Part shown: positions 1 to 64,000 of the stretch, in pieces
How positions within the stretch are numbered: position 1 is the stretch's first letter
How the letters are laid out: every line of letters begins with the position of its first letter
Assembly: GCA_951406725.2 (NCBI GenBank)
Contig: OX597819.1
Span: 64,046,001 to 64,110,000 of the forward strand
Source of the DNA: Octopus vulgaris
Taxonomy: Eukaryota
Length of the DNA stretch: 64,000 nucleotides
Direction of reading: 5' to 3'
Program-made: the position numbers and the translations under genes
Notes under the pieces: model-generated
Told to the model about the DNA's origin: nothing
Seen by the model: the letters and a program-made list of their open reading frames with translations, nothing else
The model's database searches: none

Positions 1-1552
1 AAGAAGTGGAAGAATTCTGGAGAGAAATATGGTCGGCGAACGAACAACAAAAAAAAAGAAGTATCAAAACAACAAACTCAGCATCTGAGCAACTTTGGAC
101 CCCCATAACAACTGAAGAGGTCACCCAGACACTGCAAAGACTAAGCAACTGGAAGGCACCTGGGCATGACAAGATCCCCAACTTCTGGTAGAAATATCTA
201 ACAGGAATGCACAAAAAGCTGGCTGAAAACTTTAACAGCATGCTAGCAGAGCCAGAGACAATGTCTGAATGGCTCACGAAGGGGGAAAACCATTTTAATA
301 CCCAAATCAAATGGGACAGCAAAACCAGAAAACTACAGACCAATAACCTGTCTCCCTACAATATACAAGGCACTTACTGCAGTGTTATCGCAAAGGTTCA
401 ACAAGCACCTGGACGAAAACAACCTGTTTCCAGAAGAACAGAAAGGATGCCGCAAAGGCTCATATGGCTGTAAAGATCAACTAATGATTAATAAAGCCAT
501 AACTGAAGACAGCCACAGAAAGAAGAAAGGCCTCAGTATGGCCTGGATCGATTGCAAAAACGCGTTTGATAGCATCCCCCCACACATGGATCCTCGAAAC
601 ACTAGCTATTAACAAAGTATTACCAACCCTTATAAAATTCATAGGGCGCTCTATGAATAAATGGCAAACCGTGCTACAGCTCCAAACAAAAGAGGGACTC
701 ATGAAAACCAAAGCAATCCCCATTAGAAGATGAATATTCCAGGGAGACACTCTCTCTCCACTCCTTTTCTGCTTGGCACTGTCACCTCTATCTGATATGC
801 TAAATAGAACTGGATGCGGATATAAATGTTACGGCAAAATGATCAGCCACCTTTTATATATGGATGACCTAAAATTATACGCTGCAAATGACAAACAGCT
901 GGAAACACTATTAAAGACAGTTCATGGATTTACCAAAGAAATAGATATGAAATTTGGATTAGAAAAATGCGCCAAAGTAACCATGAAAAGAGGAAAACTA
1001 GTTAAGAGTAACAACATCACACTAGATAAAACCAGTGAAATAAAAGAATTAGATCAAAGCCAAACTTACAAATAATTAGGAATACATGAACTAGATAAGA
1101 CACAACACACACAAATGAAAGAGAAAATTTTAAAAAATATTATAGACGAGTTAGATCAATACTAAAAACAGAGCTCAATGCTAAAAACAAGATAATAGGT
1201 ATTAACACTTTAGCTGTCCCAGTTATAAGTTACAGCTACAATATCCTTAACTGGACACTAAATGAACTGACCAAAATAGATAGGAAAACAAGAAAAATAA
1301 TGACAGGGTCTAGGATGCATCACCCAAAATCTGACATAGAAAGACTATATATACTACGTATAGAAGGTGGTAGAGGCCTTATACAGCTGGAAAACTACTA
1401 TAAAATAACCACCATAGGACTGCAAAAATATCTACTTCAGAAGGAAGGAAAACTGATACAAATAGCGGCAAAACACCAGCAAAACAAAAAAACTGTTCTC
1501 AGTATTTAAGGAAGCTGACAAATACAAACAAGAAATCATACCACCTAATAAA

Positions 1553-1583
<31 letters not shown>

Positions 1584-2576
1584 AAGAAGAAGAAGAAGAA
1601 GAAGAAGAAGAAGAAGAAGAAGAAGAAGAAGAAGAAAATGAAGAAACAACAAAGGCTATAAAACAAATGAAATCCAAACTAAAACAGAACAGCAACGAAC
1701 CATGATAAAACGATGGCAAGAAAAGCCCCTTCATGGTAAATACTGGACTAAACTAAACGCAAATGAAATAGACAAAGAAAAATCCCAGCAATGGTTGAGA
1801 AGCTCAGGACTCAAAGCAGAGACAGAGGGATTTTTAATTGCAGCACAAGACCAAAGCCTCCCCACCAGAAGTTACCAAAAACATGTAATGAAAAGAAATA
1901 TAACAAGTAACTGCAGAATATGTGGAGATGGACAAGAAACAATAAATCATATTATCTCTGGCTGCCCAATCCTAGCTAAGAAGGAATATATTCACAGACA
2001 TGACAAAGTTGGAACCTACATACACTGGAAGCTATGCCAACATTATGGAATAACAACAGAAAAAAGATGGTATAGGCACACACCAGAAAAGGTCACAGAA
2101 AACGAGAAAGCAACCATACTCTGGGATATGCCGATACGCACAGATAGAGAAATTAAGGCCAACAGACCAGATATAGTTGTCAGAGATCATGAAGAAAAAA
2201 ACGCTTTTTAATTGATGTATCAATACCGGCAGATGACAACGTGTCTCTAAAAGAAATGGAGAAACTTTCAAAATACAAATACCTGGAAATAGAGGTAACC
2301 AGAATGTGGAATCTAAAAACAGAAACAATTCCTATCATAGCAGGTGCATTAGGCATGATAAAAAAATATTCAGACAAATACATAACAAAAACACCAGGAC
2401 TTATAAACACATATAACATACAGAAAATTGCACTACTAGGCACTGCACAATCCTACGCAGAACACTTTCCATACAATAACCATCAGAGCATCACAACAAA
2501 TCACAGCACATACCCAAGGCACACAGAGCTGCGCTCGGTAGTGAAGTGAAAGCACGCTATAAAAATATAACTACTG
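1..2576 (+). mobile_element. R4/Dong-clade non-LTR retrotransposon (RT + CCHC zinc knuckle + restriction-like endonuclease), frameshifted, 5' part outside window
   Basis: Consecutive broken ORFs carry KAPGHDKI, EEQKGCRKGSYGCKDQL, QGDTLSPLLF, HLLYMDDLKLYA (RT), WQEKPLHG, LKAETEGFLIAAQDQ, CRICGDGQETINHIISGC (zinc knuckle), RHD and ILWD..RPDIVV..IDVSIP..KLSKY (RLE). Multiple stops/frameshifts; ends directly in a (TAA)n tail. Confidence 0.92.
1556..1636 (+). repeat. (GAA)27 microsatellite inside the retrotransposon ORF
   Basis: Pure GAA run between the RT and zinc-knuckle regions. Confidence 0.95.
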
Positions 2577-2694
<118 letters not shown>

Positions 2695-2840
2695 CTTTCT
2701 ACTAAAGCAAGTGGCCCGAAATTTGAGTGAGTGGGTACGTTTGAAATGGTATTAATTTCATAACCATCGAATGTCTGAAAAGCAAAGCTGACCGTCGGTT
2801 GGATTTGAACCCTAAACCCAATGCCGGAAGAAATGTGATG
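2695..2840 (-). mobile_element. Degenerate tRNA-derived SINE (family A)
   Basis: Resembles the reverse complement of family A at 8843/36875 (gaaaagcaaagctgacc..ggatttgaac). Confidence 0.5.
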
Positions 2841-4607
2841 CGTGACACTAAACAGAGAAGATCACGTATTTATTTCTTTACTTTCATTAATAATTGTCCC
2901 CACTGTACAACATCTGATATGGCCCTTTTATTAAATACACTTTACTTGTACTGTATAAAGCCCGAAGTATTGAAAGGTAGTGTGTACTCTGGCAAGGCAC
3001 GGTAATATATTTTATTCTGCGCCAGATGTTTTCTGCAAATCAACTGCAAATGTAACGTGTGTAATCTGTGCTCGTATCTAACATTTTCAGCATAGCTTTA
3101 AAATTTACTTTTCTATCGATTCGCATCAGAAGAGTTTTTTTTCTCATCGAAAGAATAAACATGAAAGACAAAATGAATTTGAACTGTAAAAACACGTCAC
3201 TGCTCATAAAATCTTCGACACAGGCTTCAAATGATCTGTTTCGTATCATTCAGCAATTGTCAACAGTGCGGTCACTCATCAAAATGCATGCAAGCACCCA
3301 TTCAGGCAAAATAGACAGATTTGTTTTCATCAATCGACAATATATATTAATGACACTGATAATGATTTGCGTTGGTGTGTAGGTTAAAGAAAGAATGTGT
3401 ATAAATATTTGTTTTTAATATTCTTCCTCGCAAACCAGGAAACGAATTTCATATTTTCCAAAATTGGTAATACTCCTGTTATGGACAGGACTGATTTAAT
3501 CGGTTAAATTGTTTAAATTACCATCGTTTACTTCATGAAGGACATATTAATGTGAGGAATCCTTAAATTCTATTATATTTGAACTAATACCATAAGACAT
3601 AAAGAAACACAAGTTCTCTTTTTGTGCGACGCTATACAGATAACCACATTAATCCTTTGAGATGTTCATTTTATTAGAGCTAGAACTCTTCACTTAAGAG
3701 GGCACACTGAGTTCAATAAGAGCTATGAAATATAAATGAAAGCTGACCCGAGTGGGATTTGAAGTAAAAACATAAACATACTCATTAGAGCATCAGACAA
3801 AATATCTCATAACATTTGTGAATATTCTTTGACGGCTGAGTGCCTCACAAGCTTTTCGTCATTCAGCGTCAGTAGGTTAGCAGAGTTTCATAAACATCAG
3901 TGAGGATAATTTAAGGAAATGTTGACTTCTTTTCTTTTCTCAGTGGAAATCCCTTCTTCGATTCTTACATTCACAGACTTAATGCATTGCCAAGTTCGAC
4001 AAGATCACTTGACATTTTCGGTTCTTATAGCGGTGCTCTCACTGTATGATGGATGCGGGATAAATTTTCAGTATGATAGAACCATACTCCATCTCTCATA
4101 GTATTCTCAGAGGTCCCTGTAACTGTAACAGACAGTGATATATAAATATATGAGAAACGAAAAAAGAATGGCTGTAGGATTTTGACAGAATCAGTATGTT
4201 AATGTTGCCAGCAAGTATGAATTTTGGTTCCTAACATAATGAAATATATCGTATCTTTTAAATTTCTTTCATTTATTTCAAGGCTATTTCGTTTCTTTAC
4301 AGTCCTAAATTGTTCGTCCTTGGAATTATTCTTCAAATGTTAGATTTACTTATGCACGCTTGTATTCGCTATACTTTGAAATATGTTCTTAATATTTTCC
4401 ACACTTCTATAAATACTTCATATGTAAAAAATGTGTTTTAAAGAACAGCATTACTCTCCTTCTTTCTTTCTCTTCCTCTCTCTCATATGCATAGCAATAT
4501 GTATGTGATGCATATATGTGTACGTATTAGAGTGTGCCTGTCTATATAGGTGTTATATATATATAAGTATATGTTTATGTTTTTGTGTGTGTGAGTACCT
4601 ATTTACC

Positions 4608-4664
<57 letters not shown>

Positions 4665-5937
4665 ACACACATACTGGAATACATATATTCATACACACAC
4701 ACACACACTCACGCATAGATATGTGTAATTGTACACACACTCACACACAAACACATAGGACTCAAGGAATCACAGCAAAAGTTATGTCTCTGTGTACATT
4801 CTATTATATTTTCAAATCTCTTCTGCTTTCTCCTGTGAATGCTTATTACTATTACAGAGAGTACATCGAAAAGGGATTTCAAATGGAAGACAAGAAAGAC
4901 GACCAGAAGAGTTGTGCGCAGAAATAAACACACATAGTTGAACAAGAAGTATATAAATAAATAAAGTAAGGAATGTGTTTGAAATGCATTTAATATAACT
5001 AGAAAATAAAATACGCCATTTTATAATGCAAAATCCTTTAGAAACTGCTATATCATCTATCTCTGTTCCATTTGTTTGTATGCCATCTCCTTTACGTACT
5101 GTTGTTAAGTAAATACAATAGTAGTACTATTCAGTCTCTGATGCTAGACAAGAATAAGAAAGGAGATAGTTACATGTAGGTATACAAAAAAATAAAAGCC
5201 AAAAAAATATCAACATAACAGTAAAGAAATGATTGCTATGATGATGAGAAGCTTTGATTTTCTGATTCCATATAGAATACAGTGGACATTGTGACTCCAG
5301 AAACGCGAAACTTTGCTTTATAGTATTTGTATAAAACATCGGCAGTTTTTTCTCTCTCTCTATCTCTCCCCCCCCCTATCTCTCTCTTTTATTTCTTTTA
5401 CGTTGCATAAAACTGTGACGTCAGGTTTCCTTATTTCTTAGGAGAATCTTCTGTGAACTATTGTTTATGTGAGCGAATAATACCTGCATACAATGTAACA
5501 ACTATCTAAGTCTGAACTAAGATATACAACGCTGCTGAGCATTGCTTAGATACTGCTATATACCTCATTATTTTCTGACAGAAAAAAAAGGAAAAGTAAT
5601 CTTCATTTACATCTTAGCATTTTATAAAAGTTATTGTTACTCCGTAAAACTTCAGCATGGGTCAGTATCTTTTCATATCTCTTCCAAATATTTACTTTTT
5701 TTCCTTACATTTTTTTCGTGAGATTTTCTTCGAAAATTTCCAACATGTAAAACCTTAACGTGGAAATTACTTTTCTTTATTTTCTTTTTGAATTTATTTT
5801 TTTATATGTTTCTCAGAGTTTCTTTCTTTATTATTCTTTTATTTTTCGCTTCTTATCATTCCCAAGGCGTATAATAGAGATTGCATCATTTTCAATTACC
5901 ACGAGATAAATATTATCGCCCTCTTCTTTCTTGAATA

Positions 5938-6050
5938 ATTCTTCTTCTTCTTCTTCTTCTTCTTCTTCTTCTTCTTCTTCTTCTTCTTCTTCTTCTTCTT
6001 CTTCTTCTTCTTCTTCTTCTTCTTCTTCTTCTTCTTCTTCTTCTTCTTCT

Positions 6051-6085
<35 letters not shown>

Positions 6086-6120
6086 TTCTTCATCTTCTCC
6101 TCCTCCTCCTCCTACTGATG

Positions 6121-6156
<36 letters not shown>

Positions 6157-6159
6157 TTT

Positions 6160-6195
<36 letters not shown>

Positions 6196-6196
6196 T

Positions 6197-6234
<38 letters not shown>
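5938..6234. repeat. Compound (CTT)n/(CCT)n/(CTA)n microsatellite
   Basis: Direct reading. Confidence 0.95.
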
Positions 6235-7612
6235 GTTAGAAATTCTTCTTTCTCCTCCCCCTTCTTTTTCTTGTTGTTCTTTTCTCCTTCGTTTCTCCAC
6301 CTCCACCTCCCCTTCCTTATTTTTTTCTTCTTCATCTTCTTCCCATCCTTTCTTTTACTCTGTGTTGTTATTCATATAATGACGTGAGTCTGTTTTTTTC
6401 TGTAATTGCAAAATGGTTGTGTGTTTGTCTTGTTAGCGATTTGCTATGGAGAATTTTTGTGCTACTTTATTGCGAGATAACACACCACAGTAAAGGAACC
6501 AACAAGTGCTTAGTTTTCATATGACTAGGTCTATAAGTTTAAAAAAAATTAAAATATGGAAGCGGATATCTCTAAAGGTAAAGATGGTGACACATTTGTT
6601 GTTCAATAGAGGCGGTATTTTAATAAAAAGGTGTTTTAACGAGGGAAGAAGATTGTTTTTCACAGCTTCTCGTTCACCACATTTGCAAACGTTGTCTACT
6701 ACGTTTGATAGTTAACAACACAAGCATATTGCAACATTGTAGAGTAAATGGATAGGCAGAATAAATTATTTAGCTGCAATCACAAGAGTAACTATCTCAG
6801 CAAGAGGAATAACAATTTCAAAATTATCGAAATCAAAGTGTTACAGTGAAGATTAATGTGATCAAAAAAGAAAAAAAAAACATCATCAAGAGCACGCTGG
6901 GCAGAGACAAAAGAAGAATTGTAAAAAGAAAAGCAGAAAACACAGCTGGGGGGGATTTGAGGAGTAACAGCATAAACAGCAATGTAACAGCAACCGAGGG
7001 CTACGTTCAGAACTACACTTTGCTCCGCCAAAAAAATAAAGAACAAACAAAATAAAAACAAAAGACATCCAATAGAACAATACGACAATTGACAACAGAC
7101 TTCGAAGTGTTTGAATGCTAACGTTTGTTTATGCGGCAGAATCACCAACAGCATTTAGAACGCGTTAGGAAGGCATGGAAGAAATGCTAGAATTTTAATG
7201 AGAAAATTAGGAAGAAATATGACCTACGCCTCAGAGCTTTGTAAAATATCGAGTTACGCATGCTGGCATATAAGGATGATATATCAGCGTTTGGAAATGA
7301 CGACACATGCTCACATTTAGCAATGCTTTTAATAAACCTGAAGGCAGAAATCATTTGTCATTTGTCGAAGATGCTGTAAGAGGGTTACCGCAAGTTTCCT
7401 CTGTGGGCGCGATTGAACGGTCAAAATTACAACACCACTCGACCCTTCCTACTTCCTCCTATCGTAGAGGATAAATGAGGAACGTGAGAATAGAAGCAGC
7501 GATTGCTCGAACCAGTTTGAGAAAGAAACGAAAGAAGACAGGTTATGTCAAAATAACTGGCTGTAAATCTTGATTCAGATCCTATGTAATACAGGTTCAT
7601 GTAGATAAATAA

Positions 7613-7793
7613 TATTTTCGACTATAGGCACAAGGCCTGAAATTTTGGGGGAGGCGGCCATTCGATTACACAATTTGTACTTAATTTATCGCACTACGAA
7701 AAGATGAACGTCAAAGTCAACCTCGGCAGAATTTGAACTCAGAACGTAGCGACAGGCGAAATACTGTTAAGCATTTCATCCAGCGTGCAAACA
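7613..7793 (-). mobile_element. tRNA-derived SINE family A, partial
   Basis: ggcacaaggcctgaaattttggggg..caaagtcaacctcggcagaatttgaactcagaacgtagc..aagcatttc is the reverse complement of family A. Confidence 0.8.
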
Positions 7794-8204
7794 ACTAAGC
7801 ACAGATAGAAATACGAGTATTTTAATGATGGTAAATACGTATGAACATAAAAGGTAATTATATCAGTTGCACTGATATAATAAGGAGTTTAATGGATCTG
7901 AAAAATGATGATAAACCGCATGCTCTGAATAATAGTCCCCCAGTAATTATTACTGGTAATTAGCTAAATTACATTTAAAGAATGCTTAAAAACGGGGGCA
8001 TTTCACAATGCCTCAATGCGAAATATAGGATGGTATCGGGAGTTATGCCTGAATGAGAAAATATATTACAGAGATGTCGCTTAACCGAATCATAAATGTA
8101 ACGTATTCAAATACCCATGAGGTGAAAACCTACTGAGGACTGAGGACATCTTTGTGAAACAATCTGGAGATGATCATAAATAATTCATTATTAAAATGTT
8201 GGCA

Positions 8205-8278
8205 TTATTATTATTATTATAATTAATATTAGTGGTAGTAGTAGTAGTAGTAGTGTATGGATGGTGGTGGTGGTTGTT

Positions 8279-8330
<52 letters not shown>

Positions 8331-8481
8331 CTATGTTGTTGTTCTTGCAATAATGATAGTATGAGTATCGGCAGTCGTACCAGCAAGTAATAATAGTAAT
8401 AGCATAAGTAGTAAAAGTAGCCACAGTATAGCAATAATTACTATACTAGTAGTAGTTGTAGTAGTAGCAGCAGCAGCAGCT

Positions 8482-8556
<75 letters not shown>

Positions 8557-8597
8557 ATTGTAGTAATTGTAGTAATCGTAATATTAGCAGCAGCAGA
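8205..8597. repeat. (TAG)/(TAT)/(CAG) compound microsatellite
   Basis: Direct reading. Confidence 0.9.
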
Positions 8598-8842
8598 AGG
8601 AGAAGTTTTTAATCGTCTTGTTACGTTCTACCTGCATCACTACTGGTACACGATATGACACTCCTCATTGCTTACAGCAGGACTAAGATGAATTAAACAT
8701 CAGTGATGCTCCCACCATTTTTTCCCAACCTATTATCCATCAGGACCTACTATTATCTTCCAGCAAAGTGTATGCTTCACCAGTGGCATATGAGAAATAA
8801 AATAGTAACACATTTGTATAACAGTACCCGGGGTCTTGCTAA

Positions 8843-9413
8843 AGCGGCGAGTTGGCAGAAACGTTAGCACGCCGGGTGAAATGCTTAGCGGGATTTCGTT
8901 TATATTGACGTTCCGAGTTCAAATCCGCCGAGGTCGACTTTGCCTTTCATCCTGTCGGGGTCAATTAAATAAATACCAGTTACATACTGGAGTCGATATA
9001 ATCGACTTAATCCGTTTGTATGTCCTTGTTTTCCATTCTGTTTAGCTCCTTGTGGGTAGTAATGACAGGTATTTCGTCTGCCGCTACGTTCTGAGTTCAA
9101 ATTCCACCGAGGTCGACTTTGCCTTTCATCCTCTCGGGGCCGATTAAATAAGTACCAGTTACGCCCTGGGATCGATTTAATCGACTTAATCCGTTTGTCT
9201 GTCCTTGTTTGTCCTCTCTGTGTTTAACCCCTTGGGGGTAGTAAAGAAATAGTTATTTCAGCTATAGTTCAAATTTCGCCGTGGTCGACTTTGCCTTTCA
9301 TCCTTTCGGGTGTGTTGATAAATTAACTACCAGTTGCCTACTGAGGTCAATCTAATCGACTGTCTCCCTCCCCTCAAAATTTCCGACCTTGTGCCTAGAG
9401 TAGAAAAGAATAA
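8843..9413 (+). mobile_element. SINE family A, head-to-tail trimer
   Basis: A-box-like gcggcgagttggcagaaacgttagc and B-box gagttcaaat; core gtcgactttgcctttcatcc occurs three times; tail ccttgtgcctagagtagaaaagaat. Confidence 0.88.
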
Positions 9414-9829
9414 CGGGGGTGTAGAGACTTCATCACAGCTAACATTTACCTACCTCCTTCTTCTCCTCCTCCGCTTCCTCCTCATCCTTCTCCTCCCCCC
9501 TCCCCTCCTCCTCATCGAGTGGAATATAGTCATCGTTATTATCTTTATCATCCCCATTATCACACGTAGTCTTGATTATTAATATATTACAATTTCTACG
9601 TCTTTTCATCTTTCTCATTATAAACATCGCGCTATTCATCATCTTTTCTTGCTGGTATAGTTTTCTCGCATCTCGTCATGATCGTTGTCATCATCGGTGG
9701 CAGCGGCGCAGCAGACGTGATAGCCGTCGTCCTCCTCCTCAGTAACGTCGTCATCTTTATCATAACCATGCTATTCATAATGATCCTACTGCTACTTCAC
9801 CTTGTCATCATCGTTATCGTCGTGGCGCC

Positions 9830-9866
9830 ATCATCATCATCGTCATCATCATCATCACCATCATCG

Positions 9867-9915
<49 letters not shown>

Positions 9916-10033
9916 ATATCATCATCAGTATCATCATCACCATCATCATCATCACCATAATTATCATCATCATGACGATCATCACGATCATCATCATCAT
10001 CACTATCAACATCATTATCATCATCATTATCAA

Positions 10034-10065
<32 letters not shown>

Positions 10066-10192
10066 CCATCACCACCATCATCATCACCATCATCACGATC
10101 ATTATCATCATTATTATCAACATCAATATCATCATCGTCATCATCATCATCATCATCATCATCGTGGTCATTATTAACCTCGTCATCATCAT
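9830..10192. repeat. (CAT)n imperfect microsatellite
   Basis: Direct reading; accounts for the poly-I/M/D/S ORFs. Confidence 0.95.
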
Positions 10193-10711
10193 AAACGTTC
10201 TCGTTTACATTGTCGTTACATCATCATTTTCATCATTGTCAACATCTTCTTCTTCTTCATCTCCACAGTCATCTTCATCTCCTCGGTCGTACTCATTATC
10301 AGCGACTTCTAGCCTATACAAGTCACTAATACCAGCACCACTCCCATAATCCTCAGCACAACCAGCTCTACCATCATCACACACACAATACCAACAAAAC
10401 AGCAACAACAACAACAATATCAGGAAACCAACAAACCAAAAACATTTGCAAAACAAACTAAACAACAAAATGCAATCATTGATACGGTTATCATTGTCAT
10501 ATTGATATCGTTTCTTTAATTGATATTTTTCCTAAGTCCTATGATAAGCTGTAGCAATAAAATAATGCGCAGACATCGACAGACGTATAATGTAGATGTT
10601 ATGTACGCAGTCATATATTTGCAGTATTATATTTATGCAGGCGTCCATTTATATACTTATATGCGTATGTTTGAGCCAGGATGTACTCATACATATACAC
10701 AAGTGTGCATG

Positions 10712-10752
10712 TGTATATATATATATGCGTTTATATATATATATATATATGC

Positions 10753-10801
<49 letters not shown>

Positions 10802-10838
10802 TACATATATATAAATATATATGTATATATAGGCATAC

Positions 10839-10929
<91 letters not shown>

Positions 10930-10930
10930 G
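10712..10930. repeat. (TA)n microsatellite
   Basis: Direct reading. Confidence 0.95.
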
Positions 10931-12528
10931 CATAAGACAATGAAATACGCACACACTATAGACTCAAATACACACATCTGTATTTCAATTACTACTGGCA
11001 GATTAACTGAGATAAGAATGTTACATATATGTGTTAAGTCAATTGTATTTTGTATGAATATATGTTTCTTTGTATTTATATGTGCCTCTGCACTGTGTTT
11101 ATACGACTAAATGCATATGCATTTATTTTTCTGTATATACGTGTGTAAGCACGTTTTGTATATGTCAATGATTGCGTTTTATATTTGGGTGTTACTGTAT
11201 GAAATGTCTGGAAGACGCAGACAAAATGACAGAATAAACAATTTCACTAATGCTTTCCTTGTTAACGCCTTCTGTTCTGTTGGCTGTTTGTTTAAATATT
11301 TGACTGATATTGACAATTACCAACGCTGCAGAATCAAGGTTATTTTTATTAGACATAATTTGTCTGCTTCGTATATATTTGTCTATGTTTCTTGTTATTT
11401 TTTTTCTTTCTCATCGTTACATAATAGAATGTCTGGAGTAAGCGTTTGAATTGTTTCTACGAGAGACCAACAGTCATGAAATTTATTTATTTCCTACGCT
11501 AAGTTGCACTGTATCAGAGACCAATTGATTAATGGAAACAAAAAATCGGCTAGACATCCACTAACCTTATCACTATTAAATGATAGTGAAAGAAGGGTTA
11601 ATAGACATTTTAAACCGTAGATAGTGTAACCGTGTAATTTCAAAGTTTGTGTGATTTAATTGGAAATCTCGATTTAGGTGTTCATTTTGGGACACTATTT
11701 GATTCGCCAAAGCCAAGGAACACCTACTCCTTTTCAAAGCTATCAATGACTGTATCGATGTTTTGATATTTTTGAAGGCGTGTAGCCTTTTAGTTAAGGT
11801 GTTGCACTGACAGTAGTTTATCTGTCAAATATATCGTTTCATGGCTACCCGTTCAGAGCTAATATTGTGATCCCGGTCAAATTTACGCCATTGAACAAGG
11901 ATAACCGGTTCTACAAGGTCTGGGACTCCAGACGTTTAATACACGTTTAAACCATAATGTGGAATTTCCCTGCTCTCAATTTTGCATTGGTATCTCAATT
12001 AGATTTAAGAAGTGTCTAGGAGACCAAACATCCTGAGAAGTAGCAAGTAATATTTCTCAAATCATGCAAATGACTCTTTAAAATGTAGGGGCATATAATG
12101 AATATAAAACTGTATTATATTCTATCGGAAATTATGACGAATCATCAACGTACTATTAAAATTTCCTCTAGAATCGTTTCAGGTTAAATTCGATTAAAAC
12201 AACAAGGCATTTATCATCTTCATCACGTGAAAACGGTTGAGAAAACTGAACTTAATTTAACTGAGACTGAACAATCTAAAAGTTTCGTGGATAATTTACT
12301 AGGCCTACCCAAACAACATTAACGCATTCTCTAGCTTCAAAGCAACAAAGGCAATGAAATAGAGCAAACGCATAATGATTTATAAGCAAAAACGAACTGT
12401 TTCAAAACGATACTGCAACAATGATTCCACAAAAACGATACAAGGATTTCAAGACAGAGAATCGGTTAGATTAGGATTTCTCACCATGGAAAATATATCC
12501 TCAGATTGTGCAAATATATCAATTGCTT

Positions 12529-12786
12529 ACATTATTTACATTTGACGTATATTTGTCCTCATCTTCTTTGTTGTTAACACAACGTTTTGGCTGATAATTA
12601 CGTTGAAAAATACCTTAGGAATGAGAACCCGGGTTCGAAATTTCACCAAGACACCTGATAAAGGCTGGAGGGTGTATCAGCCGAAACGTTGTGTTAGCAA
12701 AAAAACAATATGAGGACAAATATCCGTCAAAAGTAAGTAATGTAAATAATGTACATAAATCCTCATCCCTTAAATATAGAACTGTA
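12529..12786 (+). mobile_element. Non-autonomous Penelope-like element with inverted 5' arm and degenerate minimal HHR (family P)
   Basis: 12529-12595 is an inverted copy of ~12675-12743. aattgcttaca flanks both sides (12521-12531, 12792-12802). The same body occurs at 53690-53827 and 63451-63580. Confidence 0.75.
12650..12695 (+). ncRNA. Minimal type I hammerhead motif, G8->A (probably inactive copy)
   Basis: gacac-CTGATAA-a-ggctg(gagggtgtat)cagcc-GAAA-cg-TT-gtgtt: helix I gacac/gtgtt, 5-bp helix II, palindromic AACGTT helix III. Confidence 0.6.
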
Positions 12787-12846
12787 ATATGAATTGCTTA
12801 CAAACGTAAAACACTAACAAGTATGCCCAAGGTTAGCAAGTTAATA

Positions 12847-13060
12847 CGAGGGCTGATGAAAAGTTACTAGCTCTGGCTAAAAGAAAATAGAGGAGAATCA
12901 GTTACCTATGATTTTATTCAATATATTTCTCTCTCAGTATCACGTACATATTGCAGCCGTCCTTCAGTTTTTCTAAGCTCCGTTAAAGAACTTGGACGTT
13001 TGGGCCTCCAACCAGATTTTGTGATATCCGAAAGGCCAGAAACATTTCAACACATACTCG
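12847..13060. mobile_element. Mariner-derived MITE
   Basis: TA-cgagggctgatgaaaagtt ... aacatttcaacacatactcg-TA: imperfect TIRs with TA duplication. Confidence 0.7.
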
Positions 13061-13689
13061 TACTTTGTAATACGATTTGTGTTACCAATGTGCTATTCTT
13101 ATTTTTAAGTTCATCTCCATTGATTTCCTATAGAATTCAGACCCACCACTGCATGTTACTACAGTTTAACATAAACCAGCTGGTTTTCTGCTCATTGTTT
13201 ACCGATCTGGTAGCTTTTCAACATAAATAAACAGCACATATCTTACGTACTTAATCGTATGTTCTCTAAGATAAATGCATATTTGTGGGCATTTGGAAGG
13301 ACAAATAACAAATATAATGAAAGTGTTAGTATATGTACAGGTTGGAAATAATAAAACATCCACAAATGTCCAGGCATACACGCACAGTACATATAACTAC
13401 TAAATTAAACGATTAGATTATATACTCTACCGAGCTCAAAAACTGGCAAACTGTTGAATGACGAGACATTTTTATGTCATCCTAATGTTTGCGTATGAGT
13501 GCAGGAACCAATATTTCCACTTGAGTATAATTCTAGTAGAACATTGTGTGCGGGTTGTATGAAATTTAGATGTTGGGAAACTTACGTTGAATTATAACTT
13601 GCATTCTCATTCTCTCTCTCTCTTTCTCTCTCATTCTTTCTTACACACACAGACATATACACACACGCATACATCTATTTATGCATCTA

Positions 13690-14002
<313 letters not shown>

Positions 14003-14043
14003 AGAAAACAAAGTTACTTTATTGAACATGGGTAGAGATATAC

Positions 14044-14446
14044 GAAAAATAGCAGTTGTAAATGCACTGAGAATAGTTAAAATATTTTTTATTAATTTAT
14101 TTCGAGCTTTAAGCGTTTTCACAGTTTACTCTGATCTGCAAAATGTTCAAACAGAAAGATGTGGCTTATATCGCAGCTGTCGTGCTTCTGATTAGTGTTT
14201 GAAGTTTGTACTCTTTAGTTACTTAATGTCTCAAATTAGGATATGTTTTGAATAGTGTTAGATTAAGTTGAACCATGAACTCTGTATAAAAACAGGGCAA
14301 ACTGCAAATACTAGTTTAGAAGCAAGACAACTACGAAATAAGCCACATCTTTCTATTTGAACTTTTTGAAAATCACTGTAAATAGTTTTAAATATAATAA
14401 TAAAAAAAATAACTGTTCTCAGTGCATTTTCAACTTCTATTTTTCC
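14044..14446. repeat. Fold-back/MITE-like element with ~150-165-bp diverged inverted arms
   Basis: gaaaaatagcagttgtaaatgcactgagaatagtt..gaaagatgtggcttat (left) pairs with ataagccacatctttc..aactgttctcagtgcattttcaacttctatttttc (right). Confidence 0.8.
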
Positions 14447-14463
14447 TACACACACACACACAC

Positions 14464-14849
14464 ATCGTGGCATTCCGTCCATTACGACGACGACAGTTTC
14501 AGTTGATCAGATCAACGGAACAGCCTGCTCGTGAAATTAACGTGTAAGTGGCTGAGCACTACACAGACACATGTACCATTAACGCAGTTCTCGGGGAGAT
14601 TCAGCGTGACACAGTGTGTGACATGGCTGACCCTTTTGAAATTCAGATACAGCAGAAACATGAAGAAATAGTGAGAGAAAGTTGTGGTGAATGCGTACAG
14701 CAGCGTTCGCCACAATCCCTTGAGGGAGCCCCGTGCAGCTTTAAGTATTTTCGGTCAATAAACACTTAAAACGCCCGGTCTGGGGATCGTAGCCGCGAAC
14801 ACAGGATCGTGAGTTCGCTGCCCTAACCCCTGGATCATTGCAACTCCAC
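14464..14849 (-). mobile_element. SINE family B (5' part on minus strand) joined to an unrelated repeat-like segment
   Basis: 14650-14849 matches ~28960-29154 (gaaaca.gaaga.a.agtgagagaaagt..caataaac..gctgccctaacc); 14464-14645 does not. Confidence 0.7.
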
Positions 14850-14890
14850 ACACCCCACACACAACACACGCACACACACAGAAACACAGG

Positions 14891-14960
<70 letters not shown>

Positions 14961-17196
14961 TTCAGCAAAATTTAGATTAAAATGAATATGGTACTTAAGT
15001 CAGAGTCACCAGAATTTTGTATGGTATTATTCATATAAATCCATCGGTTGATTATAATCAAAATAAGCAATGTCCGTTTGATGGAAACCTTCAATAAATG
15101 GGTGAGGATTGCTCAACACTTTAAAACTGATGTAATACTTACAATGTTTAATAAAATGAAGTAGCATGAAACGATTGTGCCAAATTACCGAAGATGCACT
15201 TGATGCTTATTTTAATTATATATATATAACCTGCATTAAAGCAAGCTAGACACAGAAAGCCTTCTAACAGCTATTGGCATCAGAATCTTTGAGTTTCGGA
15301 ATAAAGTGCTAAGGTTTTATATTCGTTATAAATCTTAATTAGCGGCGACACACATATATAATTGTATATATCACAAAGGTACAAGACTTTCTATTTAAGA
15401 TTAATTTGGAGTTAGATATCTAGGTAACTTTTCATGTAATAGATTTCAATATATATGTGTGTGAGTATGTGTGTGTGCATGTGAGTGGGAATGTGTGTCT
15501 GTGTGTGTGTGTGAGTAAATGTGTGTGTATGTGTGCGTCCTTGCGTGCGTGCGTGCTACAAGCAAGTACCTAAGTTTGACGCTCGGGAAGAATGGAAGAT
15601 GTCTTTGATATTTCGAGCCCACGATCCTCGACAGAAAGTTTTGCGAGGAAAAACTGGAGAGGAAAAATATTTCAACTGTATGTATGTATGTATGTATGTA
15701 TGTATGTATGTATGTATGTATGTATGTATGTATGTATGTATGTATGTATTTATGTATGTATCTATCTATCTATCTGTCTGTCTATCTTTCTCTCTGTCTT
15801 TGTATATATATATTTATATATATATATATATGTATATATATAGCGTGGGAGAGAGAAGATAGAGGTTGGGGAGAAATTTAAGAAATTTATGACTGGAAAA
15901 TGGCCTGTTGCAGTAGATTGAAGAAAAATATGTGTGTGTGTGTGTGTGTCTCTGTGTACACACGCACAAACACACACACAGACTGATGGACAGAACGATA
16001 GAGAGATAGGGAGTCATGTTTGGGAGGGGTATTTTATTTAGTCCCCAAATTCGTGCACAACGATTTCGACTCTATAAATTCTTCAATATATAGAACGATC
16101 ATATTCAGAATAGACCAAAATTCCAGTAAGTATTTGTTAACTACCTATATAGTTAACTACCAATAGAGTTTACCTATAATTAAACAAATCAATTGCCACA
16201 TTTTTTTTCCCTTTGGTTGTCTTCTATACTTGACAGTGAGATGACAGAACACGTAGTGTGATGAACCTCGATCATAATTAACCAGAAATCTCTATGGTGT
16301 GCAGGAATTTTCTACGCAAATATATGCATTGTGTTGGAATATTACGTCCTGCCGACTAAGGTAATATTGTGAATCATTTAAATTCGTCTGTTTGTTTGTA
16401 TTCTTGAATGGTAACTGAATCGGTTAGACAGTTTATCGCCAATATCAGCAAGATGGGACCACAGAACGGTCCTTTATCATTTATTTACCACTAAAGTCCC
16501 TTGTGATACAGTGCGCTCTTGTGCCAGTATTAAAAATCAATATCTTTCAGATCGTTTCCTTCTATGTAATGTTTTCATGTTTCTATGCATTAATGTTAGT
16601 TGCTTGCTTTCCATAGTTAAATGCAATGTGTGAGTGTGTCTCGTTTATGTTTATTTTTTAAACAGATTTTTTTCTTCTCCTCTGAATTCTTCCTCTTGAA
16701 TTCTATCTTCGTTATTCTTTCATGTTCTTTTTTGTGCATGTTTTCGTTTGGAATGCTTCTATTGATTTCAAGGCAGCGTCTGCTGTGAAGACAATGCTTA
16801 TATTGTCTCTAAAGTTTGACAAGTTTCTTGTCTGAGTATGCAAATTTTTCTCTCCTGCTGAGTGCTATTGTTTTCGTATTATTTATTATTCTGTATTTTT
16901 TTCCTCTTTTTTTTCTTTGAGTGTGTGAGTTTGTTTTAGTTTTTTTTTTTTTTGTTTTTATGCCTTTTAGAAATAACTTCGTTTGTTTCAGTTCTTTATT
17001 TTTTCGCTAACCACAATGGTGAGAAAAAAACAAAACAAACAAACCCAAGAAGCAGAAAAATAACTAACAAACACACACACGACCAATGAATAATATAGTT
17101 AAAACGTACTCATAAAACTAAATGAGAAATATGCGATTAATTGTTGGGAAACAGATACGACCAGGTTAACCCTTCTTCTTCTTCTTCTTCTTCTTC

Positions 17197-17234
<38 letters not shown>

Positions 17235-20200
17235 TTTTTTTTTTCTTCTTCTTCTTCTTTTTCTTCTCCTCCTCCTCCTCATCCTACCACTACTACTACT
17301 ACATTTGAATTAATATTATTCAATTATTAATTCATGAGCTGAATGTTATCATCTAATTAATTTTTCATCAATAAGAGAAGTTTAAATAATTAACAATGGG
17401 CATATGGGCGGCTGTGTTTGTTCCACAGCCAAAATAATGTTTTCAACATTCATTTACGACAGTACAAGTTCCTAGTTCAAATCTCGCCGTAACCAAAATA
17501 TTACTATGTATCCGTCTCACAGTCATGATCATAATTGGATAAAACCCTCGCTACTAAAAATCCTTAAACTGCACAAAAGTTGTTCCCTTCAATAACAAAT
17601 ACATTATGAGAAGCATTTGAAACTTTTTGATTTATGTCGAAAATAACACTGGATAAGATAACCCGACAAAGAAGCAGTAACAGGCCGTTGTTGGTTTTCC
17701 CAATTTCTTTGTTTCTTCTGCATAAAAAAGGTAAGAAATAAAAAATATATATATATATATAAAAATGGAATCATTTGAAATCTGGTGTTTCTGTTTTTAT
17801 AGTTTTAATCTTCTATAAATTTCAAAATATTTGCTCCTGTTAGAAACCATTTCATTTATTATTATCCGTTCCACAATGTCCTATACCAGGCACGTGTCGC
17901 CTGTAATTACTCAGGGTGGGCAATTGGTGAGTTTTATGTAGCAAAACATACACACAACAAAGCGAAACACCAGAGTACGACCGAGTTGAAGGTAGATTTA
18001 CTTTTGCATGTATAGTACGTAAAGCAAATGGTGTTGTAGGTGCGTACACACCTCGAGTACTACGGCATTACTATGCGTAGCTTAGATACTGAGATTGAAA
18101 GGCAGGGGCGAATTATGCCAACCTAATCCACAAAAATTAAAATACTTTGCATTTTATGCATATTAATCAGAGTAACCTTTATAACTTTGTTGAATTAGGT
18201 GCATATTTTGCCATAAAAGGAAAATGTTGCTTTCGATCTATTTTATTCAAGCCAGGTGCTGCCCCTGTTTCAAACGTTTCTACTGCAACACCAGGTATAC
18301 CTCTAAAAAATTAAGGTATACCTCTGAAAATTATACACTACATAATTTTAATGAGTTATATCTTATAATTTTTATCTGATCACGTGTATACGTTTAAACT
18401 GTAGTTTTCTAATTCTCCGATTTCGATATCGGAATCTAACTGAATGCTCTATCAATATTTAGTACCACTATTGATTAAACAGGATTTGGTAAAATGATCT
18501 AACCACTCCCACACGTTCATAAAGCCAGCTGGTATTATGCAAAATGTTATGTTAGTTCTCCAACAGGATATTAACCTCGTAAATATGTTCTCTCTCCTAT
18601 CAAGTAACACGTTATCACTTTTCAATAGCATTAATGACGGCTGGTGCATTCATTAAGCAAATTTGATGATGTACCGAACGTTAGGCAATACATACATAAA
18701 TACATACACATGCATATGTATATATGTATTTATACATAAATGTGTGTGTATGTATATATAAATATATATATATGTGTGTGTGTGTATTTATACATGTGCG
18801 TGTAGAAACGCCATTTAATGTATGCATATAAGTAGATATATTCATTTTATTCATTCGAGTGGTCAATATTGATATCCAATTTTAGTTATTGATTCTTGTC
18901 GGTTTATTGATACAATGAATATCGTTCACACATATTCGTCTATTTAGGCAAAGAGATTAAGTAGAAATTGGTGGCGTTATCAATGCCATGAGCATTGCAT
19001 TTGTTTGTAGGTGTTATCGTGTTGCCGAATATATCTTGATAGTCATAACGAGTCATATTTACGGCGTTAATGTATTTTACTTATCAATTTCACACTTGAT
19101 CCATTGTTCATCAGGCGCTTGTTCAATATATTTCTTCCAATATGATTGAACTTCCATTGGTATCGATGTGTCATTGAGTGTTACGTTTCGTGGTTAATGC
19201 CACTTAAAAATGTATTCGCATGTATTCAAAACATTATTTTCGTCATACAACTGCACACGATATTTGAAGTGATTCATTTTACATGCTTTTGCCTATATTA
19301 TTGGCTTCGATTTTTTTCCCTCTGAATGGCTACATATTTTTATACATATAGCATGATTTTCCTTTGACTAAATTAGATTCCCTTGTTTTTATCAATTTTC
19401 ACTCGCTATATATTTAACTGAAGCTGCTGGGTATTATATTTAATGTGTCCCGTTGTGTAAGTCTTCATTAGTTTGTTCATTATTTTTTTATAGTGATTAT
19501 TGCTCAATTCGATTATTGCAAATGACCTCCCAATGTCAGGCAGATCTGGTCATATGGCAATTGTAAATTGATGTCGGACATTCATTTCGTGGAAAGCATC
19601 ACGATCAAATTTAAGTCCCCTTGCAGTTGAATGCGACCTATGCATCATCAAATCGTGCACCTTATAATGTGGTTGCAGAAATAAAATGATGATGGGGAAT
19701 GAAAAATTTAGGGCACCGACAAAATATCGTTATTACACTCTTCTTCAGCAATTTGAAAACAGGAATATAATCATTTGTTTGAAAATTTTCTTTGAGAGTG
19801 TTATTGTTGGACGGTCCTATTTTTATATGGAATACTATAGGTACTCCCATGGTGCCACCGTTGTTGTTCTATTTCAAAGTTGATTTATAGCCTTTAAGTC
19901 GTACACTTGTTATCACATAGTGAGCGCTTTTATTTACCATCAAAATCTGTTACGTAGAGAGTTCTGTCCGATATACTTTTAGCAGGACTAAACTAGCGGG
20001 CTGCCATTCCCTGCAGGTATGACAGCGAGATCTGTACTCTAGATTCAGTTCAAATATTTAATGCAGCACTTTTCCACTCAGCCCTTCAACCAACAGGCCA
20101 GCTTCAACTAGTAACACTTAAGTGAAATGCGGCCTTGGAATAAGAGCTGCTTGGCGACTGAATTATGGTAAAGGTGAATTAAAAGACAGAGATTGACATG

Positions 20201-21220
20201 GAGTTAATGCCGTGCACTAACAATACATCTGCAGTTTGACAACAGCATTTGATAAAGGGTGCTTACACTGTGTACGTTTAATCCCGAATATTTGCTTGAT
20301 GTATTTGAATTACTATGGAGAGTTGCCCCGTTCGAAGGTTACGTCCTTGCTACAATTATAAATATTATAATAACAATAGAAACAACAACAACAACAACAA
20401 CAACAATACATTTCCTTGCTATTTGTGATTTCGCGTTTTTATTAAATTCATGTAAACCAAAGACTGTTACTTACATCGCCATGTTACTAAGTAATGTGAT
20501 ATATATCTAATTGAATGAATTCATTTCTATGAGTAAATTTATAATAAATTATTGTTTGATGTATACATCAAACGCTATGTTTCTTAAAAAATACATACTA
20601 CTTGAATTAAATGCATAGCAAGTACATAAGATTAACAGTTATAATGAGTATTACGGAAAATGTTCAAGGCTATTACAACTGTTCAAATGTTGTATGAGAA
20701 TGCTCTATGAATATTTATAATTCCATCTTCATATTGCTACATTATGAAATTTTAAGTGTGTCTACAATAAAGACATAAAGATAGTGACACATTATCTGCG
20801 CATATACTTAATATGTCAATGTCCTTAGAACAATGATTGCTTATCAGTTCACTTGTCCTAATTACACATGTCACGCTAGACACATCGATATAATTACGCA
20901 GCTTCTCTAGTTTCTCCTCCAGAAGATTTTAGACATTTCGTAGTGTTATGTAAATAATTATTGCGCTATTCACTTATCATGTTTGACATGAGTGTTGGTG
21001 TCACTGTATTATGTGTACTTTTGTGGCATTTCTCCATTGTAAAATATACGATCTGTATGTTCCCGTTATCCATACCATATAGAGTAGATATTTCCATAAG
21101 TAGGAGTTGAGCAAAAAGAGTACGGAGAAATATTTGCCATGTCAAATCTATCGCTCACCCATTTTTTCATAAACTTTTTTCTCCCTTTCGCTATCTATCA
21201 ATCAAAACATCAATCACAGA

Positions 21221-21352
<132 letters not shown>

Positions 21353-21571
21353 ATATGCATACGTATAATACATATATGTACGTATATCTCTACGTATATG
21401 TGGGCACAGAAAAGTACGGAGGACGAGTACATGGAACATGAACTATTCTTCCGAACACCGAAAGCCAACAGTGGAGAGCAAAATGAACAACATAAAAAAC
21501 GACCTATATCAGTTGTTGGGTGCTTTTCTAGTTTCGTATTTCGAGCATTTAACAGTACATATGTGTGTGTG

Positions 21572-21623
<52 letters not shown>

Positions 21624-22270
21624 GGCGCAACACCTCACTACTTCCACTCATTCATATTCTCCCTTCTCTTTTTTCTTCTTCTTCCTCTTCTTCTTCATCA
21701 TCATCATTATCATCATCATCGTCGTCGTCATCATCACCATCATTATCATCTTCTTCTTCTTCTTCTTCTTCTTCTTCTTCATCATCATCATCATCATCAA
21801 CATCATCATCTTCTTCTTCTTCTTCTTCTTCTTCTTCTTCTTCTTCTTCTTCTGCTCCACTTTCTACCTCTTAACTTTATCACTAATGCTTTTTAGTATA
21901 ACACCTACGCAAATTCCATAAACAAACCTTTCAATAGAAATATTCTCCTGAATTGAACTGCAACTGCTAGCCGTCACTGACCATTCAAAATACGACAATC
22001 AAGGCACTCACAAATTTTTCACCCCCTCTCCTCATCAACCTTCTTCTTCTTCTACCCTACCAAGAATTCACAACGACCGCGAACACACAAGTGCAAACAA
22101 GGGAGACAGAGAAAGGCAGAATGCCACTTATATTTGAACGCTATACAAATATTCCTTTAAAGATACTTTTCTTTTAATTTTTCTAAATTCAATTATTTAA
22201 TCGTTACAGTTGAAAAGGTCTGAAATGTTCTTTATAAAATTATTTTAGCATTTTCCATCTTGACTTGTTT

Positions 22271-22324
<54 letters not shown>

Positions 22325-22765
22325 TGTGTACGCATATTGTGTGCATGTATATATTTAATCTGTGGATAATATGAGAGTGATAAACAAATAGGAAGGGGGA
22401 AAGAGAGAGAGAGAGACGCAGAGTGGGGGAGAGTAAGAAATAGAAAGAGAGAGAAGGTGTGGGAATGAAAGAGAGGTAGATGCCTTCATGACGATATCTG
22501 AAACAAAACGGGCATCATGAAATGTCATTATCTTCAATGACGTGTGAAACATCTGACCATATAGATACAGTAAAAGCCAACTCAGAAGAAAACATTTTTT
22601 TTTTCTTTATTGCTTTGTCTTTTCTTTCTCCTTTCTTCCTTTCTTTTCTTCTTTCTTCGTTTCTTTTTTATTTTTCAGTATTTCTTCTCCCTTTCTTTCT
22701 TCCGTTCATGCTTTCTTGTCTTTCACAATTTTTCGTCCTTCTGATAGCACCACTAGGTGTTCAAT

Positions 22766-22800
<35 letters not shown>

Positions 22801-22939
22801 CACACACATGCTTGCAAGCACATACATACGCGTACATAAGTACCGATGCGTATTTGTACACATCCATAGATAACAAAAGAACAGATATATGCATATGTAT
22901 ATGCATATATTTATATATATAAATATATATACATACATG

Positions 22940-22998
<59 letters not shown>

Positions 22999-23071
22999 TA
23001 ATAATAATAATATGACAGCAAAAGAATGAATGAGACCTCGATATTATTATATAAATATCTATAAATATAAC

Positions 23072-23236
23072 GTGACAATTAGTTAGTTGTCAAAATGAAA
23101 CTCAGAGTTTCGGATGCCGGGGCTGAAGTCTGCTCTAGCATCTCATCAGTTATTAATAACTCATGAGATGCTGGAGCAGACTTCCGCCCCAGTATCCGAA
23201 ACTCTGTGTTTTATTATGACAGCCAACAATTGTCAC
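23072..23236. mobile_element. 165-bp palindrome of two divergent hammerhead-bearing arms (Penelope-like terminus)
   Basis: Symmetry axis in gttattaataac (23149-23160). Minus arm: CTGATGA-gatgc..gcatc-c-GAAActctgagtt. Plus arm: CTCATGA-gatgctgg..ccagtatc-c-GAAActctgtgtt-ttatta. Confidence 0.75.
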
Positions 23237-23238
23237 AT

Positions 23239-23272
<34 letters not shown>

Positions 23273-24532
23273 TCAAAGGTCTAAATATTTTCTCTAAAAA
23301 CTTATACACGAGGAAATCGTTGATAAATGAAAACTTAATATTCTGAATAAATTCTTACTCCCAATATATATAATGTGTATACACCATAAAAAATTTACAA
23401 ACACACACATACATACATGGCCGCACGAATAAATAGATACATATATATACAAAGACACATACATACACACACAGATATGTGCGTGTATGTTTGTGTATGT
23501 GCATTGCGGCTGTCCACTCATTACCGAGGAACACATTCGCAGGGAGTTAACAACACTGGGAACGTAGGAAGCTTATTCCTTAAAAGTATGTCCTAGCTGG
23601 TGACTAATTCACCCAACATTTGATAAAGTGACATGTTTGAAGGTACAGTAGATCAGGCTTTCGTCCTCCATTCACTACATGAGCATTTTCCCTTTGAAAT
23701 GAAAACTATTGGTCTTTCAAAACGAATCCATTCCTTCCTTCACTTGTTTCATCTAATGTTGGCGAGGTTAAGCAAAGTTTGATCTCCCATAATTCAAAAA
23801 CGTATAGGGAACGTAAGTAAATCATTTAGGGTGTTTCGTCAGGACCTTCCCAACGTGTAGTAACTTTCTTACGATAAAGGGAAAACTTTGTTTATTTAGA
23901 GCCCAATGCTCCGATGTGTTACCTACATATTCGATTTGCGGTTTAAATGTGAACTAAGAAGCCAGGTAACTGTCTTTGATTGCAGAGTCAGCAGCAGCAA
24001 TGCTACACGTGTAACCACGCTAAAATGCATCACTCACATCCTTTAGAAAACTGACCACAGCTAATCTACTATATTATTTTGGAATAAAATATTCCGTTAT
24101 AAATGTTTGTTTTTTAATGAAAAATCCTCAGCGATACCCTTTTCGCGACAGCGTTTCGAAATGTGGACGTTATGGACAGAACACCTTTTATACAACACGA
24201 CAAAAGTAGAAATTGTATAACAAATGAACTAACACTAAGAAGCATGAGTCAGACACACTTATTTTCATAGATCGCCATGACAGCAGTTTTAATCACCGTT
24301 TTTTATCAAAAGACTTACTTTGCCATTTAGCAAGCAAAAACTATGCACATCACTCAGAATTTGCCTTTCGACGAATGTGCTGTTCTGGTCACCGATTTAT
24401 ATACACATAAAGGTTTAATATGGCAGTTATAATATTTCTTTGTCCAGCCAGAAGTATGTATATGTGTTAGGCTTAGACATAACTGTTGTAACGTGTCGAC
24501 CTACGCGTATGTCAAAAAACGTCCAACTTAAT

Positions 24533-24775
<243 letters not shown>

Positions 24776-25077
24776 AATGCTATTAAGTTAGACATGGCCT
24801 GGGCCAATAATGGCCGAAACCTATCAAAGTATCAAAGTATATATATATATATATATAATTAATCAATATAGGGTGGCAAAAAAATTTTGTAGAATTCTTT
24901 TGCCACCAGCGGCCTAGTGGGAAAAATTTAAATAGTCATAAACCATTTTTAAGTTCAACATCACAATCAAGGAACGGCCATAATAGGCCATTCACCCACT
25001 AGAAATAACAGCCAAAAGCTTCAACCGCAAAATAACTCCGTAAACCAGGAGAAAATTAAAAAAACATTTACCCTGTA

Positions 25078-25184
25078 ATTTCTTATACGATGCACCGTTT
25101 CGTCTACTGTTTAATGGTACACTAACCTGATTAAATTAAATCAAGCCAATCTACCATAGGCCCTTAGATTCATCAGTAAGAAAT
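25078..25184 (-). ncRNA. Type I hammerhead ribozyme, copy 1
   Basis: Minus strand: atttctta-CTGATGA-atcta..(long helix II)..tagac-GAAA-cggtgcatcg-TA-taagaaat. 8-bp helix I, 4-bp helix III with UGCA loop, GUA triplet. Confidence 0.8.
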
Positions 25185-25567
25185 AGCCAAGTCGGAACAG
25201 ATATTTTTCACGAGGCATTCCCGTCCCTGCCTCGGCAATATCTGACCTAAAATTTTCAAATCGTCGCACTCGCGCCAAATTTATCGGCAGCAAATAAATA
25301 TAAGCCGCCGATTCCATTACGGAATTAACCAGAAAATTCATAATTAATCAATATAGGGTGGCAAAAAAATTTTGTAGAATTCTTTTGCCACCAGCGGCCT
25401 AGTGGGAAAAATTTAAATAGTCATAAACCATTTTTAAGTTCAACATCACAATCAAGGAACGGCCATAATAGGCCATTCACCCACTAGAAATAACAGCCAA
25501 AAGCTTCAACCGCAAAATAACATCAATTCCGTAAACCAGGAGAAAATTAAAAAACATTTACCCTGTA

Positions 25568-25674
25568 ATTTCTTATACGATGCACCGTTTCGCCTACTGT
25601 TTAATGGTAAACTAACCTGATTAAATTAAATCAAGCCAATCTACCATAGGCCCTTAGATTCATCAGTAAGAAAT
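25568..25674 (-). ncRNA. Type I hammerhead ribozyme, copy 2
   Basis: Same fold 490 bp away; helix II base reads taggc-GAAA. Confidence 0.8.
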
Positions 25675-25787
25675 AGCCAAGTCGGAACAGATATTTTTCA
25701 CGAGGCATTCCCGTCCCTGCCTCGGCAATATCTGACCTAAAATTTTCAAATCGTCGCACTCGCGCCAAATTTATCGGCAGCAAATAA

Positions 25788-26110
<323 letters not shown>

Positions 26111-26137
26111 GAGAAAGAAGCAACAAGAATGGATAAG

Positions 26138-26230
26138 ATTTTAGTACAATCGTTTCATACAAAGACAGGCTTTATTAAAAGTTGCAAAAATTGCAGCATA
26201 TAAACGTGTCCCGTACTCATCAGCTAAAAT
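26138..26230 (-). ncRNA. Type I hammerhead ribozyme (inverted arm)
   Basis: Reverse complement of the motif at 26948-27038. Confidence 0.8.
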
Positions 26231-26947
26231 ACATGTGAGTTCTCTTGACATCTTAGTGGTTGAGGCTATACTCATGAAGTAATGTAGATAATTAAGTAAC
26301 ATAAACAGATTTCCAAAGTTCATTAAAGTTCATTTAGTCTCCCCCCCCTTTTTGCTCCCTCCTCCTTTATATTCTCTCTTTTCCTCTCTTTCCTTCCCTT
26401 TCTGTTCTTTGCCTCTCTAGAAAGCCCTTCAGCCTTTAAAAGTCAAATAGCTACAGTCTCTTGAAAATAGCAGTAATGTGATTAATGTGGCAAATACCTA
26501 ATCATATAGCAAGAATTGATACCTACCTCATTGTGTTCAACCATTGATAAATTTATCGTCTGTGAATATGAAATTCCTCTTCATTTCTCTGGAAATTTAC
26601 ATCTACACCATTGGAAATTGTACACCTATACAAAGGATTAATTCACCCTCTCTGTAATGCTAATAAGCAGGAATTGGTACCCACCTCGTTGTGATTAACC
26701 ATGGATAAATTTGTCGTCTGTGAGTATGTAATCCCTCCTCATATCTCTGGAAATTCATATGTACACTATGGATTAAGTCACCTTCTCTGTGATGCTATTA
26801 AAACTTTTTTAAAAATCTGTGATAAGACTGTACATCATCTTTAAAGAACTTTAATGAACTTTGGAAATCTGTTTATGTTACTTAATTATCTACATTACTT
26901 CATGAGTATAGCCTCAACCACTAAGATGTCTAAAGAACTCACATGTA

Positions 26948-27038
26948 TTTTAGCTGATGAGTACGGGACACGTTTATATGCTGCAATTTTTGCAACTTTT
27001 AATAAAGCCTGTCTTTGTATGAAACGATTGTACTAAAA
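26948..27038 (+). ncRNA. Type I hammerhead ribozyme
   Basis: ttttag-CTGATGA-gtacgggaca..tgtctttgtat-GAAA-cgattg-TA-ctaaaa: perfect 6-bp helix I, extended helix II, short near-palindromic helix III, GUA triplet. Confidence 0.82.
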
Positions 27039-27183
27039 ATTTATCCATTCTTGTTGCTTCTTTCTCGCTTATAATCACCCCACATTACTGTATTGTTAAA
27101 ACCGTATAGTTTTTTGGTGCATCTAAGTTAGGTACCATATTCAAGTAAATTCATTAAAATTGACTTGAATCTTTATTGCTTTT

Positions 27184-27690
<507 letters not shown>

Positions 27691-27733
27691 CTCTCTCTCT
27701 ATATATATATATATGCGTTCGTGTGTACATACA

Positions 27734-27796
<63 letters not shown>

Positions 27797-27834
27797 GCAT
27801 ATATATATATATACAAACATACATACATACATAT

Positions 27835-27887
<53 letters not shown>

Positions 27888-28837
27888 CACTAACATAATT
27901 TAGCCATGAAATGTTGCCGTGTGCAATTGTGGAATTCCTATTAGATCAATTCCTGAATATAGCTATAGCTTGCTTTAAAAAAGGGTATGTCTCTTTTACT
28001 TACCAAATCCTAATTAATAGAATTATGAAATATTTATTGCATAATATAGCAATCGATAAAATATCATAATATATCAAACTTCTCTATTGCTAAACAGGAA
28101 TATAATTAGAATTGTACAGTTTAATATGCAGGATATCAAATTACGCTATATGTATGATATGACGCACTGTGTTGTACTTTGCAAAAATGTTTGTAATATA
28201 AGCTGCAATTGTAATATAAGCTGCAATTTAATCTATTATTTATAGCACTATATAATATGTTTCAATTCATATTTTAATAATATTTTGTTTCAAAATATAG
28301 CATCCTTTGTAAATAAATACGGTACTTTCATTGCTGACTATGATGGATGTTGTAGTGCACAGTATTATTTACATTTGGCATTATGATCAGTAAGCAATAT
28401 TACATCTGGTAATAAGATAAAAATGTGTTTTAAAGCACTGTTCAAAACATTTCATGACTTCATAAAAATTTTAGTTGACAGAAATATCTGCATTTTAAAC
28501 TGTGCTACAGAAAGCGATTTTTATTTCAGCATTATTTACAATATTACACAATATCGTACAAGTTGTGATTCAATGTAATATTTGCAATATAGTACAATAT
28601 TTAGATGAAAACGTTTACAACACTCCCTAGTCTAATACAATGTGCCAGATGCAACCAGCCAATCTGATGCTATATCTTGAAACAAATCTAAAGAAGCGTT
28701 TTATTTAAATGTCCATCCATATGTGTATAAATTAGTAGATAATAACAGACAGCCCCTATAATTTTGCATTATAAATCAGAAAATGTAAGCGTCTATTCTC
28801 CTGAAGACCAAGTGAAATTGGCTATGAATAAATACAT

Positions 28838-29154
28838 TAATTTATTTTTTATGCCCCCTTTTCAAGCCTAACCAAGCTCATGTGCCCCGTTTCCCGGTTT
28901 CTGTGGCGTATGTGTTGCCCGCAGCTGGACGAGACGCCAGTCCTTTGCAGCGTTACTCAAGAAACAGGAAGAGAGAGTGAGAGAAAGTCGGGGCGAAAGA
29001 GTACAACAGGGGTCACCACCACCCCCTGCCGGATCTTCGTGGAGCTTTTAGGTGTTTTCGCTCAATAAACGTACGCAACGCCCGCTCTGGGAATCGAAAC
29101 CGCAATACTCCGACCGCGAGTACGCTGCCCTAACCACAGGGCCATTGCACCTCC
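28838..29154 (-). mobile_element. tRNA-derived SINE family B, near full length with TSD
   Basis: Minus-strand head ggaggtgcaatggccctgtggttagggcagcg..ggtttcgattcccag (A/B boxes). atgaat(a/t)aatacat flanks it at 28824-28837 and 29155-29168. Confidence 0.85.
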
Positions 29155-29759
29155 ATGAATTAATACATGTTTTGACAAATAATGTCAGCACTATGAATGC
29201 AAGGATCTTAAGATTTGTGAACAATCATACTAAATGCAAGGAATAACCGCTTCCTTTCTAAACAGAAATTATGAATATAACATGGAGTTTAATTCACTTT
29301 TCCTATTAATTTATGTCACACCCACTTTCCATGTTGACATTAAAGATTTCTGCTCTGGTGCATACGTGTTACTTTGCCCACGCAGGATAAATCTTGGAAA
29401 ATTGTGTAGCTATGTACAAGGTCTGAGTTTAAGCATCTGATTGCTTTTTAACTAAGAATTAGCTTTAGCTCATGCGAAGTTAAACCTGGAGTAAGAAGCT
29501 GATCTAAAATTCTGCAGAAAACCTTTCTATTGACTTCTATCGAGGAAGGTACCTCTTCAACGTTTTTTATATTATAATAAAAATTTTCAACTGGTTGGAC
29601 ATTCAACATGCCAATAATGAATGATTTATTTTTGATGTTAGTATTATTTGCTTCTAAAGAGAGCCAATATAATCGTGGTTGTTTAACCGAAATAAAATAA
29701 ACAACTTAAGCTTCGGTGTTACATTTACGTGAATAGAATATTATCACTTAAAAATTTTG

Positions 29760-30162
29760 TTACAATGACATCAAATTTGAGAGAGATGATACGTCGATTA
29801 CATGGACCGCTGGTACTTATTTTACTTGTTTTACCGACCTCGAAAGAATAGAAGTCATAGTGAACCATGGTAAAATTTGGACACAGCACGTATAAACGGA
29901 CGAAATGCCGCTACGTATTTTGTCCGGCGTGTAAACGATTCTGCCTACTCGCCACCTTTGGAATGTGTACTATTGGTTTCAGATTTTAGCACAAGTCAAG
30001 AAACTCAATAACCCCAGGGTAATCGACCCTAGTGCTCAACTGGTACTTGTTGTATCGAAAGAATGAAAGACAAAGTCGACCTCGATGAAATTTGAGCCCA
30101 GGACAGATAAAATGTCGCTTAGCATTTTGCCCGGCGCGCTAACGATTCTGCCAGCACGCCTC
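29760..30162 (-). mobile_element. Two degenerate SINE family A copies in tandem
   Basis: Two copies of ctggtactt..aaatttg..attttg.ccggcg...aacgattctgcc. Confidence 0.75.
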
Positions 30163-31399
30163 ATATGGAACCTGTAATATTAACGACATATAGCATGGTC
30201 ATTATTTACTGTTTCCAATCTGCAGAAAAACATTGGTTGTATAGCAGATCACCATAATTTCTCACGCTTAAGGACAGTCATTGAATGTTCACATATTAGC
30301 ACAATGGTGATGAATATGATACTTGGCACGAAGCTCTATTATTTCATGCGTATATTCCTTTCTAAAATACGCATAGTTTGTATAGTAAGATTACTATACG
30401 TTCTGTGTTCGAATTTGGGTGATTTATAATTTTTTCGTTATATCTCTCGTCACGAATTATTACTTGCTAGCATAATAAAATCACAGGTTTTCTGTATTTT
30501 GACACCATTTCTCTTGCATAACTGTAAGGCGTAATGGGAAGTCATATGCATCTTCTATTTACTGGCTATTCATTATTTTTCAGTTATTGTCTGTTCTAGC
30601 ACGTGTATATGTTAGAGCCTCATACAGTTACTCTCTGTTGTTAATGAACAGCATAATTTACTAGAACTCATCTACCAATATCGTTTAGTTATCTTTTGAA
30701 TTTGTTTTCATTTTTTGTGTTGCACTACAAACACACACTTACACTCACGCACACACATGCACACAAGCAAAATCCAGCGCGATTAAAATATGCCAAAACA
30801 ACACTTATTAACTGTATTTTCTACTTACTGTTGCAAAAGTAAATCAATGTTATGCGAAATATAAATTTCTCGCCGTAGCCGTGTTAATGAAAATGGCTGG
30901 AATATTAATGTCATGTATGGTTTATTCTGATATGAGTTGACATTAAAACTAATTGTCTGCTCTCCATCATAGGTTAAATAATACTTCGAACATCTGAGCT
31001 TCGAATATGTAGCATAAATCTTTTCTGATGTCATTTTAATCCAGACATGAAATAAATATTTCAAACGTACAAAGATGTCCAATATTGCGCTTATTTAATT
31101 GAGTCAAGTGAGACTCACTCCACAGATTTCATGTATGTATCAACATATTTATAATTATATTCAGTATATATGTAAACAACCAAGTGGATGCGATGCTAGA
31201 GAGCGTGTTCATATACGGAGAGGCTTTATATATATTTTTTTCCGCAGTACACGCAATACCGCCCCAGATCACGAAAATGAGTGTAAGAGTGGGGGAAATA
31301 GGAGTAATACCAACTTCTTCGAATGCTGTGCCGTGTGTATCCTTTATTTAAGGATATTCATGTTTCTTCAAAACAATTCGCCAACCACATACATGTATG

Positions 31400-31476
<77 letters not shown>

Positions 31477-32989
31477 ATATATACATATATATATATATGT
31501 ATGTATATATACACACATATATATATTTATATATATGTATGTATATACACACATATATATATATAAATGTTTGTTTATGGGTGCATATGTATGCATGCGA
31601 GTGTGCGTGTCAGTGTATGCCTGTTCGTGCGTGTGTGGGTGTTTGTGTGTATATGTGCGAATATTTGAAACAAAGTTTCATATTGTTAGTACTTTATAAA
31701 CACATAAAAGATAGTTTTATTTTATAAATGTTGATATTACGCTTCAAAGTTACACTTTCAATGTAAATGTTGGTTACGATCGAATAAGCACAAAATATAG
31801 AATAATCCACCCACATGTTACGACAACATATACGTATTCTTAGCTGTTCATTTATCTTCCACATATGCGTGTTTTGGATGTATACGTATATGATTATGTG
31901 TGTGTACAAATTTACTTACATTTTGTTATATTTTACGGTATTTATTTCAAACTTTTTTCACATCTGAAGAATCCATAACATGAATATCGCTTTTGAACAA
32001 ATATTGTAGCAAAGAAGAAAAAACAAAAATGCCATTTCTAGTAGGTGATTGTATTGTAAGTGTTTGATACAGGTTTGAAACTACTGCGAAATTGTATTAG
32101 CATATACTTATATAGCATGTCGAACATCGCAATTTCTGTGATCCAAGTGTACGAGAGGTGGTATGAGAATAGATAAAAAACTGATAGGTTATTGTGTCAC
32201 CTAGATGACGCCACCGATAATAATATGTGAGTATATGCACGCATGAAGATATATGTGTACACACACACGTGTATATATTTATAAATATTTACATGTATGT
32301 AATATAAATATAATATATGCATATTTATATATATGTTTGTGTATATCTATGTATATATTTATTTCTTTGTGTATATATGTGTGCGCGTGTGTGTATATGT
32401 ACATACATAGTTGCATCATTCAAAGGTGTGTATATATATATATATATATACATAATCGTCAGTTTATTATATTATTCTGCATGATTATCATGACACTGGA
32501 TCGTTTTCTGTTGTATTTTTTCATCGCATCTCTATACTTACTTTTGTTCAAAATATCCTGTATTATGATCGACATGTGACTTGGCATTATTCCTTCTTCG
32601 TGATTCTCTTTTGTTCTTGTCTTGAACCAAAATGAAATGAGCAAATTTGTTTGAAATATTTATTACTGTTTTTGTAATCTTTTCAATATATATTGCACTT
32701 TTCTTTATAAAGAAAATTATTAGACATAGATGTCTTAGCAAGAAAGGAAAGCGTCTTGAAGAGGCAATATATAGCGAATGGAAACGTAGTTATATAAGTG
32801 TAGCAGATGAGTGCCGGAAGATTTATTATAAGAGATATTTTAAAAATAAGTGTTGTAGAGCCTAATCACTTATACATCCTTACTTACGGCAACAGTATAG
32901 CAATATGGAGTGCATTAAGTTTTATCCCTTAAAGATTCAGCTGTTTATGTTTGTTCTGCCAGCACAGAAACTCACACATTTTCAAACTA

Positions 32990-34136
32990 TTGGGGTATCC
33001 CATAAAAATGCGGTTTTTTCAATAGCATGAATTAAAAATCGGAGAGGGATGCGATAAACTACCTGCAGCAACTCGTTATAAAAGCAGGCAGTTATTTTAC
33101 CTTGTACTTATACCTAGTGTAAGTTTTGTAGAGTGCAGTTCGATTTTAATTGTTATATTTTCAAAGATGTAATGGAGGTGACAAAGGAGCATATTCAGCA
33201 TATTTTGCTTTATGAAATCAATAAAGGCCACAAGGCAACGGAAAGTGCGAAGAATGCAGTATATAGGGATTGGACAACAAAATGGCAATGGTGTTTGCAG
33301 AAATTCCGAGCCGGAAATTAGAGCCTAGAGCCTCGTAGAAGAGGTGTAGAGCTCGAGGGGGTTGTCCAGCAAACCATGTTGGAACAAAGTCCCATCGTAA
33401 CTGTTGAAGAACTAGCAGAGAAGCTTGGATTTGGTCATTCAACCATTCATCGACACCTGCGTGCCATCGGAAAATTCAATAAATTGGATCAGTGGGTTCC
33501 TCACAAACTTTCTGAGTCTAATCGTACGAAGAGGCTGAATGTATAGCTCATCTTTGCTGTCACGTCTCACGAATGAACCTTTTCTTGACCGTGATTTATG
33601 GCGGGAAATAGGTTCTCTACGAATTTGTCAAGCGCCAAAGATAGTGGGTAGGGAAAGGGGAAACACAGGTCCCTCAAGCTAAATATCTCCATTTACGTAA
33701 GGTGTTGTTATCTGTTTGGTGGGATATGAAAGGTTTAATCCACGTTGAACTTTTAATCTCAAGACTAACGATAACAAAGGAGATCTACTGCGAACTGCTG
33801 GACAGATTAAGTCAGCGCTAGAAGAAAAACGACCATCTTGTGTTTCAAGACGAAGGGTGTCCTTCCATCAGGATAATGGTCAACCACACGCAGTGCAGGT
33901 GACATTTAAAAAGCTAGATCAGTATGAATACGAAACGATGCCCCGGCCACCTAATTCGCCGGACATTGCCTCCATCTTATTATCATTTATTCTGCAGTCT
34001 TCAAAATAATTTGGACGGAAAAATATGAATTCTGTAGACAGATTGAAGGGCACTGTAGAAAATGAAGGAGAGTATATCTTAATTTTGAAATATAAAGGAA
34101 GTATAAAAAAACTGCATTAGTTATGGGATGGCCTTA
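32990..34136 (+). mobile_element. Mariner (DD34D-type) transposon, both ends present, pseudogenised transposase
   Basis: TA-flanked TIRs ttggggtatcccataaaaatgcggtttttt / aaaaaactgcattagttatgggatggcctta. Broken frames give MEVTKEHIQHILLYE, QWVPHKL, VLLSVWWDMKG, FHQDNGQPH, NSPDIA, HLF.SLQN. Confidence 0.92.
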
Positions 34137-36874
34137 TACTAAGCTCATATAAAATGCACCATAATGCTTTTAATAAAGTTCCATAGATGTAACTACAGCT
34201 GCACTTGCCTCACAATCCCAAATATTTTGCGTGATTACAGTATCAGCAATGCGTGTAGAGAAACTACAGCAGTTGCGTTGTGCTCCTGCGTGCCTCACAT
34301 GCAATGCAGTTTCGGTATTAAAAGTAATACGGAGGATACAAATGGTATATTGAGTGAGAGTAATATCTTCAACTATATTATCAGTAATTTCAGTAAGGAA
34401 AAACGCTGCCTCACTTGAAAGAAAGACCAAACTACATATTAACCATGATCACGTTTGATTTTAGACAGCGATCTTTATATCGGTTGAAGCCATAGACCTG
34501 TGAAAATAAGTGTTCATGTTGAAGAACACGAAGATATTTCGAGTCTGAGAATTATACTACAGGATTAGTAGCCAAGTAAGCATAACTGTTTCAAAATTCC
34601 CGTCAGCCACATCAAGAAGATATGAAAAAGAATATAATGTTAGGTGATATCATGTATCTCATAAGAGATTGAAACCACATGTCGTTAGTGATGTCGAGCT
34701 TAAAGAAGCGCGCCCTATTAGTGAATTACGTATTTTTTTTCAAAAGAGGATTTATCTTTAACCGCTCTAATATGCGAAACTATCGACGGCTTTCGTTAGG
34801 ATTATTGTTGTCGTTATGAAAATAAGCAAACAAACTTTTTGTCAGTAATCAATGTCAACAGCCATGCTTTGTGTGTAAAAGGAGAATTTTAAGAATTCCA
34901 CAATATTTACCTCCATTGAAAAATATTTTACAAAAGTTTGTTTTAATGTGAACAGCAGCAATCTCAATAATAATCTTTTTATATCGATATAAATTTTTAT
35001 GAGATTTACTACCATCGTTACATGGTTGCTACCTTAAATACAACAAATTTCCATTCTGTTTTCAGAATAAATTTCCATCTCTCGGGCATCCTGGGATACC
35101 AGCCCTCGTGTAACAACGAGCCATTTTACACTTTGACTCCGGAGCAGCATATTCAAAAGCAAGGTTTTTTTAGGTGCTTTTATCTTGAACTGGTAGGAGC
35201 GGAGTGAACCGCATGTATTGACACAATTTACAAAACACGTCAAATTATTGGTGACTTTCATATTATGTCAGTTAGTTTTTCTTAGTGTGGTGTGAATCAA
35301 TAAATAAGTAGTGCCATACACAATATGAAAAGTCCAGAGAATAGAGATTTTTCTCCTAAACTATGTCCACCTCAATATATATGAAGAAGTTCAAGAGGAT
35401 ATTTGTGAGAGTGTACATGTAGAGGTAGCAGTCTCTTTAATATTCAGAAGCGTAAGTGAAGGAACAAACACATTCTTTGGAGAATTCCCTTTGACGAAAA
35501 TACTTCTAATAGGACACGACATATTCGGCGTTAATCTTTGTAATCATTAATCGTGATTGGCTCAAGGTCACTGTCTCTATATTCGATCTTTATCCGTATA
35601 GATATTTTTGAAATATATTTTACTTAAATCTATTATTATTTATTTCATTCCTTTCTTCACACTTTATAATGACCAAATTTCTCATTTATTCTTCGAATAA
35701 TTCCATATTCGTTCTTTAGAAACACGTAGAGCACATACATATACTATGCCATATTGAAAAGAGAACATAAAAGATGACAGCTTCGTTAATATTTGAAACC
35801 AATGGCAGAAATATTAAGACCCACTAAACATACCTGTTATAAACTAATTTCAAATGAATAAGGTTGATATGAAATGAAGTCCACTGCATAGGAAACAGAG
35901 GCAAGGTGTCGTCGAATAATAAATCGATCATTCCAAAGCGCCATATATCTACAGTAAGCACGCGAACAATGTGCGTGTTACACACAAAAAAAGGATTTTA
36001 ATCTATATTTTATGGCAACAATAAAATTGGAAACAAACGGTAATTATTCTGAAAAATTAGTTCAGATAAATATAATAATAAGTAGAAAATAAGCACTGTA
36101 AAGAAAATCAGATGTCGCTTTATGTATTGGAAGCAAAATTCCTTTATGACGCCTGAAATGAGAATGTTTGGAGAGATTACCTTAACCCTAATAATAAATA
36201 GACAAATAACTGCAGAACGTATTACGAAATGCAAAATGGGCAGATTCGATTTAATTTTCCATCAAGAAAGTTAACATAACAACGAAATATCTACCTTCAT
36301 CTTCTATTTTGTATCACTACTCGGAAGGTCTTTGGGTCGTTTCCGTTTCCTATGTATTTTTTTTTTGTGTACATGACAAAAATCCGATAACTCCTTCCGT
36401 AAATATGTCTATTTCCTTAGAAAAGAATGCTTTGTGACTAGTCCCTCATGACATTTTCCCCAGAATGACGTATTTTAGTTATCAATTCCCAGAAGGATGT
36501 AACTTATATAACCAAGGTGTGATACGAATTCAGCTGTCAGAGAGCCGGGAAAATGCAGCAGGTCGTTCAAGATGACGTTCAAGCAATTCACTGTATTACA
36601 TACTATATAAAACAATACTATCAAATTATATTTTCTGATGGTGGAAGCGAGGACTTTAAAGGAGAGATACAGCACATTACATTGTTACCAATATTATAGT
36701 AGCACATTATTTAATTGATGAAAATTGTTCTCACTTTCGATAATACATGATCTAAGGACAGTAAATAACGTAATAAATACAGAAAATCATGTATAATATC
36801 ATGATCTTACTCGTATGTATGTTTAAAATATATATGCAAAGAGAGAACAGTAAGCATTTTACCACAATGGTTAA

Positions 36875-37500
36875 GGCGGCGAGCGGGTAGAATCGTTAGC
36901 ACGCCGGGCGAAATGCGTAACCGTATTTCGTCTGCCAGTACGTTCTGAGTTCAAATTCCGCCGAGGACGACTTTCCCTTTCATCCTTTCGGGGTCGATAA
37001 ATTAAATACCAGTTACGCACTGGGGTCGATATAATCGATTTAATCCGTTTGTCTGTCCCTGTTTGTCCCCTCTGTGTTTAGCCCCTTGTGGGTAGTAAAG
37101 AAATAGGTATTTCTTCTGCCGTTACGTTCAGAGTTCAAATTCCGCCGAGGTCGACTTTGCCTTTCATCCTTTTGGGGTTGATTAAATAAGTACCAGTTAA
37201 CCACTGGGGTCGATGTAATCGACTTAATCCCCTTGTCTGCCATTGTTTGTACCCCTTTATGTTTAGCCCCTTGTGGGCAATAAAGAAATAAAAATCCTTA
37301 GCACGCCGGGTGAAATGCTTAGCGGTGTTTCGTCTGTCGCAGCGTTCTGAGTTCAAATTCCGCCGAAGTTGACTCTGCCTCTCGTTCTGTCGGAGTGGAT
37401 GAAATAGGTACCAGTTACGCTTTGGGGTCGGTGTAATCGACTAGCCTCCTTCCCCACAAAATTGTCAAGGCCTTGTGCCCTAGAGTAGATATAATTATAA
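36875..37500 (+). mobile_element. SINE family A trimer with 11-bp TSD
   Basis: Three gagttcaaattccgccga cores; cacaatggtta at 36863-36873 and 37501-37511. Confidence 0.9.
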
Positions 37501-37885
37501 CACAATGGTTATGCTTTTAGAGAAAGTTATGTATATGTGTCGTTTTAGTTACATATCACAATACATATATGGAGGAGAAAGTACACATTTGTTTCTTTTT
37601 ACAAGTGAATGTGATTTATTTTATCGGTAAATGTGATTAACCTGTGATTCAGCGATCACTCTATGGTTAATGCTCAAATGGTATTTGGGACATAATCAGC
37701 ATACAAAAGAGAAAAGATGCTAATCAGCATACAAACGAGAATTGATGCTTTGGATCTAAAAACAGTCTGTTTAACATCTATGACGGTTGTGCATAAATAC
37801 TAATGTACTTTACGAATATCACGGTTTTCATTCAAGCGATGTCTCTGCATAAGCAAATTTACTTTATTTAACCTTCGCAATATAT

Positions 37886-38040
<155 letters not shown>

Positions 38041-38813
38041 GCTTTGTAAATATTTACATATATGCACGCGTGCGTGTGTGTGTGCTTTTGTGCATACAAA
38101 ATTTCACTTAATCACATCAAGCGTACACACACAATGTACTCTTACACATGATTACATATATATGTCCATAGAACCACAAACTTATGTGCGCATATTGTAA
38201 AGTACAAGCCGGCAATTGAGAGACTACGTCAGCTAATATAAATACAAGCTTCTACTTATATTAAATTTTTGGTCTATACACTTGCATCTTTTAAAGAATG
38301 CCAGGGTTTCTAAAATTCAACATTATGTGTAATATTATATAAATCATTGCATTATGAAACTATAAAAAGAATACAATAATTTATTTGGATTATTTCATAG
38401 CAGTAGTAGTAGTGTTGATAAAAATAATAATAATGATAATGATAATAATGATAATAACAATAGAAATTCAACACTTCATAAAGAATACAGCGCATTGACT
38501 CCATTTTAATATTCTGTTGAGTATCCTAAAGTGTTAAAGAAGAATCCCAAATTTAAGCTCTCAAAAACAGCTGTTTAGGAACACGGGAATGTATGTATCT
38601 ATGTGCGCGTGCACCTTACACATAGAAATACACACACACACATACACGTGCACACACGGTTGGAGAGATGCAGACACACTGAAAGGCAGGAAAGCACACA
38701 TGAATTTTTATTCACATGATGATGTACAGGTATACACAAACACATAGATGCATATATCTATATATACATATGTATATATGTATGTATCTTTCCTTCTCTT
38801 TGTCTCTCTCTGT

Positions 38814-38852
<39 letters not shown>

Positions 38853-40268
38853 CATACATACATATATATGTATGCATATAGACATGTATATATACATATA
38901 TACAGTATGTTCTTTATTCCTCTGTTTCTCTGTTTATCTATCTAGCTATGGCTTTATGTATGTATATATGTTGTATGTACAAACACACTGACAGATACAC
39001 ACACATGCAATAATAATATCTCTTAGATTGTTTTACAAGTATGCATGTACGATATGTAACAATATAACATAGACACACATTTTAAAACACGCACTTATTA
39101 ATATTATTTATTTGTATGTAGGTATGTATACTTGTGTGTATATAAGTATATGTATGTGTTTGTACTCGTGTGTATGTATATGCGTAAATATTTCCAAAGT
39201 TTGGAAGGAAAAATATTTTTCCATTAGAATTGGCATTATGTGTAACAACTAAAATGTTTTCACGATTCGTGTTAAGAATAAACCTTTCACTTCTATTTAG
39301 TTATTATGAATTACGACTTTCCTTTTCCCAGCAATACTTTGTTACCAGCACTTTTAGCCAGTGCTGTTTTTGTTCCCTCAGCTTATTTTGATGGCATTCT
39401 TAGTATTTCTTCAGCGGTAGACTTGCGTCGACGGTACAGTGCCAGTCTAAATGTCATGCGGGTATATAACTATTTCAATACATGTCTTCATGCGTTCGAA
39501 AGGAAAATCCTGTTCTACATGAGGAATATCTTTGCTCTAAAGATAAAAATACTGTGGCGGTCGTTGCTGATGCTACACTCCCGTTGTATCTCTGATCTTA
39601 AACACTTAACTAATCTGGTCATAAGCATTGTCTATTCTTTTATTTACTATATTTTTTGTGTGGAGTGTACACCTAGATTTTCAGATACTTGGAAAAATTA
39701 AGAAAAAGATCTTTTCGGTTTTTATGAATATATAGGATATCAGAGCAACTGATTCTTTTACGTCGACAACTTTACATCTGTCTCTATGTCTCAAAGATAC
39801 AAAAATGTCATAATCTCTTATTTAAAATTAGTTTCTCTATATTCCGGGTTCAAATACTACACAAGCTTTGTGGGACGGCGAACAATAGAAACGTGGAGTT
39901 TTATGATGCGAAATCAATGAGCATTTCGCCAAACACTAATGAAAAATACTTATACTTGTTTCCTTACATTTCGATATAATTATGTCAGTCTCCATATATA
40001 CAGTCAACTCTGAAATGTCACATGTTAGCATTTGCACAAGAATTTCCTTGTGTGGATTCCAACAACACGATATAAAACATTCATATCATGATTATATAAA
40101 GTTTGGTTCGAATAATTTAAATAGTTTTAAGATCAGACCTGCTAGTTAAATTGAAATTCTTGTTAACTCTAATTGTTAAGAAACGCATTACAGATTTTAT
40201 GTCCGTAGCTTTTGGCGAAAACAAGTCATTTACGATATTTTACTATATCATATGAGATATATAAATAA

Positions 40269-40341
<73 letters not shown>

Positions 40342-40615
40342 TATTTGTATTTGCGTGTGTGTATATAAATGTATATATATACATCTACATATATGCATGT
40401 ATATATATATATATATATGTGTATGTGTGTGTGTGTCTCTGTATATATATATATATCTGTGTGTGTGTGTGTATATATATATACAGACCATATATGAAAT
40501 TGAAATTTTGATAAGTACTAATATATGTATATTTGTACATATATAGATATGCATATGTGTATGTATCATGTAGACATAATAATGTAATATTTATGTGGGT
40601 GTGTGTGTATGTGTG

Positions 40616-40648
<33 letters not shown>

Positions 40649-41003
40649 TAATGTGTGTTTTTGTGTGTGAGTTTGTATAATTTTTCAAACTTTAAATTCA
40701 ACACTCAATTAGTTTTATCACTTTCACTGTCTGCAGCTCCTGGCAAATATTATAATGGCTATAGTATATAATTATTCTAATTTTATTGTCTCTCGGATCG
40801 AAAGGTCGATACGTCCCATTCGTAAAGTATTCTTTATATCCTGTTTCACACACACACACACACGCACACACACACACAAACACATACACGCGAGAGCACA
40901 CACACACGGGGAGATAGAGACACACACGCACAGACATATCTATATGCATATAGAAATACCCTGATACAGTGACACTGAAATATATTTTATTCAGCATAAC
41001 ATC

Positions 41004-41083
<80 letters not shown>

Positions 41084-41145
41084 TATGTATATACATATAT
41101 ATATATCCATAAATATGTATATATATATGTATATATATATATATA

Positions 41146-41183
<38 letters not shown>

Positions 41184-42751
41184 CATACATGCACATATAT
41201 ATATACATTATATGTATATGTATTAATTTATTCCTTTGTGTGTGCGGCATGTCCATATGCATGCACATAAAGACGAATGGCTTTATGTAAAATACCGATC
41301 ATCGAATACATTTAACAGCAGACAAATGAGAATGTGGTGTAATTTAATAATAACCAGTCTTAGTTGACACAAACACACATGCAAATATATACGTATCAAA
41401 GTTTCTGTTGATCGTTAGAAATAAAATACACAATACCCAAGTGACAATATATAAAAAATATGCATAAGGAAGTATATTTGAAATACGGAAATGATCTGAA
41501 ATTAAAATATTTCTCTTATAAGAATCGGACAACAATAAAGTGTGCGTTTGAATGAAACGACTGCAAGAGAATTAAAAAGAAAAAAATGATTTGTATGTAA
41601 AGCTGCCTTCTAAAGCGGAATCTACAATTGTATACAGTACAGGGCATTGATTGAAGATTGGATCTCTATATCCACCCCAGCATATTAAATGTCAGCCCTT
41701 TTAAAACATACCTTTTCAACGTTTGAAAGCCTTTCTGCACTTGGCTTTCTCGTCTCGAGGTGTCTGCATTCTAATAATTTATTGATGTTGATATTAATTT
41801 AAAGATTCATTTATGTTGATGGTATCAAAATTATTTTTCTCTTTTGCATCCAGTTCACCACAAGCATAAGAGTTAAATGTTTTGTCATTATCTCTGATTG
41901 TAAAACCCACGAAATATTGTGTTGTGCCCCCAAAATGAGAAAAATATTCGCAGATAGTTGAAAACTGGCGACTAACTATGGCTGAATTGACATTTAGCTA
42001 GGTTTAGAAATAGTATTTTTTTGTTAGTGAGGCAGATGCACATATCATCCGTGCATACACACATACATACATGCATACATTCATGCATATATATGTATAT
42101 ACACCAGTTGCATCTAAAAACGTGGACTGTGTACCTTACTGTAAAATTTAGCGCTTTCCTAATTTTGATAGTCATCATATAAGGTTTTCAAATTATGTTG
42201 GATTACTGACGGGTGAAAATTCTTAGAAACATACATAAACTTCAAAGGGATTATTTCTTGCTCAATAAGAATTCCGTCATCAAAGAAGTGGAGTACAATG
42301 TTATATGCAAGTCATTAAAAGCATTCAATAGAAAGTATCTTCTGAAGCAAAAGAAAAGAGATTCAAGACAACATAAAAATTCATTTAAATGTCCAGATGC
42401 TCAACGTCTCTGTCTAAATGCATATTGCTATTGAAATAATCTATTTTCTCTGCGTTTAAAACCCTAAGGTTGGTATTTAACATGTGCTGACATAGACATG
42501 GATCAAACATGAAGTAACGTTACGCAGATGTGACAGGTATGACAACTATTTTTCAAGAAAAATTCTCCTAAAACCCAGGCTTTGGAGTTTTATGATATGA
42601 TATATGGAATACTAGGTTTTTCGTCCTCTTCCATTGAATAGACGATATGTTAAGTTTTTTTTTCCTCTTCTGTAAAACATTATTATTCCTTTTATTGGTT
42701 ACTTTGAAAGTTTTCCGCTTATACATACGCACATAAACTCACACACATGTA

Positions 42752-42876
<125 letters not shown>

Positions 42877-43000
42877 ATATATGTACATTAAATGTGTAAC
42901 ACATTTTTGTGTAATACATAATTTATGTCACTCTACATCGATTAAGATATACACAAACATGAGGGAAGTAAACATGTATGTATATATATATATACATACA

Positions 43001-43128
43001 CGACAGCCTTCCTTCACTTTCAGACTATCAAGATGACACTAGCCGATAGGTGCAGCGCAGTGGGACTGAACTCGGAAACATGTGGTTGGGAAGGAAGCTT
43101 CTAACCACACAACCACTCCTGCGTCTAT
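43001..43128 (-). mobile_element. SINE family C head fragment
   Basis: cagtgggactgaactcggaaacatgtggttgggaag..accacacaaccactcct matches 61557-61618. Confidence 0.7.
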
Positions 43129-43129
43129 A

Positions 43130-43755
43130 TTCCCAATCAAGAATTTGATTTGAAACGACTCTAACCAATTGTGAAACATGGCGGTATCTTTATCAGGACA
43201 CAGGGGAGCTGTCACCAGCAATGGTTTTTCTGGGCTGATTGAATGTGTTGGAACCATAAACTCTGAAAAGTACATCGAAATACTTAAGCAGGGACTACTT
43301 CCGATGTATCCACACAATAACATAACGGAAAATGAGCTTTTATTCATGTAAGATGAGGCTCCAAGTGACATACTGTAAAGGAATCAACACTAGCTGACTG
43401 AAAATGGGATCAAAAAGCTTCCTTGGCCGAGCCCATCTCCGCACATGAACCCAATTGAAAATATCTGGAGCATACTAGATAGAGCTATACGAAAAACTCG
43501 ACAGAAACCTAAATCTTAAGATGAATTATTTCGATTGTTGCGTGAAAAGTGGGCAGAAATTCCAAAAGACACAATCACGAAGCTAATTAGTTCAATGCAA
43601 AAAAGAGATACTGAATTAAAAATTGCAAAGGGAATGTCAACTAAATACTAAATTAAGTAGTCCTACCTATCGATTACATTTCGATTGTTCGCTTTGTATA
43701 TTAAATAAAATATTTTGAAAGTTAAAGGTGTCTGTTTACTTCACTCATGTCTGTG
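43130..43755 (+). mobile_element. Tc1 (DD34E) transposon 3' half, pseudogenised, with right end
   Basis: VKHGG, INSEKYIEIL, FM*DEAP, LPWPSPSPHMNPIENIWSIL, AKGMSTKY* (stop 43649-43651); terminus ..ttcactcatgtctgtg-TA. Confidence 0.9.
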
Positions 43756-43847
43756 TATATCTTAATCGATGTAGAGTGACATAAATTATGTATTACACAA
43801 AAATGTGTTACACATTTAATCTACATATATACATACACACATACACG

Positions 43848-43953
<106 letters not shown>

Positions 43954-44510
43954 TACATGTGTGTGAGTTTGTGTGCGTATGTATAAGCGGAAAACTTTCA
44001 AAGTAACCAATAAAAGGAATAATAATGTTTTACAGAAGAGGAAAAAAAAAACTTAACATATCGTCTATTCAATGGAAGAGGACGAAAAACCTAGTATTCC
44101 ATATATCATATTATTAAACTCCAAAGCCTGGGTTTTAGGAGAATTTTTCTTGAAAAATAGTTGTCATACCTGTCACATCTGCGTAACGTTACTTCATGTT
44201 TAATCCATGTCTATGTCAGCACATGTTAAATACCAACCTTAGGGTTTTAAACGCAGTGAAAATATATTCTTTCAATAGCAATATACATTTAGACAGAGAC
44301 GTTGAGCATCTGGACATTTAAATGAATTTTTATGTTGTCTTGAATATATATATATATATATATCTATCTATCTATATATATATATACATATATAGGTAGG
44401 TAGGTAGGTAGGTAGGTAAGTAGATAGATAGATAGATTGATAGATAGATAGATAGATGGATACATGTATACATACCTATCGATATACATATATATAAATA
44501 TATAGACATC

Positions 44511-44577
<67 letters not shown>

Positions 44578-45581
44578 ATATATGTATGTATATAAATTTA
44601 AATAATAAGGGTGGAAAGATTGAATATTAATTTAATTAATATCAATTTAAAACCAATGGCCTAGCTTATTTAGAAATCTGAAGATTCAGAAAAATTATAT
44701 TATGTAATATATATATATATATATATATATGTTTGTGTGTATGTGTGTGTGCATGTGTGTGTGTGTGCGCGTGTGTGTGTATGTATTTACCTACACACAT
44801 ACTTGTACTTTTATGGACATGTGGGTTTAAACAAAATAGCGAAAGAAAGCTTATAATTACATGTGTGTGCAGCCATTAACTATACGGACAAAATTGTGAT
44901 CATTACAGTTCATCCATATTAAGATTTCCTCCAACGGCATGCATTCTATGACTATTCATTGCAATGAATTTTTTTTTCTCTTCTTTTTTTTGCTTCTTTG
45001 TGGCCTTTCACAATGAAATTACGCTAGATTTACGGGGTTAAACAAATGCACCTTAGATAATAACCATTTGATATGTGTAGGCAGACACACGTGACATTAA
45101 CGTTTGCTTTCATATATCGTTCCCCACTCACGAATATTTCACTGCAATCAATCCATTATTAGTATAAAACACCTAACAGTGATTATCGCTTTGTGATTAT
45201 ATGTGTTTTTGTACACATACACATCCAAAGACACTACAAACGCACATACAAAGAACTATACTTTTATATATGAGTGTACATGTTTGTGTTTGCATATTTT
45301 GTGCGTTATGGGTGTGTATACAAGAATATTTATGTTTAAGCATCTGTGTATCTGTAAAGGTTAACGTACGGTAGATATACCCATCAGACAGTGTATTCGT
45401 TCCAGCTGAATATCAATAATTGTTAATTACTATCCTATATTATTAGAATTCATTATAGTTTTAATTTTTCTTTCATTTAATTATATTTTTGGAGTTCCCA
45501 CTCATACCTGCATACACGCGCATAAACACACATACATACACACAATCACATATATATACACACATATATATATACATATGC

Positions 45582-45612
<31 letters not shown>

Positions 45613-45640
45613 CGTACATACATATTTGTATATATACGCA

Positions 45641-45707
<67 letters not shown>

Positions 45708-46136
45708 ATGTGTGTGTATGTATATATACACATATATACCTGTATATATGAGGATATCAATACATATATGCACCGAAAACTCTTACAGAATGGCAAGTAT
45801 ATTTATATACATATACATATATATTTATATATATATACACATACAACGCAAGGTATTTACCACTATGTATCATAAATTTCATGCTTATTGGACCTATAAT
45901 TATTTTGGTTTCATTTAATGAACATAACTAAACCAAACATTGAGAACTTATTTCAAGGCTGTTGAATTTTAATTAAAATACAAGTAATACATTTTACGCT
46001 ATGTTGTTGAAGATAAAACTATACACACACGCTCAATAACGTCCATATTTTATATATGTGTGTATGTGTGTATATGTATATGTGTATGTGTACATATTTA
46101 TACATGCATTTCTCTCTCTCTATATCTATGTATGTT

Positions 46137-46215
<79 letters not shown>

Positions 46216-46715
46216 GTATGCATACATCTTGGTACAGATAAGAATGTCGGCTTATTCGCGTCTCTATCACGTCTGTTTCCTCATATACAGTATAAACATT
46301 CTATTTGCTCAGTATCATTTCTAAAAATAATATTAGCGAGCTATCTTTTGATAAATTGAATCAACATATCATTATGAATCATATTTTTAAAAAATTAATG
46401 AAACATTATAGAATACGCAAAATACAAAATCGTATTAATCATAATATTCTTAATCACATCTTCCGATTATTTACATGTTCTCATTCGCTAGCATACAGAA
46501 ATATGCGAGCAAACTTACATGTGTATGAAAGTGTAATTTATATATAAACATACACGCTTAATTATATTTAAATACATATATGTAAATGCATCATATTGCG
46601 CATATATGCGTTGACTCTCAGTCTATCTATCTACCTATCTATGTATGTATGTATCTATCTATTTTTCTATCTATCTATCCATCTATCCATGCATCCAACT
46701 ATCTATGTATCTATG

Positions 46716-46756
<41 letters not shown>

Positions 46757-47330
46757 GTCTATCTATCTATCTATCTATCTTTCTATCTATCTATCTATCT
46801 GTCTGTCTGTCTATTATTTCATCTATATGTATGTACGTATGCTATCTCTTAGTTCACTTTATGTGTTCCTTCAAGCCCGTCGAGTATATAGCATATCAGA
46901 GAAAAAAGAATATGTGAAATTTGATAAGTATACAATGACCTGGTTACTCTATTAGTATGATTGTGTTGATAAAAATAAGCAGGACATAAAGTCAAAAAAT
47001 GATACGATGAGACGAAACATGATTTAGTTTTGATTCATATGTAGCTGCTTCATTTATAATTAATTGTAAGGAAGTTCATCCTGTACGAAATGAATTGTAA
47101 TTTATTCAAAGTCATTCTAACCCATCTGGTAGAGGCAAATAACGTAATGCATTATGATGTAAGTCAAGGAAAACATGTTTTATGAGCTAGGTACCTTTAG
47201 AAAAAGTTACAGGACCTGTTATTTAGCATGTCACCGGCAAGATAATGATGAACTTGGGTCGAAACGATCGTAGGAATTATTAGTTGTAGATTCTATTTTC
47301 TCCTTCTCTCATGTTACATATATTTATATT

Positions 47331-47341
47331 TGATGATGATA

Positions 47342-47376
<35 letters not shown>

Positions 47377-47392
47377 AATAATGATGATAATG

Positions 47393-47453
<61 letters not shown>

Positions 47454-47466
47454 TAATAATAATAAT
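47331..47466. repeat. (GAT)n/(AAT)n microsatellite
   Basis: Direct reading. Confidence 0.95.
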
Positions 47467-47485
47467 ATATCCGTATATACATACG

Positions 47486-47535
<50 letters not shown>

Positions 47536-48474
47536 TGCATATCCGTACTGATTTTTTTTCAGCAGTTTTATTGCGCTCAAAGGAGTGTAGATTATAAATG
47601 ATTGCAACATAAAATTTGATTGTAAACAGTATAGATATTTACAATGGAATCTCGTTTCTCTGATCGTTTCGCTCAAATTTGTAAAAATCTAAGTTATACA
47701 TTTACTGTAGAGTTGTCGCTACGGATTCACTCAGTAAATATTCGTTTTGCATAACTGAGAAAGCGATTAATATAATCATTTAGTTCAACGTATGCTAAGT
47801 GAATAAGGATCTCTCATGTAACATAATAGAGAGGTAGGTTAACAGAATAAATATAACCTTAAATTCAAAAGATTTCATGTTTTCGTGTTTGTTAACATTT
47901 TCCCTGAAAATATATTTCTGAGGTATCTTGTCAATTATAAATTTTCCAAGTTGGAAATCTATATTTCCTCTATAAGAAAATCTCTGTTAGAGACGAAAAT
48001 AATGTCTATCCTGAGAAGTAATTTTTATCGTCACACTTAAACACGGGTGTTTTATACGAATGGATGATACTGCTATTTTAACCCCAAGAAAACGCCCTCT
48101 CCATCTGGTTATTCAGTGCACTTCGCACTCAGTACATATTGGAACCGGGAGAGAACTGTCTATTATTCCAAGTCCAGAAATCCAGAATGCACGGTTTCGA
48201 CTTTATTGAGGTTATACTCTAGCTACATTGTATATGTAGGCCCTTCCTATGTGTTATATTATGTAACACCGAAATGAATTTCATTGTGCAATTCCGTAGA
48301 TATTTCATTTAAAAGTACTAAAAGATATTTGTATTACCATTTGTAATGTATACACTTATATATATTCACGGTGTTATGCATGTGAGTGTAATTTAGCAAA
48401 AACCTTAAATAGCAAAAGCCTAGTGTAACTTTATTAAACTTTGAGCACGTCTCCTATAAGCTTTCTCTTCGCAT

Positions 48475-49200
48475 TATTCTCTGAATCTTGCTTCAGTTCC
48501 GATGGGAGCCTTACTACCGAACTGAAGTCGGCCACATGCCTGCTCTAAATGGTTCTCATTCTTTTGAACATCACCTGAATAAAGTCACTCTTGAGTGGAG
48601 TTATGGTTATGTGGCGATGACAGTTAGCCTCCAAAAATTGCTCCAAACATAGTAGTCTACAGAATTGAAATCTAACGAGGTTCAACTCCTCAATATTGGT
48701 GTAACGTCATCGTAAACATTATCCTGGATTGCAATGATTTTGAGAGATCGTGCTATATGCTTTGTTGAAATACGTATAACATTCTACTACATATTTCATC
48801 CATCTTACTCTCACCAATCTCCATCACCTCAATCTATCTTGCGTTACGAACTCTAAATTCATGCGGAAGGTGTGGTGGCACGATATGACTTCCGTTATTC
48901 AATAGTATTAAAATCATCGCAATTGCTGAAAACGCAATGTGCATCACTATGTGGACATCAGAAACATATGTATATAGAACATTCTGTCATTTCTCCTGCA
49001 TGACTTTTCTTGACCAAAGTTTTCCTCATCAGAGAAGAGCCAAAACACACCACATCCATGAAGGTCTTTTACGTTGTTACATAAAATTAAGGAACTGGTT
49101 AAATAGATGAATTGTATCTTTGCAAATATGTATTTCCCTTTCTTTAGTACCGTACACATAACTTATATCGAATGTCATTGTGCAAGTCACTTTTGAAGGT
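48475..49200 (-). mobile_element. Decayed Tc1/mariner-superfamily transposase, maT/DD37D-like
   Basis: Minus strand gives FWLFSDEENFGQEKSCRRNDR (cf. FSDEKNF..N.RNDR), VPPHLPHEFRV, SLDFNSVDYYVWS (cf. SPDLNPLDY.VW) and ACGRLQ..RFRE*. Confidence 0.75.
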
Positions 49201-49527
49201 TCACGCCGACAGCTAAATTTGTTCATTGATGTTTTAGTTCCAAACACAAATACTACTTGATGCATTGTAATATTTTTAGAGTGTTCGTATGATTATAAGG
49301 AATTTTTGCTATTTGGTAGTTGAAAAATTCTCGCAAGGTACTCTCTGAGAACAAAATATGCTGCAATACTGAGAAAGGTGGCAATTCCTCAACTGCTGTG
49401 TTCAGCATATATGGCAGAAATAGCTGCCTGTCTTCCCACTTTTCCTTTTAGTGTTATCATATTATGTGTGATGAAGGACTTCAAAGTAGTAAAAACCTTT
49501 CATTGATTTGCAGAGAGTAATATAATA

Positions 49528-49737
49528 CAGTAGTCTCTCGCCTTATCACGGTGTATTATTTAAGCTTACGTAGATTCCCCCGTGGTGTTGTTTTGCATTT
49601 ATAATAAAATAAATATATACAAATTATAAAAATAGTAAACAGAAAATATACAGTATACTACTCTTTCTACTTCGCGGATGTTCAACTATCTCGGAGGGTT
49701 TGGGGAGATAACAACCGCGATAGTCGAGAGATTACTG
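49528..49737. mobile_element. pogo/Tigger-like MITE
   Basis: TA-cagtagtctctcgccttatcacgg ... ccgcgatagtcgagagattactg-TA. Confidence 0.85.
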
Positions 49738-49937
49738 TAAGACATCAGCATATTTGTTATTTCCTGCACCCCGTATTATGCATTCTTTACGTACGTACAT
49801 AAACATAAACACACACACAAGACACGCTGGCATACATACTCACATATATGTTTATATAACTACACTTAGGCGCAAATGTACCACCATACACACACGTACA
49901 CAAACATATATTAATATGTGTGTATATCTATCTATTT

Positions 49938-49990
<53 letters not shown>

Positions 49991-50305
49991 AGAGAGAGAG
50001 GGGCAAACATAGAAAGAATAACATTTTGTTATATAAGCAATTCTTTCCCCGTAGGGACATCTACATGTTTTAACATAAATATGCATAATTATTACGGCAA
50101 TGAAAAAATAATTGGGTAAATTACTTTGGTCAAACTCACGGATATTGAAAATTTGAGGAATATACATAAATAAGCATATACACATACAGATACACACATG
50201 TGTCGGCGCATGAATATGACTATGAACATACAGACTCACATGACATACGTGTTGGTACGTGTGGATGTGTAAGTGTATGCGTGTATGTATGCATATTGTA
50301 TATTT

Positions 50306-50340
<35 letters not shown>

Positions 50341-50421
50341 TATTTATGTATGTATGTGTATATATATACATATATATACATATATATATAAGTATTTATG
50401 TATGTATGTGTATATATATAC

Positions 50422-50466
<45 letters not shown>

Positions 50467-50891
50467 TACAAACGCGTAAGGAGGACACATAAAAGCACAC
50501 GCACAAAAGAGACGGTATGTGTAATACTCTGATTTATATAAGCAATGACTTTCCTATAGGAATATCTAAATGTATTAGCATAAATATGCAAAATTATTAT
50601 GGCAATGAAAATATAATTCCATGAATTATGTTGGCCAGACACAGGTACGTTAAAAATATAATTTATACATAAAAATATAATATATACATGAACTCACGCA
50701 CACACGCACACACACACACAAACACACACACATGCAAACATGTACACATACGTGTGCATACACTCATGTACATATATATGATATATGATATAAATAATAT
50801 ATATTGTTGTACACAGTTCGCGACCACCTGTGTCCATATGCGCATATATGTACGTATAGATAGATGTATAGATGTATGCATGCACATTTAC

Positions 50892-50941
<50 letters not shown>

Positions 50942-50970
50942 GTACATATATATATATATATGTATATATA

Positions 50971-51068
<98 letters not shown>

Positions 51069-51648
51069 TATATTATATTTTTATATGATTGAACGCTACG
51101 CAGAGTGAGTTTTATATATATATATATATATGTATATATACACTAACGTTAAGACATTTGGGAAAGCAGATGTCGAACGTTGCTCGTGGGACACATCCAC
51201 ATGTGTAGAAAAGGAACCATTTGAATATTTATATATATTTTTGAATCTGTATTCTCTCCACCGGGAAATCCTATGTTTTTGAGGTCACAAGACTTTGGAA
51301 ACTTCAAGAGAAGATGGTTCTATTCCTGCATTAGAGAGTTGGATCTTGAAGCAGATACGTAATCAAGATTAGCGCGAAAATATATACAGGTGATGTACGG
51401 TCGAATCCCACCTGTAGCCTATGAATTTTCTTTTCATCCAAGGAGCTTTCGCACAATAATTACAGTCTATCTTCCGTATTTCAAAAAATACGCAGCTTGC
51501 ACATAAGTTTGTGACATAAACATTTAATCGAACCTTCCTGATATCTGTTCCGTTTTACGAGTGCCAAAAATGTAATTCCCTGCCATACGTACGTACATAC
51601 ATACAAACATACATACATACATAATACATACATACATACATACATACA

Positions 51649-51679
<31 letters not shown>

Positions 51680-51683
51680 GTAA

Positions 51684-52205
51684 AATACCCTGTTGCTGAA
51701 GTTGAAATTCCAATGAAGGAGGTTTGGATCTAGGTTAGAAACCGGCTCTCTCTCTGCTGGCAAGAAATCTTGAAACAAACTGAACAATAATACTGATAGA
51801 GATATATATAGATTTATGTGTTTCTTGTAGTATTTAAAGTCAGTGCATGCATACAGGCATACAAACTCAGAAAGGAGAAATCCAATTCGAAGTCTACAAA
51901 TCCAATCCATCACTGGAATTGTAAAAATTTGCAAAACTTTCCAGAAGTTTAACATTTAATTATAATGTGCATATCTAAATATGCAAGTTTATACACCTGA
52001 AGACATTCATAATGCAAAGCCTTAAAATCTGCACGGATACATACATACATACATACATACATACATACATACATACATTCATACAAAAATACATACAAAC
52101 ATACCCTGTTAATGTAGAAATCTCAATGAAAGAGCCTATAATCTAGGTAATAAGCCGACTTCTCTTTTGGTAAAAAGAATCTCGAAATAAAGGTGAATAA
52201 TAACA
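51684..52205 (+). repeat. Two diverged copies (51684-51792, 52101-52205) of a ~105-bp repeat, each following (CATA)n
   Basis: Shared ataccctgtt..gaaat..caatgaa.gag..atctaggt..aa.ccg.ct..aatct.gaaa.aaa..tgaa.aataa. Confidence 0.7.
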
Positions 52206-52697
52206 TACATACGTTATTAGCTACGGAAAGATACTCTGTAACTCATGAATTATTACATCCAATCACATCAATTTGAACTTAAATATGTTGTTCTGAATAG
52301 TGTTTGCCATTATTTATCCTCGTATAGGCTTTTGGTTAAAAAAAGCACTTAATATATTGGCTGGTAAAATCCGTCAAGATTGTGACTTTCGAATTGCCAC
52401 CAGCCAAGCATTGAATGTGATATCAAATATTAGTAGAACTAATATAGTTTGCAACCGCAGATGTCGCAAAGAAAGCTGGCAGGCTGAGTGTACATTAGCA
52501 ATTAGTGAAGAAAGTAGCGTTTGTAATGAATAGTAATTATCACCTCCAACTTAACTTGCTCGTGGGGGTTTTTTTGAGCACCAGTGACAGCGAAACGTGA
52601 TTTGCAATATACGATGATACAACAGTGTCATCCCGCAGAGTTGACAAAATGTTTGCAGTCAATATAATATGTGCTTTTCATAGCTCTTAACTCATAT

Positions 52698-52963
52698 ACG
52701 AGGCAGTATCAAAAAGCTACCGGAGAAATAATGTTTACTAAAAAGAACGTATCGTCTAAGTTTTAACATCATCTTCAAAATGTATTGCGCAGCAATATAG
52801 CGGCCCCAGCGTCCACTCCACTACTGGAATCTGGTCGGGAAGGCGTTTCCCGTAAGCGAGTCGAGGACCTTCTGCAATTCTCTCTGGATCTTGACAACAG
52901 TATTAAAACAGCGTCATTTGAGCGGCATTTCCATCTTGGGGAAAAAGTCGAAGTTAGCAGGAA
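52698..52963 (-). mobile_element. Mariner transposon 3' fragment with one TIR
   Basis: TA-cgaggcagtatcaaaaag terminus; minus strand PKMEMPLK*RCFNTVVKIQRELQKVLDSL..FQ*WSGRWGRYIAAQ resembles the mariner C-terminus. Confidence 0.75.
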
Positions 52964-53181
52964 ACCCGCCCTTATGAGCCAAGCATGAATTGAGAAGGAA
53001 CAAACAAGAACAACAAACAATGCTAGTGGTTAATTATCTGCGGGATTTTCCTCTCGGTATCCGTTCCCCTGTTATTTTAAGTTACTAGCATTCTTTTCTG
53101 TAGACAACTGGCTTATATATTCACGACCACTGTCAAACCCCTCCTCATCATTAACAACATCGAAACGCTACAAATTTCGAT

Positions 53182-53513
53182 TTTACATTTGACCGGTTTA
53201 CATTATTACTGCGATAGTTTACATTCATTTATCCTTCAGTTAAGTTGTTGTTGTTGCTTTTGTGCTTCTTCTTCTTACTATTATTATTATTACTACTATT
53301 ATTATTATTACTATTATTATTACTATTATTATTATTACTATTATTACTATTATTATTATTATTATTTATTATTATTATTATTATTACTATTATTATTATT
53401 ATTACTATTATTATTATTACTATTATTATTATTATTACTATTATTATTATTATTATTTATTACTATTATTATTATTATCATTTATTACTATTATTATTAT
53501 TATTATTTATTAC

Positions 53514-53552
<39 letters not shown>

Positions 53553-53827
53553 AGTCACTGCCTGGAATCGAACTCTACGTCATATGCCCGTGGCATATGG
53601 CGTAATGGTTAAGAGTGCTGTCTACTAACCCCAAGATTCCGAGTTCGATTCCAGGCAGTGACCTGATAAATAACAACAATACTAATAATAACATCGAAAA
53701 TACCCTAGGAATGTGAACCCAGGCTCGAAATTTCCCCAAGACTGGCGGGTATAACAACTGAAACGTTGTGTCAGCAACAAATAAATGAGGACAAATATCC
53801 GTCGGATGTAAATAATGTAAATAATGT
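53182..53827. mobile_element. Family P: head-to-head tRNA-like heads, (TAA)n, Penelope-like tail (HHR partly deleted)
   Basis: Axis tacgtcatatgcc-cgt-ggcatatggcgta (~53590); A-box tggcgtaatgg and B-box gagttcgattcc; tail matches 12605-12750. Confidence 0.75.
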
Positions 53828-54800
53828 TCACTTATCCTTATCAAAATAAAGTTGCACATTAAGTAACATAGTTAATGTTTATTTATTTATTTATCCAGAA
53901 AACTTTTTCCATTAATTTTTCCATGCTTTTATTTTCGTTCAATGTTTATGTACTTTAAATACTATGGCTTGAGACGTGTAGGATACGTTTGAATGATCAT
54001 TCTTTTCTCAAGTTCATATCAGCGGAACGTCTGCCACTGAATTATTTCAGACAAGGTCGGCTGGCATAAGTAAGTGTGTATGCAAATACGCCATCCATAT
54101 GCTCTATTATATTTAAAATATATTTCTTCGTACACCATTACCAAACCTAAGTCATCGGATCATTTATTCTGTATATTGACATATGATTAAACATTTCAGT
54201 GCAACTATTTACTCTGTAAAATTGCATCGAATTTACAATAATAAACAATCGCGATCAATATCGATACGTAGATATGGTTGAATGGTTAAACTGTTCGCTT
54301 GGCTACCATGAGTTCGATCAAATTGCATGGAACTCTGATGAATTGTCTTCTCTCATAATTTCTTATTGAACAATGTTTTGTCAGTGCAATTTCATAGAAT
54401 AAACTAGAAAGTGTGTGTTTATACGTGTTTACTTTTCCTCTTGTTTGTTTATAGTGTTGTAAATCGTCGTAAATAAGTGTGATATCTCCTCCATAAACAG
54501 TAATTTCCATTGAAGGGTATAACTCAAGTTATCTTAACAAGTCTCTCAGAAGAGAAAGAAAATCTGATTTCGATACTGTTTGCTAAACATTTAGAAGGTT
54601 TTTCTCTAAGTATTTGGCAAACGGTCTAACTAGAATCTCATGACTGAAATTAGTAAAAGATTAAAAGGAATAGAGCAAAAGAAAAAGTATGTGAATAAGA
54701 CAGGGCATCTTGCCAGTATATTTTTTGTAATTATGTGACAAGAATGTTGTGCTAAGGCAAGGCTTGATATATATATTCATAAATGTATAACTGGCATCTA

Positions 54801-55359
54801 TTCGGTAGTCCGGAAAGCCTACTTTTAAAGGAAAGAAAATGATCAATAAATATTTGCCATTACATTTTTGAACAACCAAATATGAATCATTTTGCTGCGC
54901 AATGCGTCTCCATCTTTCCATTAACTTGAAAATACCCTCTTCCTAGAATTGAGATGGTTTCATTGCGTAGAATTCATCAAGGTATCTTTTTACGTCATCC
55001 AAGGAATTGAAATTTTTACCATTAAGACTATTCTGCAGAGACCTGAATAAGTGGAAATCCGATGGAGCAATATCTGGGGAATTTAAAGCGTGGGGTAACA
55101 CATCCCAGCCGAGCTGCAGCAATTTTTGTCTGATTCCCAAATCATCAAGTGCCGAAAATGAACTTTCTTATCTTCCGTTTAAAGTGTTACAGAATTAACA
55201 CATGTTATAGGAACATAAATCTTCTTCCACGAAAAGATAGCTTAAACTGTGTTCGAAATGGACGTGTACTTAAATCCTATTTCATGGAATCAACCATGTC
55301 CTAAAATAAGTCGAAAGTCCAGCTACTATAAATTGTCACGAAATTTCCGGACAACCCAA
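54801..55359 (-). mobile_element. Internally deleted mariner element
   Basis: TA-flanked TIRs ttcggtagtccggaaa / tttccggacaacccaa. ORF LLQLGWDVLPHALNSPDIAPSDFHLFRSLQNSLNGKNFNS, then ERWRRI..QN. Confidence 0.9.
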
Positions 55360-56795
55360 TATTATCTAAACTACAGCTAGTGTTGATTTTTTTTTATATA
55401 TACAGTCCATTTGTAATAACATGTGACAAAATTTTGTGAAAGCATGACTGATTGTCTCAGTTCATTATGCTGCAGAGTCTAGGTTTAGATATGTTGCATA
55501 AATGAAAAATTTAATTACGTGATCAGTAGTTTTTAATGTATTAGTTACAGGTGCACATTAATTTTTATTTCATTGAATTTTATTACAGACTTAATTTGTG
55601 ATCACATTATGATCAGTTCATAATATTTAGTACCTGACAACTGGCTACAATATTGTGGTATCTGTAACGCATTAATCTTCTATTTTGTCAATTTAACGTA
55701 CTCCACGTTAACAGTGATTAAATAAAACAATCATTTTCATAAGGACGTACCATCTAAATGAGGAATTCTATTCTTATCCACTTTACACGAATGAGTTTGC
55801 CGAAAATTCCAGCGTATTCATAATCCACTGAAACAGATCCAATTTATATAATAATTAGCAATTAATATATAAAAGCAAAAATATTATGAATATATCAAGT
55901 TTTCTTTTCAAAAATAAACATTTATCTCTATTTTGTTAAGTTTATATCATACTTCCAGAGAATTTACTTGGGTCCAGCATATGCTTTCTGATTTCATAAG
56001 TTGATAAAAATCTATCGTTGCGATTCGAAATTAGATGCGAAACAACAAATTAATGGTAATATTGCCGGGTATGAAATTCGGTATTTTTTCAACGAAATAC
56101 ATATGATTGAACTTTATTACAATATCTATTTCCGAGTCATATAAATTATATGCATACAATTTAAATATGAGACAATTGGGTAGAGATTGCAACTAAATAT
56201 TTGATGAATGTAATGTGAACGAACCGCATGTGATGGACCCAGAAAGTGGACAATGAATTCGTTTCATACTCGCATATTTGACACAATAACTCTAAGATAT
56301 ATACATGTACACATCTCCGCCATTTGGAGAAATTCAGAAATTAATAACAAAGGGAATGTTGTAGGAACTCCATTAATGGGAAAAACAAATCGTCATAGAA
56401 TCCAAAATGGCATGCATAACTAATACTCTAGGAAAGACATAGATATCACAACGACCCGTTTGGCATCGTCTAATGGTAAGAAATATTGCATCTAGCACAT
56501 AACATTAATCGCTGTAGGTTGTGTCTTAAGATTGAAATCGATATGAAACACTAGCAACTAAGATGGGCAATTTAATGAGATATTATACTAGCTGTTCCCT
56601 TGAGGTGAGTGCATTCTGATTATGAATAAAATACTTGAATATCAATCGCCTGAATTTGTTCGCTAACTTATCAAGTATAGTTTATTGCTAAACAATGAGT
56701 GAGAGTTAAAGAATAGAATGATAAGCACCTTTTTCAAGTGTTCCGCAATGTATGATTCGCTTATCATATGAAACCTGGTTTAAGCAAACATCACT

Positions 56796-56845
<50 letters not shown>

Positions 56846-56856
56846 TATAATTATAA

Positions 56857-57000
56857 TGAGAATGAATAGTACTGAAAATAAGTGGACAAAGAAAAGAATG
56901 CATGGGCAATTTCATAGGGATGTTGAAGATAAGATAGAGTAAAAAATGGCTATGGAAAACTTAAGGTGATTTATAATTGGAAACGAAGGCTCTAATTTTT
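56857..57000 (+). mobile_element. Short fragment of a second R4/Dong-like element following (TAA)n at 56797-56856
   Basis: WTKKRMHGQFHRDVEDK..WLW..GDL*LETKALI parallels WQEKPLHGKY..WLRSSGLKAETEGFLI at 1702-1840. Confidence 0.7.
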
Positions 57001-57144
57001 CTTACCTTAGTTCACTGTTGGTGAACAGCTGACACCATAGTACATCTTCAGCGTTAGAAGTTGTGCAAAGACAATGAAAAATTAATATTAACAACAACAA
57101 AAAACTGAATAAAGATAAATGTAGATTTGAATAAATCAATCAAA

Positions 57145-57300
57145 TCTACTGAAAGTACAAGGCCTTATATTTGGGGGAAGAGATTAAGTCGATTCAGTGT
57201 GTAACTGGTACTTATTTAAACGACTCCGAATTTAAAGACGGACAAAATACCGCTGAGCATTTTGCCTGGCGTCTTAACGGTACTACCAGCTCGCAGCCTT
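57145..57300 (-). mobile_element. SINE family A, internally deleted
   Basis: acaaggcct..ttggggaag..gtaactggtactta..agcattttgcctggcg..ccagctcgcagcc. Confidence 0.75.
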
Positions 57301-58976
57301 AGGTAGGTATCTAATTATTTCTGTTAGAAATAATATTTTCTGAAATAGACAAAAATCCCGCAATTTTAGGAAGTAGTCAGTCGACACGTTAGGTAACGGT
57401 ACTTAGCAAAATTAACGGGTCGTAAGGCAGTATTAAATTCATCTAAATTTGGCAAAAAAAGAGAAAAGAACAGAGCATATAGCTGAATGAATTTTACAGA
57501 TGCTCTAGTTCTTAATATTATCGACAGTGTAAGGATGAATGGCATAGTTAACGAAAAGATGCGTCAAAGATTCAGCCTGTTCGTCGCATTATAGGTCGGC
57601 GGGAATGTCAATGAATTGTCCGCTCCAAGTATCTCAGCAAGAATGTGATGACTACGAATATAGGCTCAAATATCTCTACAAAATATTTTCCTCACATTTC
57701 TTTCTGTTGCTAGATTCCTACCATTCAACTCCATATTGTATATTATAACATATCCTTATAAGAAAATATTCAGAGTAAGAGACATTCCCTTTGAAGCAAA
57801 TAATTTCAAAGTATATTTCTTCTTCGGTATAAATTGATTTGCTCTGGTTCATACTGGATCGAATAGGCTTGTGATCAAAGGCATTCTAAACACATGTATT
57901 GAGCCATTTCATTGGAATTATAGTTCCGTATTCTCTATTTTGTCTTAATATATCTATGGTGGCATTACATTCACTAAATGACGAAGGAAATCTTCACTAA
58001 TATTTCGATTTGGTCGAAGAGCACGTATGCAAATTCTCAGCATTTTAGCTTTCTGATTGTGTTAGGCACTAAATGATATGTACGCCATTTCTAACAATTT
58101 ATGCACTAAATTTAACGATTAAATAACATTTACAGCATCAGTAAATGGCGAAAATGGTGAGATTCAATTTCCTTCATATGTTGAAATGCAACATACGTCC
58201 TCCGTTTAGCTCAAAGTTTTAACATATTTGATGGAGAGAAAATCAATATTGCGTCCTTTTTTAAGAATATATACAGCCTTTATTCTTTGGGAAAATGGAG
58301 ATTTGTGATAGTGGAACGAGCCTACGTTGTTTCAGACATCATTAGATGTATGTGTGAAGTGACTTGGAAATAGATTTTAGCTATTGATCAAAACAGCATA
58401 AAGTTATCTTCTAACTCAAAACTTTAATCATTCTCTACGGCGCTCCTTGATTCAATGGAAACAATATAGGAATTATGTGTGAATCTATGTGATATCTTCA
58501 CATGAGAAGTAAAAAAAAAAAAATAGAAAAGAATCATATTGGTTATTCAACCTGTTTGTGCTTGTTCATCTGCGTTTTATTATTATGTGAGACTAAAACA
58601 CAAACAAGATAGAAGCTGATGATTTTGATTTTGAATGTTTATCTGTAGGACTGCCCAAGGTAAGAAGATGAAAGAGATATCAAATCCCGTATCTGACTGT
58701 GCGTGTCTTCCTATCTCGAACGCCTTGCATGCGACAATAATATAAACAAGTATTGAAATATTATGAACTATACGTCGCAATGTCGATTTGCTAGGAGGTT
58801 AGTGTTGAAATAGAAGGAGCTGTAATTGTAAACTAAAGATAAAAAGATGATGCCATCCATTGAAATTTTAATTACAAAATATAGATTTGCTATATAATAA
58901 TAAAAATTATCAATACTAGTGATAACTTGAATCGAAAGAAGAACAAGGAATACAACTAATAATCAATCCCAGGTTA

Positions 58977-59011
<35 letters not shown>

Positions 59012-59343
59012 GTAAAATAATATGAGGGAAGGCGTGTTATTTATATAGCTAGGATGGTCGTGTTATGGTCTCCATTTCGTGGTATCTATTTCTAGGGCGA
59101 GCTGCAGTTCGTTTTTTTTAAACAAGACATGCTCATTCACACGGCTCCCGTCTACTCAACTATAAATATATAACAGTTATGGATAATTTCTCTCCGTCTC
59201 TCTCCCTCTCCTCTCTTTGATTGCGGTATCTGTGATGAGCTGTTGAACCACGTTTGAGAGTGTATAGGGTATCCTACTCAGAAAACAAGTGTATAGACAA
59301 CTAAAACAATCTTCGAGTGACAGTTGGATGTAAAATAAATAAA

Positions 59344-59672
59344 TACTAGCAGAATGACCCGGCTTTGCCCGAGATTAAGTTAAGATTATTAAGCTAATCA
59401 AGTTCTTTATTTCAAACCAAACTAAGTAATATCGACGTCAAATGTGGGTGAAATCCGTTGAAATTGGTTTAAATATACATATAGGGGAAAAATTCACAAA
59501 AAAAAAACAAAATACGAAGACAGGTCGTGTGGAAAACAAACAGATGTGTTAGTATAACGCTCGGGAATTGAAAACTTCTTTAAGATTTCGAGCCTACGCT
59601 CTTCCACTGAAAGGAACACAGAAAGAAACAAGGAGAGAAAAATGTGTGTAATGGCTACCAATCTGTCATGGC

Positions 59673-59718
<46 letters not shown>

Positions 59719-60123
59719 ACAACACGCACACACACATACACACATGTACTTGTGTACACCTATTGCATACATGTTTTTGTACGCATACATGTTCGTGTGT
59801 GTGTGTGTGTTGCTCGTATATGAACAAAACACTTTTTTCCCCGATGGAAAAAAAATACAACAAAAGTCTTAAGAAAAACTTACTCGTCGCGAGAAGGGGA
59901 CTTAATCCTGTTTGCAAACAGTGGAAATTTCTCCGACTTAAAAATTGTTAAAAGTTTTGGTTGAAAATTTATTTGTCTGCTCTTCGCTGGTGTCTCTGGG
60001 AAAAATAATTTAACGAAAATACATGTCAACATTGTCCTCATAAAATTGGAGCGACATGCCTGCTAATTTGTGAACGTGCATAAATTACATTCATGTAAGC
60101 ACACACATCCTGCCTTATATATA

Positions 60124-60125
<2 letters not shown>
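59344..60125 (+). mobile_element. Helitron/Helentron-type (DINE-1-like) non-autonomous element, interrupted by a repeat and microsatellites
   Basis: 5' tactagcagaatgacccggctttgcccgag with short hairpin; 3' gtgaacgtgcataaa..cctgccttatatatat. Resemblance only. Confidence 0.45.
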
Positions 60126-60172
<47 letters not shown>

Positions 60173-61164
60173 GCTTCAATAAATGATTGAGTACATGTAC
60201 ATTCACCACAATATATATCGAGAACATATTGACTTTCTTTCCTTACGTTTGCACCGCAAAAGTTAATCCATTTCTGATAAAGAAGGAATTCCCTGATATA
60301 CATTACCCAGGCGTTCTACGGCCTCTTAGAGAATATATGATAGCGTGTCAAAATATGAAAACTTGTGTGGTTGATGAATACATATGAATGCAATGACCGG
60401 ATCGAGAAACGACGCTGTCATAGAGCGTAGCTGCGATTTCTTATGAATCTGCAAGAGCGCAATATGGCCATTTTTATTAAACTTTGACTGTAGTAATTTC
60501 AGCAAATCAGACTTGTTTGTTCATCCTTGAATATCAATGAATATTTTGATGCCTTAATGTATGTCATATTTTCCTTCGATTCACTAAAAAAACATATCGG
60601 TGTTTTTTACTGAGCATAACGTTAGAATATTGTAATAGATATCCGCTGAGGGATTTAATACCTCTAGATTAAATGCCACATTTATTTGATGATGATCTGC
60701 TACTGGAGTATCTTAATAAACATTATTATCCAGTGCACATGGCATGTGTATTTCGGCTGCATTTGGAATATTCTTTTGTTTCCTTTCTCTGATGTAGAGA
60801 ATCTTCGACAAGTTTATTGCGAAAATCGTTATGAAAATTAAAGAGTTAAAAAACGAAGAATTTTAACATGGAAAGCGTAGGTTTATTTTTTTATCCAGCG
60901 AGTCAATGTTCTTAATTTATTTTTTATTCCTTTATATGTTTCAACCTTAAGCCTGTGGCCTTACTGGGACACCGCCAGTGTAATGACCCCTTTAACGACT
61001 AATTCAGTGATTGGCTTTAGGTGAAGGAGGTAATTCGACACTCCTCTTTTGAATCCTCCTTTGCCTTGATATTGGATCATATGGGATCTTTGTGAGCAAG
61101 AGATTAAGTTATTTCCTAAAATCATCTACAATAACTACATAATTTCTTAATAAAGATATATGTA

Positions 61165-61395
61165 TTCTTTTAATCTTTTACTAGTTTCAGTCGTTTGACC
61201 GTGGACATGCTGGATAACCGCCGTTACTCGAGCAAATCGACCACAAGACTTATTCTTTATAAGCCTAGTACTTATTCTGTCGTTCACTTTTGCCGAACCG
61301 CTAAGTTACGGGGACGTAAGCACAGCAGCATTGGTTGTCAAGCAATGTTGAAGGGAGGGAATAAATACAGACGCATAAACATATACAAACATATA

Positions 61396-61458
<63 letters not shown>

Positions 61459-61618
61459 CTACGACGGGCTTCTTTCAGTTTCCGTCTACCAAATCCACTC
61501 ACAAGGCTTTGGCTGGCCCGAGACTATAGTAGAATACACTTGCCCAAGTTACCACACAGTGGAACTGACCCAGAACCATATGGTTCGTAAGCAAGCTACT
61601 TACCACACAGTCACTCCT
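61165..61618 (-). mobile_element. tRNA-derived SINE family C with internal (CA)/(TA) microsatellite
   Basis: Minus-strand head aggagtgactgtgtggtaagtagcttgc..ggtcagttcc..cttgggcaagtgt; tail actgaaactagtaaaaga. Confidence 0.8.
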
Positions 61619-62165
61619 TATATTATTTGCATTCGCAAGTTAGGTAATGACATATTAGCTGACTTCCAGCCATGTGTTGTGGTTGTTTTCTATTATGAAA
61701 AGAAAATGTCAACAAAGTAAGCATTATCTATTAAAATTCAATTGTGCTCATAGGAATCTCTTCTTTCTCACAATCGCCACTTTTAAAACCAATCATAAGT
61801 TGCAGAAGCGAAAATATTAAGACTCCTGGAAGGTCTACTGTGGTTTAATCTGCATTATTTTATATATTCAGTCTGTAGCAAGGTGGATGACTTGGATTGC
61901 ACCTCAGTATTACAAATGATGTTGGTTTTAAAAATTCCGTGAGCAACATCATCTGGAAAAATCTGTTGTTTTAATTTCATTGCTTTCGTTCCTGTTGAAA
62001 TGAATAAAGTTTTTTGAATAATCTGATGAATTGAGCTCGTGAAGGAATGCGAGAAACAGCCTATATTGTAATATATACAAGATAGTATTGGGGATAAGTA
62101 TGTATACCTGTACATAAGTATACGATTATGATTTTCTTGGAGGTACGCAGCTATATTCAGATACA

Positions 62166-62242
<77 letters not shown>

Positions 62243-62251
62243 GTTTGTATG

Positions 62252-62299
<48 letters not shown>

Positions 62300-62334
62300 C
62301 ATATATATATAAATGTGGGTACGTGTTTATTTTC

Positions 62335-62389
<55 letters not shown>

Positions 62390-63450
62390 CACACATGCGA
62401 CGAAAATAGTTAGGTACAATGCTTGTCTTACCGTTGTTTCGAAATCAGCCATGAATGTTCCAATGTGTTCACGTTATATTTCTTACTTACGGTCAAGCAT
62501 TCAAATTTACTTAAATCATCCACTGCTGAATTCGAAATATCAGTGTTGTTGAATCGTCTATAGAATCTGAAAATTACTAATTGTGTGTCTCTTTACTTTT
62601 CGCTGCATATCCCTCGTATATCATAACTAGTAACACTTCTCAGGAAGTCTTACTAACTAAAGTGGTCGATTAACTACCACACTGGAAGCTGCTTGGTTAA
62701 TGGTAGTGTACGGGAAATCTAACTTATGCTGTACTTGATTACTTGTATAAATTGTTTTGCTTATTTTCCAATGCGACTTCTGCACTTAGCACTTTACAAT
62801 TTCATTTATCTTGCAAATTCCGCTTAATTGTGTATCTTATATTTTGCTTCACAATTTTTCTCTTTTCATTATGGTGCATTCGCTTTACATTTATAAAGTG
62901 AATCGATAATATTTAAACACTTCGTTCTTTCCCCATCTCCTACCAACGAACAACATGTTCTTTTTCTTTTGAAGGAACTGTCCTCATGAGACCACAAACT
63001 ATCCTCCGCATGTTTGAGTAAGAATTCATTCGCGTTTCGTGGAACTTTATTTCGAAAATATATAATGGGAAGAAATGTTAAACGTGACTGGAGATAAGGG
63101 AGCTCAATATATGGAAGAAAAATAGTTACATAAGTTTCGGTTGCATTCCTTACAAAGAGATATAGAACGTATTCACCTACTCTATTCTGTACACCAAATG
63201 ATATATGGGTACATGATGTCAGTAACGGTGCAAATAACATGAAATACGTAAACAAACGAGGGAAAACCGAATGAAGTACGTAAATAACGAGAAAAAATCG
63301 GAAGCAGGACAAGTAAACACAAGAGAAAGCTCTATCTACTCCTCATTTCAAGCAATCAACGAAAATGTAGGTCTTCAAAACAGTTGCTCCCATAAATTCT
63401 AAAATAAAATTTAGGATTTATAGAGGGTCAAATTTTAGTAACAAAAAGTG

Positions 63451-64000
<550 letters not shown>

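Follow-up and report, generated by a model that had tools for sequence, protein, structure and literature searches.

The tandem repeat at 24855-25792 of the window (the whole 64,000-nt stretch of Octopus vulgaris DNA that was analysed) is one copy of a young, dispersed, non-coding family of non-LTR retrozymes comprising about 2,000 units. How does an element without a protein of its own move? Its insertions strongly support mobilisation by Penelope-like element (PLE) machinery, a point on which we have high confidence. As to what is copied, the pattern of sequence variation is best accounted for by a circular monomer RNA, which we regard as the probable template. The complete reading, a retrozyme variant copied in trans by the reverse transcriptase (RT)/endonuclease of a Hydra-clade PLE that rolls around a predicted 490-nt RNA circle, is the one we favour and consider reasonably likely. 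Insertion footprints and array haplotypes, read from the genome, here lend support to a mechanism that had already been proposed. The initial annotation had suggested a young retrozyme-like tandem hammerhead family, and the genome supports it; it had not recognised that the family is dispersed, that its insertions look PLE-made at their ends, that helix III is palindromic and would allow a double hammerhead, or that an autonomous PLE lies alongside.

The annotation had also described two units of ~490 bp lying in (TA)n. The near-identical tandem and the (TA)n flanks stand, two full units do not: TRF gives 24855-25792 a period of 490, 1.9 copies and 98% matches. Numbered in monomer coordinates (q, where q1 is the first base after the hammerhead cut on the minus strand), the insertion runs q274-490, q1-490 and q1-236 along the minus strand (Table 1), and its units are told apart by two substitutions and by indels of 6 nt and 1 nt. 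In a structural scan of the window, CUGAUGA/GAAA/GUA turns up together with a helix I of 8 bp, and H17 falls at 25576 and 25086; none of 30 dinucleotide shuffles of the window gives a hammerhead match. The claim of two type I cores on the minus strand is thereby confirmed, and the two cuts proposed, 490 nt apart and releasing a 490-nt monomer, are correct as predictions. Assembled contigs, which are blind to strand, ends and circles, include some whose loose ends, of (TA)n, begin at 24960; in contigs from runs that are only guessed to be RNA, the retrozyme and the neighbouring PLE end occur at broadly similar depth, which is neutral for expression. Next to the insertion, ~60 bp at 24778-24838 match the 3' end of another repeat, which extends further upstream beside locus L065; this is probably what is left of a LINE's truncated end, with (TA)n after it. 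Elsewhere in the window, 8908-9244 and 36923-37290 are two-copy tandems (period ~180) of a common short interspersed repeat.

Table 1. Features of the retrozyme insertion and of the adjacent PLE end (positions in the window).
Feature	Position	Strand	Remarks
Whole single-armed retrozyme insertion	24855..25792	-	5'-truncated at q274, one full monomer, 3' 'long' fixed end q236
Hammerhead motif 1	25568..25674	-	helix I 25674-25667 with 25575-25568; core from 25666; predicted cut 25576/25575
Hammerhead motif 2	25078..25184	-	core from 25176; predicted cut 25086/25085
Predicted 490-nt monomer between cut sites	25086..25575	-	longest ORF 66 aa, not conserved
'Tail' of ~105 nt between the two fixed 3' ends	24855..24960	-	short end near 24960 = q128-133; long end 24855 = q231-236
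Hairpin inside the ~105-nt tail	24872-24907		
(TA)n target tract, 3' junction	24838..24854	.	
(TA)n tract, 5' junction	25793..26109	.	common to the neighbouring PLE insertion
Truncated, inverted end of an autonomous PLE (family B, assigned to the Hydra clade)	26110..27186	+	separate insertion; candidate mobiliser type
Hammerheads of the neighbouring PLE end, one per arm	26954-27032 and 26145-26223	+ and -	

Is the repeat peculiar to this locus? The exact core pattern occurs 1,953 times genome-wide and a control pattern not at all, so the copy-number check returned a dispersed family. With a 271-bp query, the best 40 of 2,621 candidates are 98-100% identical and lie on many chromosomes; tandem and inverted copies this alike in so many places refute an assembly artefact as the source of the duplication. 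A relaxed core pattern (154 matches vs 13 for its control) led to two sister lineages (L298-L327), one at 83% and one at 67% identity, whose units measure 481 nt and have two 3' ends as in the main family. Overlapping views of one insertion were counted once (10 of the 30 loci of the first genome search and most of a later set). A coding role for the 490-nt unit was rejected, the longest frame in the monomer being 66 aa and frames from the same start varying from 7 to 76 aa across copies, and no RT or GIY-YIG ORF was seen in or attached to the inspected retrozyme copies. The family thus has the marks of a non-LTR retrozyme: tandem units with a type I hammerhead, non-coding, mobile and dispersed in high copy, with an autonomous PLE co-existing in the genome. 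Outside the family, a fragment at L191:2707-2842 is 70% identical to the structured q153-291 region, in a different context, and is possibly an older relative.

The ribozyme itself has CUGANGA, GAAA and NUH around three helices with helix I open, as in type I hammerheads. Across 49 haplotypes drawn from 219 units the core is constant except at N7, where all four bases occur. Helix II is a 68-nt domain made of a 5-bp base (AUCUA/UAGAC), a 7x7 internal loop and a long stem; the initial annotation had recognised the long stem and misassigned its base. The A.C mismatch it reported at the base of helix II is present in the window copies as a subfamily trait, since the first pair is A-U in 61, A.C in 33, U.U in 4 and A.G in 1 of 99 locus-level counts, and the usual G10.1-C11.1 pair, typical and not obligatory, is absent. 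Searching the window with the Rfam hammerhead models, a check the annotation had put forward, failed: neither the gathering score nor E<=10 brings up a match. The motif is nevertheless real, and the miss is likely due to the long helix II. In an ungapped alignment of 41 of the 49 haplotypes (eight with indels left out), 96.4% of helix cells are paired, vs 29-46% in slid controls. Four pairs show two-sided change, a number reached by 0 of 500 shuffles, a control that relatedness can inflate. In the sister lineages helices I, II and III are replaced in sequence and keep their pairing; in the whole monomer two-sided change affects 14 of the 89 predicted pairs, and covariation extends to the stems around the two 3' ends. 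From this covariation, the ribozyme looks to be under selection.

Folding supports the motifs too, with z-scores of -3.9 and -6.0 for the two in the window and -5.8 for the monomer. But does a single motif reach its active form? In the preferred fold of the monomer the core pairs with helix III, whose own pair probability is ~0.02, and adopting the active fold takes 3 kcal/mol in one window copy and 7 in the other. Nearly all haplotypes have a self-complementary helix III (a loop change from UGCA to UAUA keeps the symmetry), with 4 bp in the monomer and 12 bp in the dimer. The double-hammerhead fold beats two single folds in five of six arrays, by 9.8 kcal/mol in the window, with a pair probability of 0.85 in the window dimer and 0-0.3 in the other arrays. 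As the core is mispaired in the monomer and the double form favoured in most arrays, these models make it likely that cleavage depends on the dimer, and the retention of a palindromic helix III likewise favours double-hammerhead cleavage.

The insertions have a characteristic footprint. All 81 with visible flanks have (TA)n on one or both sides, 68 of them on both. Their 3' ends fall at q128-133 (short) or q231-236 (long), ~105 nt apart, and their 5' ends are variable. Single-armed forms number 22 and two-armed, head-to-head forms 57; the latter comprise 49 long+short, one short+short, no long+long and seven with an unclassified end, so that a rule of one long and one short end holds for 49 of the 50 classified (p=4.5e-14). 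Two fixed 3' ends on opposite arms, variable 5' truncation and head-to-head inversion are what PLE-type insertion leaves. How do the two arms arise? Of the 11 insertions whose arms both measure <490 nt, seven have arms that each extend beyond the other, and the arms of short two-armed insertions disagree at just 7 of the 1,143 columns they share; we therefore read the arms as two separate RNA-templated starts on one haplotype. Fold-back copying of one arm from the other was rejected as a general rule, because those seven cannot arise so; near-symmetric junctions make up 7 of 47 (47 of the 49 long+short loci), with ~3 expected. Twin priming in the manner of L1, ending in a collision at the second primer site, was rejected as well, the 5' ends being spread over the unit. 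After ~50 spurious hairpin matches at q184 were set aside, 19 of ~135 5' ends lie in q1-30, a T-rich stretch, vs ~8 expected and with none at q1; such a modest excess after the cut site is what a linear cut precursor would give.

Which enzyme could be responsible? GIY-YIG and two Hydra-type RT queries indicate at least five PLE families in the genome (these searches, like those for the retrozyme, scored the best 40 or best 150 of thousands of candidates). One family, B, lies ~320 bp from the retrozyme in the window, with ends 37 and 154 nt after its cut site. The search for it gave 2,116 candidates, and in each of the 15 copies with both ends seen the second arm stops at the short site. The L238 copy has an open 984-aa frame with RWK, DKT, CxCX5C, CxxC and CxH motifs; these, the (TA)n target and the hammerhead fit section 11 of PMC8557442, and family B appears on sequence grounds to be a Hydra-clade PLE. 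For family B, a Pfam search with a 690-aa part returned no family; a PDB search with the PLE ORF gave no match. L238, L243, L251 and L280 represent four young Hydra-type families with open frames of 842-1,091 aa; intact frames occur in at least four such families, and intact copies with the footprint of the retrozyme are plentiful. These families (B, B', C and D) have (TA)n targets, two ends ~65-160 nt apart, and hammerheads with 40-60-nt helix II domains and a self-complementary helix III; family B frames carry N-rich inserts, and family C has A.C at the base of helix II. Comparison with 177 loci from the PLE searches found no homology between the retrozyme and PLE termini other than inserted retrozyme copies, and a short likeness upstream of the short end of family B is too weak to use. 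Since no sampled PLE shares sequence with the unit, the Hydra clade is inferred as mobiliser, and another PLE clade that also targets (TA)n may be involved. As further observations on PLEs, full-length 3.6-kb elements stand in head-to-tail tandems at L278-L279 and L282, 99.9% identical within and ~99% between loci, and may reflect circular templates for autonomous elements too; and an abundant family at L111-L120 has a 781-aa RT+GIY-YIG frame and an upstream ORF of up to 479 aa, with no hammerhead detected by structural scans.

The arrays speak to the template. Arms of at least 490 nt make up 77 of 139, and 20 of 139 reach at least 1,470 nt; the longest, at L061, has 14 tandem units. Because arms exceed one unit in this way, reverse transcription must have crossed the ribozyme cut site repeatedly. 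Units diverge by 0.26% within insertions vs 5.2% between them and rare alleles are on both arms in 33 of 34 cases, so each array copies one template. Of 491 observations of alleles common to several loci, 459 show the allele fixed in every unit. A further 21 alleles are fixed at a single locus, whereas 74 unit-private alleles are each confined to one locus; with new alleles fixed array-wide and unit-private ones locus-bound, repeated passage through a single unit is needed. The 34 multi-unit loci have up to 30 haplotypes, a number that may be too high as a result of coverage masking. Within arrays the variation is star-like (61 private vs 4 subset-shared variants at 32 loci). The non-uniform arrays are L061, with two variants in subsets of units, and L004 and L074, with 10-11 private variants each; there are also seven alleles in the minority at two or more loci. 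A monomer circle copied by the rolling-circle route, as put forward in PMC7229834 and PMC4209133, would be expected to leave just that trace: passage through one unit, with multimerisation immediately after.

The favoured mechanism would run as follows. Retrozyme arrays would be transcribed, and hammerheads, paired by way of the self-complementary helix III, would act as a double ribozyme in cleavage, releasing 490-nt monomers that a host ligase would circularise, as proposed in PMC7229834. The PLE protein would then nick both (TA)n strands and start reverse transcription at q~130 and q~235 of one template. Each cDNA would run for a variable length, often for more than one turn and past the cut site, until the two joined head to head, or one joined the target, as in the window.

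Several observations tell against a circle: the misfolding of the monomer, the excess of 5' ends at q1-30, the few mixed arrays and the seven alleles minor in two or more loci. Published work adds that in vitro the template of PLEs is mainly uncleaved RNA (PMC11167929) and that only one of nine frog dimers cleaved (bioRxiv 10.64898/2026.07.22.740005). Could the same family and enzyme then use an uncleaved or partly cleaved linear multimer, transcribed from a uniform donor array, with circles as by-products? The dispensability of hammerhead cleavage for PLE insertion in vitro (PMC11167929), a monomer fold that disfavours the active core, the 5' ends near the cut site (long single arms ending at q8-16 among them) and the heterogeneity of L061, L004 and L074 all fit such a template. 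Truncation, however, would shorten arrays in each generation, and the fixation of the 21 single-locus alleles across units and arms, with the 74 unit-private ones bound to their loci, speaks against it; we consider it the lesser explanation, unlikely though worth serious weight. Rolling-circle replication at the RNA level, followed by reverse transcription of the multimer, would leave the same trace as rolling reverse transcription.

Two alternatives remain. The units might be amplified terminal repeats (pLTRs) of an unsampled autonomous PLE, and the arrays truncation products, as the resemblance of frog retrozymes to pLTRs (bioRxiv 10.64898/2026.07.22.740005) and the scoring of only the best 40 or 150 candidates would allow. 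Yet the 81 inspected insertions reveal no common non-repeat or coding flank at their ends, lineages 33% apart keep a non-coding unit of 480-490 nt, and family B copies run into their own ORF where retrozyme copies never do, which makes such an origin improbable. Hardly credible at all is the expansion and homogenisation of single insertions at the DNA level, in the manner of a minisatellite: the subset-shared variants in the 14-unit arm of L061 have that look, whereas the excess of private over subset-shared variants across loci, the multimeric state of both inverted arms with alleles in common, and array ends at fixed start sites do not.

With circular copying by a PLE as the preferred reading, a bolder version may be entertained, to which we give somewhat less than even credence. 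Here, ribozyme circles of 480-490 nt would be long-lived parasites of Hydra-clade PLEs, recognised by RNA structure alone in the lack of sequence homology; each insertion would record one dimeric enzyme, two fixed-site starts and one circle copied for up to 14 turns, and the tandem Hydra-type PLEs would have taken the same route. The movement of animal retrozymes, and the enzyme behind it, have so far been proposed and not shown. This family supplies the predicted footprints in quantity, namely PLE-type ends and single-haplotype multimers, as well as a hammerhead form that Rfam misses. If the reading is true, the genome offers direct evidence that animal retrozymes undergo rolling-circle retrotransposition, and the presence of the PLE tail on only one arm is explained. 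With intact candidate enzymes in the same genome and exact RNA start sites, the rolling-circle model and the origin of tail and inversion become testable in vitro. In the literature searched, neither a cephalopod retrozyme nor a paper using insertion ends or array haplotypes as retrozyme evidence was found (subscription journals, supplements, Repbase and Dfam may hold the family), and the available text of PMC13282606 lacks the word 'ribozyme'.

How does the family compare with known systems? According to the available text of PMC7229834 and bioRxiv 10.64898/2026.07.22.740005, metazoan non-LTR retrozymes are likewise non-coding tandem units with one type I hammerhead each, dispersed in high copy and co-existing with PLEs, and PMC7229834 proposed circle-templated insertion by these elements; the preprint covers vertebrates, insects and one coral. 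The octopus unit has 490 nt vs 170-400 (PMC7229834) and 51-972 (the preprint), and differs in its 68-nt helix II domain, its A-U or A.C base pair and its escape from Rfam. An axolotl hammerhead motif has U.U at the helix II base (PMC7229834). Transposon matches are given for 24 of 57 frog families in the preprint, whereas no pLTR homologue occurs here among 177 loci. Newt and axolotl satellites and the minimal hammerheads of PLEs (PMC4209133, PMC7229834) resemble the family in a palindromic helix III and a double-hammerhead fold in tandems, with a helix III of 1-2 bp in the dimeric hammerheads described there vs 4 bp (monomer) or 12 bp (dimer) here.

PLE insertions as described in the accessible parts of PMC3846280, PMC8557442 and PMC11167929 share two fixed 3' ends, variable 5' ends, head-to-head inversion, an AT-rich target and a one-sided tail, which PMC11167929 traces to two internal start sites of reverse transcription. 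In contrast, the retrozyme is without an ORF, its tail is ~105 nt long and not 30-40, both its arms are multimeric, and the one-long-one-short rule is quantified. Closest in form are the Hydra-clade PLEs (PMC8557442; families B, B', C and D), with their (TA)n targeting, long-helix-II hammerheads, self-complementary helix III and two ends; they differ in being autonomous, in a 6-nt helix III insert vs 10 nt in the retrozyme, and in having no detectable sequence homology to it.
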